From the NCBI GenBank assembly GCA_037129535.1, contig JBAXUT010000003.1, positions 7,037-71,036 of the forward strand: a stretch of DNA of 64,000 nucleotides, in the 5' to 3' direction. The DNA comes from Candidatus Saccharimonadota bacterium. GTDB taxonomy: Bacteria > Patescibacteriota > Saccharimonadia > Saccharimonadales > Saccharimonadaceae. Shown piece after piece: positions 1-64,000 of this stretch. Under the pieces are notes generated by a model. That model was not told where the DNA came from, made no database searches, and saw only the letters and a program-made list of their open reading frames with translations. How positions within the stretch are numbered: position 1 is the first letter of the stretch; each line of letters opens with the position of its first letter. A program made the position numbers and the translations under genes.

Positions 1-27
1 TACCCCAGTACCAATGACGGGTCACTA

Positions 28-55
28 TTGCGGTCAATGTAAGGGACAATATACT
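28..55 (+). promoter_or_regulatory. candidate promoter upstream of dnaJ
   Basis: TTGCGG (28-33), 16-nt spacer, TATACT (50-55), just upstream of the CIRCE palindrome. Confidence 0.3.
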
Positions 56-74
56 AGATAATACAATGTTATGG

Positions 75-101
75 CTAGCACTCTTGAAATAAGAGTGCTA
101 G
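75..101. promoter_or_regulatory. CIRCE (HrcA-type) heat-shock operator
   Basis: CTAGCACTC-N9-GAGTGCTAG, a perfect 9-bp inverted repeat. It matches the CIRCE consensus TTAGCACTC-N9-GAGTGCTAA except at the outermost base pair. It lies 28 nt upstream of dnaJ. Confidence 0.8.
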
Positions 102-128
102 TTCCATACAATAGTAGCTAGATTTATT

Positions 129-1202
129 ATGACAAAAAGAGATTATTACGACATACTTGGTATTCCCAAAACCGCTTCAGATGATGAGATTAAAAAGGCT
201 TATCGCAAAGCGGCAGTTGCGCATCACCCCGACAAAGAGGGTGGCGATGAGGCTAAATTCAAAGAAGCCAGCGAAGCCTACGAAGTTTTGAAGGACAGTG
301 CCAAACGCCAACGCTACGATCAATTCGGCCATGCTGGTGTCGGTGGTAATAGCGGTGGCGGTGGTAACCCGTTCGGTGGTTTTGGTGGATTTAATGGTCA
401 GAATGTTAATTTTGATTTTGGCGAAGGTGGTTTCGGTGATATTTTCAGTCAATTCTTTGGCGGCGGTGCGAGTGGCCGTCAACGCGGTCCGCAGCGCGGT
501 CGTGACGTTGAAGTAACGCTGCAACTGACTTTTGAAGAAGCGGTATTCGGTGTCGAACAGAAAATCGCCATTGATATGGACGATGTTTGTGAACATTGTA
601 AGGGCACAACTGTTGAACCTGGCTATGAATTAAAAACCTGCCCAACCTGTAAAGGTGCCGGTCAGGTCAACCGTGTCATGAACACGATTTTTGGTCCAAT
701 CCAACAAAATACTACTTGTGAAGATTGCGGTGGTCGTGGCAAAATTCCTGAAAAAACCTGTACAGCCTGTCGTGGTCGTGGCGTTCAGAAAGCCAAACGA
801 ACTATTAAATTGAAAGTTCCCGCAGGAATTGATGACGGCGCGACAATCAGATTGTCCGGTCACGGCGAAGCTATCGGCAACGGTCAAAAAGGCGACCTAT
901 ATGTTCATATCCAAGTCCGTGCCCACAAACACTTTACCCGTGAAGGCGATATTATCTTGTCCGAACAGCATATTGATATGATTGCAGCCGCCCTAGGTAC
1001 CGAGATTGAAGTCGCTACAGTTGATGGCAACATACGCATGAAAGTTCCGGCAGGCACGCAATCAGGTGCCGATTTCAAACTATCAGGTCACGGTGTGCCG
1101 CATATGAACAGCGATCGTCGCGGGCCACATATCATCAGTATTATTGTTGACACTCCAACTAAACTTTCACGAAAACAACGCGATATATTGGAACAGTTTT
1201 AG
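129..1202 (+). CDS. dnaJ: chaperone DnaJ
   Basis: J-domain with HPD (AHHPDK), Gly/Phe-rich linker, four CxxCxGxG zinc-finger repeats (CEHCKG, CPTCKG, CEDCGG, CTACRG) and a C-terminal client-binding region. Confidence 0.95.
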
Positions 1203-1204
1203 GT

Positions 1205-1210
1205 TATACT
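1205..1210 (+). promoter_or_regulatory. -10 box (TATACT) 7 nt before ATG 1218; leaderless-type promoter
   Basis: TATACT directly after the dnaJ stop; no Shine-Dalgarno between it and the ATG. Confidence 0.4.
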
Positions 1211-1217
1211 GATAGGT

Positions 1218-2309
1218 ATGAAAGAACCTGAAAAAGTCGCCATTCATGTTATTGGTAAAGAAATAGATAGGCCTTTTCAACGTGGCAATGACCTGTTCGC
1301 CGAAAACTTATCTGACAAATTCGGAATTGAGACTGTCATTGTACCAGGTAGTGCTGGTGCATACGACAAGGTTGACCAAGATATCATCCTGGGCCACCCC
1401 ATAATCGATGCCCGGCGGGGGAATAAACTAGGTAAGCTACAAGAATTTGCGTTAGGCAAAAGTGGAGTAGCGGCCGAAAGAACCAAGGTGATATTGTCTA
1501 GTGGCCTGGAAGAAAAAATCCCGTTAATCAATGGTCCAAAATTATGGGGAATGGACACAAAATGGCATCAATACGAACTAGCGCATGAATACATGCCCAG
1601 AACCGTCAAGGTTGCGGCTAGCGAGCCATTTGACCCCGAGAGTGCTAATACGTTGCAGGGCAAAAACCTGTTTGTGAAAGCTAATTCATCTGGCGGTGGG
1701 TCACAGAATGTTGATAAGGTTGCACGCAGTGAAGTTGCAAATGCCATTTTTAATATGAGATCTAAATTCGCTGCCGCAGAAATTGCCAATAACAAAGCCA
1801 TAAAAGATAAAGATATAATTATCCAAGAAGACGTCCCAGGTATGTCACTGGCTGGTGACCTAGTAGCGATTGATGAGGACAGCGAGCGAAAACTGGCTAA
1901 TTCTAAAAATACAGAGCTCCGTGTGTATTGCTATGTTGTTAACGGCGTTGAGCTACCAGCAAGCGAGCGACATTACGCAACGGCTCGATTATTTGAAGGT
2001 ATTCAAAAAGACGATTGGGCCTATATAGATCAGGACAGCGTACCTCAGGAAGCTTGGGATATTGCCGATGAAGTTGCAGATAGGATTATTAAAAAAACTA
2101 ATGCCCCTGGCGGTTTCTTTGCAGTGGATTTGATAAAAGGCGATGCAGGTGACGGCCGAGGCCCACGAATGTTGGTCCGAGAAATTAATATAGCCAAGCC
2201 AGTTCTGGTTAGTGCAAAAGATAATTATCGTGATGCTGTCGCGCAAAATTGGCGGTTGGCAAATGTTGTGGATGCTATGATCAAAAACGACCATGATTTC
2301 CGTCAATAA
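1218..2309 (+). CDS. divergent ATP-grasp fold ligase, substrate unknown
   Basis: ATP-grasp-like motif order read by eye: DTKWHQYELAHEYMPRT, LFVKANSSGGGSQNV, IIIQEDVPG, ELRVYCYVVNG, FFAVDL...MLVREINIAKP. It is the first of three consecutive ATP-grasp genes. Confidence 0.5.
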   Translation: MKEPEKVAIHVIGKEIDRPFQRGNDLFAENLSDKFGIETVIVPGSAGAYDKVDQDIILGHPIIDARRGNKLGKLQEFALGKSGVAAERTKVILSSGLEEKIPLINGPKLWGMDTKWHQYELAHEYMPRTVKVAASEPFDPESANTLQGKNLFVKANSSGGGSQNVDKVARSEVANAIFNMRSKFAAAEIANNKAIKDKDIIIQEDVPGMSLAGDLVAIDEDSERKLANSKNTELRVYCYVVNGVELPASERHYATARLFEGIQKDDWAYIDQDSVPQEAWDIADEVADRIIKKTNAPGGFFAVDLIKGDAGDGRGPRMLVREINIAKPVLVSAKDNYRDAVAQNWRLANVVDAMIKNDHDFRQ

Positions 2310-2335
2310 GATATCTGTTAATCAGGCCTTTTGGT

Positions 2336-2365
2336 ATTGACAAAACAGGGTATACTATGTTATTA
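2336..2365 (+). promoter_or_regulatory. candidate promoter TTGACA-18-TATTAT
   Basis: TTGACA at 2336 with TATTAT 18 nt downstream; roughly 100-nt leader ending in an AAAGGTGG Shine-Dalgarno before ATG 2464. Confidence 0.35.
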
Positions 2366-2463
2366 TATCGCAGTAAATGGGTAATTTGCCATTGTTAAGT
2401 TTTAACCCGGCAAAAAACTATATATTAACCAGTAATTTGTAACATATCGAAAGGTGGTGTGGC

Positions 2464-4740
2464 ATGAAATTGACGATAATTGCAGAGCCAAATGGCATTC
2501 ATCAGCAAGAGTTGATAGATTCCGCTAAACGAAAAGGTTTAGAAGTCGAGACTATAGGTGTCGATTCGTTAGATGTGTCTACAAAAAAGGTTAGTTCTAA
2601 ATTAGGTGATGCAGTTGTATGGCGCAGTTCCAAATTGGATATACGATCTGAACGTCCAGCACTAAAATCAGCATTAAAAAACAAGATTGTCGTTAGCGAC
2701 ACGGTGTTTGAGTCACCTGCTGTTTATTTCAAATATTACCAACAGCAAATATTGCAACATGAACCTGCGACCGCTAAATGGAGTATTCCTACATTTCGTT
2801 TTGCAAAATCCGATTCATTGATAAAAGCTATCGACGAAGGTTTGTTAAAATTGCCAATCATTGCAAAGCCAAACGCTGGTTCGCGCGGTGACGGCATATT
2901 ATTGATCAAAGAATTGTCAGATATTAAAACTATTGGTAAATTGAGCGATTTTGTATTCCAAAGCTTTATCCCAAATGATGGTGATTGGCGTGTGGTTATT
3001 GTCGGCGGTGCGCCTATTGGCGTTTTGTTACGACAACGCAAAGGCGATCAATTTATCAATAATATATCCAAAGGTGCTAGTGGCAGTATCGAATTGGACC
3101 CGGGTACTTTGTATATGGTTCGCAAGATTTCATCTAAAGTTGCTTCCCTGTTCCACGCTACTTTCTGTGGAGTTGATATTATCCGAAACGCCGAGACTGG
3201 CGAGTATTCGGTTCTAGAAGTAAACACCGCACCACAATGGTTCGGTGAAAACGGATTCCAATCGATTACTGGTGTCCAGGTTGCGGATGCGATCGTTGAT
3301 TGGATAATTGAACGCGACCATGTCAAAAAAGTAGGTGTTCCTAGCGCAGTCGAATCTTATTACAAAAACCGTATTCATCAGATTCCGTCTGAGGCGTTTC
3401 ACTTTGCTTCTAGGATGTGGTTGTGGACGGGTGATAGTTGGGCTCGCAAACAATTAGACATTATGCAGGAAAGTTTCATCGGTCTGACAGATGCGGATAT
3501 TGATGCCCGAATCCAGAAAATTGTTGAGACTGCCACGAATCGCTCACAGGGTGTAAATCAGAAAAAAGCATTTCGTAAGGAAGCTTTTGAAAAACATGAT
3601 AAATTGTCGCTGTATAACGCACTGTTATTCAAAACTGTTTTCTGTGACAGTGTTTATGATCTAGATATTCGTCCGTTCATTCGCAAATATGTTTCGGACA
3701 AAGACTTTATCGATCAGTTCAATAAATTAATTGATGATGGTGATTCGATTCGATTGATGTCGACTCATGCAATCAATTATTTTTACTTGTTAAAGAATTA
3801 TTTCAAAGACAAAATTAGTCTGTCTAGTTCGGTTCTAGTGACGCCGGGCGAGATATTAAAATTGCTACCAGGTTACAAGAACCTAGAAAAATCTGGGATA
3901 ATCGACCGTGAACGTAGTATCAAATTACAGATATATCTGTTGACCCACGCTATTATCGGCGCGTCCAGGTTCTACGCTAGGCGAGTTCGTGCGGCGCATT
4001 TCATTACATTCTGTAAAAAGATTGAACGATTAATTAAAAATAATTATTACGATATTTCGTTAGACAACAAATTAGAGTTTTTGGTATGTAGCCAGATATG
4101 TGGTTATGAATCTACGATTCGACAGGCTATCGAACAAGAAGCTGAACAATCAGTTTCCTGGGCTGGTAATTTCTTGGTTGATACATTAAATACACATACA
4201 TCAATAACCGGTAACTGTTTGCGGATATCAGAACATCGTAACGTCCTGTATTTGATGTCACAGCATCAGTTTGTTCGCGATACTACCAAAAAGACTTTCA
4301 GGTCACTACCAGAACTGCCATCTATCGGACGTTTGGCACGAATTAAATTGCCGGACTATGACATTAGGCGTGCAATCGCCAGGGTTGATTCGGGGGCTAC
4401 TAGTTCATCAATTGATGCATCAAATATATATATTCGTGATGGCAAATTGCACTTTACATTGTTCAACGAAAACAACCCGCTATATACCGGTAAAGAGTTC
4501 GTGACCGGAGATTTCAAGAATGCAAAAATGAAAAATACAACTGGGCACCAAGAAAGGTATGCGGTTGTGTTAAAATTTGAGTTAGGCAATCAAGCTTATG
4601 ATGTGTTATTCGCGTTGGCTGACCGACGCAAGATGTTGTACCCGATACTGTTGGGTCGCAATTTCCTGAAAGGTCGCTATACCGTAAACACTGCCCGACA
4701 GTTTATTGAAAAATCTATTAAAAGGACGAAAGGTAATTAA
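2464..4740 (+). CDS. fusion protein: RimK-like ATP-grasp ligase + uncharacterised helical middle domain + C-terminal retropepsin-like (RimB / PF05618-type) domain
   Basis: The N-terminal ~290 aa have RimK-type motifs (IIAKPNAGSRGDGILLIKE, DWRVVIVGG, VLEVNTAPQW). The C-terminal ~140 aa match the putative ATP-dependent zinc protease/retropepsin pattern (RVDSGATSSSIDASNIYI...GKLHFTL...ADRRKMLYPILLGRNFLKGRYTVN). The ~350 aa in between have no motif I recognise. Confidence 0.7.
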   Translation: MKLTIIAEPNGIHQQELIDSAKRKGLEVETIGVDSLDVSTKKVSSKLGDAVVWRSSKLDIRSERPALKSALKNKIVVSDTVFESPAVYFKYYQQQILQHEPATAKWSIPTFRFAKSDSLIKAIDEGLLKLPIIAKPNAGSRGDGILLIKELSDIKTIGKLSDFVFQSFIPNDGDWRVVIVGGAPIGVLLRQRKGDQFINNISKGASGSIELDPGTLYMVRKISSKVASLFHATFCGVDIIRNAETGEYSVLEVNTAPQWFGENGFQSITGVQVADAIVDWIIERDHVKKVGVPSAVESYYKNRIHQIPSEAFHFASRMWLWTGDSWARKQLDIMQESFIGLTDADIDARIQKIVETATNRSQGVNQKKAFRKEAFEKHDKLSLYNALLFKTVFCDSVYDLDIRPFIRKYVSDKDFIDQFNKLIDDGDSIRLMSTHAINYFYLLKNYFKDKISLSSSVLVTPGEILKLLPGYKNLEKSGIIDRERSIKLQIYLLTHAIIGASRFYARRVRAAHFITFCKKIERLIKNNYYDISLDNKLEFLVCSQICGYESTIRQAIEQEAEQSVSWAGNFLVDTLNTHTSITGNCLRISEHRNVLYLMSQHQFVRDTTKKTFRSLPELPSIGRLARIKLPDYDIRRAIARVDSGATSSSIDASNIYIRDGKLHFTLFNENNPLYTGKEFVTGDFKNAKMKNTTGHQERYAVVLKFELGNQAYDVLFALADRRKMLYPILLGRNFLKGRYTVNTARQFIEKSIKRTKGN

Positions 4741-4741
4741 T

Positions 4742-5653
4742 ATGAAAATTGTAATTCTATCAAATGGTCCTGGAAATTATTCAACAAAACGATTAAAAGA
4801 AGAAGCTATTGCTCGTGGTCACAGCGTCAAGGTTGTAAAATACCGCGAATGCTATGCTTCTATCGAACAGAATCATCCAACGGTTAGTTATCGTGGTGAA
4901 GACCTGATTGATTTTGACGCGGTTATCCCTAGGATTGCTTGTAATATGACAAAATATGGCACAGCAATCGTACGTCAATTGGAGATGCAAGGTGTTTACA
5001 CTGTGTCCAGCTCGATAGCGATTAATCGTTCGCGCGATAAATTGCGCAGTCTGCAGTTATTGGCAAAATCAGGTGTTGGTATCCCAAAGACAGTTGTATC
5101 ACGCAACACAACTGATATTGATGACTTATTAGAGCAATTAGGCGGTATGCCAGTTATTATCAAATTGGCCCGTGGTACCCATGGTAATGGCGTAGTGTTG
5201 GCCGAGACTAAAAAGGCTGCCAAATCTGTATTGCAGGCGTTCTATCTAACTAATGATGACGGCACAAACATTTTGTTGCAAGAATTCATCAAAGAATCTG
5301 CAGGTACTGATATCCGTGCATTTGTTGTCGGTAGCCGTGTGGTTGCCAGTATGAAACGCCAAAGCCTGGATGATGATTTTCGTTCAAACCTACACAAAGG
5401 CGGTGAAGGTACAACTATCAAATTAACAGACGAAGAAAAGAAAGTAGCCGTAAAGGCTGCCAAAGCTATGGGATTGAACGTTGCAGGTGTTGACATGATG
5501 CGATCTGAACGCGGCCCATTGGTGCTGGAAGTAAATGCCAGCCCTGGGTTCGGTATCGAAAAGGTGACTGGACGAAATGTCGCTGGTCCGATAATTGAAT
5601 ATATCGAACAAAACGCCAAACGCAATAACAAAAAAGACAAAGTTGGTGCCTAG
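4742..5653 (+). CDS. rimK: RimK-family alpha-L-glutamate ligase (ribosomal protein S6 modification-type)
   Basis: MKIVILS...STKRLKEEAIARGH..., IIKLARGTHGNGVVLAE, DIRAFVVG, VLEVNASPG. ATG 4742 chosen over the track start 4706, which overlaps the upstream gene. Confidence 0.85.
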   Translation: MKIVILSNGPGNYSTKRLKEEAIARGHSVKVVKYRECYASIEQNHPTVSYRGEDLIDFDAVIPRIACNMTKYGTAIVRQLEMQGVYTVSSSIAINRSRDKLRSLQLLAKSGVGIPKTVVSRNTTDIDDLLEQLGGMPVIIKLARGTHGNGVVLAETKKAAKSVLQAFYLTNDDGTNILLQEFIKESAGTDIRAFVVGSRVVASMKRQSLDDDFRSNLHKGGEGTTIKLTDEEKKVAVKAAKAMGLNVAGVDMMRSERGPLVLEVNASPGFGIEKVTGRNVAGPIIEYIEQNAKRNNKKDKVGA

Positions 5654-5730
5654 ATAATAATAAACCCATTGCGTCAAGCGGTAATATATGATACAATGTA
5701 TTTGCATTAATTAAAAGGAGTTATCTTATT

Positions 5731-6873
5731 ATGCTAAAGCTAAATAAATTTAAAGGTTTAATTGTTCTCTCTGTATTATTCAGTTCATTATGTCTATCAT
5801 TTTTAATGAGCCAATCGACCGGCGCCGTTATATATAATAGAACTTACGGTGTAGCGCAGCCAACTGCTACAGTGGCAACATGTTCTGCTGTCATGGGTCC
5901 TATCCCTCAACCAACACCAAATGTAAATTGTTTTTCAAAAATACAACCAGCAATTGATGCGGCGCAGGCAAACGATGTTATCAAGGTTGGACCTGGGACT
6001 TATAATGAAAAATTAAGTATTAACAAAAAGCTTACCTTGACCGGTGCTAGCGGCAGCAGGACTATTGTCAATGCGGGCGGAAACAGTGGCATACCTGGCG
6101 ACAACGAAGGTCTAAAATCTGTAGGCACGTATGGTGTGACGATCGATGGTTTTACTTTTAAAAATTCATCTTTCGCTAAGGCTGCTATTTTTTTGGATAG
6201 GACCACAAACTTTACTGTTAAAAACAGTAAGTTTATAGATAATTTTTACGGTATCAAAATGATAGGCGGGACCACTAATACCCTGTCAAACAATATATTT
6301 ACAAACACAAACCCTTATGGTGGTTCATACGCGATTATATTGCAAAATCTAGAATATACGACTTTTGGTAACAAGACTATGTGCTCAAACCGGCACAATA
6401 TTTACAATAACAACATTGTCAGCCCATCAGATGGTATATATTTGGGTGAAAATTGTGACGGCAATGTGCTGACGGGTAACACCATCTCTGCGCCCAGGGG
6501 TATGGCTGTAAATATTTGGGGATCGGATAATAATACATTAACTGGTAATACAATACAAAATTCCAAACAAGCAGTTGTATTCTATGGTGCCCAAAACAAC
6601 ACATTAACTTCAAACAACATTGTGAATAATAATCAGGCTTTCCAGGTTGATGCTATATTGGGCAAAATTCCATCTGAAGGCAACGTAGTTAACGCCAATA
6701 ATATTACTGGTAATACTACACTTGTGAAACAAGGTGTGGGTAATGGAAGTTCATATTTCAACGTAATGAATAACTGGTGGGGAACAACTGTTGAATCAGA
6801 GATTACATCAAAGTTCGCAGTTACTAATATCAATTCGATATTGTATGCGCCTTACGCAATAGCTCCATTCTAA
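5731..6873 (+). CDS. secreted right-handed parallel beta-helix repeat protein (NosD/pectate-lyase-like fold)
   Basis: N-terminal signal-like hydrophobic segment and repeated ~22-aa N/G/T-rich units (NxxxxNxI, LTGNTI, LTSNNI). AAAGGAG Shine-Dalgarno upstream. Confidence 0.6.
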   Translation: MLKLNKFKGLIVLSVLFSSLCLSFLMSQSTGAVIYNRTYGVAQPTATVATCSAVMGPIPQPTPNVNCFSKIQPAIDAAQANDVIKVGPGTYNEKLSINKKLTLTGASGSRTIVNAGGNSGIPGDNEGLKSVGTYGVTIDGFTFKNSSFAKAAIFLDRTTNFTVKNSKFIDNFYGIKMIGGTTNTLSNNIFTNTNPYGGSYAIILQNLEYTTFGNKTMCSNRHNIYNNNIVSPSDGIYLGENCDGNVLTGNTISAPRGMAVNIWGSDNNTLTGNTIQNSKQAVVFYGAQNNTLTSNNIVNNNQAFQVDAILGKIPSEGNVVNANNITGNTTLVKQGVGNGSSYFNVMNNWWGTTVESEITSKFAVTNINSILYAPYAIAPF

Positions 6874-6906
6874 ACTAGACAACATTTTATATATGATTTA
6901 GAGCGG

Positions 6907-6915
6907 TGCTATAAT
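6907..6915 (+). promoter_or_regulatory. extended -10 (TGCTATAAT) 7 nt before ATG 6923
   Basis: TGnTATAAT with no Shine-Dalgarno before the ATG. Confidence 0.5.
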
Positions 6916-6922
6916 AGTGCTT

Positions 6923-7402
6923 ATGGAAGTAATTCTAATATGTATTGCTATGGCCACCGCCCTTTTTGTGGCAGCATTTTTGACGAAACGTAGGTTCGGC
7001 TTACTGGGGTTGGCACTAGCTGCTGGATCAATATTGAGTAGTGTTTGGGGTGATGATTTGGGTATGGTTGCTAGTGGTCTTGGTATACCGCAAGGGCCAA
7101 TGACATCTGCGATTGTGCTGGCAGCGATTATAATGTTACCTCCATTCGTGCTGTTATTCCACGGATATACATATAAAAATCATCTAGCACGGATTGCTGG
7201 AGCTATAATGTTTACCATACTGGCATTGGCGTTTTTAATTGAGCCTCTGGGTCATATATTAGTTCTAACTGGAACGGGCGCAGATGTTTATAATTGGCTC
7301 GTTGATAACCGTACATTAATTATTGGTGCAGGGTTAATATTAGCTGTATTTGATTTGTTTTTGACCAAACCAGTTCACAAGCTGGAAAAGAAAAAACATT
7401 GA
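6923..7402 (+). CDS. small integral membrane protein (4-5 TM helices)
   Basis: Hydrophobic throughout. ATG 6923 preferred to GTG 6917 because of the -10 box position. Confidence 0.6.
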   Translation: MEVILICIAMATALFVAAFLTKRRFGLLGLALAAGSILSSVWGDDLGMVASGLGIPQGPMTSAIVLAAIIMLPPFVLLFHGYTYKNHLARIAGAIMFTILALAFLIEPLGHILVLTGTGADVYNWLVDNRTLIIGAGLILAVFDLFLTKPVHKLEKKKH

Positions 7403-7438
7403 CGAATCACCCCTAGTAATGTATATTATTTAAGATAT

Positions 7439-7515
7439 GAGGTCGTAGCTCAGTTGGTTAGAGCGCCTGCCTTTTAAGCAGGATGTCGTGAGTTCAAGTC
7501 TCACCGACCTCACCA
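7439..7515 (+). tRNA. tRNA-Lys (anticodon UUU), CCA encoded
   Basis: Cloverleaf folded by hand: acceptor GAGGTCG/CGACCTC, anticodon arm CCTGC-CTTTTAA-GCAGG, T arm GTGAG-TTCAAGT-CTCAC; 77 nt. Confidence 0.95.
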
Positions 7516-7552
7516 AAATAAAATACCTATCGGCTGATAGGTATTTTATTTT
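7516..7552 (+). terminator. A-tract/hairpin/T-tract (bidirectional-type) terminator
   Basis: AAAATAAAATACCTATC-GGCT-GATAGGTATTTTATTTT. Confidence 0.7.
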
Positions 7553-7554
7553 GG

Positions 7555-7720
7555 TGAAACCCTGTTGGGGTTTGGACTCACGACTTTTTGCGGAGCAAAA
7601 ATAGTCGTGAGGTCGCGTAATGCAGCGAAATAAAAATATGTTTACATGTTTTTATGAGCAAATGGAGGAGTGGAGATTTATCTCAAGATAAATCGGAGCG
7701 ATAGTTCTCACCGACCTCAC
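7555..7720 (+). repeat. tRNA-linked structured element, copy E1
   Basis: Hairpin H1 spans 7574-7614. The conserved core contains an 11-bp hairpin (7630-7655, loop TTTA) followed by GGAGGAG (7664-7670). The element ends in TCTCACCGACCTCAC (7706-7720), which is identical to tRNA positions 7499-7513. Confidence 0.7.
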
Positions 7721-7729
7721 GGGCTTTTT

Positions 7730-7738
7730 TGCTATACT
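7730..7738 (+). promoter_or_regulatory. extended -10 (TGCTATACT) 6 nt before ATG 7745
   Basis: TGnTATACT with no Shine-Dalgarno. Confidence 0.5.
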
Positions 7739-7744
7739 ATACCT

Positions 7745-8302
7745 ATGAACTTAGTAAAACTATCTGACTACGACATCAAAAGCATTAACTATTATTGGCG
7801 GCGCCGGGCTAATTTTAATATAACCGAATCTGAATTAGCCACTGTCGGTGTAACTAGTGACGATGCATTGGTTGATGTTAGTTTGATTCCAAAGCTGCAA
7901 CAGGCGAATGAATTATTGCAGCCAATGGGTTATGAGCTAATAGTCAAAGATGCCTACAGGTCAAAAGAATTGTATGATCTAGTCCGACGAAAACGTTATG
8001 AGAATGACGGGCAAGAAGTCACGGATCAAACCCTCAGCAAAACTAGGATGCCTCATGCCACTGGTTTGGCAGTAGATGTTAATTTGGTAGATTTGGCAAC
8101 GGGTGCTGAAATTGAGACTTGGGATAAAGCCGATTGGCCTGATGGTATATTCGTCGGGTTTTACAAAGATAAAACTGATGCAACCAGTCAGCGCTATCAA
8201 CAATTGCAAGATTTATTAATTGATGTGATGCAAAAAGCTGGCTTTAAATCAGGTCCAAAAAACGAATTTCATCATTTTGAATTGCCGCAAAACGAATTAT
8301 AA
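7745..8302 (+). CDS. M15-family D-alanyl-D-alanine dipeptidase/carboxypeptidase (VanX/DdpX-like)
   Basis: Zinc-site motifs PHATGLAVD (HxxGxAxD) and EFHHFE. ATG 7745 preferred; the track start GTG 7670 lies inside the tRNA-linked element. Confidence 0.75.
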   Translation: MNLVKLSDYDIKSINYYWRRRANFNITESELATVGVTSDDALVDVSLIPKLQQANELLQPMGYELIVKDAYRSKELYDLVRRKRYENDGQEVTDQTLSKTRMPHATGLAVDVNLVDLATGAEIETWDKADWPDGIFVGFYKDKTDATSQRYQQLQDLLIDVMQKAGFKSGPKNEFHHFELPQNEL

Positions 8303-8311
8303 TCATTATCA

Positions 8312-9769
8312 ATGAACTGGTGGGTTCTAAAACGGAAAATTCATACTTCGTGGTTGGTCGCGATTGCTTGTGGCGGGATTTTTATTGGTATTGTCTTGGC
8401 ACAATATATCCGCGACGCGTATGCCAGCTCGGTCGTTAGTCTAATTATCTCGTTATTAATTGTCACCATAGTTTTGTGGCGGCGGTATATTTATCTAGTC
8501 CCGATTTTAATCATAGCGGGCATATTATTGGGGTTATGGCGCGGGTCGATATCTCAAATCGAATTAACGAAATTTCAGCCACTATATAGTAAAAGTATTT
8601 CGGTCACGGGCACAGTCAAAGATGACGTTGATACTGGTTCATCGGGCCAGATTGTTATTAGACTAGATAGTCTATCTACGGAAAATGATAAATTGCCTGG
8701 TGTGTTATATGTTACCGCCACTACTGAATCGGAAATTAAACGTGGTGATGAGTTACAAATTAGCGGGTTACTGTGTGAAGGCTTTGGCAACTTTTCGGGG
8801 GTAATCTATCGAGCAAATATTGAGAAAATAATTCATCCTCAACCTGGCGATATCGCAAGGCAAGTTCGCGATTGGTTCGCCGATGCGGTGCGCCGAGTAA
8901 TTCCCGACCCCGAATCCAGTTTAGGAATTGGGTATCTAGTTGGACAACGACGGTCATTGCCAGCTGACCTAGTATTGGCATTGCAAATCGCGGGCCTAAC
9001 CCATGTTGTGGTGGCCAGTGGTTACAATCTAACGATATTAGTGCGGTTGGCGCGACGGCTGTTTGTAAAAGTTTCGAAATATTTGTCTGTGCTATCGGCT
9101 GGTGTTATGATATTTGGTTTTATCGCCGTTACTGGTGCTAGTCCTAGTATGGTTAGGGCAGGTTTGGTTTCGGGCCTAAGTTTATTGGCGTGGTATTACG
9201 GTCGTAAATTTCATCCGATAGTTTTGTTATTAATTGCGATTGCGGCGACAGTGTTATTTAATCCCAGTTATGTGTGGGGCGATTTGGGATGGCAATTATC
9301 ATTTGCGGCCTTTGCTGGCGTGATGATATTGGCACCATTACTGCAACGATACCTGTTCGGTGATAAAAAACCTAAATTGCTGCCACAGATATTATTAGAG
9401 ACAGCATCGGCATTGATAGTCACGACGCCGATAATTATCTCGGCTTTTGGGCAGATTTCCAATGTAGCGTTGATATCAAATCTGTTAGTTTTGCCGTTGG
9501 TGCCACTGGCGATGTTGTTGACTTTTATTGCGGGCATTGGCAGTTTATTATTGCCGACAATTGGCTGGCTGATCGCATTGCCTGCTACTTACTTATTAAA
9601 ATATATGGTTAGAGTAACAGAATATTTGGCAGCGCTGCCATGGGCGATGAGTAAAGTCAGCCTGCAGTGGTGGGGTGTTGCAATATGTTACGCCGTGATT
9701 GCCGGTCTGTGCATTTACCTGTGGCGAGTTACGAAGTTTAATCTGCGCGAGGCTAATATTGTTGAATAG
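8312..9769 (+). CDS. comEC: ComEC/Rec2-family DNA uptake channel protein (no C-terminal metallo-beta-lactamase domain)
   Basis: Polytopic membrane protein with an N-terminal OB-like segment and the competence-domain motif GLTHVVVASGYNLTIL. It ends right after the TM domain (485 aa). Confidence 0.75.
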   Translation: MNWWVLKRKIHTSWLVAIACGGIFIGIVLAQYIRDAYASSVVSLIISLLIVTIVLWRRYIYLVPILIIAGILLGLWRGSISQIELTKFQPLYSKSISVTGTVKDDVDTGSSGQIVIRLDSLSTENDKLPGVLYVTATTESEIKRGDELQISGLLCEGFGNFSGVIYRANIEKIIHPQPGDIARQVRDWFADAVRRVIPDPESSLGIGYLVGQRRSLPADLVLALQIAGLTHVVVASGYNLTILVRLARRLFVKVSKYLSVLSAGVMIFGFIAVTGASPSMVRAGLVSGLSLLAWYYGRKFHPIVLLLIAIAATVLFNPSYVWGDLGWQLSFAAFAGVMILAPLLQRYLFGDKKPKLLPQILLETASALIVTTPIIISAFGQISNVALISNLLVLPLVPLAMLLTFIAGIGSLLLPTIGWLIALPATYLLKYMVRVTEYLAALPWAMSKVSLQWWGVAICYAVIAGLCIYLWRVTKFNLREANIVE

Positions 9770-9783
9770 ATTTTTTCTAAATC

Positions 9784-9895
9784 GTCCGCTATTTGTTACC
9801 GCACACTCTACGTGTGGAGCTTACACCAGCACGTGGCGTTCGGCTGCGGCGCTTCGCCCGCACAGGCTATTATCACAAAGTAACCAATATCGGAC
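9784..9895 (+). repeat. palindromic intergenic element, family 2, copy A
   Basis: The 48-nt core 9801-9848 (GCACACTCTACGTGTGG.GCTT.C.CCAGCACGTGGCGTTCGGCTGCG) is 45/48 identical to 25628-25675. It is enclosed by the outer stem GTCCGCTATTTGTTAC / GTAACCAATATCGGAC. Confidence 0.6.
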
Positions 9896-9987
9896 TCGCT
9901 GTCTATATTTTGAAAGACTCGACTACTTTACCCCTATAAGGTATAATATAGTTAATCTAAATATAAATTTATACGGAGTTTTATGCC

Positions 9988-10710
9988 ATGTCTGGACACA
10001 GCAAATGGTCAACAATTAAACGCGAAAAAGGCTTAAAAGACGCTAAACGCGGTGCGGTTTTTACCAAGATTGGCAATCAAATAGCAATTGCAGCCCGCAG
10101 CGGTATTGATCCAACGATAAATTCAATATTATTCATGGCAATTGAAAAAGCCAAACAAGCCAATATGCCAGCAGCTAATATCCAGCGGGCGATTGATCGT
10201 GTAGCTGATAAAAACGCAGCCGTATTGGAAGAAACTGCTTATGAAGGTATGGGCCCAGGCGGAATCGGACTAATTATTGAAACTGCAACTGATAACAAAA
10301 ACCGAACTTTCCCAGAAGTTCGAAACGCATTGACTAAAAATGGCGGACGAATCGCTGATGCTGGTAGCGTGATGTTCCAATTTACTCGCAAGGGTGTAAT
10401 TATGGTTTCCGAGACGGGCGAGGACGCATTGTTGACGATATTAGATGCTGGTGCCGAAGACGCGGTTGAAGAAGACGGTGACATTATTGTATATACCGAT
10501 CAAAAAGACCTGGCGCGCGTTCGCAAAGCTATAATTGAAGCTGGTTTGACCGTAACTGGCGCAGAATTACAATATGTCCCTAATCACCCAGTCGAGATTA
10601 GCGACCCAGAAATCGCTGCCAAAGCTATCAAATTATTAGACGCGTTAGATGATCTAGACGATGTAGTAAATGTTCATAGCAATGCTGATATTACAGCCGA
10701 TATAAATTAA
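9988..10710 (+). CDS. yebC: YebC/PmpR-family transcriptional regulator
   Basis: MSGHSKWSTIKREKGLKDAKRGAVFTK N-terminus and overall length. Confidence 0.9.
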   Translation: MSGHSKWSTIKREKGLKDAKRGAVFTKIGNQIAIAARSGIDPTINSILFMAIEKAKQANMPAANIQRAIDRVADKNAAVLEETAYEGMGPGGIGLIIETATDNKNRTFPEVRNALTKNGGRIADAGSVMFQFTRKGVIMVSETGEDALLTILDAGAEDAVEEDGDIIVYTDQKDLARVRKAIIEAGLTVTGAELQYVPNHPVEISDPEIAAKAIKLLDALDDLDDVVNVHSNADITADIN

Positions 10711-10752
10711 ATAGTTTATTTTTCGTCAACAATATATTATTATTTTAAACAT

Positions 10753-12216
10753 ATGCGTGTTATCAAATATACACTGGGTTTGATATTGTGTCTTTTATTT
10801 TTTTCGTCGTCGGTCAGTGCTGAGATTACTGTCATTGATCCGCCAGAACCGATAGTTTATCCATCAGTTTTTGTGACTGGCTTTCAAATGACGGACAAAT
10901 TAGACGTCGTAGAACTTTACAACGAGTCGTCGACACCAGTAGATATGTCAAAATGGTCTTTGCAGTATGATTCATTGGAGCCTGGTAAGTCTTGTAATAT
11001 TACGTTTCAGGATTGGATTTTGCCAGAAGGTTATGTTGTCGCGGCTAGGATTGGTATGGTTTTGTCTAACGATGGGAATGTACTTAGATATACAGATTGC
11101 GCTAGGCATTTGATTAGTGGTTTTAATCTTACGCTAAATAAATTAGATGACAATGACCAGCTCATAAAGCAGGAGACTATTAAGTCGACAGCTTCGGCTT
11201 CCATGAGGAGGGGTTTGACTAAAACTTATCGGTCTGGAGATTTTGGTAAAGACTTTACAACGTTAAGTCGAAGTTTGTATGCGGGTGAGTGGTATTCGCC
11301 GCCACAATCTTTATTGTTGGAAATCAGCGAAATCTTACCCAACCCTCGCAGTTGTTCGCCGATCGAGACATCGCTAGATTGTAAAGAATATGTAAAATTG
11401 TATAATCCAATCGACCAAGCGATTGATTTGTCGCAGTTTCGTATTCGTAACGGATATGCCGGTCAAAGTTCAACTTCTAGCAACACAAAAACATTAGACG
11501 GTTGGTTACAGCCGGGCCATTTTGTCGCTGTGCCGATGGGCGTCACAAATAGTGAAAGCTATCTGTGGTTGGAAGATTTTTACGGCGCCAAGACATATGC
11601 AAACACAGTATTGCAATATCCCGATGCCTCTAGCGATACGAAAAAAAGCCAGGCTTGGGCATATGATGTCAGTGATGGTATATGGAAATGGACGCCGACA
11701 CCTAATCCAACTGATACGCCTAGTATATTTCCTGCGCCACCACCACCTGCGCCAGTAGTAGTTATATCTTCGACTCCGGTGACGGTCGTTTCGACGTCTA
11801 GTACATTTGTGCCATGCAAAGAAGGTCAATATCGTAATGAAGAGACTAATCGTTGTCGTAATATTGAAGTTGCTGTCGCTACATTGGAGCCATGTGGTGT
11901 CGGTCAAGAACGTAACCCAGCGACTAATCGCTGTCGTTCGATTACTGCGGTTTTGGGTGATAGTGATTTAAGGCCATGCGACCCAGGCCAAGAGCGCAAC
12001 CCGGAAACTAACCGCTGTCGTAATATAGTTAGCAGTGATATCCCAAAGGCAGATTACGCGCCTGAGCAAACTGGGGCCTCTCAAACAGATTATACTAGTT
12101 GGTTTATATTAGGTGGGATTGGCTTGGTTGCAGTCGGGTACGGAGTTTGGGAATGGCGTTCTGAACTAGTAAAACTATTTAAAAATGTGCTAGCGTTCCT
12201 ACGACGCAGAAAATAG
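10753..12216 (+). CDS. secreted, C-terminally membrane-anchored protein with two lamin-tail-like domains and three Cys-bracketed repeats
   Basis: Signal peptide and LTD-like motifs (DVVELYNESSTPVDMSKWSL; EISEILPNP...EYVKLYNPIDQAIDLSQFRI). A Pro-rich linker follows. The motif CxxGQxRNxxTNRCR occurs three times, and there is a C-terminal TM helix plus RRRK tail. Confidence 0.6.
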   Translation: MRVIKYTLGLILCLLFFSSSVSAEITVIDPPEPIVYPSVFVTGFQMTDKLDVVELYNESSTPVDMSKWSLQYDSLEPGKSCNITFQDWILPEGYVVAARIGMVLSNDGNVLRYTDCARHLISGFNLTLNKLDDNDQLIKQETIKSTASASMRRGLTKTYRSGDFGKDFTTLSRSLYAGEWYSPPQSLLLEISEILPNPRSCSPIETSLDCKEYVKLYNPIDQAIDLSQFRIRNGYAGQSSTSSNTKTLDGWLQPGHFVAVPMGVTNSESYLWLEDFYGAKTYANTVLQYPDASSDTKKSQAWAYDVSDGIWKWTPTPNPTDTPSIFPAPPPPAPVVVISSTPVTVVSTSSTFVPCKEGQYRNEETNRCRNIEVAVATLEPCGVGQERNPATNRCRSITAVLGDSDLRPCDPGQERNPETNRCRNIVSSDIPKADYAPEQTGASQTDYTSWFILGGIGLVAVGYGVWEWRSELVKLFKNVLAFLRRRK

Positions 12217-12218
12217 CC

Positions 12219-12224
12219 TATACT
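12219..12224 (+). promoter_or_regulatory. -10 box (TATACT) 6 nt before ATG 12231
   Basis: No Shine-Dalgarno between the box and the ATG. Confidence 0.4.
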
Positions 12225-12230
12225 AGATAT

Positions 12231-12707
12231 ATGCGAATTATTGGGATCGATCCAGGCACGGGCATATTAGGCTTTGGTGTTGTTGATATTGTTAAGGGCA
12301 AGATGACGATGGTTGACGCTGGTGTGATTACTACGCCTGCTCATACGGCGCTAGATGAACGCCTAGAGGATATTTTCGATAGTTTGACGACTATAATTAA
12401 CGAGACAAAACCCGATGTAATGTCGATTGAAAAATTATTCTTTGCACAGAATGTTACTACCGCGATGAGTGTATCGCATGCGCGTGGTGTAGCTATGTTG
12501 GCGGGTCGTAAAGGCGGTTTACCGATTCATGAATATACGCCGCTACAAATTAAACAAACAGTGACAGGTTACGGCAAAGCCGATAAAAAACAGATTCAAG
12601 AAATGGTTCGGGTGCAATTGGGTTTAGCCGCGATTCCGCAACCTGACGACTGTGCTGATGCACTAGCTACAGCAATCACTCACTACTGTATGTCGCGCGT
12701 AAAATAA
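12231..12707 (+). CDS. ruvC: Holliday junction resolvase RuvC
   Basis: MRIIGIDPGTGILGFGVVD and the RNase H-like fold motif order. Confidence 0.9.
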   Translation: MRIIGIDPGTGILGFGVVDIVKGKMTMVDAGVITTPAHTALDERLEDIFDSLTTIINETKPDVMSIEKLFFAQNVTTAMSVSHARGVAMLAGRKGGLPIHEYTPLQIKQTVTGYGKADKKQIQEMVRVQLGLAAIPQPDDCADALATAITHYCMSRVK

Positions 12708-12717
12708 CAGATGCAGA

Positions 12718-12743
12718 TTTGCTAAGGGCTGAACCCTTAGCAA
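12718..12743. repeat. REP-like hairpin (copy 1)
   Basis: TTTGCTAAGGG-CTGA-ACCCTTAGCAA; the loop is the reverse complement (one mismatch) of copies 2 and 3. Confidence 0.7.
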
Positions 12744-12758
12744 TCTTTTTTGGGTAGA

Positions 12759-13379
12759 TTATTCATCGGAATTGGCGAGCTCCCATTTGAGCTCATCAAG
12801 CATGCTTTTTTGGTCCTCATAATCTTCAACGAATCTTAGATATCTATAGACTTTGTTGTCAAACAGGTCGATTATTGGTTGAGGGTCTATCCAATCTGCC
12901 GTTTTCTCTCTCATAAAATACCTGAAACTTGAGTATGGATAGGTACGCCAGTTTTTTGTGTTGAGGTGTATATAACGTGAAATGTGGTGCAGGTATGATT
13001 CTTGGTCTATTAGAGTCGCCTTGTATGTACTTTGAAATAACGGTCCAAAACGGTCATACTTTTTATTGAAATACATACTATAGCTAGTCATCAATGACCT
13101 CATAAACCTTGTGATAGTATTTTTCTCAACCTGATATACCAGAATATGTATATGGGTGGGCATTAAACAATACGAGACTAGTTTTAGGCCATCAAATTTA
13201 GGATAGTCTATTCTGCCGCCATTTTTAATTTTTTCTTTTGACAGGTATCTTTTAAAAAGTCCCAAGAAGAAGATGTAATCGCTGGGTTCGCGAAATACAA
13301 TCTCTTTATTTACCCCACGAGAGTAAATATGGTAGTAGGAATCAGAATTATACTGCTTGACTACGTTTTTGCTGGGCAT
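12759..13379 (-). CDS. REP-associated tyrosine transposase (RAYT; IS200/IS605-like Y1 HUH transposase)
   Basis: YHIYSRG N-terminus, HUH motif PTHIHILV, catalytic-Tyr region RYIHLN, ~200 aa. Confidence 0.8.
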   Translation of the reverse strand: MPSKNVVKQYNSDSYYHIYSRGVNKEIVFREPSDYIFFLGLFKRYLSKEKIKNGGRIDYPKFDGLKLVSYCLMPTHIHILVYQVEKNTITRFMRSLMTSYSMYFNKKYDRFGPLFQSTYKATLIDQESYLHHISRYIHLNTKNWRTYPYSSFRYFMREKTADWIDPQPIIDLFDNKVYRYLRFVEDYEDQKSMLDELKWELANSDE

Positions 13380-13403
13380 ATTACAGGGATATTATCACAA
13401 ATC

Positions 13404-13426
13404 TGCTAAGGGTTCAACCCTTAGCA
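13404..13426. repeat. REP-like hairpin (copy 2)
   Basis: TGCTAAGGG-TTCA-ACCCTTAGCA. Confidence 0.7.
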
Positions 13427-13468
13427 AGTGGTAAGGTGTCATAATAGGTATATTAATAAGGGGATTAG

Positions 13469-14044
13469 ATGATTTCACACGTTTTTGGGGTAGTAGTAGA
13501 AAAGTTCGGTTCATCAGTCATCGTTGATGTCGGTGGCGTCGGCTATGAGGTTAATGTCGCGGCTGGTGATTTCGATGACACAATGCTGGATTCTAAAATT
13601 AAATTTTATACTTATCATCATATTCGTGAACAATCTCAGGAATTATTTGGATTTTCCAGTTTAATCGCCAAGAAATTATTTGAACTGCTAATTACAGTCC
13701 AGGGCGTTGGGCCAAAAGCAGCACTAGCAATATTGTCACTGGGCGATAGCGAAACAGTGCGCAATGCAATCGCAATTGGTGACGCGGTATTCATTGCCAA
13801 AGCCAGTGGTGTTGGTAAAAAAACAGCTGAACGAGTAATCGTAGACCTATCTGATAAAGTCGGCCAGGCAACCCGTGTCGGCAATAGCGTCGTGGCAAAT
13901 GCGATTTTGAGTAATGATGAGGCTCTAGAGGCATTAATGACATTGGGCTATAACCTGAGTGACGCAACCAAAGCATTAGAAGGTGTCCCAGTTGACCTGC
14001 CAACAGCTCAACGGGTTACTATGGCACTGAAAGGTGTTAAATAA
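13469..14044 (+). CDS. ruvA: Holliday junction helicase subunit RuvA
   Basis: GYEVNV N-terminal OB motif and HhH motifs ([25 protein letters not shown]). Confidence 0.9.
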
Positions 14045-15078
14045 TGGCTATCGAACGAATAACTGATATTAATGTCCACAGTTCGGATGCTGATGAGCAG
14101 CAAATTGAAGTTACATTGCGACCGAAATCTTTTGATGATTATATTGGCCAAGACAGGTTAAAAAACAATTTAAAACTAGCAATCGACGCGGCAAAAAAAC
14201 GTGGCGAGCCGATTGATCACGTTTTGTTGTATGGTCCTCCGGGTTTAGGTAAAACAACAATGGCAACAGTTATCGCCAATGAAATGGGCACGAATATTCG
14301 CGTTACTGCCGGTCCGGCTATTGAAAAAGCAGGGGATTTGGCTAGTATTTTAACAAATCTGACAGACGGTGACGTTTTGTTTATTGATGAGATTCATCGC
14401 CTGGGTAGGTCAGTCGAAGAGGTGTTATACAGCGCGATGGAAGATTTCAAATTAGATATTATGATAGGTAAGGGCCCAGCTGCGCGTAGTGTGCGATTGG
14501 ATTTGCCTAAATTTACGATTATTGGGGCAACTACCAGGACTGGTGCATTGGCCGCACCGCTACGCGATAGGTTTGGTTTGATTCATCGACTAGAATTTTA
14601 TTCACACGATGAAATATCACAAATTATTAAACGAGCTGCCAAGATATTAGAAAGCAAAATTGATCCAAATGCCGCAGATATGTTATCAACCAGAGCGCGG
14701 CTAACCCCACGTATCGCTAATCGTCTACTAAAACGTGTTCGCGATTACGCCGATGTTAATGGCGATGGAATTATTGATGAAAAAACGACTAAACTAGCAC
14801 TAGATTTATTAGAAGTTGATGAATTGGGCCTGGACCCAGGTGATCGTAATTTATTGAACAGTATTATTGATAATTATGGCACTAACCCTGTGGGCTTGAA
14901 TACGATTGCCGCGCTGACGGGTGATGAAGCGACTACGATCGAAGATTTTTATGAACCATATTTGTTGCAGATTGGCTTTATCGAGCGAACGCCCCGCGGT
15001 CGTCGAGTAACTGCCAAAGCCTACAAGCACATTGGCAAAACTCAAGAAAAAGACGAAAATCAACAAAAATTGGTATAA
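14044..15078 (+). CDS. ruvB: Holliday junction helicase RuvB
   Basis: [12 protein letters not shown], Walker [10 protein letters not shown], Walker B FIDEIHR. ATGA-type overlap with ruvA. Confidence 0.95.
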
Positions 15079-15079
15079 T
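15071..15079 (+). promoter_or_regulatory. extended -10 (TGGTATAAT) 6 nt before ATG 15086
   Basis: TGnTATAAT overlapping the ruvB stop region; no Shine-Dalgarno. Confidence 0.5.
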
Positions 15080-15085
15080 ATAACT

Positions 15086-15820
15086 ATGGACAAGCCAGAG
15101 GAGCCAATAGATTATAGTCGACCAGTTGCTTATGATATCAATGGGCGCCCTTTGTATGCTCATCCGCCGGTGGATTCGCCCCAGATCGAGCGACGATCTA
15201 ATAATAAAGTTTGGGACGGCAGTATTGAATCACCAATTATTAGCGATTCTATAAAATTAAAACACATCAAATCCCAAAATGTATTCCCGGAATTGGCACT
15301 AAATGAAGGTGATTATGTGATTAGTGCGGTGCGCAGGCACCCGATTGGTTTGTTGCTGCCATTTATTGTCGGAGTTTTAGTTATCGCCTTGGCTTTTATC
15401 GTCCTGTTTAATTATGATATCGTCATCAAAGTATTTCAACTATCTGGTAGTGTCGCCGATGCGTCAGTGATCTTTTGGCCTGTAATCGTATTTGCAGTCT
15501 TGGTTTTGATGAGTGAGTATATTGTATATTACGTCTATATCAATAATAGATTTTTCCTGACGAATGAAAGTGTAATACAACAAATTCAGACCGGTATATT
15601 CAGTAATGGCGAACAAATAGTCAGCTTGGGCAATATCGAAGACGCTAGCTATAGCCAAAACGGCATTATGCAACAATTGTTTAATTACGGCTCAATAAGA
15701 CTTAGCACTGAAGGTGAAGAAACGACTTATCGATTTACCTTTGTTGTCGATCCAAAAGGATGTATTGCAACACTAGACAACGCAATCGAAAATTTCAAAA
15801 ATTGCCGACCGCCTTGTTAA
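15086..15820 (+). CDS. membrane protein with bacterial PH-like (YdbS/YdbT, DUF304-type) domain
   Basis: Two TM helices followed by a beta-rich segment (GSIRLSTEGEETTYRF). ATG 15086 preferred; the track start 15032 overlaps ruvB. Confidence 0.5.
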   Translation: MDKPEEPIDYSRPVAYDINGRPLYAHPPVDSPQIERRSNNKVWDGSIESPIISDSIKLKHIKSQNVFPELALNEGDYVISAVRRHPIGLLLPFIVGVLVIALAFIVLFNYDIVIKVFQLSGSVADASVIFWPVIVFAVLVLMSEYIVYYVYINNRFFLTNESVIQQIQTGIFSNGEQIVSLGNIEDASYSQNGIMQQLFNYGSIRLSTEGEETTYRFTFVVDPKGCIATLDNAIENFKNCRPPC

Positions 15821-16212
15821 TTGTTTCGACTAGTTTTGACGAAGTCGCCTTCGTTTTCTAGGATTGTCTTGAGCGTGTATCCCTTGCATTTACTGTCAAC
15901 GCAATTGGTTGGTTCGTAGGAGTAAACACTGCCGGTATCGCCTATTTTTACACCACTATTGTCATTGAACAAAGCTGGATCCATAGCTTTAAGGTCGTTG
16001 GCACTGATTGACTGTGGGTAATATTGACTGGCTGGGTAGAAGACTTCTTCGAGGTTGTAATACATTGCGTTGATTGATGTCTTGCTTTTTTCGTCACGAG
16101 CCACGACAGATAAGTTGTTTTTTTGAACAAAAAATATAATACTGGCAGTTGCTAATAACACGACTACAAATAAAATTTCTATAACAGTGAAGCCTTGAGA
16201 ATGTTTTTTCAT
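15817..16212 (-). CDS. type IV pilin-like protein (prepilin-type N-terminal cleavage/methylation domain)
   Basis: MKKHSQG|FTVIEILFVVVLLA class III signal. Confidence 0.7.
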   Translation of the reverse strand: MKKHSQGFTVIEILFVVVLLATASIIFFVQKNNLSVVARDEKSKTSINAMYYNLEEVFYPASQYYPQSISANDLKAMDPALFNDNSGVKIGDTGSVYSYEPTNCVDSKCKGYTLKTILENEGDFVKTSRNN

Positions 16213-16240
16213 ATTGGTTCTATTATATCATCGCGCGAGG

Positions 16241-16258
16241 CAATACTGCGTAGTATTG
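16241..16258. promoter_or_regulatory. perfect 7-bp inverted repeat between the divergent pilin gene and recA (candidate operator)
   Basis: CAATACT-GCGT-AGTATTG. Confidence 0.25.
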
Positions 16259-16318
16259 TAGTAAATTTGCGCATATCAAAGTATAATTGAAAGTAGATTA
16301 AAGATAGAGAGGGGTACT

Positions 16319-17359
16319 ATGACTGCAAAAAAAGCTGAAAAAGCACAAATTGGCGAGAAGCCGGTTGCTTCCGAAGGTAAACTAAAAGCATTAGGGTTGG
16401 CACAAGATCAAATTAATAAACAATTCGGTGATGGTGCAATTCGCCGATTGGGCGATTCCAAAACTGTTGATGTTGAGTTATTTAGTAGTGGTTCACTGTC
16501 ACTAGACTTGGCATTGGGCGGTGGTTATCCCAAAGGCCGTATATTAGAGATTTTCGGGCCAGAATCATCCGGTAAAACTACAATTGCATTACACGCGATT
16601 GCTGAAATTCAGAAAAACGGCGGCACAGCAGCATTCATTGATGCCGAGCATGCACTAGATCCATCATATGCTAAAAAACTAGGTGTTGATGTAGATAATC
16701 TGTTGGTCTCTCAACCAGATAACGGTGAACAGGCGTTGGAAATTTGTGAGACATTGGTTCGATCAAATGCAGTTGATATCGTAGTTGTTGACTCGGTTGC
16801 GGCATTGGTACCACAAGCCGAAATTGATGGTGATATGGGCGACAGTCACATGGGTCTACAGGCTAGATTAATGAGCCAGGCACTACGTAAGCTAACTGGT
16901 ATCATTAACAAAAGCCATACGACCGTATTGTTCATCAACCAAATTCGTATGAAGATTGGTGTGATGTTTGGTAATCCCGAAACTACTACAGGGGGTAATG
17001 CTTTGAAATTCTACGCATCACTGCGTCTAGATATTCGCCGAACTGGTCAGATTAAAAACGGCGAAGATATTATCGGTAGCCGTACCAAAGTTAAAGTTGT
17101 CAAAAACAAGATTGCGCCGCCTTTCCGCGTTGCTGAATTTGACATCATGTATGGCGAAGGCGTTAGCCGAACGGGTGACGTTCTAGACTTAGCAGTCCAA
17201 CATGGCATTGTAGGTAAATCTGGTGCCTGGTTCGATTACAATGAAGCTAAAATTGGCCAGGGCCGTGAAGCCACCAAAGAATATCTAAAACAAAATCCAA
17301 AAGTTCTAGAAGAAATTGATAAAAAGGTTCGCGCCAAAGTTGCCGAAGAAGCTGCCTAA
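16319..17359 (+). CDS. recA: recombinase RecA
   Basis: GPESSGKTT Walker A, full-length RecA motif order, GAGAGGGG Shine-Dalgarno. Confidence 0.97.
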
Positions 17360-17360
17360 T

Positions 17361-17936
17361 ATGAACAAGGCCATTATTATTCATGGCATGACAGATAGGG
17401 AAGAGTATTATGATGCTGATATGCCAGATAGTTTAAGTAACTCTCATTGGGCACCATGGTTGCAACAAAAATTATGCCAGAATGATATATTGACTCAGGC
17501 CCCAGAAATGCCGGTTCCTTATATCCCAAATTACGAGTCCTGGAAAACAGAATTTGAACGATTGTCGCCAGACGAAAACACGTTATTGGTTGGCCATAGT
17601 TGCGGCGGTGGTTTTATAGTTCGTTGGCTAAGTGATAATCCTGATAAAGTAGTTGGTAAGGTTGTTTTGGTTGCACCTTGGTTGGACATAGAAGGTGATT
17701 ATCCTGATATGTTCGATTTTGATATGCGCAGAGACATTGCGATGCAGTCAAAAAATGGTGTGGACGTGTTAGTTTCGACCAATGATGGTGTACATATGCA
17801 GACAACGCTAGCTCATCTAAAACAAGGTGTCGATGGATTCAATTATCACGAATTTGTAAATTATGGTCATTTTACGCTTCGCAACATGAAGACTCGCGAG
17901 TTTCCAGAACTATTGGATATTTGTTTAGGCAAATAA
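17361..17936 (+). CDS. alpha/beta serine hydrolase (YdeN/RBBP9-like)
   Basis: GHSCGG nucleophile elbow, ~190 aa; ATG 17361 immediately after the recA stop. Confidence 0.6.
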   Translation: MNKAIIIHGMTDREEYYDADMPDSLSNSHWAPWLQQKLCQNDILTQAPEMPVPYIPNYESWKTEFERLSPDENTLLVGHSCGGGFIVRWLSDNPDKVVGKVVLVAPWLDIEGDYPDMFDFDMRRDIAMQSKNGVDVLVSTNDGVHMQTTLAHLKQGVDGFNYHEFVNYGHFTLRNMKTREFPELLDICLGK

Positions 17937-17938
17937 TA

Positions 17939-18568
17939 ATGAAGGTAACATCCATATCTGCTCAAGTTCGGGATCAGAACCGAGTTAATGTTTCGGTCGA
18001 TGGAAGCTACCGATTTAGTTTGGATATATTTCAATTAGTTGATTTAGGTATCAAGGTCGGTGCTGAATATGACGAGGCGCAATTAATCGCGCTAGAACAA
18101 GAAAGCCAGTTCGGCAAAGTTTACGGGCGGGCACTAGAATACTGCCTAATGCGGCCACACAGTGCACGTGAGGTACGCGATTACCTGTATCGCAAGACCA
18201 GGGCCAAACGTGACAAAACAGGGGATTTGCGACCAGGTGTATCACCAGAAATAACTGCGCGAGTTTTTGATAGACTAACCGAAAAAGGCTATATTGATGA
18301 CGACAAATTTGCAAAATACTGGGTTGAGAACCGTTCGCTGACCAAAGGTGCCAGCGCGCGTAAATTGACATCGGAATTATGCACCAAAGGTGTTAGTATG
18401 TCTATAATTAGCCAACACTTGGGCGAAACCGAACGTGATGATGCAACCGAAATTCAAAAGATAATTTCAAAAAAACGCCGGGCCTACCCCGATGATCAAA
18501 AGCTAATCGCCTATCTAGCCCGACAAGGCTTTAATTATGACGATATCAAATCCGCGCTAGAATTATAG
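17939..18568 (+). CDS. recX: RecA regulator RecX
   Basis: Position after recA and a three-repeat helical pattern (ALEYCLMRPHSAREVRDYL). Confidence 0.8.
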   Translation: MKVTSISAQVRDQNRVNVSVDGSYRFSLDIFQLVDLGIKVGAEYDEAQLIALEQESQFGKVYGRALEYCLMRPHSAREVRDYLYRKTRAKRDKTGDLRPGVSPEITARVFDRLTEKGYIDDDKFAKYWVENRSLTKGASARKLTSELCTKGVSMSIISQHLGETERDDATEIQKIISKKRRAYPDDQKLIAYLARQGFNYDDIKSALEL

Positions 18569-19138
18569 TTCTTTATTGTTGACGTTGGTTGGTGTTGAAC
18601 GGAACGGGTTCATGTGGGTCATTTGTCCAGGTTTTACCATTGGTGCTAGTTTTTTGGCAGCTGATTTGACGACAATATCGTGGTTGTTTATCTCGATGAT
18701 TTGTGACCTATGGATCAACAGTCCGGCCTCGGATAGGCTTTTCATAAATCCTTGTTTTACATTAAGTTGTTGGATTGTGAAGCTATCTGAATCGATATTG
18801 TAACTTTCGACTTTACCAAGCTTGTCTTTTAGGTCATCGGTCACACCCAGGCCTATCAGCCTAAAGCCTAACTCGTAGACTTCTTTGATCTTGACGACAT
18901 CGTCGATACCTATAAATTCATCGTTACTGTCGATTATCATACCGACGTTACTAATCTCGCGGACATCGGCGATTCGTATAAAAGACGGGTTTTCGGAAAG
19001 CATTGGACCTTCAATCTCATAAGCGATAATCTTTAGATTGCTAGGGTCTATAATTGGTGTTTTTGTCACGGCCAATTGGGTGCCAGTCTGTAAGCCCATT
19101 ACGGGCATTCCTATTAATCTGTTTCCAATCAATAACAT
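18563..19138 (-). CDS. PRC-barrel domain protein (two copies), last gene of the pilus operon
   Basis: LIGMPVMGLQTGTQLAVTKTPIIDPSNLKIIAYEIEG and a second similar half. Confidence 0.5.
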   Translation of the reverse strand: MLLIGNRLIGMPVMGLQTGTQLAVTKTPIIDPSNLKIIAYEIEGPMLSENPSFIRIADVREISNVGMIIDSNDEFIGIDDVVKIKEVYELGFRLIGLGVTDDLKDKLGKVESYNIDSDSFTIQQLNVKQGFMKSLSEAGLLIHRSQIIEINNHDIVVKSAAKKLAPMVKPGQMTHMNPFRSTPTNVNNKEL

Positions 19139-19173
19139 ATTTATAGTATAAGCGTTTTTACTTTTATCTCCAA

Positions 19174-19458
19174 CTATTCTACAAAAGGATTAATTCTTCC
19201 GGTTGGCAATTCACTTGTCGCTGAATTATCGCCGCTATTTATGAGTTTTTGTATTTGTGTTTTTGTATCTTCATCGAATGAAGTTTTGTCTGTTTTGATT
19301 GCTGTATTATCATCTATTGTCTGCGTACTTTGAGTGATGATACAGTTGAGCGTCCAGATACAAAACATCGCTATAATCGACAATGCCACTATGAAAATTA
19401 CTACGTTAAATCGTATTATTTTGTCCTTGAATGAAGAGTTGCTCGTTTTATTATCCAT
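19174..19458 (-). CDS. small single-pass membrane protein in the pilus operon
   Basis: One TM helix; position downstream of the pilO-like gene. Confidence 0.4.
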   Translation of the reverse strand: MDNKTSNSSFKDKIIRFNVVIFIVALSIIAMFCIWTLNCIITQSTQTIDDNTAIKTDKTSFDEDTKTQIQKLINSGDNSATSELPTGRINPFVE

Positions 19459-19461
19459 AAT

Positions 19462-20034
19462 TTACCTTGTGTATACCTCGATAGTTATTGGCTCTATAGT
19501 AACAGCATCTTTGTTGGCACGTATATTACTGAGGTTTATAGATGTGATTTGCATCTTTGGGGTTGTGGTCTCTAGTGCTTTTGTAAATTTCATTAGGCCC
19601 GAGAATGATGCAGGGCTGCCGATACCAACAACGATTTTATGAATCTTTAGTCCAATCGCTAGATTTGTCGGATCAGTTGTGGAGTTGTCTGTTGGCAAAA
19701 GATTAAAGCTGTTGATAACCAGTCCAGATTCGGAAGCGTATTTGTCGATGGTGTTTTTGGTTTGCAATTCTATGTCGTTGCTATTGGTCAGCATCGCTAA
19801 GGTTTTTTGGGCCAGGCTTTTTGTGCTTTCGTCTTTTGCTCCAATTTTTACTACTGGGGTTTCGTTTTGTTTGTCAGCTTTTGCCATCAAAACGTTGGTT
19901 TCGATTGTTCGGCTTTGAATTGCATTTTGGACAAAATAAAATCCCAGACCAATCCCGACGATCATTAATACTATAATGACTAATAGTATAGTATTGAGTT
20001 TTTTTGCCTTCATGGTGCTATCCTGCATATTCAC
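19462..20034 (-). CDS. pilO: PilO-like pilus assembly protein
   Basis: N-terminal TM helix plus a coiled region; position after pilN. Confidence 0.5.
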   Translation of the reverse strand: MNMQDSTMKAKKLNTILLVIIVLMIVGIGLGFYFVQNAIQSRTIETNVLMAKADKQNETPVVKIGAKDESTKSLAQKTLAMLTNSNDIELQTKNTIDKYASESGLVINSFNLLPTDNSTTDPTNLAIGLKIHKIVVGIGSPASFSGLMKFTKALETTTPKMQITSINLSNIRANKDAVTIEPITIEVYTR

Positions 20035-20569
20035 CGCCTTTGTGAACAGACAACGAGCAGTTAATCAATATTGGATAGTCCGGTGAGTTTCCGGCGCTGA
20101 CTATCGGAGATTGGACTTGAATGTCATAAAATAGTTTTGAATCTTTCAGGTTGGCTATCAGCTCTGGGGCCACGCTAGATGATTTTGCTCTCAGTTCTAT
20201 TTTGATAGTCTCATTGACACTTGCATTATCTAGACTTAATTTGTCGACAACCACTCCGTAGGGTAACTTTGATCCCAACTCTATTAATATATTGCCGTAA
20301 AGCATCTTGCGTTTGAATATACTTTCGGCGGTTGCGATTGTTCTGCCTATGTCTTCAGAGCTATTGTCGGCTGACATTTGAGCTGTTTTGTTTTTGATGG
20401 AGCTTTCGGCGGTCTTTTGCATATCACCAAGTAGATTGTATATTGCAAAACAAGCAATCGCCAAGAATACAGCAGTTATTGATAGGAATATAATGAAGTT
20501 GACCAGTACGATATTTGTCCTGGCGGCTTGGATTTCGTCTTTTTCATTGTTGGGTAATAGGTTTATCAT
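20018..20569 (-). CDS. pilN: PilN-like pilus assembly protein
   Basis: MINLLP N-terminus and a TM helix; overlaps pilM. Confidence 0.65.
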   Translation of the reverse strand: MINLLPNNEKDEIQAARTNIVLVNFIIFLSITAVFLAIACFAIYNLLGDMQKTAESSIKNKTAQMSADNSSEDIGRTIATAESIFKRKMLYGNILIELGSKLPYGVVVDKLSLDNASVNETIKIELRAKSSSVAPELIANLKDSKLFYDIQVQSPIVSAGNSPDYPILINCSLSVHKGGEYAG

Positions 20570-21630
20570 TTCCAGACACTTTCTGGCGGTGCTATTGCTA
20601 GGCCTGCAACTGTAATGTATCTGGATCGGAATTGTCTGTCTGGTTCGGGTAGATCTCCAAAATCAAGCTTTTGCCACGGGCTAGCTACGCGGGCGGGCAT
20701 AACTAGTTGGTTGGTAAAATATTCGCCTAGCCCTGGCATATTGCTGCCACTACCAACTACTAGTAGTTGCTCTAGTTTTTGATCATCGCTGATACGCTCG
20801 TTGTAGTAACGGATGATTTTGCGGGTCTCGTCGATGATCATTTTAAGGGTTGTTTCTGTCGCTTTGGTTATTTTTTCTTGACGAGGTCCGGCACTTAATC
20901 CGTTGAATATTTTTAATTGGTGGGCGTTTTCGACAGCGATGTTAAACTTTTTGGCAATATCTAAAGTCAAAGTATTACCTCCGACTGCTGTCCCACCAGT
21001 GACTCTGATGATCGAATTGTCGATAACTGCAATGTCGGTATTGGCTGGGCCTATGTCTACCACAATCGTCGGCAGGTTACCTTCTTCGGTCTTTGCCAGT
21101 AATCTAGCCACCGAGCTAATACTCGGTTCGATGAATACAACTTCTAGCCCGGCGCTTTCGGCCGCTGCCTTGCACTTGTCTACGATAGTCTTGGGTATGG
21201 CGCTCATTAGAACGGTAAGTTCTTTTTGGTTGCGGTCGATAACCTCATAGTCAATATAAAGGGTCGAGGCGGGGATTGGTATATATTGGTCTACTTCCAA
21301 ATCAACGGCATCTTTGAGAGATTTTTCGACGCTTATAGGTAGGTTAAATGTGCGCGAATATGTCCGGGCGGTAGGTAGGCTAATGGCAACACAGCTGCCT
21401 GGAAGTCCACCAATGACAGATTTTTCTATCAATAGTTTGATGCTTTCACCTAGGTATTTGCTGTTTCCGTCAATAGATTCTTTGACTTTTGCTGGGTCTA
21501 GATCTAGCGAACCATAGCCAATAACAAGCCATTTTTTTGTGTCTATGGCCATAATTTTGATACCAGTGCTGCTGATATCAAGTCCGATAATTGGTTTGTC
21601 TTTATGAAATAATCTTGTCATGGTGCCCAC
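20566..21630 (-). CDS. pilM: type IV pilus assembly protein PilM (actin-like ATPase fold)
   Basis: GLDISSTGIKIMAI, VVDIGPANTDIAV. Confidence 0.85.
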   Translation of the reverse strand: MGTMTRLFHKDKPIIGLDISSTGIKIMAIDTKKWLVIGYGSLDLDPAKVKESIDGNSKYLGESIKLLIEKSVIGGLPGSCVAISLPTARTYSRTFNLPISVEKSLKDAVDLEVDQYIPIPASTLYIDYEVIDRNQKELTVLMSAIPKTIVDKCKAAAESAGLEVVFIEPSISSVARLLAKTEEGNLPTIVVDIGPANTDIAVIDNSIIRVTGGTAVGGNTLTLDIAKKFNIAVENAHQLKIFNGLSAGPRQEKITKATETTLKMIIDETRKIIRYYNERISDDQKLEQLLVVGSGSNMPGLGEYFTNQLVMPARVASPWQKLDFGDLPEPDRQFRSRYITVAGLAIAPPESVWK

Positions 21631-21678
21631 TAGTGATACTACGGTTTATTATAACATGAGCGGCATGTTGGTTACAGA

Positions 21679-22908
21679 TTATTTTATGCTTTGGGCAAGG
21701 CCTGCGATAGGCAACATTACGCTGGCAGCAATAAGTCCGACCATGCCGCCCATTATAACTATCATTACGGGTTCAATAATCGAGCTAATACTTCCGATTG
21801 CGACATCGACTTCCTCTTCATAAAATTCGGCGACTTTGACCAATATCTTGTCGGTTTGACCAGTTTCTTCGCCGACCGACAGCATCTGGGATACTATAGG
21901 TGGGAATAGCGCATTTGATTCGATGACTGATGATAATGATTTGCCATTTTTTACTTCTGCTTCGGCTTTGACAAGAGCGTCTTCATAAATTACATTGCCG
22001 ACTGCTCTGGACGTGACTGCTATCGCCTCTAGCACTGCTACGCCAGCTTCGATTAGTGCCGAGAACGTCCTGGCAAAGCGTGCGATTGCCAGTTTTACAA
22101 TGATTTTGTTTAGGCCGGGTATTTTTAGTAGCAATCGGTGAAATTTGCGTCGGCCATTGGCGGTTCTGATGTATGCTGAAACTCCATAGATTATCGCTAC
22201 CAGCCCAATCAGTATTAAATACCAAAAAGATATAATAAAGTTGCTGGTTGCTAACATAAAAATGGTAATATCTGGGAGTTTTGCATCGGCACCGCCTAGG
22301 TCTGTCAAGATTTTGCCAATTTGAGGCACGATAAATATCATCAATCCAAAGAATGCCAAAACGGTGATAGATAACAGGACTAGTGGGTAGGCCATAGAGC
22401 TTTTAATTTTTTTGCGCATTGTCATTGTTTTTTCTTGTTGGGCGGCTAGGCGCTTGAGTATTTCATCTAATATACCAGCCGATTCACCAGCGCGGACCAT
22501 ATTGACATATACATCATTGAATGTGTTTGGATATTTTGAAACTGCATCACCCAAAGAAGCTCCGGCTTCAATATCATCGACTATATTGATGAGAATTTTT
22601 TTAAGCACTGGGCTTTCGGATATGTACTCGGATAATGCCGAAAGGGCACGCAGTAGAGGTATGCCCGCGCCGACCATTGCGCTAAGCTGACGGGTAAACA
22701 TCACTAGGTGATCGGATCTGACCTTGTTGCTGCCGAATATATTATTGAGGTCTATTGTTGTGATGCCTTTCTTGGCTTCTTTGATGCTAATCGGTCGTAA
22801 TCCTTGTTTTTGCAGAGCTTTAATTACGCTGTTTCGATCGGGTTGTTCAATAGTCCCATTAACGGGTTCTCCTATATTATTGATAGATACATAAGAAAAC
22901 TTTGGCAT
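21679..22908 (-). CDS. pilC: type IV pilus platform protein PilC (GspF family)
   Basis: Duplicated T2SSF domains, three TM segments, 409 aa. Confidence 0.9.
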   Translation of the reverse strand: MPKFSYVSINNIGEPVNGTIEQPDRNSVIKALQKQGLRPISIKEAKKGITTIDLNNIFGSNKVRSDHLVMFTRQLSAMVGAGIPLLRALSALSEYISESPVLKKILINIVDDIEAGASLGDAVSKYPNTFNDVYVNMVRAGESAGILDEILKRLAAQQEKTMTMRKKIKSSMAYPLVLLSITVLAFFGLMIFIVPQIGKILTDLGGADAKLPDITIFMLATSNFIISFWYLILIGLVAIIYGVSAYIRTANGRRKFHRLLLKIPGLNKIIVKLAIARFARTFSALIEAGVAVLEAIAVTSRAVGNVIYEDALVKAEAEVKNGKSLSSVIESNALFPPIVSQMLSVGEETGQTDKILVKVAEFYEEEVDVAIGSISSIIEPVMIVIMGGMVGLIAASVMLPIAGLAQSIK

Positions 22909-22909
22909 A

Positions 22910-24691
22910 TTATTCTTTGGTCATCCTGATTACTTCTTCGATAGTAGTTTCACCACGTAGGGCCTTAATTAGACCGTCGGTCTGAAGTGTTAGCATACCT
23001 TCAGTTATAGCCTGTGCTTGTATCTCGCTACTTGTTGCACCTTTCATAATCAACTTTTGGATATTTGTAGAATTATACAGGGTCTCGTAGATGCCTATAC
23101 GGCTGACATAACCACCAGTTGCCCCACTGGCGTTGTCTTTGTCGTCGGCTGACCATAATATATTAATACCGTTTTCGTCTGTGCTTAGTGGTGTGTCACC
23201 ACCGATTCCTTCGGCAGCGGCTTGTTTTTCTAGCTCGTGGATGTATCGGAAGTCTTGGTCTGGCCGTAGATTGAACATCTTGACTATCATTTGCTTTTCT
23301 TGGTCGGTTGGCTGGTAGTTTTTGCGGGTTTTTGGATTGAGTTTGCGAACTAGTCGCTGACCGATGACAACTCTGACGGTGCTGGCAATTAAAAATGGCT
23401 CGATATTCATATCTAATAGTCTGGGCAGACAGGTGGCGGCATCATTGGTATGTAAAGTAGTAAAGACCAGGTGTCCGGTTAAAGCGGCTTGGACGCTAAG
23501 GTCGGCCGTCTCGCTGTCGCGAATCTCTCCTACCATTATAATATTAGGGTCTTGGCGTAGTAGCGCGCGCAGGCCATTGGCAAAAGTCATACCAGCTTTG
23601 GTGTTGGTCTGGGTTTGATTGACTCCAGGAATTTTGTATTCAACAGGGTCTTCGATGGTAGATATATTGACGTTTGGTGAATTTAGTGTTGATAAAATAC
23701 TAAATAAGCTAGTTGATTTGCCGCTACCGGTCGGTCCAGTTATTAATATCATACCGTTTGGATTAGTAATCGCATCTTTGACAAGATTAAGAGACGTGCC
23801 CCAGTAGCCTAGTGATTCTAGCGTCATCGCCTTGTTAGACTCGTCCAATATGCGCATGGCTATTTTTTCGCCATCTGCTACTGGCAGAGTGCTGACGCGC
23901 AGAGCATATTGTTTGCCAGCGACAGTAATCTTGAAGCGGCCATCTTGTGGAACACGATGTTCATCAATCTTTAGGTTGCTAAGGATTTTAATACGGCTGA
24001 TTAACGCCCCAATAACAGATTTTGGTAAGCGATTTACTTCACGTAGCATTCCATCGATGCGGTATCGGACTTGCACGTAACCTTCGCGAGGTTCAATGTG
24101 TATATCACTGGCGTTTGATCTGATGGCGTATTCCAGTAAGATGTTGACTGTTTGAGCGATGGGTGAATCTTCGTCTATTTCTTTGACTGCTATTTTGGTG
24201 TTTTCGGTGTCGTCAGTAGATTGGATATCTATAACTTCGCTAAGCTCATTGTTTACATCGCCATGATAGGCTTCCAGGGCGGCTAGGATATTTTGGGTGG
24301 TGGCAATGTAGATTTTAGTATTAGTGCCGATTTCCTTTTCCAGAAAGTTTACCGCCTGGACGTCATCTGGATCGTCCATAGCCAAGTGATTCAGCCCATC
24401 CGGGTCGATTTTGAATAATATCGCATTGTATTGTCTGGCGACCTGTTCAGGTATTTTGCTTAATATATCAGATGGTATTTCTTGAGGATTTAACTCTATG
24501 TAGGGTATTTGTGAATATTCGGCGAATGCTTTTGCTAGTGATGTTTCATCGACCATCTTATTTTCTATTACTAGGTCTTGGATTGGCCTATTCGAACGAG
24601 TCGCCTCTTGTTTCAAGGCGTCAATTTGCTCAGCAGTGGCAATACCACTACGGGTGAGCAGCTTTTCGATGGTAATATTTGAAATACGCAT
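22910..24691 (-). CDS. pilB: type IV pilus assembly ATPase PilB (GspE family)
   Basis: N-terminal T2SSE_N-like domain, Walker A GPTGSGKST, Asp/His boxes, 593 aa. Confidence 0.9.
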   Translation of the reverse strand: MRISNITIEKLLTRSGIATAEQIDALKQEATRSNRPIQDLVIENKMVDETSLAKAFAEYSQIPYIELNPQEIPSDILSKIPEQVARQYNAILFKIDPDGLNHLAMDDPDDVQAVNFLEKEIGTNTKIYIATTQNILAALEAYHGDVNNELSEVIDIQSTDDTENTKIAVKEIDEDSPIAQTVNILLEYAIRSNASDIHIEPREGYVQVRYRIDGMLREVNRLPKSVIGALISRIKILSNLKIDEHRVPQDGRFKITVAGKQYALRVSTLPVADGEKIAMRILDESNKAMTLESLGYWGTSLNLVKDAITNPNGMILITGPTGSGKSTSLFSILSTLNSPNVNISTIEDPVEYKIPGVNQTQTNTKAGMTFANGLRALLRQDPNIIMVGEIRDSETADLSVQAALTGHLVFTTLHTNDAATCLPRLLDMNIEPFLIASTVRVVIGQRLVRKLNPKTRKNYQPTDQEKQMIVKMFNLRPDQDFRYIHELEKQAAAEGIGGDTPLSTDENGINILWSADDKDNASGATGGYVSRIGIYETLYNSTNIQKLIMKGATSSEIQAQAITEGMLTLQTDGLIKALRGETTIEEVIRMTKE

Positions 24692-24736
24692 ACTGCTTAC
24701 GCTCTATTGTAATCTACAGATTAAAAAAGCGCTAGG

Positions 24737-24745
24737 TGCTATAAT
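24737..24745 (+). promoter_or_regulatory. extended -10 (TGCTATAAT) 5 nt before ATG 24751
   Basis: TGnTATAAT with no Shine-Dalgarno. Confidence 0.5.
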
Positions 24746-24750
24746 ATTTT

Positions 24751-25212
24751 ATGATGTTTTTAGACGTTATCAATGAAGATAAAATGAAAGAATTTGGCCA
24801 GTACTTAGGCAGCTTTTTAATTGGCGGTGAAATTATCGAATTAATTGGTGATGTTGGAGCTGGCAAGACTACATTGGCCAAAGGTATTGCAATTGGTTTA
24901 GAAGTTAGCGAATATGTTCAAAGCCCTAGCTTCACGATTAGTCGTGTATATGATGGGCGGGATGACCTAAAGCTAGCGCACTATGATTTTTATAGGCTAA
25001 ATGACGCGGGAGTTATGGCCGATGAATTATCCGAGACTATGGCAGATAAAAAAATAGTCACGCTTATTGAGTGGGCTGATGTTGCTAGCGGGGTTTTGCC
25101 TGTCGATAGATTATCAATCATGATTAGCGCAATTGACGAAAACTCGCGCAAAGTTGAAATCAAAGCTGGTGGCGAAATTAGTAGTAAGTTGTTAGGAAAG
25201 TTGCAAAGATGA
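24751..25212 (+). CDS. tsaE: tRNA t6A37 biosynthesis ATPase TsaE
   Basis: GDVGAGKTTLAKG P-loop and HYDFYRL motif. Confidence 0.85.
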   Translation: MMFLDVINEDKMKEFGQYLGSFLIGGEIIELIGDVGAGKTTLAKGIAIGLEVSEYVQSPSFTISRVYDGRDDLKLAHYDFYRLNDAGVMADELSETMADKKIVTLIEWADVASGVLPVDRLSIMISAIDENSRKVEIKAGGEISSKLLGKLQR

Positions 25213-25595
25213 TCTTGTTGTTAGATACCAGCACACCTGTTTGTCGATTAGCTTTAATCGATGCTGGCCAGAAACGAGAATTTGATTGGGAGTCAAACAG
25301 GGAATTAGCAAAAGGCTTATTGGGTTATTTGGACAAAACAATGAAATCTATTGGTAAAACCTGGGTGGATATTTCGGCGATTGGTGTTTTTGAAGGCCCT
25401 GGTAGCTTTACAGGTCTAAGAATCGGCATCACCGTTGCTAATACGATTGCAGATGCTCAGAATATACCAATTGTTGGTGGACGCGGTGATGATTGGCAAA
25501 CGATAGTGTTGTCAAAATTAAATGCGGGTGAAAATGAAAAGTTAGTCTTGCCATTTTATGGTGGCGAGGCAAATATAACGGTCCCGCGAAAATAA
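25209..25595 (+). CDS. tsaB: TsaB-like protein, short form (N-terminal ASKHA half only, 128 aa)
   Basis: LLLDTSTP...GPGSFTGLRIG; overlaps the tsaE stop. Confidence 0.7.
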   Translation: MILLLDTSTPVCRLALIDAGQKREFDWESNRELAKGLLGYLDKTMKSIGKTWVDISAIGVFEGPGSFTGLRIGITVANTIADAQNIPIVGGRGDDWQTIVLSKLNAGENEKLVLPFYGGEANITVPRK

Positions 25596-25600
25596 CTATC

Positions 25601-25719
25601 GTCCAATCTATTTAAGTTATTCCAACAGCACACTCTACGTGTGGCGCTTGCGCCAGCACGTGGCGTTCGGCTGCGAACAAGTTCGCACAGTCTGTTGGGA
25701 TAACTTAAATAGGCTGGAC
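25601..25719 (+). repeat. palindromic intergenic element, family 2, copy B
   Basis: The ~28-bp outer stem pairs GTCCAATCTATTTAAGTTATTCCAACAG with CTGTTGGGATAACTTAAATAGGCTGGAC. Inner hairpins are GGCGC-TT-GCGCC and GCGAAC-AA-GTTCGC. The core 25628-25675 is shared with copy A. Confidence 0.6.
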
Positions 25720-25908
25720 AGCATTGGCTTCAAAAATTAGGTTGCGCGCAGTGGGCAAAAAAGGTTACTATAGAAACAGTCCAATATTAGGACATTTGAA
25801 TAATTTTAATTTTTTTGAAAACAACGCCGTAAAATTACTGAATTTTGTTAACAAGCATTTCTATACTCGTAAATAAACAACAGGATTCTCGGCGCGGAAA
25901 GGATACAT

Positions 25909-27396
25909 ATGATAGAGATTATTATCGCTGTAATTGCGGCTTTTGCTGGCGTTGGCGGAACAATCGTATACGAACGACAAAGGCAGGCTAGTGGCAAAGC
26001 CAAAATGGACAAAGATATCGCGGCTGCCAAAACAAAGGCCAGTGACATTATATTAAAAGCCAAAGATGAAGCGATGGAAATCGAGAACGAACGTCGCAAA
26101 GAACAAAAACGTATCGAGTCTCGCTTGACCGAGCGTGAGACGAACTTGGACAAAAAACTAGACGACCTAGACAAGCGGTCCGAAAGACTTCGCGCCCAAG
26201 AACGCGATGTCGAAGAGCTTAAAAATGAAATTCGCGATATTCGCACCAAGCAGCAAGACAAACTGGAAAAGATTGCCAAGCTTGATAAAAAAGAAGCCGC
26301 TTCAAAATTAATGGAGATGACCGAACGCGATATTAAACAAGATTTGATAGGTTTGGTTAATAAATTGCAAAACGATGCCAAAGAAGATGCCGAAGAATTG
26401 GCTGCTACTATTTTGGTTACTGCAATGGAACGTATGTCATCCGAAGTTACTGCTGAACGCACAATTACAGCCATTAAATTAGCTGACGAAGAAATGAAAG
26501 GCCGAATTATTGGTAAAGAAGGCCGTAATATCCAGTCATTGCAACGTGCAACAGGTGTAGATATCTTGGTTGATGATACCCCAGGTATGATTGTTTTGAG
26601 TTCATTTGATCCAGTCCGTCGTCAAATCGCTAGAATGTCATTGGAAATGTTAATGAAAGATGGCCGAATCCATCCAGGTCGCATCGAAGAAGTTGTTGCC
26701 AAAGCCGAAACCGAAATTAATAAAGAGATTAACCGTGCCGGTGAAGATGCAGCTAGAGAAGTTGGTATTGTTGGTATACCAAAAGAAATGCTGCGCCTAC
26801 TGGGTGAATTAAAATTCCGCACCAGTTATGGCCAAAACGTATTGATGCACAGTGTGGAGATGGCTCATATGGCTGGATTAATTGCTGAAGAAATTGGTGC
26901 CGATGTTCGTATCGCTAAAACTGCAACATTACTACATGATGTTGGCAAGGCTGTCACTCACAAGATTGAGGGTAAGCATCACGTTATTGCTGGTGAATTG
27001 GCCAAAAAATATGGTATGAGTGAAGAAATCGCCCATGCGATTAGCGCCCATCATGACGATGTAGAGGCTACGACACCTGAAGCATTGGTAGTCCGAGTCT
27101 GTGACTCATTATCAACCGCCCGACCAGGTGCTCGTAATATTAGCTCTGAGAACTTTGCCGAACGTATGCGCGATCTAGAAAATATTGCACTTGGATTCAA
27201 CGGTATAGACAAAGCCTATGCAATTAGTGCTGGTCGCGAAGTTCGTGTCATGGTCAGTCCAAAACAAATCGATGACCTGTCGGCTATCAAATTGGCTCGC
27301 GATATCGCAGTCAAGATTGAAAGCACAATGCAATACCCAGGCACCATCAAGGTTAATGTGATTCGAGAAACTCGCGCAATTGAGTTCGCAAAATAG
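25909..27396 (+). CDS. rny: ribonuclease Y
   Basis: N-terminal TM helix, long Lys/Glu coiled coil, KH domain (GRIIGKEGRNI), HD domain (LLHDVGK). Confidence 0.92.
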   Translation: MIEIIIAVIAAFAGVGGTIVYERQRQASGKAKMDKDIAAAKTKASDIILKAKDEAMEIENERRKEQKRIESRLTERETNLDKKLDDLDKRSERLRAQERDVEELKNEIRDIRTKQQDKLEKIAKLDKKEAASKLMEMTERDIKQDLIGLVNKLQNDAKEDAEELAATILVTAMERMSSEVTAERTITAIKLADEEMKGRIIGKEGRNIQSLQRATGVDILVDDTPGMIVLSSFDPVRRQIARMSLEMLMKDGRIHPGRIEEVVAKAETEINKEINRAGEDAAREVGIVGIPKEMLRLLGELKFRTSYGQNVLMHSVEMAHMAGLIAEEIGADVRIAKTATLLHDVGKAVTHKIEGKHHVIAGELAKKYGMSEEIAHAISAHHDDVEATTPEALVVRVCDSLSTARPGARNISSENFAERMRDLENIALGFNGIDKAYAISAGREVRVMVSPKQIDDLSAIKLARDIAVKIESTMQYPGTIKVNVIRETRAIEFAK

Positions 27397-27424
27397 TTTT
27401 ACTGGCCCATAGGAGGGCTGCTGT

Positions 27425-27934
27425 ATGTCAAAGAAGAATATCAAAGCATTAACCTGGATTGATAAACATAGACTACTGTTCGTATTCGGCGTAATTATAT
27501 TATTTGTGTTAATTGTCGGCGCATTCAGCGGTAACAAACCAGGCGCAAACACTGTTACGTCAGTCGATAAATCTATAGATACATCAACCATTGCCAAGCC
27601 TACCGAAAAATCTACACCTGCACCCGCAGAACCAGCGCCAGAACCCGAAGTTGTTACTGCGCCCATAACTGAACCTGAACCAGCACCAGTACCAGTAAAA
27701 ACCAGTCCACCAACATCGCCTAATAGCTATCAATCTATCTATGACAGATATTCCGCAAGACTTCGAAGTGAGTGCCCTAACCTTTCTATGATGGAATGTG
27801 CCACAGTATCTAGTGAAGGGATTACTAAAATGGCTGAATATATGCTCTCAGCAAGTGGTACGGATGGACAACAGGCGACTTACTCTGATTGGGCAAGCAA
27901 ACTACAGGCCGTGTATATGGCAGAAGCAAGATAG
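27425..27934 (+). CDS. membrane-anchored protein with Pro/Glu/Ala-rich linker
   Basis: One TM helix, PAPAEPAPEPE low-complexity linker, Cys-containing C-terminal domain. Confidence 0.5.
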   Translation: MSKKNIKALTWIDKHRLLFVFGVIILFVLIVGAFSGNKPGANTVTSVDKSIDTSTIAKPTEKSTPAPAEPAPEPEVVTAPITEPEPAPVPVKTSPPTSPNSYQSIYDRYSARLRSECPNLSMMECATVSSEGITKMAEYMLSASGTDGQQATYSDWASKLQAVYMAEAR

Positions 27935-28226
27935 ATTATCTGAAATTTAGCGATATTAATTAGCGACTTTCTTGTCAAATATAAACTTGTGCGAAATAAC
28001 CGTCCCTAGGGGTTATATATTAGACAGTTTGGTTATTGTGATATAATAACCCTGTCTAGAGTTTTCAACGACGCATGGCTGTTAACATATCTAACTTTAG
28101 GAATGGGCGACTGTTACTAAGGGCTAGGTTAATGCCTGCCTTGAGAGGACTAGAGAACCTGTAATGGTTGCCCTTTTTTATTGGGCTACTAAAAATAACA
28201 AACTAATAATCTTAAAGGAGGTTGTT

Positions 28227-28874
28227 ATGGATAAGGGAAAAACAGAACGTAAATCGGGGCTTGCGATAGCGGGTTTTATTATATCTATCTTGGCTATAAT
28301 TGGTTCGGCTATACCGATTTTTAATAATGTGTCATTCTTCTTTGCTATTGTTGCACTGATCTTTGGCGTCATTGGTCTTATGGCAATTAAAAAAGGTAAA
28401 AGGGCTGGTCAAGGTTTGGCTATTGCAACTATTATCATCTCGGTTGTTACCGGTATCGTCGTTCTTGCGACGCAGTCATTTTATGGTAAAGTTGCCAAAG
28501 AAGTAGGCAGCTCGGTAAAAGAATCTGTGAATAATTTTGACGGCACTAATACAGAGAAATTACTACAAACCAGTGTCGATGTCACTATTGGCGCGTTTAC
28601 ATTTAATCCTGGATCGCAAGCAGACTATACTTATGATGACACTAATGAATTGCCAGTAACTATCAAAAATAAGGCATCAGACAAAGCTAGCTATTCTGTG
28701 AAGATTGAGGCGGTAGATGTTAGTGGTGCTCGCATAGCCGAGGATACTGTATATATTACAGATCTTAATCCTGGGCAAAGTGCATCTGAAAAAGCTTTCA
28801 AATATGTTGATTCAAGCAAGTTAGAAGCAGTAAAGATCGCTACGTTCAAGGTTCTTGCAGTTAGTAAATACTAA
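28227..28874 (+). CDS. membrane protein (DUF4190-like N-terminal TM pair plus extracellular beta-rich domain)
   Basis: GLAIAGFIISILAIIG motif and an AAGGAGG Shine-Dalgarno 6 nt upstream of ATG 28227; the track start 28164 was rejected. Confidence 0.55.
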   Translation: MDKGKTERKSGLAIAGFIISILAIIGSAIPIFNNVSFFFAIVALIFGVIGLMAIKKGKRAGQGLAIATIIISVVTGIVVLATQSFYGKVAKEVGSSVKESVNNFDGTNTEKLLQTSVDVTIGAFTFNPGSQADYTYDDTNELPVTIKNKASDKASYSVKIEAVDVSGARIAEDTVYITDLNPGQSASEKAFKYVDSSKLEAVKIATFKVLAVSKY

Positions 28875-28888
28875 TCCAAGTTATTCAT

Positions 28889-28920
28889 AAAAAATACCAT
28901 TCAGCCGAATGGTATTTTTT
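28889..28920. terminator. bidirectional-type terminator hairpin
   Basis: AAAAAATACCATTC-AGCC-GAATGGTATTTTTT. Confidence 0.6.
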
Positions 28921-28923
28921 ATT

Positions 28924-29134
28924 TGGTCGGGGTGGAAGGATAGCGGCTCCGTCTTCTCCGCTTATTCGCAAAAGAAAATATGGTGGGATGAAAGGACATC
29001 GGCTAAAGCCTCCTCCATTCGTTCGCGGAAATATGTAAACACATTTCCGCTTCGCTCATTTCGCCAAACTTCGACCTACAAATTTTGCCCTGGCAAAATT
29101 TGGGTCGAAGGTTTGAGGCATTTCGCCCCAAGGT
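28924..29134 (-). repeat. tRNA-linked structured element, copy E2
   Basis: The H1 arm is complementary to 15 nt of the tRNA-Pro T arm. The core hairpin is at 29025-29050 and GGAGGAGG (reverse strand) at 29009-29016. The element ends in a 29-nt near-duplicate (28911-28939) of the tRNA-Pro 3' end plus trailer (29162-29190). Confidence 0.65.
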
Positions 29135-29136
29135 CC

Positions 29137-29174
29137 AAATAAAAAAGACTATCCTACGGATGGTCTTTTTTATT
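29137..29174 (-). terminator. terminator hairpin after tRNA-Pro
   Basis: A-tract/hairpin/T-tract: AAATAAAAAAGACCATCC-GTAG-GATAGTCTTTTTTATTT in tRNA orientation. Confidence 0.6.
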
Positions 29175-29250
29175 TGGTCGGGGTGAAAGGACTCAAACCT
29201 TCGACCTCACGGTCCCAAACCGCGCGCGCTATCAACTGCGCCACACCCCG
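29175..29250 (-). tRNA. tRNA-Pro (anticodon UGG), CCA encoded, non-canonical A19/U56
   Basis: Acceptor CGGGGTG/CACCCCG, anticodon arm CGCGG-TTTGGGA-CCGTG, T arm GAAGG-TTTGAGT-CCTTT, D loop AGTTGATA. Confidence 0.9.
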
Positions 29251-29318
29251 ATACAATGTGGTTACTTGGTAGATTATACCGCATAACAGGCGTGATTTCT
29301 AGCCCCTGGGGGAATAAA

Positions 29319-30041
29319 TTAACGAGGTCGTTTTAGGGCGGCTTTTCTGGCCAATATAGCGATACTATCGTCAATTGGTTTTTTGATGAATGTGCCATAT
29401 TTTTTAATCACAGCTTGTTCTATCAGGAAATCTGCAATAGCGGGGTTTTTGGGTAATAGTGAACCGTGCAGGTAGCTACCAATGACGTTTTTGTAACGCG
29501 CACCTTCATAACATCCGTCTGTATTATTGCCATAGCCTATTTTGACTTTGCCTAGTGCAGTGGTGCCTTTTGCCAATAATGTTTGCCCACTGTGGTTTTC
29601 GTAGCCTATTATGTGACCAAACTGTTTACTACTGGTTACGATGTTACCTATTAGTCGCTTGGATTTGCCATATGTCTCGATGTCCAATAGCCCAATTCCC
29701 ATCATTTTGTTGCCATCGGCAGTCTGGAAGAATTTACCAAATAACTGGTATAGCCCACATATTACCAACATTGGCGTGTTGTCGTCGGCTAATTCTTGCA
29801 GTGTTGGCCCGATTGACAATAAATCTAGATGTATTTTATTTTGCCCGCTGTCTTGTCCACCACCACCAATGACGATGTCTATATCTTCTGGCCATTTGTC
29901 GCCTTGGTTGTAATCTATGATTTTTGGCTCATAACCATACCATTTTAGGCGTTTTTGCAAAACCAATACGTTGCCGTGGTCACCATAAATATTCATATCT
30001 TTGGGATACAAGTGAAGTATCGTGATTATCTGTTTTTTCAT
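29319..30041 (-). CDS. gatD: lipid II isoglutaminyl synthase glutaminase subunit GatD (CobQ-type amidotransferase)
   Basis: LYPKDMNIYGDHGN, VICGLYQL (nucleophile Cys), GSYLHG; overlaps the murT stop. Confidence 0.8.
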   Translation of the reverse strand: MKKQIITILHLYPKDMNIYGDHGNVLVLQKRLKWYGYEPKIIDYNQGDKWPEDIDIVIGGGGQDSGQNKIHLDLLSIGPTLQELADDNTPMLVICGLYQLFGKFFQTADGNKMMGIGLLDIETYGKSKRLIGNIVTSSKQFGHIIGYENHSGQTLLAKGTTALGKVKIGYGNNTDGCYEGARYKNVIGSYLHGSLLPKNPAIADFLIEQAVIKKYGTFIKKPIDDSIAILARKAALKRPR

Positions 30042-31309
30042 TGGATGACCTCAACTTTGGTTATTTTTGATAGCATTTTGCGCAGGGCTATCATTGCAGT
30101 ATAGGTGCAATATATTCTTTTGGGCTTGGTTGGGTTGTCGATGATGAATTTTGTAAGTGCTTTTTTCAGGTTAGTATTGATATTTTTGAATTTTACTTCG
30201 TCGTATTGTAATCTCAGTGCCATATCATAAGCCCGAACACCAGATATTTGCGCAATATCTTTGCCTGCCAGGCTGTTGAAGTCTACATCCCATAACCACG
30301 ACATATCGCGACCATCGGCATATTTGTCGTTTATTGCTATCATTGTGGCGTAGCCTGATGGGGCAAATGATTTTAGCCCCAGTCTAAACCCTGATGGATT
30401 TTTGACCAAAACTAACTCGATTGGGTTACCGTTCATCAGCAATATTTCGCCGCGTCCAAAAGCTGGGTGGACGCTGGCCAGAGTCTGTATCATTTTGGCT
30501 TGGTCCAGGTTTTTGCCTAGTATTGCCATAGTTAAGGTCATCGCAGCAGCGGCATTAAATATGTTATAAGCGCCATTTATTTTTAATTCAGTTTTTATTT
30601 TTTGTCCGTCAATCATAAAACTAGCTGACCGGTCATTGAATTTTAACAATTCTACATCGGCGATTTTTGACGAATTACCAGATTTTTTGGCGCCGTGCAA
30701 ATCGTCATCGCTAGGAAAAATGTGCGATAGGCTTTTGTCAAAGCCAAAGAGGTGAACTTTTTTGCCATTAATTGTGTCGGCAATGGACGCAATACGCGGG
30801 TCTTCGCGGTTTAATACGATAGCATTGGTGGATGTGGTGGCTATTTGGCGCAAAAGGTTAGTAGTATGGTCAATCTCGCCGAATCGGTCTAATTGGTCGC
30901 GCATAACATTCAATATCAAACTGAATTTTGGCGGTATTTTGTTCACAAAATGGACGGCGTGGGCTTCGTCTAGTTCTAGCACGGCGATATCGGCATCTAG
31001 GTGTCCGCGCATATTGATTTCACCCAACAGGGCAGCTACTATACCGCGGGTAAAGTTGCTGCCGGTGCGATTAGTAAAAACTTTCAAGCCTTGACCTTGC
31101 AACAACTCTACGACCATCTTGGTAGTTGTTGTTTTGCCATTTGTGCCGCTAATAACAACAACCCCTAGCGGCAGTGTCGATAACGTATGTTTGACAAAAT
31201 CAGGGTCGATTTTTTCAACTATCAGGCCGGGCAGGGCTGACCCGCCGCCGCGTAGTTTGGCGATTGATTTTATGGTCTTGCCCAGTATGGTGACTAATTG
31301 CTTTGGCAT
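30038..31309 (-). CDS. murT: lipid II isoglutaminyl synthase ligase subunit MurT (Mur ligase family)
   Basis: ISGTNGKTTT P-loop, Mur ligase middle domain, C-terminal DUF1727-like region. Confidence 0.85.
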   Translation of the reverse strand: MPKQLVTILGKTIKSIAKLRGGGSALPGLIVEKIDPDFVKHTLSTLPLGVVVISGTNGKTTTTKMVVELLQGQGLKVFTNRTGSNFTRGIVAALLGEINMRGHLDADIAVLELDEAHAVHFVNKIPPKFSLILNVMRDQLDRFGEIDHTTNLLRQIATTSTNAIVLNREDPRIASIADTINGKKVHLFGFDKSLSHIFPSDDDLHGAKKSGNSSKIADVELLKFNDRSASFMIDGQKIKTELKINGAYNIFNAAAAMTLTMAILGKNLDQAKMIQTLASVHPAFGRGEILLMNGNPIELVLVKNPSGFRLGLKSFAPSGYATMIAINDKYADGRDMSWLWDVDFNSLAGKDIAQISGVRAYDMALRLQYDEVKFKNINTNLKKALTKFIIDNPTKPKRIYCTYTAMIALRKMLSKITKVEVIQ

Positions 31310-31316
31310 ATGGTCT

Positions 31317-31339
31317 ATTATAACTTAAGCAGGTATAAT
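31317..31339. promoter_or_regulatory. back-to-back divergent -10 boxes
   Basis: Reverse-strand TATAAT at 31317-31322 sits 7 nt before murT ATG 31309. Forward TATAAT at 31334-31339 sits 6 nt before ATG 31346. Confidence 0.45.
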
Positions 31340-31345
31340 AATAGT

Positions 31346-31732
31346 ATGTTTTTGGTGGGTATATTATCTTGGTGGTATGGGAAGGGTTGGCGCGCGCGCG
31401 TTCATATGGCTATGAATCGCTTGCGGACTACGGCCGATATCTTTTCGGTCGGTTTATTGTTACGAACCTTATTCAACCCATTTCGCCAAATATCGGCTGA
31501 TGCTTCGGGCAAATCTATTTCCGAAAAGCTCCGAGCTGCCTTTGATAAATTATTATCACGCATAATTGGTGCGACTGTTCGATCCTTTATGATTATTTTT
31601 GGGTTAGTGGTTATAATATTACAATTTTTGTTTGGTATGATTATGTTGATTTTTTGGTTGTTTATGCCCTTGTTACCAGCCGCTGGCGTGGTTTTGATGA
31701 TATTAGGATGGGTACCTCAGTGGGCGATTTAA
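31346..31732 (+). CDS. small membrane protein translationally coupled to the Clp-like ATPase
   Basis: Two or three hydrophobic helices; its stop overlaps the start region of the next gene. Confidence 0.5.
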   Translation: MFLVGILSWWYGKGWRARVHMAMNRLRTTADIFSVGLLLRTLFNPFRQISADASGKSISEKLRAAFDKLLSRIIGATVRSFMIIFGLVVIILQFLFGMIMLIFWLFMPLLPAAGVVLMILGWVPQWAI

Positions 31733-34131
31733 AATTTAACTACAACAGCATACGTAGCGCCAAGGCGCGCATTAGTGCTGTGTTTTCGAATGTCTGGCAT
31801 ATAGCTTTGGGTTCTTTGGCAATTATATTAATAGCCGCTGGGACTGGGTTTTTAGTTTTGGGAAATTCTATTGGCTGGGCTTTGTTGGGGTTGGCTTTTG
31901 CGCCAGCTATGGTTATCGAATGGTATAACGGTGAATTACGCCATTTGGCAGTTAGTAAAAATATTAAATCGATTGATGATGTTTTGTCTGCTGAAGTTTT
32001 GGGTCGTTTATCTCGTAGCCCTACGCCGATAGAAATTGTAAATGTTGTCTATGGTTTAGGAGGTGGTCAATTCTTTTTTGCACGTTTTGGCTTACGACAG
32101 GATTTTGTGGAGGGTATGGTCAGTGATAGTGTGGGCGATATGCCATCGGTTTGGGCTGAAGCTATGCGTCTGCGAGATTTAACTGGCAGTAAAAATATAT
32201 CAGCAGTTGTTTTATTGGCTGCATTATTAAATTGTAATCCTAATTCGGCTGTTTTGATTTCACATTTGCAGCTAGATCTAGATGATTTGGTTGATGGTAT
32301 CCTGTGGCTTAACCACCTTCGTGCATTGATCGAAGATAACCGCAAGCCTAAATTAACTGGTGGTGTAGCACGTGATTGGTCATTCGGCTGGACTCCACTA
32401 CTCAGTCGATTTGGTCAGAATGTTAGTCAAACAATTGAAGGCGCAGCTATGATGAATCTGCCATCTCATGATCAGGCAATTGAGCAGATGATTAACATTC
32501 TCAGCAAAAATGGTAAACAGAACGTAGTTTTGGTTGGTGAATCAGGCGTTGGTAAAACCAGAATTGTTCATTCATTTGCCTCTAGGTTGGTCGATGGCAA
32601 ATCCAAACTTCCTTCCAACCTTAAATATCGTCAAGTTTTTATATTAGATGCTGTAGCATTAATTGCGGCAGCACCTGAACGTGGGGGATTGGAAAAATTG
32701 ATACCACAGATTATGGATGAAGCGTACAAGGCAAAAAATATAATAATCTGCCTAGATAACGCGCACCTGTTCTTTGAAGAAGCAGTCGGTTCGGTTGATA
32801 TATCAAATGTGCTATTGCCATTATTAGAATCAAGTAGTTTGCGGTTGATATTAGCGGTTGATGAACAGCGCTTTTTGCAGATTAGTTCACGCAAACCAGA
32901 GATTGCTAATACCTTGAATCAGATTATTGTTACGCCAGCTAGTCGCAAAGAAACTATAGCCATCATGCAAGACAGGGCAGTTCTAATTGAGTATCAAAAC
33001 AGTGTTACATATATGTATCAGGCATTGGTTGAATCTTATCGATTAGGCGATAGGTATGTTTTTGATCTAGCTATGCCCGGTAAGGGTTTGAAATTGATGG
33101 AGGCTGCCGCTCAATATTCTATGGATGGTGTCGTGACCGCACAGTCTGTCCAAAACTCTATAGAAAAAACATTAGGGATTAAAGTTAGTGTTGCAACGGG
33201 TGACGATGAGCGTAAAAAGTTATTAAATATGGAAGTTTTGATTCATAAACGTATGATTAATCAAACTAGGGCGGTTAGTGTGGTCAGTGACGCGCTTAGG
33301 AGGGCCAGGGCAGGGGTGCGCAGCCAAAACCGACCAATAGGCACATTTTTATTCTTAGGTCCTACAGGTGTCGGTAAGACGGAGTTAGCTAAGTCACTGG
33401 CGGAAGTTTATTTTGGCGGTGAGGACAGAATGATACGCCTGGATATGAACGAATATGTTGGTAGTGATGATGTCGGTCGCTTGTTGGCCGATGGTGCAGA
33501 CAATACCTACAGCTTGACCGCTCGCGTGATGAAACAACCGTTTAGTGTTGTGCTGCTGGACGAAATTGAAAAGGCTCATCCGAATGTTTTGTCGACGTTG
33601 TTGCAACTATTGGATGAAGGTATATTGCGAGATGTAAAAAACCGTGAAGTTAGTTTTCGTGATGCTATTGTGATTGCCACCAGCAACGCTGGGGCAGACA
33701 GGATTCGTGAACATATTGACCGTGGTATCGATATCGTAAAATATGAAAAACACTTTGTGGACGAATTAATCAGCAGTAATCAATTCCGACCGGAATTTTT
33801 GAACCGCTTTGATGAAATCGTAATGTTCAGGCCGCTGGACAAACCAGAATTATTACAGGTTGTTGATCTGATGATTGCGGGCGTCAATAAAACTTTGGCG
33901 CTGCAAAAAGTTAGCGTTAACGTCGCGTTAGATGCCAAAGAATATCTGGTAGAGCACGGCTATGATCCACGTTTGGGCGCCCGTCCAATGCGTCGAGTTG
34001 TTCAAAAGGCAGTTGAAAATACAGTTGCCAAAAAGATGCTAGAGGGCAACGTCGAACCAGGCAGTGTAGTTGAGATTAGTTTGGAACAAGTGCAACAAGC
34101 ACTAGGGTCTTTACCCAAAACAGCAAATTAA
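31708..34131 (+). CDS. membrane-anchored Clp/Hsp100-family AAA+ ATPase with two nucleotide-binding domains
   Basis: There are two N-terminal TM helices. NBD1 has Walker A GESGVGKT but Walker B IICLDNAH (Asn in place of the catalytic Glu). NBD2 has GPTGVGKT and VVLLDEIEKAHP plus a GARPMRR sensor region. No ClpB-type middle domain or IGF/IGL loop was seen. The start is uncertain (ATG 31708 or GTG 31720). Confidence 0.7.
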   Translation: MGTSVGDLKFNYNSIRSAKARISAVFSNVWHIALGSLAIILIAAGTGFLVLGNSIGWALLGLAFAPAMVIEWYNGELRHLAVSKNIKSIDDVLSAEVLGRLSRSPTPIEIVNVVYGLGGGQFFFARFGLRQDFVEGMVSDSVGDMPSVWAEAMRLRDLTGSKNISAVVLLAALLNCNPNSAVLISHLQLDLDDLVDGILWLNHLRALIEDNRKPKLTGGVARDWSFGWTPLLSRFGQNVSQTIEGAAMMNLPSHDQAIEQMINILSKNGKQNVVLVGESGVGKTRIVHSFASRLVDGKSKLPSNLKYRQVFILDAVALIAAAPERGGLEKLIPQIMDEAYKAKNIIICLDNAHLFFEEAVGSVDISNVLLPLLESSSLRLILAVDEQRFLQISSRKPEIANTLNQIIVTPASRKETIAIMQDRAVLIEYQNSVTYMYQALVESYRLGDRYVFDLAMPGKGLKLMEAAAQYSMDGVVTAQSVQNSIEKTLGIKVSVATGDDERKKLLNMEVLIHKRMINQTRAVSVVSDALRRARAGVRSQNRPIGTFLFLGPTGVGKTELAKSLAEVYFGGEDRMIRLDMNEYVGSDDVGRLLADGADNTYSLTARVMKQPFSVVLLDEIEKAHPNVLSTLLQLLDEGILRDVKNREVSFRDAIVIATSNAGADRIREHIDRGIDIVKYEKHFVDELISSNQFRPEFLNRFDEIVMFRPLDKPELLQVVDLMIAGVNKTLALQKVSVNVALDAKEYLVEHGYDPRLGARPMRRVVQKAVENTVAKKMLEGNVEPGSVVEISLEQVQQALGSLPKTAN

Positions 34132-34424
34132 AACCATTTGCCACCGTATATTATGGCACCTATAATAACTAAGGTGTTAGTTATAAAGAATAATGCTTGG
34201 TATATAAACACAACTTTTTCTTTATTGACCCAAGCATACCAAACCCAAATGATAGTCATAAGGTCATAACCTATCCAGCTTAGTAAGGATATATCTGAAG
34301 CGTCTTGATTGTGAAATATTATATATGCCTGAGGCAGGGTTATCAGCGGTTCTATAACAGCGACTACAACAATGAATTTGTTTATAAAAAAGCTTTTTTG
34401 GTGACGATGCTTGTGCTTTGCCAT
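34128..34424 (-). CDS. SemiSWEET-like PQ-loop membrane protein (3 TM, 98 aa)
   Basis: TLPQAYIIF PQ motif, three helices, size. Confidence 0.55.
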   Translation of the reverse strand: MAKHKHRHQKSFFINKFIVVVAVIEPLITLPQAYIIFHNQDASDISLLSWIGYDLMTIIWVWYAWVNKEKVVFIYQALFFITNTLVIIGAIIYGGKWF

Positions 34425-34472
34425 GTAAATATAATAACAGAAAATAGTTGGTCGTATTCAATACGAAGGGTC

Positions 34473-34512
34473 AAAATAAAAATAACCAACTTTTAGCTGG
34501 TTATTTTTATTT
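34473..34512 (-). terminator. terminator hairpin after tRNA-Arg copy A
   Basis: AAAATAAAAATAACCAGC-TAAAAG-TTGGTTATTTTTATTTT in tRNA orientation. Confidence 0.55.
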
Positions 34513-34588
34513 TGGTACCCCGGGTTGGAATCGGACCAACGACCTTAGGCTTAGAAGTCCTCTGCTCTATCCACTGAGCTACCGGGGC
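34513..34588 (-). tRNA. tRNA-Arg (anticodon UCU), copy A, CCA encoded, non-canonical
   Basis: Acceptor GCCCCGG/CCGGGGT and anticodon loop CTTCTAA. The anticodon stem GAGGA/GCCTA has only three Watson-Crick pairs. The T loop is TCCGATT (C at position 55). The sequence is 100% identical to 37313-37388. Confidence 0.8.
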
Positions 34589-34669
34589 GTATGGTTGAAA
34601 TTGGCCTAGCCCAAGTCCAACAAGTGCTAGGAGCTATTCCTGAAAAGATAGAACCAGTTTAGTCAATAA

Positions 34670-35929
34670 TTAATTTAGTAAACTTTGAATGCTTTTTTCG
34701 ACTATGTCGATGCCACTATTTAAAGTGTCGTCGTCGATTGTTATAGATGGCAAGAATTTCAATACTTCGCCATAGGCGCCAGACGTCTCGATAATTAAAC
34801 CTAGTTCGAATGCTTTTTGAGCTATTGCCTCTGCAAGATCGGGTTGTTTTGCGCTAGCCAACCCATACATTAAACCTCGGCCACGTACTGTGATCTCTGT
34901 ATCTGGGTATTTTTGAGCTATCGCTAATAATCTATCTCGCAGTATAACTTCTTTACGTTTAACTTCTTGCGATAAGCCATCGTCAGTCCAATATTGTTTG
35001 ATAGCGGCAGTCGCCCCGACAAAGGCCAGATTGTTGCCTCGGAATGTTCCGTTATGCGCACCCGGTTTCCATATGTCATATTCTGGTTTTAGCAAAACTA
35101 ATGCCATCGGCAACCCATAGCCAGAAATAGATTTAGATAATGTTACAATATCTGGGTTTATTCCTGATTTCTCGAAACTAAAGAAGTCACCACTTCGTCC
35201 GCAGCCAGATTGGATATCATCAACTATTAACAAGATATCTCGGTCTTTGCAGAGTTTTTCTAGCCCCTGTAGCCATTCGTCGCTGGCTATATTAATGCCG
35301 CCTTCGCCTTGGATAGTCTCAACCAATATCGCCGCTGGTTTGTCTAGCCCGCTGCTAGGGTCATCTATCATTTTTTCAATGACATGAACAGTATCTACGT
35401 TATCGCCTAAATAGCCATCATAGGGCATAAAGGTTACATTTGACAATGGGTAGCCAGCGGCTTTCCTAAATTTTTGATTTGCTGTAGCTGTTAATGCGCC
35501 AGCGCTGACACCATGAAATGCATGCGTAAAAGCTAGGATATTTGTCTGGCCTGTTACTTGTCTGGCTAATTTCATAGCGGCCTCTACGGCGTTCGTTCCA
35601 GTAGGGCCAGTAAACTGTAATTTATAATCTAGATTTCTAGGTTTTAGGATTGATTCGACGAATGCTGTTATAAACTCTTTTTTTGCAACCGTAGCCATGT
35701 CCAGGCTGTGTATAATAGCGTCGGATTGCAGATATTCTATAATGGTAGGCTTAAAAAATTGATTATTATGACCATAGTTTAATGTTCCGGCTCCAGCAAA
35801 AAAATCTATGTAATCTTTACCATTCGTATCTGTCATGATTGAACCGATTGCTTTGTTAAACACTACAGGAAAAGACCTAATATAGCCCCTGACTGCAGAT
35901 TCGTTGTCGTTAAAAATTTTTAAATCCAT
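34670..35929 (-). CDS. class III aminotransferase, diaminobutyrate--2-oxoglutarate transaminase-like (EctB/Dat type)
   Basis: N-terminus ESAVRGYIRSFPVVFNKAIGSIMTDTNGKDYIDFFAGAGTLNYGHNN, DDIQSGCGRSG, and the PLP-Lys region TLSKSISGYG. Confidence 0.8.
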   Translation of the reverse strand: MDLKIFNDNESAVRGYIRSFPVVFNKAIGSIMTDTNGKDYIDFFAGAGTLNYGHNNQFFKPTIIEYLQSDAIIHSLDMATVAKKEFITAFVESILKPRNLDYKLQFTGPTGTNAVEAAMKLARQVTGQTNILAFTHAFHGVSAGALTATANQKFRKAAGYPLSNVTFMPYDGYLGDNVDTVHVIEKMIDDPSSGLDKPAAILVETIQGEGGINIASDEWLQGLEKLCKDRDILLIVDDIQSGCGRSGDFFSFEKSGINPDIVTLSKSISGYGLPMALVLLKPEYDIWKPGAHNGTFRGNNLAFVGATAAIKQYWTDDGLSQEVKRKEVILRDRLLAIAQKYPDTEITVRGRGLMYGLASAKQPDLAEAIAQKAFELGLIIETSGAYGEVLKFLPSITIDDDTLNSGIDIVEKSIQSLLN

Positions 35930-36010
35930 ATAGATATAATAACAGAAAACTTGCTGGGTGAATTAAAAAATACTCCAAGGGCTGTATTTATAGTCGTTTA
36001 TAGGGGGTAT

Positions 36011-36042
36011 AAAAAAGAGGGGTTTTGGCCCCCTCTTTTTTA
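36011..36042 (-). terminator. GC-rich hairpin terminator
   Basis: AAAAAAGAGGGG-TTTTGGC-CCCCTCTTTTTT. Confidence 0.7.
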
Positions 36043-36056
36043 TGTGATCTTTTTAA

Positions 36057-36998
36057 TTAAAATTTGAAGCTCGCGGAGTTTGACAATGAACTCCTTGCGG
36101 TTTTGTAATGTCCAAAAGCATCAAGACCGGCTGTTGAGTCAAATCTTACGGACTGCACTTTCATCGTATACGTTCCACGATCCCAACCAGGGAACCAATT
36201 TGAATTAAATGTGTATGTAAGTTGTCCTGCTGCACCCTTTGTAATACCTGCCAATTGGTTTTGACCAGTTTTGTATAAGTTTATGTAGACACCGTTACCT
36301 GCTTCGCCCCTACATTTGTTGCACCAAACTCTCCAATAATCTGCGCTACCCATTGAGTCTGCTGCTTGGTTGAAGCTAATGGTTACTTCTTTTGTCGATC
36401 CACCTATGCCTGTTATTTTTAGACCAGTTGGTTTTGGTGCCGCCTTTAATTTGGAGGTAGTAATTGTAGTAGTAGCTACATTACCACTGTATATTTTGTT
36501 TTTTATAGCTTCGACTTTAATTTTCAGCTTTGTGTTTAGCGGTATTACTGGTTTTTTATAGTCAAGAATTAACCGCGATCCTACTTCGCGAATTTTAACA
36601 TAACTGTTGTTTGTCTCTAGAGCCACTTGATTTACGATTATATCTCGGACATCAGACGTACACTTATCGCACGTGATGTGATATCCTTCAGCTTCCATTA
36701 TCTCGTTAAACCCAACACTGATTTCTCCAATAGCGATGTTTTTTGCTTTTAAGCCGGTTGGTTTTGGTAATGTAGAAGACGCGCCCAAAACCCCAATGTT
36801 GATGTGAGCAAAGTTCATACTTATAACAGAGACTACACCTGCTACTAATACGAAGACTCCGGCTAATTTAAATTTTAAGCCAGTGTTTTTTTTGCTAACA
36901 GTCCTCTTTAAAATTTTTTTACTGACAGTTTTTTTGACTGTCGGCCGTTTGGCGGCTAGTTTTACGGTTGTTTTTTTGTTTTTCTTTGCCGTTGCCAT
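36057..36998 (-). CDS. membrane-anchored surface protein with two Ig/FN3-like modules
   Basis: Lys-rich N-terminus, one TM helix, and two modules each starting PKPTGLK. GAGGG Shine-Dalgarno upstream. Confidence 0.5.
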   Translation of the reverse strand: MATAKKNKKTTVKLAAKRPTVKKTVSKKILKRTVSKKNTGLKFKLAGVFVLVAGVVSVISMNFAHINIGVLGASSTLPKPTGLKAKNIAIGEISVGFNEIMEAEGYHITCDKCTSDVRDIIVNQVALETNNSYVKIREVGSRLILDYKKPVIPLNTKLKIKVEAIKNKIYSGNVATTTITTSKLKAAPKPTGLKITGIGGSTKEVTISFNQAADSMGSADYWRVWCNKCRGEAGNGVYINLYKTGQNQLAGITKGAAGQLTYTFNSNWFPGWDRGTYTMKVQSVRFDSTAGLDAFGHYKTARSSLSNSASFKF

Positions 36999-37140
36999 TT
37001 TGGTGCCCTCTTTCTTTGTTGTGCAACTAAATTATAACTAATGCTATAATAACAACACTATTTTTGTGTTGCAAGTAATTTGGTTATGATTAAGCTGGTA
37101 TTATCTTTTGCTGTGGATAACTTTAGATTATAACAGGGTG

Positions 37141-37272
37141 TATATAATATGGTTGGAAGTCTGCAAGCATCCTCCGCTCATTCGCTAAAAAATGTAAACA
37201 CTTCTTAGATTCAATCGCTGCGCCGTCCCAACGACTATTTTTGTTTCGCAAAAAGTCCTTGACTCAACTCCA
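37141..37272 (-). repeat. tRNA-linked structured element, copy E3
   Basis: GTCGTTGG copy of the tRNA-Arg T-stem region, core hairpin at 37175-37198 (loop TTTA), GCGGAGGATG, and a terminal TTCCAACC equal to the tRNA T-stem 3' strand. Confidence 0.6.
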
Positions 37273-37274
37273 CT

Positions 37275-37312
37275 TGGAGGGACCAAAAAAATAAGCCAAG
37301 ATATAATCCTGG
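37275..37312 (-). terminator. terminator hairpin after tRNA-Arg copy B
   Basis: AAAAAAATAAGCCAGG-ATTATATC-TTGGCTTATTTTTTT in tRNA orientation. Confidence 0.55.
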
Positions 37313-37388
37313 CTTATTTTTTTGGTACCCCGGGTTGGAATCGGACCAACGACCTTAGGCTTAGAAGTCCTCTGCTCTATCCACTGAG
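37313..37388 (-). tRNA. tRNA-Arg (anticodon UCU), copy B
   Basis: Identical to copy A over 79 bp; plausible own promoter (TATAAT about 17 nt upstream on the reverse strand). Confidence 0.8.
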
Positions 37389-37469
37389 CTACCGGGGCAC
37401 AGTGCACCGTGTCCATTATACCAAATTATAGATGTAATTGGTGCTCCCCGTCTGTAGACTAATTTTTTT

Positions 37470-37566
37470 GTGGCTATTGGAATGTAGCTATTAGAATATG
37501 GCCAGGCAATCTCGGTTCGATCTAATCGCCAATAGCCAAATTCTAATAGCTAATAGCTAATAGCCA
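37470..37566. repeat. inverted array of AATAGC(T/C)A heptamer-like units
   Basis: The left arm is TGGCTATTGGAATGTAGCTATTAGAAT. The right arm is ATTCTAATAGCTAATAGCTAATAGCCA, and there is an inner CCAATAGCCA. The array sits between tRNA-Arg copy B and the TATAAT at 37575-37580. Confidence 0.5.
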
Positions 37567-37600
37567 ACTTGGAGTATAATTATAAGTAGGAGCAAATACA

Positions 37601-38131
37601 ATGAAACCACGATTCAAAATCTATTATACAATCGCAATTTTGCTAGCATTAACCAGTTGGATTATAACAATATATTTTTGGGATAAACTACCGTCTATAA
37701 TCCCGACACATTTTGGCATATCAGGTGCGGCTGATGGTTGGGCTGAAAAATCACTCTTTTCTGTATTCTTGTTGCCGTCAATTCAGACTATTATAACGGG
37801 CCTGTTTATATTTTTGTATTATAAGCCGCAATACGCTAATATCCCGTCTACGATGTGGCTAATGACACTAGATTCAAAACATCGCGATCATGCATTCGGA
37901 TTAATCCGTAATATGATGGCCGGGACGTTAATTATTACTAGTACGTTGTTCGCATATTTAACCTACAGCATGAATAATGCGGCGTTTGATCATGAACCCA
38001 CGTTATCATCTCCATTCCTGCTGGCGATTGTCGTCATATTGTTCGCATGGTTGGCATTTTGGATGGTTCGGATATATCGTGAGACTAATCTGTTTATTAA
38101 AAAAATTGGTAAAAAAGGAGGTTCAAAATGA
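37601..38131 (+). CDS. DUF1648/SdpI-like membrane protein
   Basis: FWDKLPSIIPTHFGISGAADGWAEKS motif and four TM helices; TAGGAG Shine-Dalgarno upstream. Confidence 0.6.
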   Translation: MKPRFKIYYTIAILLALTSWIITIYFWDKLPSIIPTHFGISGAADGWAEKSLFSVFLLPSIQTIITGLFIFLYYKPQYANIPSTMWLMTLDSKHRDHAFGLIRNMMAGTLIITSTLFAYLTYSMNNAAFDHEPTLSSPFLLAIVVILFAWLAFWMVRIYRETNLFIKKIGKKGGSK

Positions 38132-38535
38132 CGAATGTAACAGATACGGGCCCAGCACCATTGGTGGCGAACATTGAGCAAGATACATTAGATAATACTA
38201 ATTATCGGACGACCCTGTGGACAGGCGTGAATCTGCAAATCACATTGATGTCGATTGATTCAGGTGATGACATTGGGTTGGAAGTTCATGAAACTCATGA
38301 TCAGTTCCTGCGAATCGAACAGGGTCAAGCAACTGTCAAAATGGGACCAAATGCGGAAAGCCTACAAGAATGGACAGCTGGTCCTAGCGATGCTGTCGTC
38401 GTACCAGCAGGTACGTGGCATGATTTAGTCAGTACAGGCGATGTACCATTGAAAGTTTATTCAATCTACGCACCGCCTCAACACCCACATGGCACGGTGC
38501 ACGTCACCAAAGCTGACGGCGAAGCAGCGGAATAG
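38128..38535 (+). CDS. cupin domain protein
   Basis: GLEVHETHDQFLRIEQG ... VVVPAGTWHDL double cupin motif. Confidence 0.7.
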   Translation: MTNVTDTGPAPLVANIEQDTLDNTNYRTTLWTGVNLQITLMSIDSGDDIGLEVHETHDQFLRIEQGQATVKMGPNAESLQEWTAGPSDAVVVPAGTWHDLVSTGDVPLKVYSIYAPPQHPHGTVHVTKADGEAAE

Positions 38536-38579
38536 CCTAGACGATAGGGGTTGGTAGGTGTTATAATTATACGAACCGT

Positions 38580-38654
38580 GCGGGCGTCGTATAATGGCTA
38601 ATATGCGTGCCTTCCAAGCATGCGATGAGAGTTCGATTCTCTCCGCCCGCACCA
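38580..38654 (+). tRNA. tRNA-Gly (anticodon UCC), CCA encoded
   Basis: Acceptor GCGGGCG/CGCCCGC, anticodon loop CTTCCAA, T arm GAGAG-TTCGATT-CTCTC. Confidence 0.93.
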
Positions 38655-38658
38655 ATAT

Positions 38659-38736
38659 GGCGAATGTAGCTCATCTGGTTAGAGCGCCGGGTTGTGGTTC
38701 CGGAGGTAGCGGGTTCGATTCCCGTCATTCGCCCCA
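38659..38736 (+). tRNA. tRNA-His (anticodon GUG) with genome-encoded G-1, CCA encoded
   Basis: G-1 lies opposite C73; acceptor GCGAATG/CATTCGC; anticodon loop TTGTGGT. Confidence 0.93.
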
Positions 38737-38770
38737 AAATAAAATAAGGTCTTTCGGGCCTTATTTTATA
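38737..38770 (+). terminator. terminator hairpin after the tRNA-Gly/tRNA-His pair
   Basis: AAAATAAAATAAGGTC-TTTCG-GGCCTTATTTTAT. Confidence 0.6.
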
Positions 38771-38777
38771 TTTATAG

Positions 38778-38783
38778 TATAAT
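38778..38783 (+). promoter_or_regulatory. -10 box (TATAAT) 6 nt before ATG 38790
   Basis: No Shine-Dalgarno. Confidence 0.4.
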
Positions 38784-38789
38784 TAACAT

Positions 38790-39101
38790 ATGCTAGACAT
38801 GAACAAACACATTGTAAAAACCGATGATGACCAATCTTTTCATACCAGTGGGTATGCGGTGGCGGCTAATGGCAACAGAATTGGCTCAACATCAACAGAA
38901 TCGTTTCAACAGCGACAAGAAAGAGAAAGAAATCGTCAAAAGATTGGAAGCTACAGGCAGTCTGCTGTCGGTTTGTCTTATGCGGCTGCTCGTCCCAAAA
39001 CCGTAGAGGCATCTGCCATAACTAATCGCAACGCAATCAACCAGGCATCAAGCGCTCCGTCCGTACCTGCACCACCTCCTCGATACAATCCTTACGTCTA
39101 G
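38790..39101 (+). CDS. hypothetical low-complexity protein (103 aa)
   Basis: ORF with a leaderless-type promoter; no recognisable motif. Confidence 0.4.
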   Translation: MLDMNKHIVKTDDDQSFHTSGYAVAANGNRIGSTSTESFQQRQERERNRQKIGSYRQSAVGLSYAAARPKTVEASAITNRNAINQASSAPSVPAPPPRYNPYV

Positions 39102-40627
39102 ATTTCGCGTAATGTATCAATCTCGGCGCCAATTGTATTTAGACGGTTGGCAAAATCTTCATACCCACGGTTAATTGAATATACATCTCGCAGTGTTGAC
39201 ACACCGGGAGCTGCTAGCATGGCTAGCATTATCACGACTGATGGGCGTAGCGCCGGAGGTGCGATAATATCAGCTGGTTTCCATTTAGTTGGGCCTTTGA
39301 TATATACACGGTGCGGGTCAACTAATTCAATATTAGCGTTTAGTTTGGTTAGTTCGGTGAAGTAAATTGCGCGGGTTTCGTATGACCAGTCATGAACTAA
39401 TGTTCGGCCTTTGGCCATTGTCGCAATTAGCCCCAGTAATGGCAGGTTATCCATGTTTACACCAGGGAATGGCATGCTATGCAGTTTGTCCTTGGGCGCC
39501 CGTAATTTGGATTCTAATAATTTAATATCCACCAGGCGAGTTTTGCCATTCCGGGCTGAATATTCGTCGCTCATCTCGCACTGTAACCCCATATTATGTA
39601 ATATGGCCATTTCTATTTCAATGAATTCAATTGGGGCGCGTTTGATTGTGATTTCAGAACCAGTCACAATGCCAGCGGCAATCAGGCTCATGGCCTCTAT
39701 TGGATCTTCGCTGACGCAATATTCAATGTTTTGGTTAATACTGCGGACGCCACGTATTTTCAATGTGGTAGTGCCGATACCTTCGATTTTAACGCCCAGT
39801 TCTTGCAGATAGAAGCACAAGTCTTGGACCATATAATTAGGGCTGGCATTGCGGATTGTTATAGTGCCGTCATACAATGCGGCCGCCATTATGACGTTTT
39901 CGGTAGCGGTATCGCCACGCTCGGTTAGTAATATCGTCTTGTCGACAGGTTGAGGATTGGATGATACCTGATAACAATCGTTTGATGCTTTGACTGATAA
40001 CCCAAAAGGGGCTAATCCGTCTAGATGCGGCTCCACAGTCCTAGCGCCTAGTTTGCACCCACCGGCGAATGGTAATTCAAATGACCTGTATTGGTGCAGC
40101 AATGGTCCTAGAAACATGATTATTGACCTGGTTCGGCGGGCGGCATCCTCATTAATTTCGGATAGTTTCAACCGAGCTGGTGGAGTGATTTCTAGGTCAT
40201 TACGGTCGTTTAGCCAGCGCACTTTGACGCCGATACTCTGTAGTACTTCGATGATACGGTTTACTTCCTCAATGCGCGCAACTCGTCGCAGGGTAGTGGT
40301 GCCGTGGTTGATTAGACTGGCACACAATAGACCGACTGCGGCGTTTTTGCTGGTTTTAACCTCTATTTCGCCAGATAGTTTTTTGCCACCGTTGATGCGA
40401 AAGTTAATTTTTCCTGGTTTGTTCAGGCTGATTATTTCGCTAGATAGGACGTCACTGATACGAGCTAGCATCTCAAGGCTGATATTTTGTCCGCCTTTTT
40501 CTATACGGTTTATGGCGCTTTGGCTGGTACTGAGGGCTTCGGCCAGTTGTGATTGCGTTAATCCTCGTGATTGCCTGGCCTCTTGTATTAATGTTCCGAT
40601 TTTAAGTTTGTAATCTTCATTAGTCAT
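39098..40627 (-). CDS. murA: UDP-N-acetylglucosamine 1-carboxyvinyltransferase (MurA) with an N-terminal XRE-type HTH domain
   Basis: Residues 1-67 form an XRE helix-turn-helix (LTQSQLAEALSTSQSAINRIEKG). They continue without a stop into the MurA body (LSGEIEVKTSKNAAVGLLCASL). The active-site loop AGGCKLGARTVEPHL retains the Cys. Confidence 0.8.
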   Translation of the reverse strand: MTNEDYKLKIGTLIQEARQSRGLTQSQLAEALSTSQSAINRIEKGGQNISLEMLARISDVLSSEIISLNKPGKINFRINGGKKLSGEIEVKTSKNAAVGLLCASLINHGTTTLRRVARIEEVNRIIEVLQSIGVKVRWLNDRNDLEITPPARLKLSEINEDAARRTRSIIMFLGPLLHQYRSFELPFAGGCKLGARTVEPHLDGLAPFGLSVKASNDCYQVSSNPQPVDKTILLTERGDTATENVIMAAALYDGTITIRNASPNYMVQDLCFYLQELGVKIEGIGTTTLKIRGVRSINQNIEYCVSEDPIEAMSLIAAGIVTGSEITIKRAPIEFIEIEMAILHNMGLQCEMSDEYSARNGKTRLVDIKLLESKLRAPKDKLHSMPFPGVNMDNLPLLGLIATMAKGRTLVHDWSYETRAIYFTELTKLNANIELVDPHRVYIKGPTKWKPADIIAPPALRPSVVIMLAMLAAPGVSTLRDVYSINRGYEDFANRLNTIGAEIDTLREI

Positions 40628-40673
40628 ACTACTTATGATATATCACGGATGAGATAGCTACAAGCCCTTTTTC

Positions 40674-40698
40674 CTGCTAAGGGTTCAACCCTTAGCAG
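40674..40698. repeat. REP-like hairpin (copy 3)
   Basis: CTGCTAAGGG-TTCA-ACCCTTAGCAG, same core as 13404-13426. Confidence 0.65.
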
Positions 40699-40735
40699 GG
40701 GGGTGAGGCGCGGTTGGGTTTTTTTGGGTAAAAAT

Positions 40736-40761
40736 AATAAGCGCCAGGGTTGGCGCTTATT
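40736..40761. terminator. hairpin terminator of the pilin operon
   Basis: AATAAGCGCCA-GGGT-TGGCGCTTATT. Confidence 0.65.
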
Positions 40762-40789
40762 AGATATTTATTAAAGCTTTTTCTTGTTA

Positions 40790-41224
40790 TTATAGTAACA
40801 CGACAGTACAAGAAGAACTGCTTGTCGCACCGCCAGTATATACGCTTTTTAAACCGTCTGACCAGTCCCAATATGATATCTTTGCGCCACCGCCTGCGCA
40901 GGTACTATATTGAAGGTAGGCTTTAGTAATATCGCTAGTAGCTGCTGGTTGCATATTGGTAACAGTCACGCCACTAGGCATTTTAGCGTAAGTGCCGCCA
41001 GAATTCAATAACACTGTAGTTATTGGATATACATTTGTTTCTGCAAATATTGAATCTAGCACTTGGATTGCGGAGCTGGCATTAGATAGATTTTTCTGTG
41101 TATTTGCCTTGCCGGTTACACCAGTGAAAGAAACTATAGTAATAGCAGCCAAGATGCCGATGACGACGATGACTACTAATAGCTCTACGATTGTGAACCC
41201 CTTATTCTTGATTGATTTGATCAT
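40790..41224 (-). CDS. type IV (major-type) pilin
   Basis: MIKSIKNKG|FTIVELLVVIVVIGILAAI class III signal, 144 aa, C-terminal Cys pair. Confidence 0.75.
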   Translation of the reverse strand: MIKSIKNKGFTIVELLVVIVVIGILAAITIVSFTGVTGKANTQKNLSNASSAIQVLDSIFAETNVYPITTVLLNSGGTYAKMPSGVTVTNMQPAATSDITKAYLQYSTCAGGGAKISYWDWSDGLKSVYTGGATSSSSCTVVLL

Positions 41225-41299
41225 TTTCTTTATGGTGCCCCCTATATTTTATTTATATAGTTTAAATATACTACGATACCATTATAAACACAAGCTTTT

Positions 41300-43501
41300 T
41301 TAGCCTGCGTAAAAATTAATTCCATCTAGTGACACCCAGGTACTGGAGCTGCCAGTAAATGTAATTTCACCGGCATTTGTTATTGAGATCCTACCTAAAC
41401 TATCAACGTTATTTTGCGCGTATACGGATACTGCATATGCAACAGTCGAGCCACCATTCTCGTTTGCTATTTGGGTTGGTCTGTAGCCAGACGGTAGGGT
41501 CGCTATGGAATTGCTGATACCACCACCTTGTATCATACCTCGTAAACTAACCACTCCGTCCCGAGATTTGGTGTATTGTAGTGGCGATACTGGGGATATG
41601 TCTGTATAAGTTGACCAAGGCGCCAATGGACTAAGCGCAGTCCATGTAACAGCAGATGATTTTGGATAATACATGGCTTGCGTCGATATCCAACCAGTAG
41701 CTATGCCGCGAGCCAAAACACCTTCTGAGACAGATACTACAAAAGACGAGAATACATTATTGGCGATATTGGTCTGTGATGGCCTAAAAAACTTTTTTTC
41801 AGGTGATTTGTTATTTGGCATCGTAAAAATTATTGTATTCATAGTAAATACTCCTGGTACTACTAAACCCTGCAAATTAACCCGGCCGCTGTCGTCCGTT
41901 ACGTAAGACGCTGGGGCATAGCCTCCTTTATAGTTTGTCCAACCCCCATGAAAATCTTCAATTTCTGCAATTAGTGTAGGTTTGTAGCGATGGTTGTTTG
42001 GTACAAAGCTGATTCCATCCAAGAACAGCCTCCCTTCTTGGTTGCCCTTAGCTAATGTTATTTTACAGTTTGATGATATGTCTACTCTGGCGGGTTCTAG
42101 TGAGCTGCCAGCCGCTACAGTCGTTATAAATGTTAATTGTTGAGCCGGGCAATAAGATTGTGGCAGTGTGGCTATTTCGGTAGAGTTACCTGATTCTTTA
42201 TGTACTAATCCTCTTAACATGACTATGCCATCACTAGTTTTTATATAACTTCCTATGGCAAAGGGCTGACCATCATTGGCCCATCCCGAAACAAGACTAA
42301 GTGCTATTGGCGACCGGTCATATGTCATTAACTGTGCGGAGTTAGAGGTTATATAGTTGGCTAGAGAGTCGCTTTCAACTTTCGCCCGATATAAGTATCC
42401 GTCCATAGTATTTGATACGTTATCTATAGATAACGTTGACGAGGTTGAGTTATTAACATTTGACCAATTTGCTCCATTGTCTATAGATTGTTGCCAGTAT
42501 ATTGTCGGCTTAGTGCCAGATACAGCCACAGTAAAAACTGCGTTATCGCCCACTGCTATTTTTTGGTTATTCGGGTCGGCCTTAATAGCTATGTCAATCG
42601 TATTATCATCGGCCGCCAATGTGTTGTTATTAGGACTAATTGCTTGGATTGAACCTGAAAATGTATTGTTTGTGCCATTATTTGCGGCTTTGTTTATTGC
42701 AGTTATAGACACCGCGATTTTGTTTGTTAGCGCCAATGCTTCTTGTCTGACGACATCGCTTCCGTCAGGATCACTAGCTGTTCGATTCTCGTTATTGTCT
42801 AAAGAAAGGTATTGAACTGAAAATGAACTGACGTTGTCCACCAGTCTGGTATCTTTGGACTGGCAAAAACCCTCGACATTTAGACAGCTTGGTTTTTGCC
42901 AAGGTATGCCACAGCTAATGGAATTATAATTAGTCGATGTGATTGTTCGTCGCCATAAAGTTCCGTCTGATACAAAATATACTATGTTCACCATAATTGG
43001 CGAATTATTGTTTAACTGTGGGCTGTCGCAGGCTGATGGGTCACCAGATTTATATATAATATTGCGTGATGAATCCAGCGGGTTTGTTGTTGTGGCATAG
43101 CTGTTTAATATTATTGCTGGGTTATTATCTTGGCCTACGTTTTTAAATTTGACCTCGCTATTTTTGTAGCCTTGAGGTGAATTTAAATTCAGGTTGTTGG
43201 TTGCCAAAAAGCCACCACTGATTTTGACGTCTTGCTCTATTCGGTTCAGAGCATCTTGGATATTGTATGCTAGTATATTAGCACCTCGAGTCGCCATAAC
43301 ATCACCAGTCATCTTGATGATGGCAAAAACAAATGCGCCGATGACCAATATCACGATAGGGGCTATGACCACCATTTCGACGATAGTAAAGCCCTTCGAC
43401 AAGCTCAGGGTCTGCGATCCCTTCGGCGGGTTCTTAAACCGTGAGTTTATCGAACAGCTCAGGGTCTTTGACCGTCTTTTTCTTGGGTTAAGGCACGGCA
43501 T
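41300..43501 (-). CDS. large pilin-like protein, putative pilus-associated adhesin (733 aa)
   Basis: It carries a prepilin-type segment, KG|FTIVEMVV. The C-terminal half has three ~100-aa repeats with the pattern W..Y...DG.V.L.G ... TLP..Y.P ... LDGI.F. The start is uncertain: an in-frame TTG at 43402 would give the typical short leader MSKGFT. Confidence 0.6.
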   Translation of the reverse strand: MPCLNPRKRRSKTLSCSINSRFKNPPKGSQTLSLSKGFTIVEMVVIAPIVILVIGAFVFAIIKMTGDVMATRGANILAYNIQDALNRIEQDVKISGGFLATNNLNLNSPQGYKNSEVKFKNVGQDNNPAIILNSYATTTNPLDSSRNIIYKSGDPSACDSPQLNNNSPIMVNIVYFVSDGTLWRRTITSTNYNSISCGIPWQKPSCLNVEGFCQSKDTRLVDNVSSFSVQYLSLDNNENRTASDPDGSDVVRQEALALTNKIAVSITAINKAANNGTNNTFSGSIQAISPNNNTLAADDNTIDIAIKADPNNQKIAVGDNAVFTVAVSGTKPTIYWQQSIDNGANWSNVNNSTSSTLSIDNVSNTMDGYLYRAKVESDSLANYITSNSAQLMTYDRSPIALSLVSGWANDGQPFAIGSYIKTSDGIVMLRGLVHKESGNSTEIATLPQSYCPAQQLTFITTVAAGSSLEPARVDISSNCKITLAKGNQEGRLFLDGISFVPNNHRYKPTLIAEIEDFHGGWTNYKGGYAPASYVTDDSGRVNLQGLVVPGVFTMNTIIFTMPNNKSPEKKFFRPSQTNIANNVFSSFVVSVSEGVLARGIATGWISTQAMYYPKSSAVTWTALSPLAPWSTYTDISPVSPLQYTKSRDGVVSLRGMIQGGGISNSIATLPSGYRPTQIANENGGSTVAYAVSVYAQNNVDSLGRISITNAGEITFTGSSSTWVSLDGINFYAG

Positions 43502-43907
43502 AATACGTTGCCTCGGTTAGGGATTGTTGGGGGGTGTTGTATTTGATTGTAACGGTGGTTCTGATGATTGTGTCGTTTACGGCTTTATCGTATGCGCATT
43601 GGTTGTTAATCTTTATCTCTACATTCGAGAGAGAATCTACCTCTATTGTATTGTTGTTTGCTTGGGAATAGATAAATTCTGTACGTAGCTGGCCATCGTC
43701 GCATTCAGATGGCTTCGTATCATTTATAACAGCCTTCTCTTTTTGTAAATATTCATAAGCCACATTGCTGGCTTTGGCTCGTGCTCGGGCTTCACCACCA
43801 TCGCGGATGATCATAGAATACAGCTGGTAGCCGGACATTAGGAATGCCGCCGCTATGAATAGGGTGACCAGTAATTCAACGGTCGTAAATCCACCATCTT
43901 TTTTCAT
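43488..43907 (-). CDS. minor pilin/pseudopilin
   Basis: MKKDGG|FTTVELLVTLFIAAAF. ATG 43907 forms an ATGA overlap with the upstream stop and is preferred to the track start 43931. Confidence 0.65.
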   Translation of the reverse strand: MKKDGGFTTVELLVTLFIAAAFLMSGYQLYSMIIRDGGEARARAKASNVAYEYLQKEKAVINDTKPSECDDGQLRTEFIYSQANNNTIEVDSLSNVEIKINNQCAYDKAVNDTIIRTTVTIKYNTPQQSLTEATYYAVP

Positions 43908-44374
43908 TGGTTTTTGCTCGTTACGGTACATATATTATTGCTGCATCCCGCCTGAGTTGTTTCGGTGTGGTAGTAAAGTGTGAAATTGCGACATTTGCCG
44001 TCGCCGTCAGCCGTACATTGATAGCCATAATCACTGATTGATGGAGTTTTTGTATCTTTTAGCGATGATGTTGTACTGGTAGTGGCACCTGGGGCAGCTA
44101 GGGCTTTGGGGTCTATATCTCGCAACAAGGTCCTCGGGCTATCGATTAAATTACTTGCTGGCGGGTAATATCCGATGTCTATATTATTGGTGTCCGTTCC
44201 TGACGTATAAAAAGTTTCCAAACTCATTGCAATAGCTTCGATGTCACCTTTGCGCTCGGCATCGCGAGCGTTGGCTTGGCTGCTGCTGAGATTGACTACC
44301 CCCAGCACCATCAATATGCCCATCACAGTAATGATGACCACCAATTCAACAATAGTAAATCCGCGAAGTTTCAT
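43904..44374 (-). CDS. minor pilin/pseudopilin
   Basis: MKLRG|FTIVELVVIITVMGIL. Confidence 0.7.
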   Translation of the reverse strand: MKLRGFTIVELVVIITVMGILMVLGVVNLSSSQANARDAERKGDIEAIAMSLETFYTSGTDTNNIDIGYYPPASNLIDSPRTLLRDIDPKALAAPGATTSTTSSLKDTKTPSISDYGYQCTADGDGKCRNFTLYYHTETTQAGCSNNICTVTSKNQ

Positions 44375-44418
44375 ATTATTAGCATAAGGTTTTTGGGGTA
44401 AAATCGCAAGCTTAGGGG

Positions 44419-45441
44419 CTAGACTATCTCTAGTGGTTCTTGTTCGATTTGGATATCGAATTCATCATAAATCTTTTTGGTGATTTCGTCGCGTGCCGCC
44501 GCTAGGTCGCCATAGGAATTAGCGGATTCATTGACTAATACTAGTGCGTTTTTATCATATATACGCATACCGTGGAATATTTTCCCTTTTAGGCCAGCGT
44601 TTTCTATCAGCCATCCAGTTGGGATTTTATAATTACCGTCAGGCATTGCAAAACTAGGTGCGTCTGGGTCAATAGCCCGCAATTCGTCTAGTTGTTTTTG
44701 GCTGACGATTGCGTTTTTGAAAAAAGAACCACTGTTGGCCAGGATATTTGGGTCTGGTAATTTAGATTCGCGAATTTTCAAAACAGCGTTACGAATGATT
44801 TGCGGGTCATAAGATGTGATGCTATTGGTATCTAGATATTTTTGTAATGAATCGTAGAACGGCGCAGTTGGCCTAGATTTGGACAATTTCAAATTTATAT
44901 ATGTAACTATATATCGGCCGATGGACTCCCCGCGGAATATGCTGTGGCGATAGGCGAATTTACAATCAGTGTTCTGCAATGTGATGAATTGATCGGTTTG
45001 GGTATCATAGGCCTCTAATGATTGTAATGTATTGGCTATTTCTTGGCCGTAGGCGCCTATATTCTGTATTGGTGCTGCGCCGGTAGTGCCAGGGATTCCT
45101 GACATCGCCTCGATACCAGTCAGGCTCATATCTACTGTTTGTTTGACTACCGAATCCCAATTCTCTCCAGCGCCGATTTTAACAATAGTTGAATTGTCGT
45201 CGTCATAGATTATTTCAAAACCAGGGATACCGATGTGGATTATAATCCCATTAAAACCTTCGTCATGGGCAATTAGATTACTGCCACCACCGATAACGAA
45301 TATTGGTAGGTTTTGAGATTTGGCGTTTTTGCAAATTGTTGCCACGTCAGTAGGAGTTAATATTTCGGCCATAAATCGGGCGTTGCCGCCAATACGCATA
45401 GTCGTGTAATCTTTTAGTGGAATATTTGTTTTGATTTCCAT
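44419..45441 (-). CDS. murB: UDP-N-acetylenolpyruvoylglucosamine reductase MurB
   Basis: PLKDYTTMRIGGNARF, GGGSNL FAD-binding motif, C-terminal MurB domain. Confidence 0.9.
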   Translation of the reverse strand: MEIKTNIPLKDYTTMRIGGNARFMAEILTPTDVATICKNAKSQNLPIFVIGGGSNLIAHDEGFNGIIIHIGIPGFEIIYDDDNSTIVKIGAGENWDSVVKQTVDMSLTGIEAMSGIPGTTGAAPIQNIGAYGQEIANTLQSLEAYDTQTDQFITLQNTDCKFAYRHSIFRGESIGRYIVTYINLKLSKSRPTAPFYDSLQKYLDTNSITSYDPQIIRNAVLKIRESKLPDPNILANSGSFFKNAIVSQKQLDELRAIDPDAPSFAMPDGNYKIPTGWLIENAGLKGKIFHGMRIYDKNALVLVNESANSYGDLAAARDEITKKIYDEFDIQIEQEPLEIV

Positions 45442-45588
45442 ACATAAACATTATAACATTTAAGTCGCGAGTAGATTTTAGTATAAATTTCAGAATCTCC
45501 TTGCAAATGAAACCTTTATTGTATAATATACTTTTTCATTGGTTGTAATAACAGTGGTAAAGATATATAATCAATAAGTTAATTTAAT

Positions 45589-45665
45589 GCACCCGTAGCT
45601 CAGTGGATTAGAGCATCTGTCTTCGGAACAGAGGGTCGGCGGTTCGAGTCCGTCCGGGTGTACCA
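45589..45665 (+). tRNA. tRNA-Arg (anticodon UCG), CCA encoded
   Basis: Acceptor GCACCCG/CGGGTGT, anticodon arm TCTGT-CTTCGGA-ACAGA, T loop TTCGAGT. Confidence 0.93.
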
Positions 45666-45751
45666 ATATAATGAACAAACCTTAATTTGTGAGGTTTATT
45701 TTTTTGCTTATGCTTGCTTTTTACTAGGGTCAGTATCATAGTTATGACATT

Positions 45752-46105
45752 ATGGAGCATACGGAGAAAAATGCAGTAGAGACATTGTCTGATGGCAAAT
45801 ACCACCGAGTTGTTGAATATGACGAAGAGACGGGCAAATGTTGCTTTGTGGTAGATGGTGAAGACAATATACTTGGCGATGAACTGGATTATCCAGATGA
45901 ATCAACACAGATAGATTGTTTGGAGATAGAGGTTTTTATGGATGGGGTAGGTGAAGAGATAGGCTATCGTGACAAAGGTATCAGTCGGTCGCTAGGCAGA
46001 GCGGCTCTTTGTGTGCTAAACCACAAAAACCAGTTTGTCAGATTGCCGATAAGCTTGGTTAAAACAGACAAAGTATCGTATATTCGCGGCGAAGATACAG
46101 AATAA
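45752..46105 (+). CDS. hypothetical acidic protein (117 aa)
   Basis: ORF only. Confidence 0.4.
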   Translation: MEHTEKNAVETLSDGKYHRVVEYDEETGKCCFVVDGEDNILGDELDYPDESTQIDCLEIEVFMDGVGEEIGYRDKGISRSLGRAALCVLNHKNQFVRLPISLVKTDKVSYIRGEDTE

Positions 46106-46120
46106 TACGTCGCTTGATTG

Positions 46121-46603
46121 CTAATATCTAAAAATGTCGATGCCTGTGAGCCGTTCTATATCGGATTTTGCTTGTATAAACTCGTTTGAAGATTTGTCAT
46201 AGAATGACTTTGTTGTGCCATTTATGGTCACGGTTATTTCAGTTCCGCCATACGTTGCGCCCTTGTTAGAGTTAGAGCTCATCAGCCCAGATTTTATGAA
46301 AGATTCGCGCAATTCTTTAATTTTTTCGGGGATTGTTGCAAGTAGAGTTTTTGTGGGTGTCGTTTCATAATCCGAGCTAGATATATGATACACTTGGCCG
46401 CTAGCATTGATAGTATATGTATCTGTCGCGCCTGTAAATCCACCCCCAATCATAGGCTCTATTCCGACATTGAATGTTGGATCTGAGATTTTAGCTGTGC
46501 CGTTGCCAAGGACCATACTTATCCCAACCACAGTCCCAATAGAAGTCAAAATGAACAACCCGATAGATAATATGATTGCTGGGATTGTTTTATGTTTTTT
46601 CAC
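46121..46603 (-). CDS. hypothetical membrane-anchored protein (160 aa, GTG start)
   Basis: N-terminal TM helix; ORF only. Confidence 0.45.
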   Translation of the reverse strand: MKKHKTIPAIILSIGLFILTSIGTVVGISMVLGNGTAKISDPTFNVGIEPMIGGGFTGATDTYTINASGQVYHISSSDYETTPTKTLLATIPEKIKELRESFIKSGLMSSNSNKGATYGGTEITVTINGTTKSFYDKSSNEFIQAKSDIERLTGIDIFRY

Positions 46604-46719
46604 TGTAGCTATATTATACCATTTATGATTATTTGGGTAGTTATGTGCGGGTATTAACTGCAGCTTATCCTTGCTTGCACCAACAGGGGTAATGGTGTAT
46701 ACTTTGTCGGTAAATACAT

Positions 46720-46796
46720 GGGCCAGTAACTCAGCTGGTTAGAGTGTCTGCCTCTTAAGCAGAATGTCGTGGGTTCAAGTCCCACCTGGCCCTCCA
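46720..46796 (+). tRNA. tRNA-Lys (anticodon CUU), CCA encoded
   Basis: Acceptor GGGCCAG/CTGGCCC, anticodon arm TCTGC-CTCTTAA-GCAGA, T arm GTGGG-TTCAAGT-CCCAC. Confidence 0.95.
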
Positions 46797-46833
46797 AATT
46801 AAAAATCAGACCTGTTGGTCTGGTTTTTAATTT
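46797..46833 (+). terminator. terminator hairpin after tRNA-Lys(CUU)
   Basis: AAATTAAAAATCAGACC-TGTT-GGTCTGGTTTTTAATTT. Confidence 0.65.
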
Positions 46834-46835
46834 GG

Positions 46836-46978
46836 AAGCGACCAGCTGTGGCTCGAAACCATGACTCACGCTGAAAGCGTGATAGTCGTGGGTCGCGAAG
46901 TGCAGCGAAATAAAAATGTGTTTACATATTTTTATGAACAAACGGAGGAGCGGAACAAAGTGGAGCGATAGTCTCACC
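46836..46978 (+). repeat. tRNA-linked structured element, copy E4
   Basis: The core from about 46896 to 46953 is roughly 90% identical by eye to E1. The hairpin is at 46910-46935 and GGAGGAG at 46944-46950. The element ends in GGAGCGATAGTCTCACC. Confidence 0.7.
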
Positions 46979-47037
46979 TAATCTATCAATACACTAATAT
47001 TTTATCGTGACCAAGTCCCATTTATCATTAATATTAT

Positions 47038-47832
47038 TTAGATAATCCCGACCAAAACTAAAACTGCCAAAACGCCAGCCAAACCGATTCGATACCAACC
47101 GAAAGCTTTCAAACCATTAGTTGAGATAAATTTGATAAAGAAGCTAACGGCTAATATTCCAGCCACGAATGAGGCAATATTACCAACCAATACAATCGCC
47201 ATATTATTGCTGGCAAATTCTAACCCCCCGTCCAACAAAGTCTTGAAACTGGCACCAGCAATTATCGGTATTGCCAATAAAAAGCTAAACTCGGCAGCAC
47301 GGGCAGCGGACAAATTCGAACGCAATCCAGCCAGAATTGTAATGCCAGAACGAGAAGTCCCAGGGATGAAAGCTAACGCCTGCGCAATACCAATCGCAGC
47401 AGTTGCGCGCCAACCGACAGATTTCTCAATCTCACGATTATCTGCCGTCTTTTTCTCCCGGCCTACCAATATCATCGGGATGCCAATAATAACTAACATT
47501 GCAATAACAACCCAAATCATACCATTCAACCATTCAATTTGAGATTTTAATAATACGCCAAGCGCAACGGCTGGAATTGTAGCTAATATAACTTTGGCTA
47601 GTAACTTCCATTCCGAGCCCTTGAAAATCCTAACGATAATAGACCAAATTCGTTTGCGATAAAAGATAACCAGCGCCAACAATGTGCCTAGATTTAACAA
47701 AACATCAAAAGTAAACGCACTACCAATACCCAAAAGGTGACTAGTAATAACTAGGTGACCAGAACTGCTGATAGGGATAAATTCCGTCACTCCCTGGACC
47801 AAACCTAATACTATTGCATCGATAATAGACAT
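47038..47832 (-). CDS. uppP: undecaprenyl-diphosphate phosphatase UppP/BacA
   Basis: QGVTEFIPISSSGHL N-terminal motif, PGTSRSG motif, 8 TM helices. Confidence 0.9.
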   Translation of the reverse strand: MSIIDAIVLGLVQGVTEFIPISSSGHLVITSHLLGIGSAFTFDVLLNLGTLLALVIFYRKRIWSIIVRIFKGSEWKLLAKVILATIPAVALGVLLKSQIEWLNGMIWVVIAMLVIIGIPMILVGREKKTADNREIEKSVGWRATAAIGIAQALAFIPGTSRSGITILAGLRSNLSAARAAEFSFLLAIPIIAGASFKTLLDGGLEFASNNMAIVLVGNIASFVAGILAVSFFIKFISTNGLKAFGWYRIGLAGVLAVLVLVGII

Positions 47833-47857
47833 TGATACTATTTTAGCAGATCTTAAA

Positions 47858-48978
47858 TTATCTACCCAATATATCCCTTACCGCATAAAATGCAGGCTTG
47901 GGCGTGTAATTATCATTGAACATTAGTGGGTCGGCATCGTGTATGCCTAAACCGTTATACCAGCTTTGACGATCTGTTAGGCCCAAGAATCCGAAATTTG
48001 GACATATAGATGAGCCGACGTCTAAACAAGCACCCAACATATCGCTGTATATTTGGGCTTGAAGTTGTCCTCGGTGTTTTAATCCACCAGTCGCACCACT
48101 CATATTAACATCAAACTCGGTGACATAGACTTTTACGCCCAAACCTGCGAACCGTTTCATATTGGCCACAACTTTCTCGCGTGATGGGTAATTAGTGCCA
48201 CTGATATGCATTTGCATGCCGATAGCGTCGATTGGGATACCGCGTGATTTGGCATCACGGATATAGTCATACATCGAATTGGATATTTCACCCTCGGTTT
48301 CATTGCCAAAATCATTTAGGATTAAAACCGCATTCGGGTCGGCTTCGCGGGCCCAGATGAATGATTTGTCGATGTATTCGTAATAGCCCAGGTTATCTCC
48401 CCACCAATCGTGGTTGCCTCCAGTGAATAATTTGCGGCTGAATGCCTCGTTGACGACCGAATATTCGCGAACAGTCCCTTTATATTTTGCCCCAACAGTA
48501 GAAATATGGTTATGAATAATGTCCAATAATTGTTCGCGGCTAAATTTACCTTGTGTCAGCCAATCTGGCAACCATTTGGCGTCGCCCCACATTAGATGTT
48601 GGACACGACGGGCATATTATTCTGTTTGGCAAAGTCAAAGACTTTATCCATATCAGTAAAATCAAAAGTATCAATTGTAGGACGTAGCTTAGAGGTTTCA
48701 AACCGCCAATTTGGTTCACCATCAACAATCGCATAATTGAATTGAGAAACAGTGATATCTCGATACGCTTGTTCTTTGAGATATTTTAACGAAGCGAAAT
48801 TGCCGATTTGGATGCCTCGGTCGTCAGCCAAAGTCTTCAGTGCCGGGCTGGGTAATTGGGGAGTAGGCTTGTTGGCGTATGGGTCTGGGTTGTAAACTAA
48901 AACGCATATCAAACCAACCGCGACTACTGAACATAGAGCCTTTAATATAATAGCTACAGATTTTTTAGTTGTTCCCAT
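47858..48978 (-). pseudogene. glycoside hydrolase family 10 (endo-beta-1,4-xylanase-like), split by a 1-nt frameshift
   Basis: The N-terminal ORF 48592-48978 (signal anchor, FNYAIVDGEPNWRFE, FAKQNNMPV) and the C-terminal ORF 47858-48592 together make one GH10 domain. The C-terminal ORF carries the acid/base motif VVNEAF and the nucleophile motif VYVTEFDV. The frames join as MPV|RVQHLMWGD near 48600-48612. Confidence 0.7.
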
Positions 48979-49047
48979 ATCTATAGCTTACTCTCATTGG
49001 GGGTAAATAGCGAAGTTGGCGACGCATATTATACAATAAAAGTCTAA

Positions 49048-49070
49048 TTTGCAAGGTTCAACCTCGCAAA
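49048..49070. repeat. degenerate REP-like hairpin
   Basis: TTTGCAAGG-TTCA-ACCTCGCAAA has the same GGTTCAACC centre as the REP copies but a diverged stem. Confidence 0.3.
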
Positions 49071-49079
49071 GATGTTGAA

Positions 49080-49649
49080 TTAGAATATAATATTTGTATT
49101 TGGCAGGTCGGTTTTTAGTTTATTGATTTTGTCTGCGCTCAGTGGGTTACCTGTCAGGTTGAATTCTTGCAGATTGTTTTTTAGGTTCGCCAGTTCATTA
49201 GGCAAACCATCAATATTGTTATAGCTATAATTTAATGTTGTTAATTTACTCAGTTGGCCAATTTCTGCTGGCATCCCAGTCATATTGTTATAGCTGACAT
49301 CTAATGTCTGCAGTCCGGACATCTGGCGGATTTCGCCGATTAGGCTACCTTCTAGCATATTGTGGTCGATTCTGAATGTCGTAATTTTTGTCATTCGGCC
49401 CATCTCTGATGGCAGGGTGCGGATACTATTATTAGAAAGTATCAGGTTGGTGGTATTAGTTTGGCTGTAGATATCAGAACCAACTTTTGTTAGCCCAGTA
49501 CCGCCCAGATTCAATGTAGTGCCGCCAGTCGGTTGATTGGGCGCGTCTGCAGATTTGTTGGCATTTTGCCCAATATTAAAGCCTATAAATATACCACCGG
49601 CGAACAACAGTATTATTATAATTACGATTACAAGTTTAATTTGTTTCAT
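49080..49649 (-). CDS. leucine-rich repeat protein with N-terminal membrane anchor/signal
   Basis: About six LxxLxLxxNxL units (LQTLDVSYNNMTGMPAEIGQLSKLTTLNYSYNNIDGLPNEL). Confidence 0.7.
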   Translation of the reverse strand: MKQIKLVIVIIIILLFAGGIFIGFNIGQNANKSADAPNQPTGGTTLNLGGTGLTKVGSDIYSQTNTTNLILSNNSIRTLPSEMGRMTKITTFRIDHNMLEGSLIGEIRQMSGLQTLDVSYNNMTGMPAEIGQLSKLTTLNYSYNNIDGLPNELANLKNNLQEFNLTGNPLSADKINKLKTDLPNTNIIF

Positions 49650-49699
49650 ATTGCTATTGTAACAAATTTATCAGGTATTTTTGATACAATAGGGCTTAT

Positions 49700-50158
49700 A
49701 TGAGTGATACTATATTTGATAAACTTGTTCGCAAAGAAATTCCTAGCTATGTTGTTTGGGAAGATGATGGCTATATGGCTTTTTTGACACCGTTTCCAAA
49801 TACTCCGGGTTTGACGATTGTTATACCAAAAACTAATGTTGGCGATTATATATTTTCGATTAATGATGGAACATATGATGGTTTGATGCGGGCGACTAAA
49901 ACCGTTGCAAAAATATTAGAACGAGCATTAGATGTAAAGCGTGTAGCATTGGTTTTCGAAGGCACTGGCGTAGCATATGTTCACGCAAAATTATACCCAT
50001 TGCATGGTGAATTGGCCGGGCAAACAGATGTGTGGAGTGACCATACAGAATTTGTTACAGAATACCGTGGCTATTTTACGACAATTGAAGGTCCAAAGAT
50101 GGATGATGGTGAATTAAAATCTATCCAAGCCAAAATTATAGCTGCTGGTAAAAATTAA
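49700..50158 (+). CDS. HIT-family protein with degenerate histidine triad
   Basis: N-terminal HIT pattern (IFDKLVRKEIPSYVVWEDDGYMAFL...LTIVIPK), but the triad region reads VHAKLYPLH instead of HxHxHxx. Confidence 0.55.
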   Translation: MSDTIFDKLVRKEIPSYVVWEDDGYMAFLTPFPNTPGLTIVIPKTNVGDYIFSINDGTYDGLMRATKTVAKILERALDVKRVALVFEGTGVAYVHAKLYPLHGELAGQTDVWSDHTEFVTEYRGYFTTIEGPKMDDGELKSIQAKIIAAGKN

Positions 50159-50697
50159 ATTAGTTGATTGTAATCTTTGACACCATTTTCTAAAACTTGT
50201 CGGTATATGTCGACGCTGCTGATTTGATGTTTGTCATCACCAGATTCTGCACGTTGTTTTTTCATCTCTAGAATCATCTGTCTAGTCTCATCAGTTAGTT
50301 TGTCGGCAATCAATTTGTTCGTCACAGTTTGGTTATCTGGGTATTCGTTGAAAAACCAAGTTTCGATTTCCCATTTTTGACCATCAGACGGCAGGATTAG
50401 ATTTAGTATGTATGATTTAGGTCGTTTGTCGCGGGGGAAAGCCACAAAATCACCGTATTCGTATTTTTGAGCAACTTTGTTGTCAATCAATTCATGTAGC
50501 GCTGATGTCGATGCGTGTCGCGTATCATCGCATATGACGCAGATATCGATATCTGGCCCCCACATCAAATCATATTTAAAACTACCGCCGATTATAACTT
50601 CGCCGTATTTTGACAGGATTTGGATTAAATTAGTTTGGTCCAATATTTTTTGGGCTGTTTTTTTGGCTTGGTTAGAATATATTTCCAAATCGTTCAT
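50155..50697 (-). CDS. nucleotidyltransferase-fold protein
   Basis: GGSFKYDLMWGPDIDICVICDD resembles the GS...DxD minimal NTase motif. Confidence 0.4.
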   Translation of the reverse strand: MNDLEIYSNQAKKTAQKILDQTNLIQILSKYGEVIIGGSFKYDLMWGPDIDICVICDDTRHASTSALHELIDNKVAQKYEYGDFVAFPRDKRPKSYILNLILPSDGQKWEIETWFFNEYPDNQTVTNKLIADKLTDETRQMILEMKKQRAESGDDKHQISSVDIYRQVLENGVKDYNQLI

Positions 50698-50715
50698 TGT
50701 TATAATATAGCATAT

Positions 50716-51403
50716 TTACGATTTAAAATGGTGTTCCAACAGGCCATCACATAGAACTTTTAGCGTATCGATAATCCGTGGGTCGTCACCATCACCGAAT
50801 ACCAATGGTAATTCTGTGCAGCCTAATATCACGGCATCGAGTTTTTGTGATTGTATAAAATTATTCACGACCTTACGGAACTTTGTCCTGTCCGATTCAG
50901 TTAAATTACAATTTATTAATTTAAAGATATTCTGTTCGGTTTTTGCAGCGGTTTTAGTATCTGGTCGAATTAATTTGATACCGCCACCCCAATGCTTCAT
51001 CAAAGATTGTTGCAGCAAGTGTGGTTGGTGAAGCTAGTAGTCCTACTTTTTTAAAACCAGATTGTTTTATTATTTTCGCAACTAATTTTGGTATAGATAA
51101 AAAGGGCACGTTTGTGGATGCTTGTATGGCCGGTAACAATATATGAGCTGTGTTGCAGGCGATGCAGTTGATATTACAACCAGCTTTTTCCAGTAGCTTG
51201 GCTCGCTTTATTAACATTGCTTGCGCTGTTTTTATATTGTTTTTGTTTGATATAAAATTTGGTACGGGCACACTGATTAGTATAATCTCTGGACAATCGT
51301 CGATGATCTTGTTTGTAAAAAACTTGGACCTATCGATTAACATTGTCAGTAATTTTGCACTAGCTTGAGGACCCATGCCACCTAATATTCCGATAGTTGA
51401 CAT
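50716..51403 (-). pseudogene. aspartate/glutamate racemase family gene, frameshifted at a C4 (G4 on the coding strand) run
   Basis: The N-terminal ORF has GILGGMGP and the first active-site Cys (ACNTAH). The C-terminal ORF has the second (LGCTELP). Removing one G from TTGGGGTGG (plus-strand C-run 50987-50990) restores ...FDEALGGGIKLIRPD... Confidence 0.7.
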
Positions 51404-51583
51404 ATTAACTCCTGTCAATTGGGTTATTAAAATTAAAAAAGACGAAAATGATTATAGATAATTAGGGCTTAGGCCCAATACAAGATTTGTAGAGCAAATA
51501 GGTTTTTAGATAGTGTGAATTCGTTGCTCGTATTCATAATTATATTATAGCATAATTGGTTTGATACATCTATTATTATTTTT

Positions 51584-51592
51584 TGTTATACT
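51584..51592 (+). promoter_or_regulatory. extended -10 (TGTTATACT) 6 nt before ATG 51599
   Basis: TGnTATACT with no Shine-Dalgarno. Confidence 0.5.
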
Positions 51593-51598
51593 GTGAAT

Positions 51599-52117
51599 AT
51601 GATTTATTTTATTCGTCATGGTGAGAGTGAAGCCAACGTCGCCAATGTTTTTAGCGGTCCTGATTCGTTGATTACATATCATGGCAGGGAACAGGCACGG
51701 GTCGCTGGTGAAAAATTAAAATCTGATGGAATTGTGATTGATAGGATTATTTCTTCGACTTATCAACGGGCGTCAGAAACTGCCGTGGTAATTGCCAATA
51801 TGATTGGTTTTGATATAGATAAAATTCAATACGACCATAGATTGGTTGAGATTAATTGCGGTGAATTAACATATAAATCACGAGACCAATATACCGAGCT
51901 TCAGATGCTGGGTTGCGACGGCGCCGAAGATATATATAAATTTCAAGAAAGAGTAATGAAAAGTTTCAACGAAATTAAAAACCTGCCAGGTAACACCCTT
52001 ATCGTCAGTCACGCCGGAGTCGAGCGTATTATCAGCGTTACAACACAAGGTTTGCCACTAATGGACCTTGTAAGGTTGCCAGAATACCCGAATGCTACAG
52101 TCGTTGAGTTAGATTAA
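51599..52117 (+). CDS. histidine phosphatase family protein (phosphoglycerate mutase-like)
   Basis: IYFIRHGESEAN RHG motif; SHAG near the C-terminus. Confidence 0.8.
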   Translation: MIYFIRHGESEANVANVFSGPDSLITYHGREQARVAGEKLKSDGIVIDRIISSTYQRASETAVVIANMIGFDIDKIQYDHRLVEINCGELTYKSRDQYTELQMLGCDGAEDIYKFQERVMKSFNEIKNLPGNTLIVSHAGVERIISVTTQGLPLMDLVRLPEYPNATVVELD

Positions 52118-54438
52118 CGACCAGACCATTTCCAGTCATCAATTTCGGGCATGTCTACGCCATATTGTTTGATGTAATCAGTGTTGATGTCAATTTTCTG
52201 TTGGTATTTTCTAATCGCTCTCTGCGCATCTTCGTATTGAATAACCTTGTTTTTAGCTAGCAGCTCAAATATTGCCATGACTAGGTGATAACGACTAGTT
52301 TTGTTACGGACATGCATATCAAATGGTGTTGTTGTGCTACCACATTCAATGTAGCCGCGGATATCAAATCGATTAGCATCGGTGGCGTAGTTAAACAATA
52401 TCGATTTTAACGTTTCGGGATAGCCATGGAAATTAAATATGACAGGCTTGTCAGTCGTAAATTGTCGATTAAACTCAGTTTCATCAATATGATTTTTGCC
52501 TTGTCCAAATCCACTGGCCGTCAAAGAACTGACATTGACGAAGCGCAATCTAGCATTAGGCATTTCTGACTTTGCAATATCGATTGCGGCCAAAGTTTCC
52601 TTGGTCGGATAGTCACCGATGCCTGCCAAAACTACATCAGGGTTTTCATCACTGGCAAAGTCCCATATCATTAACCCAGTTTGCAATTGGCGTCGTGCTA
52701 ATTGTGGTGTTAGCCATTGTGGTTCGGGAGTTTTACCGGCTACAACAACATTGATTTGTTTTGTAGCAGTTAACATTCGTTCCATTACGACCAGAGTGCT
52801 ATTAACATCGGCAGGGAAATATACATCGACGAAATCACTGTGACGTTGTAATACACCATCAATAAACCCAGGGTTTTGGTGACTGAATCCGTTGTGGTCT
52901 TGGCGCCAACCTGAACTGGTCAGGATGTAATTAAACGATGGGAATTTGCCTCGCCATGGGAAATCAAATGTGTGTTTCAAAAATTTTGCGTATTGGTCCA
53001 TCATACTTGCGACTACTTGGACGAAAGCTTCATAACTGGCAAATACAGCGTGGCGACCAGTCAATACGTAACCTTGTGTCAATCCTTGGAGGTTATGTTC
53101 GGACAACATTTCCATTGCACGGCCATCAGACGCCATATCTTTATCCCATGGTGCAATTGGCCATGTCCAGGCGCGTTTGGTGTTTTCAAAAATAGCGTCT
53201 AATTTGTTGGAATAGGTTTCGTCGGGCGACATAAATCGAAAGTTTTTGTTGTCGGCGTTCATTTTGAATACCTCGTTCAGATATTTGCCAGTTTGGATCA
53301 TACTGCTACCAGTAGCACCAACTTCTAGAGCAAATTGCTCGACAGTAGGTAGTTTGAGCGGCTTGTAGACGGCATCTCCACCGTGGGCATGTGGGCTAAG
53401 TCCCATTAGTTGGCTTTTTTCGGGTATGATTTCGGTGATAAAATCACCAAAACCACGTTCGCGGTCAAATAATTCGTTGAATTTGTAAGATTTTAACCAA
53501 TCTTCCAATAATTTTAATTGTTCGGGGTCGGTTTTTGCTTCCATCAATACAACTTGGTGCGACAGGCAGTTGCCTTCGATTTTTTTACCTTTTAGCTCTT
53601 TGACACCACCCCATCCCTTGAGAGTGCGCATTATAATCATTGGCATTCGTGGCGCCACTATTGGTTCAGATGCGTTCTTGATGCCCCATATGGTCTGGTG
53701 CGCCCAATCTAATGCGTCTTCCATCTGCTGATCCAGGTTGTCGCCACCAACTAATCGTGGTTCGTAGCCATAACCCCAGAATAACGCCCGCAATTCATCA
53801 TCACTCATTCGGCCAAATACGGTTGGAGCGGAAATCTTGTAGCCGTTTAGGTGTAATATTGGCAGGACCGTTCCATTAGTTTTAGGATCGACTAATTTAT
53901 TTAGGTGCCAAGCCGCTGCAGCCGGGCCTGTTTCGGCTTCGCCATCACCAACTAGGCAGGCGACTATCATATTAGGGTTGTCTAGCGCTGCGCCGTAAGA
54001 TGTTGCCAAAGAATAGCCTAATTCACCACCTTCTAATATGACACCAGGCGTGCCTGGGTTGCTGTGGCTGGGAAACCCGTATGGCCAGCTGAAATTTTTG
54101 CATATATATTCGATACCTGCATAGTCGTGGGTCGCCTGGGGATAAAATTCGGCTAGGGATTTATCTAAAAATAAATTAGCTTGTAACGCAGGGAAAGCAT
54201 GTCCAGGTCCCAGGACAAACATCATTTCTTGACCGTATTTTTTGATTAGTTTATTTAGATGCGCATAGGCTAGATTGACGCCTGGGCCTGAACCCCAGTG
54301 ACCTAATAATCTAGGTTTAATATCAGCTGCCGTCAGTGGTCGGTCTAGCAAAAAGTTGTCTTGCAAAAAGATTTGCGCGACCGTTAGATAATCCGTTATT
54401 CGTCTGAACTTTTCAAAGTTTTTAATATTCCCACTCAT
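52114..54438 (-). CDS. xfp: xylulose-5-phosphate/fructose-6-phosphate phosphoketolase
   Basis: About 775 aa with EGGELGYSL, GDGEAETG (ThDP motif) and other phosphoketolase signature regions. Confidence 0.93.
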   Translation of the reverse strand: MSGNIKNFEKFRRITDYLTVAQIFLQDNFLLDRPLTAADIKPRLLGHWGSGPGVNLAYAHLNKLIKKYGQEMMFVLGPGHAFPALQANLFLDKSLAEFYPQATHDYAGIEYICKNFSWPYGFPSHSNPGTPGVILEGGELGYSLATSYGAALDNPNMIVACLVGDGEAETGPAAAAWHLNKLVDPKTNGTVLPILHLNGYKISAPTVFGRMSDDELRALFWGYGYEPRLVGGDNLDQQMEDALDWAHQTIWGIKNASEPIVAPRMPMIIMRTLKGWGGVKELKGKKIEGNCLSHQVVLMEAKTDPEQLKLLEDWLKSYKFNELFDRERGFGDFITEIIPEKSQLMGLSPHAHGGDAVYKPLKLPTVEQFALEVGATGSSMIQTGKYLNEVFKMNADNKNFRFMSPDETYSNKLDAIFENTKRAWTWPIAPWDKDMASDGRAMEMLSEHNLQGLTQGYVLTGRHAVFASYEAFVQVVASMMDQYAKFLKHTFDFPWRGKFPSFNYILTSSGWRQDHNGFSHQNPGFIDGVLQRHSDFVDVYFPADVNSTLVVMERMLTATKQINVVVAGKTPEPQWLTPQLARRQLQTGLMIWDFASDENPDVVLAGIGDYPTKETLAAIDIAKSEMPNARLRFVNVSSLTASGFGQGKNHIDETEFNRQFTTDKPVIFNFHGYPETLKSILFNYATDANRFDIRGYIECGSTTTPFDMHVRNKTSRYHLVMAIFELLAKNKVIQYEDAQRAIRKYQQKIDINTDYIKQYGVDMPEIDDWKWSGR

Positions 54439-54528
54439 AATTACATCTATTGTATATTAATGCTTGTGCTTTGCGCAATATAATAACCCCAACAAACTTG
54501 TCAGGGTTATTATTAGCAGATTTTAGGA

Positions 54529-55122
54529 TTACTGTTCGTTGCTAGAATCAGTTGTTGATTCGGTTGGCGCAGCTTCGACAATTGGTGCAGCTACTTCAGT
54601 TGCAACAGGTTCTGAGGCTATATTATCTTGGGCTGGTGGGGTATAAGCAGGGGCTGTATTAATTGATACTGGTGCTGCAGTTGCGCCGCCATTCCAGGTA
54701 GATTTGTCAAACGCCATTATTGCCAACCAGACGACAGGCGCAAAGATTGCTAGTACTATGAACCAACTTTCTTTGCCAAGTTTTTTGCCAATGTTGTATA
54801 GGGCAATGTAGTAGAAAATAGCGCTGGCGATGTTGACAAATGGGACTAGCATTAGTGGTGCCCAATAGCCTTTTTGGTCGCCTAATTCTAACATTTTCCA
54901 TGTGCTGTAGATTGGTATCCACGCAATACTTGTTTTGACGCCGGCTTTTTTAAATATACGGCTAGTTAGGAATGAGGTAATCGCATATGCGACTAATATG
55001 CTGACTAGCATCACGATCATCGTTGTTATAAATATTCCTCCGGCTGCTGCTTCGGCTGCACCTAGATCAGCGCTGGTTATCGCTGGGCTGTAACTATCGT
55101 AATAGTAACTACTTAAATCCAT
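54529..55122 (-). CDS. DUF5684-like membrane protein
   Basis: RIFKKAGVK...AWIPIYSTWKMLEL...YWAPLMLVPFVN pattern, Pro/Ala-rich tail, AAGGAGAA Shine-Dalgarno. Confidence 0.5.
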   Translation of the reverse strand: MDLSSYYYDSYSPAITSADLGAAEAAAGGIFITTMIVMLVSILVAYAITSFLTSRIFKKAGVKTSIAWIPIYSTWKMLELGDQKGYWAPLMLVPFVNIASAIFYYIALYNIGKKLGKESWFIVLAIFAPVVWLAIMAFDKSTWNGGATAAPVSINTAPAYTPPAQDNIASEPVATEVAAPIVEAAPTESTTDSSNEQ

Positions 55123-55200
55123 ATTTTCTCCTTGATTTAATTTTGTTTATGGTTACTAAATTAATTGTATCATAACTATATTATTGCTAAGCTATATCTA

Positions 55201-56025
55201 ATGAGATTATTAGATGGATCAGAATTATCAGGGTATATCAAAGAGCGCCAGGCGAAACAGGTTCGGGCGTTGCGTCAGTCGTGGCGGGTTATCCCGAAAC
55301 TGGCGATTATTCGAACTGGTGAAAACTCAGTAATTGATACTTATATGCGGTTAAAAACTGTATATGGTGAAGATATATTGATCAGCGTAGACGTCTATGC
55401 ACCCAATGATGCAGAATTATTAGATGTGATCGATAAATTAAATCATGACAAAAGTGTCCATGGGATAATCATTCAATTGCCGCTGGCTGATGTATCGCAA
55501 ACAGATGCAGCCGTGAATGCGGTTGCGCCCGAAAAGGATGTAGATGGTTTGGGCAATGGAAATGTGTTTATACCAGCTACCGCAATGGCAATAAATTGGC
55601 TGTTGGTTGGCTATAATGTTGAATTGGCCGACAAGAAAATTGCGATTGTTGGCAATGGTCGCCTGGTTGGGGCACCACTGGCACAATTGTGGCGTGATTC
55701 GGGTTATGATGTATCAGTTTATGGCCGCGATGCAGATTTGAATAGTGTTTTGCCGGTTGCAGATGTTATCGTAACTGCCGCTGGCGTACCGGGGCTAATT
55801 CAATCTAATATGGTTCGTACCGGGGCAGTGGTAGTAGATGCAGGTACCGCATCCGAAGATGGCAAAATCGTCGGTGATGTTGCAGCATCGGTTCGCGATC
55901 GTCAGGACCTAACTATCACGCCAACACGTGGCGGGGTCGGTCCATTAACAATCGCTGCATTATTTGACAATGTTATTACCGCGGCCCGAAAAATCGCCGA
56001 CGCCCGCGGCCAGCAAGATAATTAA
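55201..56025 (+). CDS. folD: bifunctional methylenetetrahydrofolate dehydrogenase/cyclohydrolase FolD
   Basis: LLDGSELSGYIKERQ, HGIIIQLPL, VGNGRLVGAPLA, GGVGPLT; ATG 55201 preferred to the track start 55165. Confidence 0.9.
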   Translation: MRLLDGSELSGYIKERQAKQVRALRQSWRVIPKLAIIRTGENSVIDTYMRLKTVYGEDILISVDVYAPNDAELLDVIDKLNHDKSVHGIIIQLPLADVSQTDAAVNAVAPEKDVDGLGNGNVFIPATAMAINWLLVGYNVELADKKIAIVGNGRLVGAPLAQLWRDSGYDVSVYGRDADLNSVLPVADVIVTAAGVPGLIQSNMVRTGAVVVDAGTASEDGKIVGDVAASVRDRQDLTITPTRGGVGPLTIAALFDNVITAARKIADARGQQDN

Positions 56026-56027
56026 TT

Positions 56028-56501
56028 TTAGCTAATATTTATTACTGATAATTTGTGGCCATTGAACGAAACTTCGTCATCTATTTTCTTGCCAATCAAC
56101 GCGGTTGCTATGGGTGATTTGCGGCTAACTACTAATGCGCCGTCAATTTTTTTACCAGTGTTTATGGACCAGTCACCAGCGATGAAATAATCTGTGGGTT
56201 TCTGTGTATCGTTATTTATGACCTGGACTGTTGATCCAATTCCAACTGTATTCTTCTTTTGTTTGGGCATACTAATTGCACGATTATTTAATATTCGTTT
56301 TAGCTTTTGGCGTTCAGCGGATAACAGCGATTGATGGTCACGGACTGCTTCAAATGGTGCATTGTCATGGTAGGTCTCAGACGTTTGGTTAAAGACTTCG
56401 TAAAACCTTGGCCCCAGATCTAATATTTCTTGGTCAATTTCAGCAATTCGCTGGCGAGCGGCAATTTTATCAGATTCCAGGATTAATAAATCTTGTTTCA
56501 T
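56028..56501 (-). CDS. greA: GreA/GreB-family transcription elongation factor
   Basis: N-terminal coiled coil and a C-terminal FKBP-like domain (VGIGSTVQV...SPIATALIGKKIDDEV). Confidence 0.65.
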   Translation of the reverse strand: MKQDLLILESDKIAARQRIAEIDQEILDLGPRFYEVFNQTSETYHDNAPFEAVRDHQSLLSAERQKLKRILNNRAISMPKQKKNTVGIGSTVQVINNDTQKPTDYFIAGDWSINTGKKIDGALVVSRKSPIATALIGKKIDDEVSFNGHKLSVINIS

Positions 56502-56510
56502 ATAGAATAA

Positions 56511-56990
56511 TTAAATCACACTTTTAAGGCTATTAATATTTATATATTCAACCAAAAAGTTTAATTCTTCTGGTAGTTCGGCAGATATAAATTCTTTTAA
56601 AATATAAATTTTCTTTTTGTTAAAATATTGGGCACTGGCGATTTCTTTCATTGCGCCCCAGGCGTAACCTATACAAATAAACATATCACATTGGCGATTA
56701 AATTCATCGGCTTGACGGTCCCAATCGCCACAAGATATTACCGTGCCAATTTTAGTATTCAAATATTCTTCGTGTCCACTTTCAATAGTCGGTATTATCA
56801 GTGATATTTTTTTACCACCAAATTCTAGGTATTTATTGCCGAAATATTCCAAAAGCGAGTCTTTGTCTGGGGTTAGAATTATTTCATTGCCAGAATCGGC
56901 CAAAATCTGGGCGACAGCATTAATTAGATGTTTTCTTGCATCAACATCCTGCCCATAGATTTTATTTGGACCAATTATTCCTATTTTCAT
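56511..56990 (-). CDS. SLOG/LOG-like Rossmann-fold protein (TIGR00725-like), function unknown
   Basis: MKIGIIGP N-terminus and a DMFICIGYAWGAMKEI motif resembling the GGGxGTxxE region of LOG-like proteins. Confidence 0.35.
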   Translation of the reverse strand: MKIGIIGPNKIYGQDVDARKHLINAVAQILADSGNEIILTPDKDSLLEYFGNKYLEFGGKKISLIIPTIESGHEEYLNTKIGTVISCGDWDRQADEFNRQCDMFICIGYAWGAMKEIASAQYFNKKKIYILKEFISAELPEELNFLVEYININSLKSVI

Positions 56991-56997
56991 ATCAGAC

Positions 56998-57369
56998 TTA
57001 AACTATATTTAGCGCTTCTTTGACCTGTTGGACAACTTGGCGTGGGGTTAGGTTGGCTTTGACGATGTAGCTGTTAACTCCTAGGTTCTTCAATGATTTT
57101 GGAGATTCTTCAATGCCGACATTGGTCAGGATGATCACTGGCACGGTTTTGCCCCATGTGCTTTTGCGGATAATTGCTAATGCTTCATCGCCATTCATTA
57201 CTGGCATTTGCAGGTCTAACAGTACTAAATCAGGGTTAAAAGATTCGACCAAAGCGACGCCTTGTTGTCCATCCATCGCCAGTTGAGTTTCAAAACCATC
57301 GGCTTCGAATTTCATACGATACATTTGGCTAATTACTGGGTCATCTTCGATAATTGCAATCTTTGTCAT
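56998..57369 (-). CDS. stand-alone response regulator receiver domain (CheY-like)
   Basis: IIEDD acidic pocket, phospho-acceptor DLVLLDLQMP, conserved T (ILTN) and K (VKA); 123 aa with no output domain. Confidence 0.85.
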   Translation of the reverse strand: MTKIAIIEDDPVISQMYRMKFEADGFETQLAMDGQQGVALVESFNPDLVLLDLQMPVMNGDEALAIIRKSTWGKTVPVIILTNVGIEESPKSLKNLGVNSYIVKANLTPRQVVQQVKEALNIV

Positions 57370-57375
57370 AATTTA

Positions 57376-57426
57376 ATAATACAACTTTATGATTATTTGC
57401 TCAATAACCATAGAATTAACTATACT
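57376..57426. promoter_or_regulatory. divergent leaderless-type promoters
   Basis: Reverse-strand TATTAT (57376-57381) sits 6 nt before ATG 57369. Forward TATACT (57421-57426) sits 6 nt before ATG 57433. Confidence 0.4.
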
Positions 57427-57432
57427 GTTATC

Positions 57433-58158
57433 ATGGAACACAAATATAAGATTATCTATGATATCAAAAAAGATATGTGGAATTGGCGCGGGGCATTAGA
57501 AGACTATTTGACTGATGATTGGTCCCTAGATAATATCCAAAGATATGGTAGTGAGCGTGACAAGGAAATCACTAATCAGATATTGGGGTTAAAAAAGCCA
57601 GAGGCGGAGAAGATACTGCGACCGTACCTGTTATCGTTGAAAAACGATCCCAGTAGCCAGTTGAATACATTCATCAAAATCGCTGAAAAAGATTTCCGTG
57701 ATAAATATGTTGACGCTTGTCGGGCGTTGGAACGGATTACGAAACATCCGATGATTTCAAATGAATTCACGTTTTATGTTACGACTTTCCCACGCATGAC
57801 AGTAAATTTTGATCAGCGCATAATATTTATGTACGATTTAACGGAAGGCGTCTGGGGTATGCCAATTGATGGTTTCCTGCACGAAGCATTGCATTTCCAG
57901 TTCTACTATTATTGGCGATTGGATAAAAAATCACCGGTTTATAAATTGAGCGAGGATGAATTTTACTATCTAAAAGAATCGTTGACAGTCATATTGGACG
58001 AAGAATTGAAACCTATAATAACCCTGCCTGATTGTAGCTACCCGTCAATGAAGCCATTCCGCGACATCTTGCACGACCATTGGCGCGAACATCACGATTT
58101 TGATAAATTGGTTGATTTTGGGTTGGGGGGACTGGGTAATTATTTAGTTATAAATTGA
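57433..58158 (+). CDS. HExxH-motif protein, paralog 1 (putative zinc metallopeptidase, uncharacterised family)
   Basis: FLHEALHFQF with a downstream YLKESLT (possible third ligand). It shares YKI.YDI.KD.WNW, FT.Y.TTFPR and FDKLVDFGL with 61142-61867. ATG 57433 preferred to the track start 57262, which runs antisense through the response regulator. Confidence 0.5.
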   Translation: MEHKYKIIYDIKKDMWNWRGALEDYLTDDWSLDNIQRYGSERDKEITNQILGLKKPEAEKILRPYLLSLKNDPSSQLNTFIKIAEKDFRDKYVDACRALERITKHPMISNEFTFYVTTFPRMTVNFDQRIIFMYDLTEGVWGMPIDGFLHEALHFQFYYYWRLDKKSPVYKLSEDEFYYLKESLTVILDEELKPIITLPDCSYPSMKPFRDILHDHWREHHDFDKLVDFGLGGLGNYLVIN

Positions 58159-58259
58159 GATTGCAGAGTTGCGTTAGTGGGTAGAATAGTGTTTATATGT
58201 TCAAGATTATGGTTTAATGGGGTTATAAGATTAATAATTATTCAGGAGTTATAAATACG

Positions 58260-58952
58260 GTGAATCCAAAAAATACAGAGCATACAGAGACTACCAAAAA
58301 TGCCGAGAGTCTTTTGCCAAATGAATCTTATGATTACGAGCTTACGATAGGTAATCTTGAAAGTCTGCCGAACGAAGTCCGAGACAAATGGATGAAGTTG
58401 AGGAGAGATTACATGGATAGTGATATGGATTGGCATGTGGAAAATGACTACGATGATTATGATGCCGACCCTGCTACTCTGCAGTTAGTAATGCAAGATG
58501 AGCATGGTGAGATCACGGCCGGTATGAGGTTGACGCCAAGGTCATCCATAAAAGATACTCTTAGCTGGTCTATGTTGCCAGATGTATCTGACGATGTTTT
58601 AGCTGGCTTGGATGGTCCCGTTTGGGATATAACCAGATTGGTTCCTGGTAATATTGAGGGTCGCAAACAAAGAATGGCTGCTTTTGCTGAGTTATTCGGA
58701 GCCGCTCTGGCAAAAACATTACCTTTAGATGATAATCCGCATTGGTTTTTTGCAACTCACAAAGCATTCATTAGCGTGTTTAGACATTATGGAATAGAGT
58801 TTACTCCTATTGACGGGACAGAGCGTGGCGGGTCTCAATTAAGCCATGCATACCCAGTAGACAGGACTAATTTTTTGCTTGAGAACCAAGACAAGTATAT
58901 AGATGCTAATTTAAGCGTGCAAAAAGGTATAGCACGGGGAAGGCAAGCGTAA
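58260..58952 (+). CDS. LuxI-like autoinducer synthase / N-acyl amino acid synthase-like GNAT-fold protein
   Basis: LuxI-family motif order read by eye: LRRDYMDSDMDW (R..F/Y....W), ENDYDD (ExDxxD), GMRLTPR (RLxPT), WDITRLV (E/D-x-S/T-R), and a C-terminal FISVFRHYGIEF. GTG start with a CAGGAG Shine-Dalgarno 11 nt upstream. Confidence 0.5.
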   Translation: MNPKNTEHTETTKNAESLLPNESYDYELTIGNLESLPNEVRDKWMKLRRDYMDSDMDWHVENDYDDYDADPATLQLVMQDEHGEITAGMRLTPRSSIKDTLSWSMLPDVSDDVLAGLDGPVWDITRLVPGNIEGRKQRMAAFAELFGAALAKTLPLDDNPHWFFATHKAFISVFRHYGIEFTPIDGTERGGSQLSHAYPVDRTNFLLENQDKYIDANLSVQKGIARGRQA

Positions 58953-58958
58953 AAGATA

Positions 58959-61127
58959 GTGGACTTGGTGGTTGTTGCTTCTTTAGCTGCTTCTTTAGCT
59001 GCCATAATAACAGCTGGGCTTGGTGTAGTTGTTTGGTTTGGCAAGCAACGCGATGGTCTTCGTAGGTCATTTTTAGTACTTTCGTTATTTATCTGTTTAT
59101 GGATATTAGGGAATGTCTTTTTCGGGGTTGTGGATGTTTATTGGCAGTATATAATATCACTGTTGAGTTACGCTTTTGCTATGGGTGTTTCTGTTCATTT
59201 GTTAATTTTCAGCCTTTTATTAGTCAGAAATAGTAAATTTAGTTTTTTAAATCAGATTAAGGTTGGTTTCGTTGGCTATGTGGTTGGTATAGTATCAACT
59301 ATCCCAGGCCTAGTAGCTTCCGGTGTAGAGAATAGCAAAATCATCACTAATCCAATAGCATTGAATATTTACGGGCTTGTTTTAGCTGGGTATTTATTAT
59401 CAGCCTCTATAGTATTAATCGCTAATAAAATTCGCAAGAATAAGACAAATTCTATGATTAACATGGTGCTTTTGGGTATGGCCATTTCTTCTTTGGGGGG
59501 TGTTATTTTCAATTTAATTTTTCCTATACTTGGGGTTTATCAATTTGTGCAACTTGGTCCGGCTAGTGCAGCTATATTTATAGCCTTAGTGGCTTATTCT
59601 GTCATAAAACATGGTCTTTTTGATGTTCGCTTGGCTATCGTGCGCAGTGTTACTTATACTATGATCATCGCTGTATTGGCTGGTATTTATGCAGGGTTGA
59701 CATTCGTGGCTTCGTCTCTCTTTAACTTTGGCAAAGTTAGTCTTTGGCAGACAGTTTTCAATGCTGTCGTAAGCCTAGGTTTGGTATTCTTGTTCCAGCC
59801 TCTAAAGCGCTTTTTTGATAAAGTTACTAACAAAATATTCTACAAAGACAACTATAATACCGACGACTTTTTTGCGAAGTTGAACAAAATTTTGGGATTT
59901 ACTACGGATTTGCGAGGGTTATTGGAGCATACCGCTACTGAAATAAAGCAAACATTAAAGGGCGAACAGGCATTTTTCTATATAAATATATCAGAGGGGC
60001 ACTATATTTCAGCCGGTACGGCAAAGCATAAACAATTGCCCAAGGCCGACGCTGACCAACTAAGCGATTTTGCAAAAAATAATGGTGAAATAATAGTTTC
60101 GTCATTGCTAGAAGATGACAGCTCGATTAAGCGTTTGATGATTAGCCACAAAATTGAATTGGTTTTGCCATTAATCCAGGAAGGTAAGGTTTTGGGATTG
60201 TTCTGTCTAGGTGACCACCTAACTTCTAGCTATACTAACCGCGATATCAAAGTTCTAAACACGATTTCTAACGAATTAATCATCGCTATTCAAAATGCCC
60301 TGGCGGTGCAGGAAATTCGTGAATTTAATATCACATTGCAACAGCGAATTGCCAATGCAACTAGGGAGTTGCGTGCCAGCAATGCTCAGTTACGCCACCT
60401 GGACAAGGCAAAGGACGAGTTCCTTAGCATGGCTTCTCACCAACTGCGAACGCCGCTAACCAGCGTCAAGGGCTACATATCGATGATATTAGAAGGTGAC
60501 GCCGGCAAGGTTACTGGTGATCAAAAGAAGTTATTAACAGAAGCATTCGGTAACAGCGAACGCATGGTTGGGTTAATTAACGATTTCCTATCTGTTTCGC
60601 GTATTCAAACTGGTAGGTTCGTGATTGATAAAACTCCGCTAGACCTGTCGCTAGTGGTGGAACAAGAAACTAACAGCTTGAAACAAAACGCTAGTGCCCG
60701 CCAGATGGAATTGGTCTACGTTAAACAACCGAATTTCCCAATGTTAGATATTGATGAGGGCAAGATTCGCCAAGTCATAATGAATTTCATCGACAACGCT
60801 ATTTATTATTCACATCCAGGTACGGCAATTAATGTTAGTATGCAGGTCCAGGGTAAGGACGCTGTATTCACAGTCAAAGATACCGGTATTGGCGTTCCAG
60901 CCAGCGAACGCGACGAATTGTTCACAAAATTCTACCGTGCCAGCAATGCCAAGAAAACGCGCCCAGATGGTACGGGTGTTGGGCTGTTTTTGGCAAAGAA
61001 AATTGTTGACGACCACGACGGCAAGATTATATTTGAATCAGTAGAAGGTAAGGGAAGTACGTTCGGGTTTAGTCTACCAATAAAAGAATTAGCTGCCGCT
61101 GACCAGGCCGACGATTTGAAAAATTAG
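58959..61127 (+). CDS. sensor histidine kinase with ~7-8 TM N-terminal domain and a GAF-like linker
   Basis: H-box FLSMASHQLRTPLTSVKGY, N-box IMNFIDNAIYYS, G-boxes VKDTGIGVP and GTGVGLFLAKKIV; GTG start directly after the upstream stop. Confidence 0.85.
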   Translation: MDLVVVASLAASLAAIITAGLGVVVWFGKQRDGLRRSFLVLSLFICLWILGNVFFGVVDVYWQYIISLLSYAFAMGVSVHLLIFSLLLVRNSKFSFLNQIKVGFVGYVVGIVSTIPGLVASGVENSKIITNPIALNIYGLVLAGYLLSASIVLIANKIRKNKTNSMINMVLLGMAISSLGGVIFNLIFPILGVYQFVQLGPASAAIFIALVAYSVIKHGLFDVRLAIVRSVTYTMIIAVLAGIYAGLTFVASSLFNFGKVSLWQTVFNAVVSLGLVFLFQPLKRFFDKVTNKIFYKDNYNTDDFFAKLNKILGFTTDLRGLLEHTATEIKQTLKGEQAFFYINISEGHYISAGTAKHKQLPKADADQLSDFAKNNGEIIVSSLLEDDSSIKRLMISHKIELVLPLIQEGKVLGLFCLGDHLTSSYTNRDIKVLNTISNELIIAIQNALAVQEIREFNITLQQRIANATRELRASNAQLRHLDKAKDEFLSMASHQLRTPLTSVKGYISMILEGDAGKVTGDQKKLLTEAFGNSERMVGLINDFLSVSRIQTGRFVIDKTPLDLSLVVEQETNSLKQNASARQMELVYVKQPNFPMLDIDEGKIRQVIMNFIDNAIYYSHPGTAINVSMQVQGKDAVFTVKDTGIGVPASERDELFTKFYRASNAKKTRPDGTGVGLFLAKKIVDDHDGKIIFESVEGKGSTFGFSLPIKELAAADQADDLKN
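61089..61127 (+). repeat. 39-bp direct repeat, copy 1 (3' end of the histidine kinase gene)
   Basis: TTAGCTGCCGCTGACCAGGCCGACGATTTGAAAAATTAG is 37/39 identical to 61829-61867. Confidence 0.85.
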
Positions 61128-61129
61128 GC

Positions 61130-61135
61130 TATAAT
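61130..61135 (+). promoter_or_regulatory. -10 box (TATAAT) 6 nt before ATG 61142
   Basis: No Shine-Dalgarno. Confidence 0.4.
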
Positions 61136-61141
61136 AAACCT

Positions 61142-61867
61142 ATGATAAAAAAGAATTATAAATATCAGATAAAATTAGATATTGATAAAGATTCTTGGAA
61201 TTGGTATGACGGTTGTAATTCTGATTGTTTTGGTATCGATTGTTGTGAAGGGTTGCCTCTCGAAGTTGTGGCCAAAATAAAAGGCCAGCCTAAACGTAAA
61301 GCATATAGTTTTTTAGATTCTTTTTTGAAACAAAAATACATTGACGAAAAATCTCAGATTGATGATTATACTGATTCTCTAGATAAAAGATTTCAACAAT
61401 CTTTCCAAAGTGCGTGCGATAAAATGGTCGCAGTTATTGGACGGCCACTATATCGTGATGACTTTACAATATATCTGACGACTTTCCCCAGATGCCCTTA
61501 TCATTATGAGATAGGAGCAGTTTATGAATTTATAGGTTGGAAGGGTTCGTTAGAAACTTTTTTACATGAATTATGTCATTTCCAATTTATACATTATTGG
61601 TATAAAAACCCGAAATCACCAATCTCAAAACTAAGCTATGAAGATTTTGATTATCTAAAAGAGTCGTTGACCATGATATTGGACGCAGATTTTTATCCAT
61701 TGATTAGTAAGCCCGATAATGGCTACCCTATGCACAAAAAGTTTCGTGGCGAATTAACCAAATTTTGGGATACTAATAAAAACTTTGATGAATTAGTGGA
61801 TTTTGGGTTAAAGATTTTGCCTAAATTTTTAGCTGCCGTTGACCAGGCCGACGATCTGAAAAATTAG
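61142..61867 (+). CDS. HExxH-motif protein, paralog 2
   Basis: FLHELCHFQF and YLKESLT, collinear with 57433-58158. Its last 11 residues (AAVDQADDLKN) come from the 39-bp repeat and match the kinase C-terminus (AAADQADDLKN). Confidence 0.5.
   Translation: MIKKNYKYQIKLDIDKDSWNWYDGCNSDCFGIDCCEGLPLEVVAKIKGQPKRKAYSFLDSFLKQKYIDEKSQIDDYTDSLDKRFQQSFQSACDKMVAVIGRPLYRDDFTIYLTTFPRCPYHYEIGAVYEFIGWKGSLETFLHELCHFQFIHYWYKNPKSPISKLSYEDFDYLKESLTMILDADFYPLISKPDNGYPMHKKFRGELTKFWDTNKNFDELVDFGLKILPKFLAAVDQADDLKN
61829..61867 (+). repeat. 39-bp direct repeat, copy 2
   Basis: TTAGCTGCCGTTGACCAGGCCGACGATCTGAAAAATTAG, exactly 740 bp downstream of copy 1. Confidence 0.85.
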
Positions 61868-62050
61868 AATAATCACAAATAATACGATGCCAGATGTTAT
61901 TAAAACTGGTTTTAGAATTTTCTTGCGTTCAAACCAAAACTGCCCGATTTTTGACCTTTGGACGGCCGCGATACGGGTAATAACAGGTTTGGTGATGGCT
62001 GCATCGACGCCAGTGTAGACTTTGTTTCGTTTCTTTTTATTCTTGCTCAT
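61829..62050 (-). CDS. small basic single-pass membrane protein (73 aa)
   Basis: Lys-rich N-terminus, one TM helix, and a reverse-strand TATAAT (62057-62062) 6 nt before the ATG. Its 3' end overlaps the 39-bp repeat. Confidence 0.4.
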   Translation of the reverse strand: MSKNKKKRNKVYTGVDAAITKPVITRIAAVQRSKIGQFWFERKKILKPVLITSGIVLFVIILIFQIVGLVNGS

Positions 62051-62295
62051 AGTTACATTATAGCACCTGGGCTACGAGTAGATTATAGATTTTGGATTTT
62101 AGATTATAGTATAAATCGCAGGGGTAGATAGGTAGAGGGGGATTGAATATTCAGGGTTAAATCAGCCCTTCATCCGGTTTTATCTATGAATTTTAAGCTT
62201 GTAAAATACAGTGTTTTATGATATTATTTAATATAACAAGCGTAAATATTTATGCGCATGTTTTTTGCACTTTTATATTAAAGGAGTTGATATTA

Positions 62296-62979
62296 TTGGC
62301 ACGCAATTTGGAGTTGAGCCGGCTGCACCATAAACTTATGGACGCAAGGTTCGATAAAGATAAGCAAAAGAGAAAAGTCTGCAACTTGTATGACAAGTTA
62401 AAGATATCAAGACAAGAAAGCCAACCAAGCATTGATTATCTAGATGAAGAACACGACAAGATTTTCAAGAAAATGCACGAGGCATACGAGATGTCATCAG
62501 TGGCATATGAACGTGGTGACATCAAGAGAGGGCTAAAGTATAGCAAGAAAGGTCGTCGCAATGAGGCTACGCTTGGCAATATTATCGAGGCAAGGCGTCG
62601 GTTTACAATCCCACTCAAAGAGATGGGGGCGAATCTAGCTCAGGAAAAAGCTATATTAAATCGCCTTAGGGCAAGAGTTGCCGAGATTAGGTGCGATTTT
62701 CACGATTGGATGAAGATAATGAATTTTGTCTTTCGAAATCAGGAGGAGATCGCATATAATGCGGGCGTGCCGGCGGAGTTTTTGCGTAATATGAGGGTAG
62801 AGCTTCATGATGATAAATCGGTTCATCTACTTTTCGGAGGTGACAGCGGTCCCTTGGGCAAGCACCATGCTCATTATGTAGTGTATCCGGATGGGTTTGT
62901 TAGTTATGACCGTGACCCAAATGCGCCACATGGCCCTCAAAACTTTAATACCAGAGTAGCAAAAAAGACCAGTTCATAA
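62296..62979 (+). CDS. hypothetical coiled-coil protein
   Basis: AAGGAG Shine-Dalgarno 9 nt before the in-frame TTG 62296 (ATG 62338 is an alternative start). The helical N-terminal half loosely resembles DUF1771-type regions. The C-terminal half has no motif I recognise. Confidence 0.4.
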   Translation: MARNLELSRLHHKLMDARFDKDKQKRKVCNLYDKLKISRQESQPSIDYLDEEHDKIFKKMHEAYEMSSVAYERGDIKRGLKYSKKGRRNEATLGNIIEARRRFTIPLKEMGANLAQEKAILNRLRARVAEIRCDFHDWMKIMNFVFRNQEEIAYNAGVPAEFLRNMRVELHDDKSVHLLFGGDSGPLGKHHAHYVVYPDGFVSYDRDPNAPHGPQNFNTRVAKKTSS

Positions 62980-62990
62980 CTGGTCTTTTT
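62961..62990 (+). terminator. hairpin terminator overlapping the stop codon
   Basis: AAAAAAGACCAGTT-CATA-ACTGGTCTTTTT. Confidence 0.7.
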
Positions 62991-63000
62991 ATTTGGATAT

Positions 63001-63033
63001 AAAACAACCCCGCCATTATGGCGGGGTTGTTTT
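63001..63033. terminator. GC-rich hairpin terminator (serves the convergent LPXTG gene or both)
   Basis: AAAACAACCCCGCC-ATTAT-GGCGGGGTTGTTTT. Confidence 0.7.
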
Positions 63034-63071
63034 GGTCTGAATCGCTTCAGATGGGAGCGGTCAGACTCTTG

Positions 63072-64000
63072 TTATTTAACTGTTACGCGGCGACTAGCAA
63101 TGTAATAACTAATGCTGGTAACCAATGCACCAAGACCTAGGAATGCGGCGATATTATCACCGGCACCTGTTACGGGCAATTTTTCTGGCGTAACTGTTGT
63201 CGTTGGCGTGGTTGGAGGTGTGACTGGTTTGTCTACACATCGTGCGTCACCTACAGGTATGCTTGGTTTACATTCTTTTGGCTTTTCTGCGCATTTTTTT
63301 GTGACACTAACATTGGCGGTATCATTATGAGATACATTGCCAATTGTGACTTCTGCGGTATTGACTAATTTGTTAACGCCGCAGTTTTTTAGATCTTCGT
63401 TATTAGCGATTTTTGCGCTAAATGTGACCTTAGCGTTTGCGCCAGCAGCATAAGAACCGATGTTGATGCCAATGCCATTAGCTATATTATCGCTTGCCTT
63501 GACACCATACGGAGTCTTGGAATTAAAATAGGTTGTTGAACCAGTTACGTAAGTTTCGCCAGCAGGCAACGTATCACGGAAGGTGACGTTGTTGTGCTGC
63601 ACTTGGCCTACGTTGTCATATTCAACCATATAATCTACTGTTTCACCTGGTTGGGCTGTGTAATTTTCCACCCATTGTTTCAAACCTTTTTTGCTGACTT
63701 TTTTGCTGACTGTGAAGTTTGAGGTTTTGGCAAATTGTGGCTTGACAGTAAATGTAATATAGCCGGCATATTGGAAGCAGCCAGGTATTTTACCATCTAA
63801 TTTACTGTAGCCTAGTTTTGCGCCGGTGCTAGTAAATATACTTTCGGGCAATGCAACGCCTTTTGCGCCAAACGCATTGTTTTCATATTTCAGACTGTTT
63901 GCAACATACGCTAGGTTAAAATCATTGCCGCTTTTAAAGGTGGCGTGATCATAAACTTCGTTAGGAGTTGCGTTGTCTGCACTGAGAAAACCATTGACTT
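63072..64000 (-). CDS. LPXTG-anchored cell-surface protein (5' end lies beyond the window)
   Basis: C-terminal LPVTG, hydrophobic helix and RRVTVK tail. DUF11-like motif TFRDTLPAGETYVTGS. The reading frame stays open upstream of the track start (TTG 63851) to position 64000. Confidence 0.7.
   Translation of the reverse strand, partial: VNGFLSADNATPNEVYDHATFKSGNDFNLAYVANSLKYENNAFGAKGVALPESIFTSTGAKLGYSKLDGKIPGCFQYAGYITFTVKPQFAKTSNFTVSKKVSKKGLKQWVENYTAQPGETVDYMVEYDNVGQVQHNNVTFRDTLPAGETYVTGSTTYFNSKTPYGVKASDNIANGIGINIGSYAAGANAKVTFSAKIANNEDLKNCGVNKLVNTAEVTIGNVSHNDTANVSVTKKCAEKPKECKPSIPVGDARCVDKPVTPPTTPTTTVTPEKLPVTGAGDNIAAFLGLGALVTSISYYIASRRVTVK

Follow-up and report, generated by a model that had tools for sequence, protein, structure and literature searches.

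Several kinds of mobile DNA, among them tyrosine-integrase phages, ICEs, islands and their protein-less derivatives, CIMEs, insert into tRNA genes, often in the T-loop, and restore the gene by means of a 3′ part that they carry. The original 3′ fragment is left as a direct repeat, and successive insertions can pile up in tandem, the newest by the tRNA. There is ample documentation of tRNA fragments that stem from such integrations (PMC9897764; PMC1762012; PMC3293823). A full-text search of the literature returned only background of this kind, on integration-derived tRNA fragments, and no description of the units reported here. Saccharibacteria and other CPR bacteria have tiny genomes and are thought to be poor in mobile elements.

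In each of these respects, tRNA-targeting elements resemble units that we describe from a 64-kb stretch of Saccharibacteria DNA (the window, meaning the whole stretch analysed), half of whose tRNA genes bear a conserved, structured and protein-less unit. The units appear to represent a type of tRNA-targeting insertion element that has not been described before. We propose tentatively, at a probability of about 0.45, that the four copies in the window, E1 to E4, are putative non-autonomous, protein-less, site-specific insertion units in tRNA T-loops that regenerate the tRNA.

Results

Organisation of the units in the window

ARAGORN located eight tRNA genes and no tmRNA in the window. Four of the genes are followed by a unit (Lys-UUU, Pro-UGG, Arg-UCU copy B and Lys-CUU), and each core lies 122-133 nt downstream of its own tRNA, on the same strand. 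A preliminary description of this DNA had reported one layout behind these four genes; all the parts that it listed are present, and there are exactly four cores. Its tRNA coordinates were right for Lys-UUU, Pro-UGG and Lys-CUU, and Arg-UCU copy B lies at 37323-37398, not 37313-37388. The unit is about 200-250 nt long and non-coding, with no ORF in it, and runs in the order tRNA, terminator (term1), inverted copy of the tRNA 3′ half (anti), hairpin (ext), sense copy (s5), core and displaced original tRNA 3′ end (s3).

7399-7427, sigma-70-like promoter of tRNA-Lys-UUU
7439-7515, + strand, tRNA-Lys-UUU, host of E1 (ARAGORN; Rfam tRNA, 77 bits)
7516-7551, + strand, E1 term1, palindromic A-tract/hairpin/T-tract terminator, which pairs with CCA too
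7552-7584, + strand, E1 anti, the tRNA 3′ half inverted (TGG, then complements of acceptor, T-arm and variable loop)
7552-7611, + strand, E1 hairpin H1 as a whole
7585-7603, + strand, E1 ext hairpin TTTTTGC-GGA-GCAAAAA, tip of H1
7604-7611, + strand, E1 s5, sense variable loop and T-stem 5′ strand (GTCGTGAG), 3′ arm of H1
7612-7670, + strand, E1 conserved core (covariance model R1, 72.2 bits; covariation)
7671-7702, + strand, E1 variable hairpin, whose 3′ end GCGAT is the right edge of the insertion
7703-7720, + strand, E1 s3, displaced T-loop 3′ bases, T-stem 3′ strand and acceptor 3′ strand
28981-29250, - strand, unit E2 including tRNA-Pro-UGG (29175-29250); core 78.6 bits
29138-29174, 29103-29137 and 29077-29102, - strand, E2 term1, anti and ext
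29069-29076, 29010-29068, 28998-29009 and 28981-28997, - strand, E2 s5, core, variable hairpin and s3
37151-37398, - strand, unit E3 including tRNA-Arg-UCU copy B (37323-37398); core 70.2 bits
37286-37322, 37255-37285 and 37236-37254, - strand, E3 term1, anti and ext
37228-37235, 37169-37227, 37160-37168 and 37151-37159, - strand, E3 s5, core, variable hairpin and truncated s3
46720-46979, + strand, unit E4 including tRNA-Lys-CUU (46720-46796); core 74.7 bits
46797-46832, 46833-46865 and 46866-46884, + strand, E4 term1, anti and ext
46885-46892, 46893-46950, 46951-46969 and 46970-46979, + strand, E4 s5, core, variable hairpin and truncated s3

The s5, anti and s3 parts each match the tRNA of their own unit. 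Anti opens with TGG, the complement of CCA, right after the T-tract of the terminator, and in no case includes the complement of the core. The preliminary description had named a "5′ arm of H1" with reverse complements of 9 nt and 15 nt to the tRNA; the arm exists and both complements are correct, but it belongs to a longer inverted copy of the entire tRNA 3′ half, and in E1 it is formed by the 3′ part of anti. The distal copy of the tRNA's own 3′ strands, claimed for all four units, is long in E1, where TCTCACCGACCTCAC at 7706-7720 is identical (15/15) to 7499-7513 of tRNA-Lys-UUU, and in E2 (16/17), but only 8-10 nt long in E3 and E4. In every copy inspected the core divides the distal tRNA fragment within its T-loop, and most copies are without any tRNA 5′ half at the interrupted fragment; two loci elsewhere, L015 and L035, are core-only insertions within full-length pseudo-tRNAs. 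The image of a tRNA 3′ half with about 100 nt in its T-loop was accurate but incomplete, as 1-4 T-loop bases are replaced at the insertion, with no exact duplication, and the insertion is therefore not a clean intron.

The conserved core

The core pattern TGTTTACAT-N8-GA-N3-A-N2-GGAGGA, with three mismatches allowed, has exactly four matches in the window, compared with 0.03 expected from shuffles. With filters off, the covariance model likewise returned exactly these four copies, at 70-79 bits, and at most about 14 bits on the reverse strand. On the tRNA-sense strand, and on that strand only, the core folds into an irregular hairpin made of three helices with GA-rich internal loops between them, an apical loop TTTA and a 3′ GGAGGAG; the hairpin arms quoted in the preliminary description were correct. 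It is under structural constraint, with strong covariation: 94.6% of cells are paired, double changes occur at 11 of 15 pairs, none of 500 shuffles reached this level, and slid controls gave 31-71%. The tRNA-sense strand folds better in 50 of 50 units, the core is equally intact with or without a decayed distal flank, and a compensatory change from C-G to U-A separates the core of E4 from that of its orthologue in a relative (L089).

The edges of the core, TTCGG... and ...GCGAT, resemble the two halves of a T-loop. The TCG at the left edge is derived from the element and not from the tRNA, since GTCG persists there even where the T-loop of the tRNA is TTCA.... Core similarity is 0.86 within a genome and 0.79 between genomes, and the internal variable hairpins nonetheless differ, which speaks against recent copy-and-paste of whole units.

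Distribution and a second family

In GTDB species genomes there are about 62 true matches to the core, nearly all in Saccharibacteria. Members of this family (A) are present in dozens of Saccharibacteria species, where they follow tRNAs of at least 13 isotypes. The listed matches with a same-strand tRNA no more than 260 nt upstream number 54, including a degenerate copy (L021) that was left out of the true matches; among these 54 are 50 single units, which lie 89-133 nt downstream of a tRNA of 13 isotypes. A covariance model of the A core gave 86 matches, compact in form wherever inspected. Every unit adjoining a tRNA has the orientation of that tRNA. The displaced 3′ end extends to CCA in 23 of the 50 units, mostly with another terminator, and in these the distal tRNA copy typically has 18-21 identical bases. 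Further copies and strong covariation had been looked to by the preliminary description as a check on its proposal, and both were found.

The same layout surrounds a second core, unrelated to that of A. This family B has at least 119 metagenomic matches, compact where inspected, with no match in Rfam; 51 cases lie behind a tRNA and 46 are mirror-image cases in front of one, where the unit replaces the 5′ part of the tRNA. Insertion is in the D, anticodon or T loop. About half of the mirror-image cases have an inverted copy spanning the insertion site, on the side of the live tRNA, and the remaining ones have short matches only. In L134 and L020, cargo genes lie between units.

Filled sites, empty sites and arrays

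Close relatives, with BacA identities of 92-93%, differ in the occupancy of orthologous tRNA loci, a comparison that the preliminary description had also proposed. tRNA-Arg-UCG is empty in the window genome and filled in L004 and L090; tRNA-Lys-CUU is filled in the window genome and in L089, and empty in L090. In arrays the newest unit adjoins the tRNA and the older units show decay. L089 has, in order, the tRNA, an A unit, a perfect 3′ end with terminator and an older B unit, and in the window both E2 and E4 carry older remnants on their distal side. The B unit of which a remnant lies behind E4 is present in complete form in L089 and L046. A further tRNA locus of the window, Arg-UCU copy A, has no core and is a partial or decayed unit.

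28887-28969, - strand, older layer of E2 as a whole
28940-28969, - strand, 3′ remnant of an earlier core
28924-28939, - strand, second tRNA-Pro 3′ end with CCA
28887-28923, - strand, terminator belonging to the second 3′ end
34447-34588, - strand, coreless locus of tRNA-Arg-UCU copy A (tRNA 34513-34588, terminator 34474-34512, inverted-copy remnant 34447-34473)
45589-45665, + strand, tRNA-Arg-UCG, empty site
47000-47020, + strand, older family-B remnant behind E4
47000-47012, + strand, 3′ end of B, TTTTATCGTGACC
47013-47020, + strand, AAGTCCCA, T-loop 3′ bases and T-stem 3′ strand of tRNA-Lys-CUU

Near the tRNA loci for Arg and Lys, genes are arranged differently in a close relative. An aminotransferase gene resembling those of Betaproteobacteria lies behind tRNA-Arg-UCU.

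Searches for known families, parents and enzymes

The preliminary description had not recognised a described RNA family, and the scan with Rfam 15 agrees: at the gathering threshold only the tRNAs of the window pass, and between 7400 and 7800, at E up to 10, the tRNAs are joined only by spurious matches of the terminator palindrome to miRNA hairpins. A free, circular, phage or plasmid form did not turn up. In IMG/VR, exact and relaxed core patterns and a B pattern gave only chance matches in coding regions or GC-rich DNA, and blastn recovered no A or B core from PLSDB plasmids or INPHARED phages, so that an origin from known phages or plasmids was rejected.

The ORFs flanking E1-E4 are housekeeping genes, with no mobility gene among the ten scanned, and the genes downstream of units are mutually unrelated. 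No recombinase, transposase or reverse transcriptase lies beside a unit at any copy examined, and no Y1/HUH transposase or RAYT was seen among the ORFs scanned in the window and in 8-kb loci. Xer-like integrases occur in two related loci (L091 and L092), with no functional link to the units.

A number of other identities were discarded. The units are not tRNA introns, as spliced L015 and L035 give no valid tRNA and the flanks do not restore the loop. The preliminary description's decoy or tRNA mimic is unsupported, because no acceptor-like closing helix is maintained; a tRNA-like molecule in which s3 and the 5′ part of anti would make up the acceptor stem fails as this pairing is not kept, and a T-stem formed by s5 and s3 fails on uncompensated changes in L001, L006 and L047. 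GGAGGAG is not the ribosome-binding site of a small ORF (no conserved start codon or frame follows), and TGTTTACAT is neither a promoter, lacking a -10 box at proper spacing, nor a DNA-uptake signal, with just four copies in 64 kb. An omega-RNA or bridge-RNA guide was rejected because there is no linked nuclease or recombinase and the putative guides pair with each other; for TnpB/IscB omega-RNA there is no adjacent ORF and no HEARO or omega-RNA match in Rfam, and a guide equal to s3 would be expected to self-target the intact tRNA 200 nt upstream. The ext hairpin is not a copy of the anticodon arm, as the sequences differ and ext is common to different tRNAs. A MITE does not fit either: only TCG(GC)/(GC)CGA at the core edges can pair, and there is no target-site duplication of fixed length.

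Discussion

In the reading that we favour, the unit would bring a substitute tRNA 3′ end, covering about position 58 to CCA, and a terminator to go with it, then anti, an uninterrupted tRNA sequence in inverted form that spans the insertion site, then ext as a small capping hairpin, the sense copy s5 and the structured core, whose edges would mimic the T-loop halves. After insertion the resident 5′ part of the tRNA would read into the 3′ end of the unit, so that the tRNA gene remains intact, and the original 3′ end with its CCA and terminator would be displaced behind the core. We infer that the unit moves as a whole, that anti pairs with both flanks of the core, so that a duplex resembling the target forms and the core is looped out, and that a recombinase encoded elsewhere acts on it; repeated excision and re-integration would account for a displaced 3′ end that is often perfect.

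The preliminary description had offered, as one of three options, miniature or decayed integrative elements that target T loops and leave att-like duplications. A miniature integrative element is the best of the three, given the filled and empty sites, the arrays with the newest unit by the tRNA and the displaced 3′ end that often has CCA and a terminator. "Decayed" does not fit, since the core is structurally constrained and no larger parent was found. The tRNA-derived s5, anti and s3, the specificity for tRNA genes, the structure of the core, the layout common to families A and B, the cargo genes of L134 and L020 and the compensatory change between E4 and its orthologue also count in favour of the insertion reading. 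Where s3 matches the tRNA at 21/21 bases, about 10-25% of the aligned positions of anti differ from the tRNA, for the most part those in the acceptor and T-stem section; as anti is already diverged while s3 is perfect, it seems older than the junction, and on this sequence comparison it probably arrives with the unit.

Some results weigh against this reading, among them the absence of an enzyme gene beside the copies examined and of a free form in the collections searched. Pairing of anti with s3 would be expected, yet it is not maintained in resident copies, where on average about 6 of 10 pairs are kept and 133 one-sided breaks occur; in H1, where anti pairs with s5, 18 double changes are seen and about 9-10 of 12 pairs persist. 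The acquisition of flanks specific for at least 13 tRNAs is not explained by the model. From anti to core, E4 and its L089 orthologue are about 94% identical and their term1 hairpins are unrelated, which a simple move of the whole unit does not predict. Moreover, covariation, G-U pairs and fixed co-orientation are equally expected of a transcribed functional RNA.

Such an RNA, which we regard as unlikely, would consist of the core and H1 and be of use to the host while riding on tRNA transcription units. Its source would be read-through of a leaky terminator or, in mirror-image B cases, the 5′ leader, and it could bind protein through the GA-rich internal loops and the GGAGGAG strand; the tRNA-derived flanks would be leftovers of its gene origin, with H1 preventing them from mispairing with the tRNA precursor. 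The covariation, the conserved G-U pairs, the fold restricted to the sense strand, the compensatory change between orthologous copies, the co-orientation of all tRNA-adjoining units and cores intact irrespective of distal-flank decay are all in keeping with this, and in some B cases there is no room for a promoter at the real tRNA, so that B must be transcribed as its leader. However, no promoter was found between tRNA-Lys-UUU and E1, and a strong-looking terminator lies ahead of every unit. Occupancy varies among relatives and among tRNAs (four of eight here, with Arg-UCU copy A coreless), older array units decay and the downstream genes have nothing in common. Finally, the same flanks surround two unrelated cores, which points to an insertion process rather than to one RNA function.

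It is also doubtful that, in Saccharibacteria and other CPR bacteria, a hitherto unseen system of self-guided gene capture uses A and B units as its attachment modules. A folded single-stranded DNA module would carry a "splint" complementary to the D, anticodon or T loop, an enzyme encoded elsewhere would integrate it, and the tRNA would be regenerated with the terminator or promoter of the module. Cargo genes may come along, with tRNA genes serving as integron-like platforms, and homogenisation within H1 would adapt the splint once the module has jumped to a new tRNA.

Mobility of the core alone (about 85-100 nt) seems rather improbable. The core would be a miniature single-stranded DNA transposon of IS200/IS605, PATE or REPIN type, with its HUH enzyme encoded elsewhere, inserting into the loops of hairpins that the DNA of tRNA genes forms, and the intact tRNA with its inverted and direct partial copies would be a product of repair or of replication template-switching. 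The top-strand-specific structure with G-T pairs would suit such a transposon, as would GC-GNA-GC mini-hairpins in ext and the variable hairpin, which are very stable in DNA. The entry of family B into any of three tRNA hairpin loops, and cores that are alike within a genome while their flanks are tRNA-specific, are also consistent with it. The core-only insertions in L015 and L035 point the same way, but are alternatively explained by deletion between two direct copies of s5. Against it, no Y1/HUH transposase was seen among the scanned ORFs, and there is no consistent orientation to the replication strand, two window units lying on each strand under uniform GC skew. The terminators and promoters by the rebuilt tRNA often bear no relation to those displaced, and so are not simple duplications of them; ext is conserved across tRNAs in spite of its position outside the core; and accidental rescue would not give a sense-antisense-sense layout as regular as the one repeated at more than 100 independent loci.

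Still more improbable is a route through RNA, in which a core RNA would be joined into the loops of tRNA transcripts by a ribozyme, or by a nuclease and ligase, and reverse-transcribed, with snap-back priming yielding the inverted copies and the cDNA recombining beside the tRNA gene. The targets are exactly the three single-stranded loops of a folded tRNA, always in sense orientation; self-primed copying of a terminated pre-tRNA would place TGG directly after the T-tract, as observed; and the junctions are hairpin turns, as is typical of snap-back synthesis. However, no reverse transcriptase was seen near any unit, Rfam gave no ribozyme family match, the complement of the core is absent from the inverted copy, ext is conserved and not random, and the displaced 3′ end leads into genomic terminators and flanks and not into cDNA ends. 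Inert scars, that is, fused attL/attR arms of since-deleted phages or integrative elements, are very improbable: in length the unit comes close to a lambda-type attP (roughly 240 bp), a second tRNA 3′ end is present, as in classical att sites, and there are the cargo of L134 and L020 and the Betaproteobacteria-like gene behind tRNA-Arg-UCU, but neither core occurs in IMG/VR, INPHARED or PLSDB, the 86 A-model matches and 119 B stretches are compact where inspected with no integrase-bearing parent, the core is structurally constrained and not decaying, and a classical attR would have an uninterrupted T-loop.

If the units are mobile, they would represent a new mode of harmless invasion of essential genes, in which the broken part is replaced and an inverted copy of the target is kept, and they would mark hot spots of gene gain and rearrangement, of which the aminotransferase gene and the altered gene order around the Arg and Lys tRNAs may be examples. 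If they are RNAs, they would form two new, widespread and strongly covarying classes tied to tRNA expression. On either reading the units confound the annotation of tRNAs and pseudo-tRNAs, a covariance model is ready for a census, and the testable question arises of an enzyme that recognises tRNA hairpin loops.

Compared with known tRNA-targeting elements, the units are small (about 200 nt), with no integrase gene and no parent found; precisely at the junction a conserved structured core breaks up the displaced fragment, and the unit itself contains the target in inverted form. Family B differs further in its use of D and anticodon loops and in its upstream position, where it replaces the tRNA 5′ part. 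Integron attC sites and the attP(+) of CTX phage, used by XerCD, are alike in that structure on one strand counts rather than sequence (in the units 11 of 15 pairs covary, on the sense strand only), and in being small and non-autonomous with an enzyme encoded elsewhere, as may be the case for the units; the gene cassettes between integron sites recall L134 and L020. Their inverted segments mimic a duplex target with an unpaired centre, a likeness that the units may share in part, with the anti/s5 pairing kept and about 6 of 10 pairs for anti/s3. In contrast, no IntI or Xer is linked to the units, the target is a tRNA hairpin loop and not attI or dif, the flanks copy the particular tRNA, and the core is conserved in sequence (GGAGGAG, GA-rich loops).

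PATEs derived from IS200/IS605 and REPINs are similarly non-coding, hairpin-forming, strand-specific and multi-copy, about 100 nt long and found beside terminators, but the units have no TnpA or RAYT partner among the scanned ORFs, and they show exact tRNA-loop specificity, direct and inverted flanks derived from the target and a regenerated gene end. Introns of tRNA genes (group I in anticodon loops; archaeal bulge-helix-bulge introns, also in the T-loop) are structured sense insertions in a tRNA loop as well; in the units, however, the interrupted copy is a fragment or decayed pseudogene alongside an intact tRNA, the joined flanks are without 1-4 loop bases and the core is far below group I size. 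With tRNA-like RNAs, such as the tmRNA domain and viral tRNA-like structures, the units share T-stem and acceptor 3′ sequences and sometimes CCA, and they differ in keeping no acceptor 5′ strand or closing helix and in matching neither tmRNA nor any Rfam family of this kind.

tRNA genes and core copies in the window

ARAGORN places eight tRNA genes in the window. The core motif TGTTTACAT-N8-GA-N3-A-N2-GGAGGA occurs there four times, and still four times when three mismatches are permitted, against 0.03 copies by chance in shuffles, which bears out the four tRNA-linked copies claimed in the preliminary description. All four cores lie 122-133 nt 3' of a same-strand tRNA. Every sequence string quoted earlier was correct on re-check; the coordinates then given for tRNA-Arg-UCU copy B were 10 too low and are corrected here.

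Host tRNA genes of units E1-E4 (ARAGORN)
7439-7515, + strand, tRNA-Lys-UUU, host of E1
29175-29250, - strand, tRNA-Pro-UGG, host of E2
37323-37398, - strand, tRNA-Arg-UCU copy B, host of E3
46720-46796, + strand, tRNA-Lys-CUU, host of E4

Only a terminator stands behind tRNA-His and behind tRNA-Arg-UCG, tRNA-Gly-UCC has tRNA-His as its immediate downstream neighbour, and tRNA-Arg-UCU copy A carries a terminator and a remnant of an inverted copy, without a core.

Anatomy and constraint of the units

Read in tRNA orientation, a unit consists of the tRNA including CCA; term1, a palindromic terminator (A-tract, hairpin, T-tract); anti, the inverted 3' half of the tRNA, with TGG at its start and best kept across the T-loop, T-stem 5' strand and variable loop; ext, a small hairpin cap, frequently TTTTGC-GNA-GCAAAA; s5, which repeats the variable loop and T-stem 5' strand in sense orientation; the core; a variable hairpin with a GCGAT end; and s3, which joins the final 2-3 T-loop bases to the 3' strands of the T-stem and acceptor. 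Of 50 units, 23 have an s3 that extends to CCA, and a second terminator, unlike term1, usually comes next. Since tRNAs with a TTCA T-loop still have GTCG at the left edge of the core, the TCG there is the element's own, which means that 1-4 loop bases have given way to the core and that the insertion is not a clean one.

The tRNA terminators of this genome are long palindromes of A-tract, stem and T-tract (for example 7513-7556, 38733-38780 and 34470-34515). After the T-tract there is often a GG or TGG, which can pair with the encoded CCA, so that the tRNA 3' end would be sequestered in the precursor. Mini-hairpins of the form GC-GNA-GC, such as GCGAAGC, are unusually stable as DNA hairpins, and they recur in ext and in the variable hairpins (window 7590-7598; loci L028, L053 and L063 from other genomes or metagenomes).

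In an alignment of 67 copies, the core of the E1-E4 type (family A) forms three helices of 2, 2 and 11 bp, with GA-rich internal loops between them and the purine-rich strands GCGUAG and GGAGGAG on the flanks. Core pairing holds in 94.6% of the alignment cells, compared with 31-71% in slid controls, and 11 of the 15 pairs show two-sided changes; one pair is G-U in 64 of the 67 copies, with scattered U-G pairs at other positions. The covariation score was 0.44 versus 0.22 in shuffles, and none of 500 shuffles reached it. The tRNA-sense strand folds better in all 50 units (-12.1 vs -6.0 kcal/mol), and the family-A covariance model scores the window cores at 70-79 bits forward and about 14 bits in reverse. 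On the tRNA-sense strand, the core is under structural constraint. H1, the hairpin of anti with s5, is also maintained, at about 9-10 of 12 pairs. Between anti and s3 no such maintenance is seen: about 6 of 10 pairs hold, and 133 one-sided breaks occur.

Some subfamilies of family A have another apical stem-loop and lack TGTTTACAT. Their internal loops are still GA-rich and GGAGGAG is usually present, so the invariant loop marks a subfamily rather than all of family A.

Family-A subfamily copies (locus, positions)
L021, 4847-4911
L013, 7838-7902
L043, 207-270 and 4320-4383
L074, 2449-2510
L036, 6645-6701
L216, 380-480

Distribution of the two core families

One scan of GTDB species genomes returned 84 stretches, about 62 of them true family-A members, essentially all from Saccharibacteria/Saccharimonadales or from unclassified or probably mis-binned MAGs. 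Among the matches listed, 54 lie no more than 260 nt downstream of a tRNA on the same strand, a count that includes the L021 copy, which is degenerate, fails the hairpin test and is outside the 62. Fifty of these are single units, 89-133 nt 3' of the tRNA, and four are in tandem arrays. The hosts cover 13 isotypes (Ser, Arg, Lys, Tyr, Met, Gln, Leu, Asp, Ala, Glu, Asn, Phe and Pro). With the covariance model, 86 matches were found across 70 loci, at most three per 8 kb, some being subfamilies with a different apical loop. No Rfam family matched the family-A units, in agreement with the earlier statement that they belong to no described RNA family; no true copy was found in the viral contigs, phages and plasmids searched, and no description in the literature searched. 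The units are thus undescribed in these sources.

Some contigs with typical units (L020, L042 and others) are labelled as Bacteroidales or Acidobacteriota MAGs and are probably mis-binned Saccharibacteria contigs. Family-A cores also occur within full-length, decayed pseudo-tRNAs (L015 1950-2150; L035, minus strand, near 234-292), one Gln-like with anticodon TTA and one Met/Ile-like; in both, the tRNA, terminator and inverted copy that normally precede the core are missing.

A second, unrelated core (family B), of the form GAGAACNGCC...GGCNGTTCGCAAGG ... CGGGGTCGCGGAA ... GTGACC and likewise without a match in Rfam, occupies the same position in several loci (L035, L080, L010, L046, L054, L082 and L089). 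A metagenome scan yielded at least 119 family-B stretches (L097-L215); among the matches listed, at least 51 follow their tRNA, as family-A units do, and at least 46 are mirror images (L060 5228-5395; L121, L117, L150, L141 and others). In the mirror-image order, a pseudo-copy of the 5' part of the tRNA leads into B and a short flank in sense orientation; an inverted copy across the insertion site comes next, and the complete tRNA last. That the inverted copy extends across the site is clear in about half of the mirror cases listed, the rest having short matches only. The pseudo-copy stops in the D-loop, anticodon loop or T-loop, with 1-3 loop bases absent. Some mirror cases leave no space for a promoter directly in front of the real tRNA, so that its leader transcript must include B.

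One rule is thus common to the two unrelated cores. The core is in a hairpin loop of a partial tRNA copy, which is truncated on the side toward the live tRNA; at the truncated side, the short flank usually forms a hairpin with an inverted copy of the target in its uninterrupted form; and the live tRNA carries its own terminator or promoter.

Gain, loss and relative age

Filled and empty sites were compared in three genomes (the window, L089 and L090; 92-93% BacA identity). The tRNA-Arg-UCG site is empty in the window and filled, with the same downstream flank, in L090 and L004, and the tRNA-Lys-CUU site is filled in the window and L089 and empty in L090, which is evidence that units come and go. 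The window and L089 Lys-CUU loci are identical upstream of and across the tRNA, and about 94% identical from anti to core, where one of the differences is a compensatory C-G to U-A change; with term1 hairpins and variable hairpins that are unrelated, these loci are mosaics.

In arrays, the newest unit adjoins the tRNA. L089 reads tRNA, A unit, a perfect 3' end with terminator and then an older unit of the other family; in E2 the remains of an earlier core persist, together with a second tRNA 3' end and its terminator, and a family-B remnant (47000-47020) lies behind E4. Where s3 still matches the tRNA at 21/21 positions, anti has already diverged from the tRNA at about 10-25% of the positions aligned, chiefly across its acceptor and T-stem part. 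Anti thus seems older than the junction and probably comes in with the unit. Comparison of the Lys-UUU unit in the window with its orthologue in L009 shows s3 tracking the lineage-specific acceptor variant (CGACCTC vs CGGCCTC).

Gene order and orientation around Arg-UCG and Lys-CUU differ between the window (44400-47850) and L089 (2700-7500; 93% BacA identity), suggesting an inversion, and the tRNA-Arg-TCG gene exists in another version in L089. The rearrangement breakpoints may be the tRNA loci that bear units.

Small genes for a GNAT acetyltransferase, a zinc-ribbon-like protein and a membrane protein lie in L134 (11200-13300) and L020 (140-2700) between units bearing only about 9 nt of tRNA 3' end, an arrangement that looks like a cassette array. 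A transposase-like HTH protein adjoins the L134 array. At 34513-37398 in the window, two tRNA-Arg-UCU genes of identical sequence bracket 2.7 kb encoding a 313-aa protein and a diaminobutyrate-2-oxoglutarate transaminase. Setting aside two Saccharibacteria copies and a few unnamed matches at 66-75%, the nearest named relatives of the transaminase are from Bordetella and other Alcaligenaceae (62-65% identity), and it is therefore probably acquired cargo. The relative L216 has a different gene set behind the same tRNA, and a gene that L216 has in intact form is mostly replaced by copy A in the window.

Discussion

The feature is real, widespread and structurally constrained. We favour, with a probability of roughly 0.45, its reading as a non-autonomous insertion module that regenerates its tRNA. 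The simplest account of the observed layout would be an inserted unit composed of a replacement tRNA part and expression signal, followed by anti, ext, a short flank and the core, and joined to the target inside a tRNA loop. Drawn as a circle, such a unit would allow anti to pair with both core flanks; we infer that the paired segments would mimic the target duplex and leave the core as a loop at the crossover point. Repeated excision and re-integration could make the two 3' ends alternate in function, and s3 would then often be perfect, with CCA and terminator, yet decayed at other loci. One possibility for the specificity for many tRNAs is mismatch correction in H1 after a jump, aided by the near-universal T-loop sequence. 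An enzyme, a circle and a parent element for the units were looked for and not found.

That the units are instead transcribed functional RNAs seems unlikely; the constraint on the tRNA-sense strand speaks for this reading, and a search for E1's own promoter, which found none, speaks against it. Somewhat less likely still is a single-strand transposon of the core only, with repair afterwards; in its favour, the recurrence of GC-GNA-GC may point to single-stranded DNA as the relevant folded form. Insertion at the RNA level followed by retro-integration is improbable, and inert att scars, set against so constrained a structure, are very improbable.

Of the three options in the preliminary description, that of miniature integrative elements fits best; full membership of a known family is not supported, as these units did not fully pass the defining tests of any known family considered. 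Nearest to the insertion module in working are tRNA-targeting integrative elements and integron cassette sites, and integron attC sites and the CTX-phage attachment hairpin have the same geometry as the proposed fold of anti and core.

Follow-up and report, generated by a model that had tools for sequence, protein, structure and literature searches.

The tRNA-Pro locus and its non-coding appendix

The DNA analysed here, which we call the window, is a 64,000-nt stretch from a Candidatus Saccharimonadota bacterium. On its minus strand, an intact tRNA-Pro(tgg) gene occupies positions 29175-29250 (ARAGORN; Rfam RF00005, 60.9 bits), and its last 18 nt form the presumed target segment of the arrangement described below. 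The neighbouring genes encode GatD, MurT and a DUF4190 protein (Pfam), and the gene that follows the non-coding region is convergent. The last 17 nt of tRNA-Pro(tgg) and the start of its trailer reappear 251 bp downstream. A first-pass annotation had described this as a 29-nt duplication covering the T-stem 3' strand, the acceptor 3' strand, CCA and the beginning of the A-tract, and the duplication is real: read directly, 28911-28939 (GGTATTTTTTATTTGGTCGGGGTGGAAGG) and 29162-29190 (GGTCTTTTTTATTTGGTCGGGGTGAAAGG) are identical at 27 of 29 positions, a repeat finder lengthens the match to 35 nt at 91% (28906-28940 versus 29157-29191, spacing 251), and self-BLAST of the window also recovers it. 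The proposed span agrees with the sequence, and folding bears out a hairpin after each copy in the tRNA orientation.

We then followed the minus strand from the tRNA towards the next gene. The CCA is abutted by t1 (29138-29174), a terminator-like hairpin with an A-tract and a T-tract identified from sequence and folds. Next comes A' (29103-29137), a degenerate antisense copy, 35 nt long, of the last ~32 nt of tRNA-Pro; it starts with TGG, opposite CCA, and differs at 4 of 29 aligned positions. Self-BLAST returns 29103-29206 as an inverted repeat of itself, with 82% identity over 107 nt. An arm of 15 nt antisense to the T arm had been noted before; the antisense arm exists, at more than the length given. 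A small hairpin, h (29079-29102; folds), tips the stem formed by A' and A1, the latter (29065-29078; TAGGTCGAAGTTTG) repeating in sense orientation the variable loop, the T-stem 5' strand and the T-loop's first bases. The type-1 core (29001-29064), supported by pattern match, nhmmer and covariation, consists in this order of an imperfect hairpin with two tandem G.A loops, GGAGGAGG and a small variable hairpin; the hairpin around 29025-29050 and GGAGGAGG on the reverse strand at 29009-29016 had been pointed out correctly. The terminal GAT of this module overlaps A2-1 (28981-29000), the first, degenerate sense tail copy (GATGTCCTTTCATCCCACCA), which closes a complete cassette. Beyond it lies module Y (28941-28980), an older core truncated on its 5' side and reduced to the hairpin 3' arm, GCGAATAAGCGGAGAAG and a small hairpin. 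It is followed by A2-2 (28924-28940), the outer sense tail copy including CCA (TCCTTCCACCCCGACCA), which is the duplicated tail noticed initially and matches the tRNA-Pro tail at 16 of 17 positions, and by a second terminator-like hairpin, t2 (28887-28923).

Comparison with related loci shows where these parts belong. Locus L124 carries a complete version of the older cassette directly adjoining tRNA-Pro, with a tRNA-proximal terminator identical to t2 (37/37) and a full core whose 3' part matches module Y at 40 of 47 positions; the cassette parts of the window and of L124 stand in a relation of circular permutation, as seen by sequence comparison, which bears only indirectly on a possible excision as a circle with re-integration. 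The truncated module Y is also found in L176, where t1, A', h and A1 together are 107/110 identical to the window while the genes are just 70-87% identical. At L179, t1 is matched at 36 of 37 positions. By sequence comparison, the 251 bp comprise a complete cassette and, from an older one, the 3' 40 nt; the interval from tRNA-Pro to the next gene contains two stacked members of a Saccharibacteria-wide family of gene-less cassettes. The single inserted segment of ~250 bp proposed at first does not hold in this form. The outer repeat and t2 belong to the older cassette.

As had been anticipated, the insert is too small for a recombinase: it is non-coding, with no recombinase found nearby. The 27-codon open reading frame reported in it exists and is indeed unconserved elsewhere, its ATG arising at the tRNA-Pro-specific junction CGAT|GTCC; most other tRNAs have GATATCC or GATAGTC at the junction and no ATG in that place. 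We therefore rejected a coding role for this frame, which is an accident of the tRNA-Pro junction.

A cassette family behind tRNA genes

Half of the window's tRNA genes bear a non-coding appendix of 170-290 bp with conserved, covarying structure, and the core pattern has four exact matches in the window where 0.00 are expected (100 shuffles). Besides the Pro unit, a cassette of the same layout lies behind tRNA-Lys(ttt) (7516-7720, plus strand; tail copy TCTCACCGACCTCAC) and another behind tRNA-Lys(ctt) (46797-46979, plus strand; tail copy short), both recovered by repeat finder and core pattern. The core pattern also identified a cassette behind the second tRNA-Arg(tct) (37151-37322, minus strand), with a tail copy of just TTCCAACC. 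After the first tRNA-Arg(tct), a terminator and antisense-arm-like remnant without core was recognised by eye (34445-34512, minus strand).

Across genomes, the core pattern was found at 62 loci, nearly all from Saccharibacteria MAGs, and an nhmmer search returned 99 core matches in 1.34 Mb. A same-strand tRNA lies within 600 nt upstream of 78 of these 99 cores, at a median distance of 96 nt (5th-95th percentile, 83-203), and the cores sit behind at least 21 tRNA species. The cassettes are ~130-190 bp in size, gene-less and always oriented like the tRNA, and the tRNA upstream of the units is intact (ARAGORN, Rfam). They are restricted to tRNA 3' ends. The same architecture recurs in ~100 independent contigs from many studies and assemblers.

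In the tRNA orientation, a terminator hairpin is followed by the antisense arm (a degenerate copy of the tRNA's final ~32 nt), a small hairpin, a sense arm (variable loop and T-stem 5' strand), the conserved imperfect hairpin module and a sense tail copy, and this layout is identical at all tRNAs carrying cassettes. The type-1 module is positioned exactly between T-loop nt 58 and 59, and the sense copy at the end of the cassette corresponds to the last 18 nt of the same tRNA. The left flank of the module is TTCG, TTTG or GTC, varying with the T-loop of the tRNA, and the core end CGAT resembles the CGA of the T-loop. Inside the tRNA, the repeat measures exactly 18 nt in 11 tRNA-adjacent type-1 repeats from six tRNA species; in three type-2 units it measures 21 nt. 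About half of the type-1 units have tail repeats, and in the others these are truncated. The antisense arm is 80% identical to a perfect reverse complement (70 units, over ~30 nt), and in 45 of the 70 the alignment opens at the first base, with TGG opposite CCA.

Several other identities were considered for these parts. Hairpin h is found only within cassettes, and its reading as a genome-wide repeat was rejected. Adenine mutagenesis of the antisense arm in the manner of a DGR was rejected because the arm carries substitutions of every type. A tRNA- or tmRNA-like product of the other strand was dismissed as well: by eye, the arm is too degenerate for a T arm or an acceptor stem, and ARAGORN finds no tmRNA in the window. 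Rfam 15 at gathering thresholds returns tRNAs only, and at permissive E-values on five locus sets just chance miRNA-like hairpin matches. Three core patterns have 0 matches in 2.9 million viral contigs, and a search of the full-text literature found no description of such cassettes.

Presence, absence and stacking among relatives

A comparison with tRNA-Pro loci lacking the interruption had been suggested, and such a locus was found: L077 is an orthologous empty site, with tRNA-Pro, one terminator and the same downstream gene, and nothing between. Out of ~115 tRNA-Pro loci, about 58 are empty; a type-1 unit occupies 24, and some 12 have the antisense arm only or another core. Two alleles from one species, L125 and L142, are set apart by a single unit, and the filled one has the resident terminator on its distal side. 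The initial proposal of an insertion into the T-arm region is partly borne out by the indel polymorphism at L077, by the fixed start in the T-loop and by the L125/L142 pair, though not as the insertion of one element. The 29-nt duplication is itself no obligatory footprint, since many related loci keep the interior without it, an outcome that had been named beforehand as refuting the proposal: L076, L080, L086, L106, L156, L170 and L171 retain a tail copy of 7-13 nt, with neither CCA nor a second terminator.

Between close relatives, cassettes are present, absent, module-swapped or stacked, and swapping and stacking are also seen at L028, L055 and L057. Older cores are always truncated from the 5' side. 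The 3' side of tRNA-Pro is a variable region. Small gene-bearing inserts lie between tail copies at L124 (1.25 kb) and L071 (0.54 kb). An island-type junction, ACCA|TATAGTATTTTCGC, is followed by two ORFs of unknown function, a histidine phosphatase and an enolase, with no integrase among them, which speaks against an integrated island; same-species loci nonetheless diverge immediately after CCA.

Origin and possible role of the cassettes

Our preferred reading, which we hold tentatively and at slightly less than an even chance, is that the cassette is a non-autonomous insertion element recombining with the T-loop-to-CCA segment of the tRNA via factors acting in trans. The incoming cassette would bring a tail and a terminator to replace the old ones, which would be shoved downstream together with any older cassettes. 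The reaction could be performed by a site-specific recombinase or by RecA after natural transformation, the tRNA body and the 18-nt tail copy then acting as homology arms; RecA, RuvB and type IV pilus genes are encoded in the window (Pfam). The antisense arm would pair with the sense arms into a single-strand rod rebuilding a double-stranded copy of the target, with the conserved hairpin module as the part read by a genome-specific trans factor. Folds do pair the antisense arm with A1 and the tail copy, and circularised units reach z = -5 to -9, values that are likely overstated because the shuffles were mononucleotide. Core identity has a median of 0.885 within genomes versus 0.80 between genomes (p = 0.001), and cores at different tRNAs of one genome are closer than same-tRNA cores across genomes. 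Against an insertion element, the best identity between cores at different tRNAs of one genome is 96.7%, with no very recent jump among them. A Pfam scan of 20 window ORFs gave neither a recombinase nor a transposase or reverse transcriptase. At other loci, no recurrent protein cluster was seen downstream of units (clusters read by eye).

A bolder proposal, which we regard as doubtful if still within reach, is that the cassettes may be either a new recombinase-less class built on tRNA or new tRNA-specific regulatory RNAs. As a recombinase-less class, the antisense and sense copies of the tRNA 3' third would form a self-contained target mimic, and at least three module kinds would home to scaffold positions defined to the single nucleotide (type 1 to nt 58/59 of the T-loop, type 2a to nt 55/56, type 2b to the hairpin tip). 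Spread might proceed through an ssDNA or RNA intermediate, the terminated pre-tRNA or the tRNA tail serving as splint or primer. The alternative would be a new RNA family with one RNA per tRNA. If the cassettes are mobile, they are DNA that colonises many tRNA genes without encoding a recombinase, using the conserved tRNA as a portable landing site; this would bear on gene flow in naturally competent, uncultured CPR bacteria, and the few genetically tractable strains could gain from it a natural "safe harbour" logic of insertion. If they are RNAs, they form a new tRNA-specific class, one per tRNA. Either way, the cassettes are a ready marker of recombination and strain history at tRNA loci. 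Saccharibacteria genomes are tiny and gene-dense.

The first alternative to an insertion element sees in the cassette a structured RNA with a function: produced by read-through of the tRNA terminator or in some other way, it would sense, sequester or process its cognate tRNA. We consider this somewhat unlikely but a serious rival. The antisense arm and the tRNA-tail mimic would act on the tRNA, the hairpin and GGAGGAG would bind a protein or the ribosome, and duplication, stacking and swapping would be by-products of recombination between repeated sequences. The covariation of the core speaks for such an RNA and for an insertion element alike. Its hairpin has 16 pairs and two conserved G.A/A.G loops; pairing is kept in 95.3% of cells versus 82.7% in shuffles, compensatory changes occur in 13 of the 16 pairs, and 0 of 500 shuffles reach the observed values. 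The whole unit has a folding z of -6.1, which likewise agrees with an insertion element. In favour of an RNA and against an insertion element are the tandem G.A loops, typical of RNA motifs, a G.U pair conserved in 65 of 72 and an excess of G.U over A.C, which suggest that the sense strand folds, possibly as an RNA with its own function. The sense strand folds better than the antisense strand (-64.7 versus -59.1 kcal/mol), and among substitutions in the antisense arm, those compatible with wobble pairing are biased towards the sense strand, 126 to 84 (p = 0.0045). The concerted evolution of cores within genomes would fit co-evolution with one protein partner, and the orientation always follows the tRNA.

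The opening of the antisense arm adds to this likeness. In the T-box bulge, UGGN pairs with the NCCA of the tRNA, and the antisense arm likewise starts with TGG+N, complementary to the cognate NCCA. The resemblance ends there: the complementarity of the cassette extends over ~30 nt, there is no Stem I or specifier, no Rfam T-box match is found up to E = 10, and the unit stands after a tRNA gene instead of in the leader of an aminoacyl-tRNA synthetase or amino-acid gene. Further points weigh against a functional RNA. The next window gene being convergent, there is no downstream target to regulate, and the Pro unit lies behind a strong hairpin with a T-tract and has no promoter-like site inside, the sole one at the locus being the tRNA's own (29273-29301). 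The cassette is dispensable, since only about a third of tRNA-Pro loci carry a unit; many copies are truncated or without tail copy, and Rfam gives no match even at permissive thresholds.

The second alternative, which we judge unlikely, restricts the mobile part to antisense arm, hairpin, A1 and core, joined directly behind a resident terminator. Synthesis would restart at T-loop nt 59 and copy the last 18 nt, CCA and terminator again, the duplicated block being the exact 3' end of the primary tRNA transcript; this would fit a template-switch or an RNA- or ssDNA-mediated step, with the antisense arm as a splint on the tRNA tail. We know of no described precedent for such copying. Whether the proximal terminator is carried by the element or resident is a point on which the sequence evidence conflicts. 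In L028 (initiator tRNA-Met) and L071, the two units that look youngest, a perfect repeat of 56 nt runs from T-loop nt 59 (or 56) through the entire terminator to its last T, which fits insertion behind a resident terminator, with the target duplicated, at least as well as an insertion element. As the antisense and A1 arms of these two units are already diverged (by eye) while the repeat is perfect, the arms would have been carried in and the repeat made on site. One and the same 35-nt terminator stands behind tRNA-Pro whether the site is empty or filled, in genomes just ~67-75% identical upstream, which again counts against an insertion element bringing its own terminator. The antisense arm adjoins the T-tract, and its frequent TGG start, the truncation of older cores from the 5' side and the likeness of the core end to the T-loop are in keeping with a resident terminator as well. 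On the other side, in most of ~25 loci the repeat stops 0-3 nt past CCA and the two terminators appear unrelated (by eye) despite tail copies that are 16-18/18 identical, and of the alleles L125 and L142 the filled one has the resident terminator in distal and a different one in proximal position. The near-identity of the block from t1 to A1 with L176, whose genes are far less similar, and the match of t2 to the proximal terminator of L124 also speak for a terminator borne by the element. Neither the 20 window ORFs nor the downstream clusters offer a reverse transcriptase or other candidate enzyme.

We consider it very unlikely that the cassettes are CIME-like decayed remnants of integrase-encoding islands or prophages once lodged in these tRNA genes. 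Direct repeats of a tRNA tail that start in the T-loop are, as Williams reportedly set out in 2002, the classic signature of tyrosine integrases, and the tail repeats here start in the same place; the variability on the 3' side of tRNA-Pro and the tail-flanked, gene-bearing inserts of L124 and L071 also agree with remnants. Accretion at tRNA genes, with decayed elements retaining att sites, has been described (PMC5704250). However, the interior is not gene debris but a covarying module that recurs behind 21 tRNA species, always in the same place in the T-loop, the units have neither an integrase nor gene fragments beside them, and the cores are missing from the viral contigs. A repeat due to chance similarity or misassembly has practically no probability, given the independent contigs that share it and the core matches in the window that shuffles do not produce.

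The insertion-element reading can be placed beside known systems. As in integrative elements that target the tRNA T-loop, the proximal junction restores an intact tRNA, the former tail ends up downstream as a repeat from the T-loop (18 or 21 nt), and successive cassettes are stacked in tandem. Unlike these elements, the cassette is only 130-190 bp, holds a structured module instead of decayed genes, carries an antisense copy of its target and has versions matched to at least 21 tRNA species, of which one genome has several, with a core that evolves in concert; no integrase is present in the 251-bp insert and no cognate integrase or autonomous parent was found. Their gene-less derivatives, the CIMEs, are decayed ICEs or IMEs that keep attL and attR and have lost the integration and transfer genes (PMC5704250). 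The cassette resembles them in having no integration genes of its own and differs in its interior, which, as a covarying module shared by 21 tRNA species, does not come from a larger gene-bearing element.

In elements of the CTX-phi type (IMEX), a folded single-stranded attP imitates the double-stranded target. The cassette likewise sets an inverted target copy, a spacer hairpin and a sense copy side by side, predicting a duplex mimic of the target, and shares the integrated order of inverted copy, spacer and rebuilt site. Its target is the tRNA tail and not dif, a module of 65-90 nt splits one arm, there is no attached phage genome, and by eye there are no XerCD-type half-sites; nor does the core show a dif-like 11-6-11 arrangement, and a dif/Xer-like site in the hairpin loop was rejected for its unsuitable spacing, also by eye.

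Like REPIN/RAYT and the IS200/IS605 miniatures (PATEs), the cassettes are short and non-coding, have imperfect hairpins with conserved mismatches, adjoin terminators and evolve in concert per genome, and mobilisation in trans is proposed here. Unlike them, their arms copy the neighbouring tRNA, not a genome-wide repeat, and they stand strictly behind tRNA genes. The lagging-strand orientation of IS200/IS605 miniatures has no counterpart in the window, where GC skew is positive throughout and, in a small sample, two units lie on each strand with no replication-strand bias. With integron arrays the cassettes, gene-less or single-gene, share stacking at one site with older ones distal, and a shared recombination sequence, in this case the tail copy, closes each of them; they differ by the absence of an IntI gene and attI, by a recombination sequence that is the tRNA's own 3' end, and by the content of most of them, a structured non-coding module and not a gene. 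In contrast to MITEs, the inverted arms copy the local tRNA and vary by locus, insertion is confined to tRNA 3' ends, and the repeats measure 18-56 nt. Finally, Rfam gives no intron-family match, and unlike in a tRNA intron the functional tRNA is uninterrupted, the interrupted copies at L012 and L027 being partial or pseudogenes.

The duplicated tail of tRNA-Pro

The tRNA-Pro(tgg) gene lies on the minus strand (29175-29250), and its last 17 nt, together with the first trailer bases, recur 251 bp downstream with 27/29 matches, as described in the first-pass annotation; the repeat finder lengthened this repeat to 35 nt at 91%. Behind each tail copy stands its own hairpin, bearing both an A-tract and a T-tract (t1, 29138-29174, and t2, 28887-28923). 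An uninterrupted version of the site is found at the orthologous locus L077, where the tRNA is followed by one terminator and then by the same downstream gene. The tail repeat is genuine, and it flags a polymorphism of the insertion type.

Read in the direction of the tRNA, the interval opens with t1, after which comes A', a degenerate antisense version, 35 nt long, of the last ~32 nt of the tRNA; its first bases are TGG, facing CCA. Next are the small hairpin h and A1, which repeats the variable loop and T-stem 5' strand in sense. The conserved core that follows is made up of an imperfect hairpin, GGAGGAGG, another small hairpin and CGAT. Behind it stand a degenerate first copy of the tail (A2-1, GATGTCCTTTCATCCCACCA), a second core of which only the 3' 40 nt are present, the outer copy of the tail that includes CCA (A2-2) and finally t2. 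Because of this order of parts between the repeats, the 251 bp hold one whole cassette and, behind it, the 3' end of an older cassette, so that the earlier proposal of a ~250-bp insertion stands as to the polymorphism and fails as to a single segment.

A family of tRNA-linked cassettes

The cassette family is widespread, modular and undescribed: Rfam holds no family for it at any threshold, a literature search found no description, and viral contigs scanned with the core patterns gave no match. The core pattern has 4 matches in the window versus 0.00 expected, behind tRNA-Lys(ttt), tRNA-Lys(ctt), one of two tRNA-Arg(tct) and tRNA-Pro. When one genome per species was scanned, the pattern turned up at 62 loci, nearly all in Candidatus Saccharibacteria MAGs, and the core HMM detected 99 copies in 1.34 Mb of collected loci. 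For 78 of these 99, covering 21 tRNA species, a same-strand tRNA lies at most 600 nt upstream (median 96 nt, 5th-95th percentile 83-203); most of the others are cut by locus ends. The antisense and sense arms of each unit correspond to the tRNA beside it, and unit orientation is always that of the tRNA, with units on both replication strands (2 + 2 in the window, where GC skew is constant throughout). Across 70 units, A' shows 80% identity to a perfect reverse complement of the tRNA tail, and in 45 of these units the alignment starts at TGG. The core splits the sense copy at one fixed position, and 11 tRNA-adjacent repeats, from 6 tRNA species, have an in-tRNA part of exactly 18 nt, running from T-loop nt 59 to CCA. 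The two tRNA-Arg(tct) of the window (34504-34588 and 37314-37398) are identical genes (85 nt, 98%) 2.8 kb apart; one has a full cassette, the other only a terminator and an antisense-arm-like remnant.

Other cores occupy the same scaffold. Type 2a (GAGAACTGCC...GGCAGTTCGCAAGG...GGGGTCGCG...GTGAC) is sited after the T-stem 5' strand, resulting in a 21-nt repeat, and stands behind Lys, Met, Leu, Ser, Arg and Pro tRNAs (loci L009, ~2600-2800 (+), L027, L041, L059, L125 and L152), while type 2b takes the place of hairpin h (L071, L118, L178); neither has an Rfam match. In L027, a type-2a and a type-1 core succeed each other behind one A1 arm. Nearly full-length pseudo-tRNAs with a type-1 core in the T-loop occur in L012 (~1950-2130 (+)) and at a different place in L027 (~230-420 (-)), one being a tRNA-Gln-like and one a tRNA-Met-like copy. 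In L152, a tRNA-Pro 5' fragment upstream of the tRNA-Pro (match offset 4018) bears a type-2a core within its D-loop.

Presence, absence and exchange of units

Among 120 loci sharing the tRNA-Pro 3' 32-mer, the site is empty in ~58, a type-1 unit is present in 24, and ~12 have the antisense arm only or another core. L125 and L142, 96% identical upstream, differ by one type-2a unit, and the terminator adjoining the tRNA in L142 is distal to the unit in L125. Against L176, the closest relative found, gene identity is 70-87%, yet the stretch from t1 through A' and h to A1 agrees at 107/110 positions and the core at only 42/64. In L124, the window's t2 (37/37) directly adjoins the tRNA, and behind it lies an untruncated version of the core that the window has in shortened form; each of these two tRNA-Pro loci is a circular permutation of the other. 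Two same-species pairs differ by a swap of the t1 + A' block, with h + A1 + core unchanged. Core identity is higher between different tRNAs of the same MAG (median 0.885) than for the same tRNA in other MAGs (0.80; p = 0.001).

The window's tRNA-Arg(tcg) (45589-45665) is without a cassette and its counterparts in L003, L009, L031 and L036 have one, the downstream flank GCTTATGCTTGC being common to the window and L003; this makes a second presence/absence case. In the L063/L067/L087 cluster and others, at least 90% identical upstream of tRNA-Pro, three unrelated sequences occur right after CCA, and the tRNA-Pro 3' side is a hotspot for rearrangement or insertion beyond cassettes. Past the tRNA end, L124 has a 1.25-kb insert (~190 to 1470 nt) with two ORFs, flanked by core-end-plus-tail repeats, and L071 a 0.54-kb insert (~215 to 715 nt) whose single ORF is Cys-rich and which lies between tail-CCA copies; no obvious recombinase is encoded in either insert.

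Possible origins, and other repeats of the window

We rank first, tentatively, a non-autonomous tRNA-tail insertion cassette. The anatomy is that of an insertion regenerating the tRNA and displacing the old tail, as tRNA-targeting integrative elements do; the cassette, however, comes with no enzyme gene. Gene-less derivatives accreting in tandem are known as CIMEs (PMC5704250). The tRNA-Pro cassette has the genes for GatD/MurT and for a DUF4190 protein as neighbours, in a window of housekeeping DNA (DnaJ, RuvB, RecA, pilus genes, RNase Y), and clustering the ORFs beside units in other loci yielded no recurrent protein cluster. A mechanism in trans could rely on an unlinked site-specific recombinase, or on RecA-dependent recombination following natural transformation, with the tRNA body and tail copy as homology arms, which would account for mosaic exchange at conserved anchors. 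The antisense arm might enable a single strand to fold up as a double-stranded replica of the target. During CTX-phi integration one strand folds in this manner, and the arm would allow a similar target mimic.

A functional tRNA-linked RNA, ranked second, is a less probable but serious rival. The core itself is structured: aligning 72 distinct cores gave a 16-pair hairpin broken by two tandem G.A/A.G loops, with 95.3% of cells paired versus 82.7% in shuffles and compensatory changes in 13/16 pairs; 0/500 shuffles reached the observed values, and pairing collapses when the partner is slid by 1-3 columns. A loop-adjacent G.U pair is kept in 65/72 cores and G.U exceeds A.C elsewhere in the hairpin by about 2 to 1; the folding strand is therefore probably the tRNA-sense one. 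For the window's tRNA-Pro unit, the predicted fold is -64.7 kcal/mol (z = -6.1) in sense and -59.1 kcal/mol on the opposite strand.

Insertion behind a terminator with target duplication, ranked third, we consider improbable. The loci give conflicting evidence on the origin of the terminator. In most loci the repeat ends within 0-3 nt of CCA and the two terminators look unrelated next to perfect tail copies, which favours an element-borne terminator. However, the two units that look youngest, those of L028 initiator tRNA-Met and L071, show perfect 56-nt repeats that take in the terminator, and an identical terminator follows empty and filled tRNA-Pro sites of genomes only ~67-75% identical upstream, both of which allow insertion behind a resident terminator with target duplication. 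In the first 35 nt after the tRNA, the terminator hairpins of L106, L111, L137, L170, L171 and L173 are identical or nearly so (at most 5 mismatches/36 nt). L137 itself seems to have lost the antisense-arm/A1 hairpin by deletion between GGTTT repeats. Decayed islands, ranked fourth, are very improbable.

Three further repeats occur in the window. A hairpin-forming 51-nt repeat (92%; 9798-9848 and 25625-25675, both intergenic), with nothing in Rfam at the gathering threshold, has an apical stem that differs on both sides between copies (GGAGCTTACACC vs GGCGCTTGCGCC). The 29-nt palindromic hairpin CTGCTAAGGGTTCAACCCTTAGCAG is present three times in or beside intergenic gaps (12719-12747, 13403-13431 and 40674-40702), and the three may be shared terminators. 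A 39-nt repeat (95%; 61089-61127 and 61829-61867) is found at the 3' ends of the adjacent ORFs 58959-61127 and 61142-61867, which suggests paralogous proteins with the same C-terminus.
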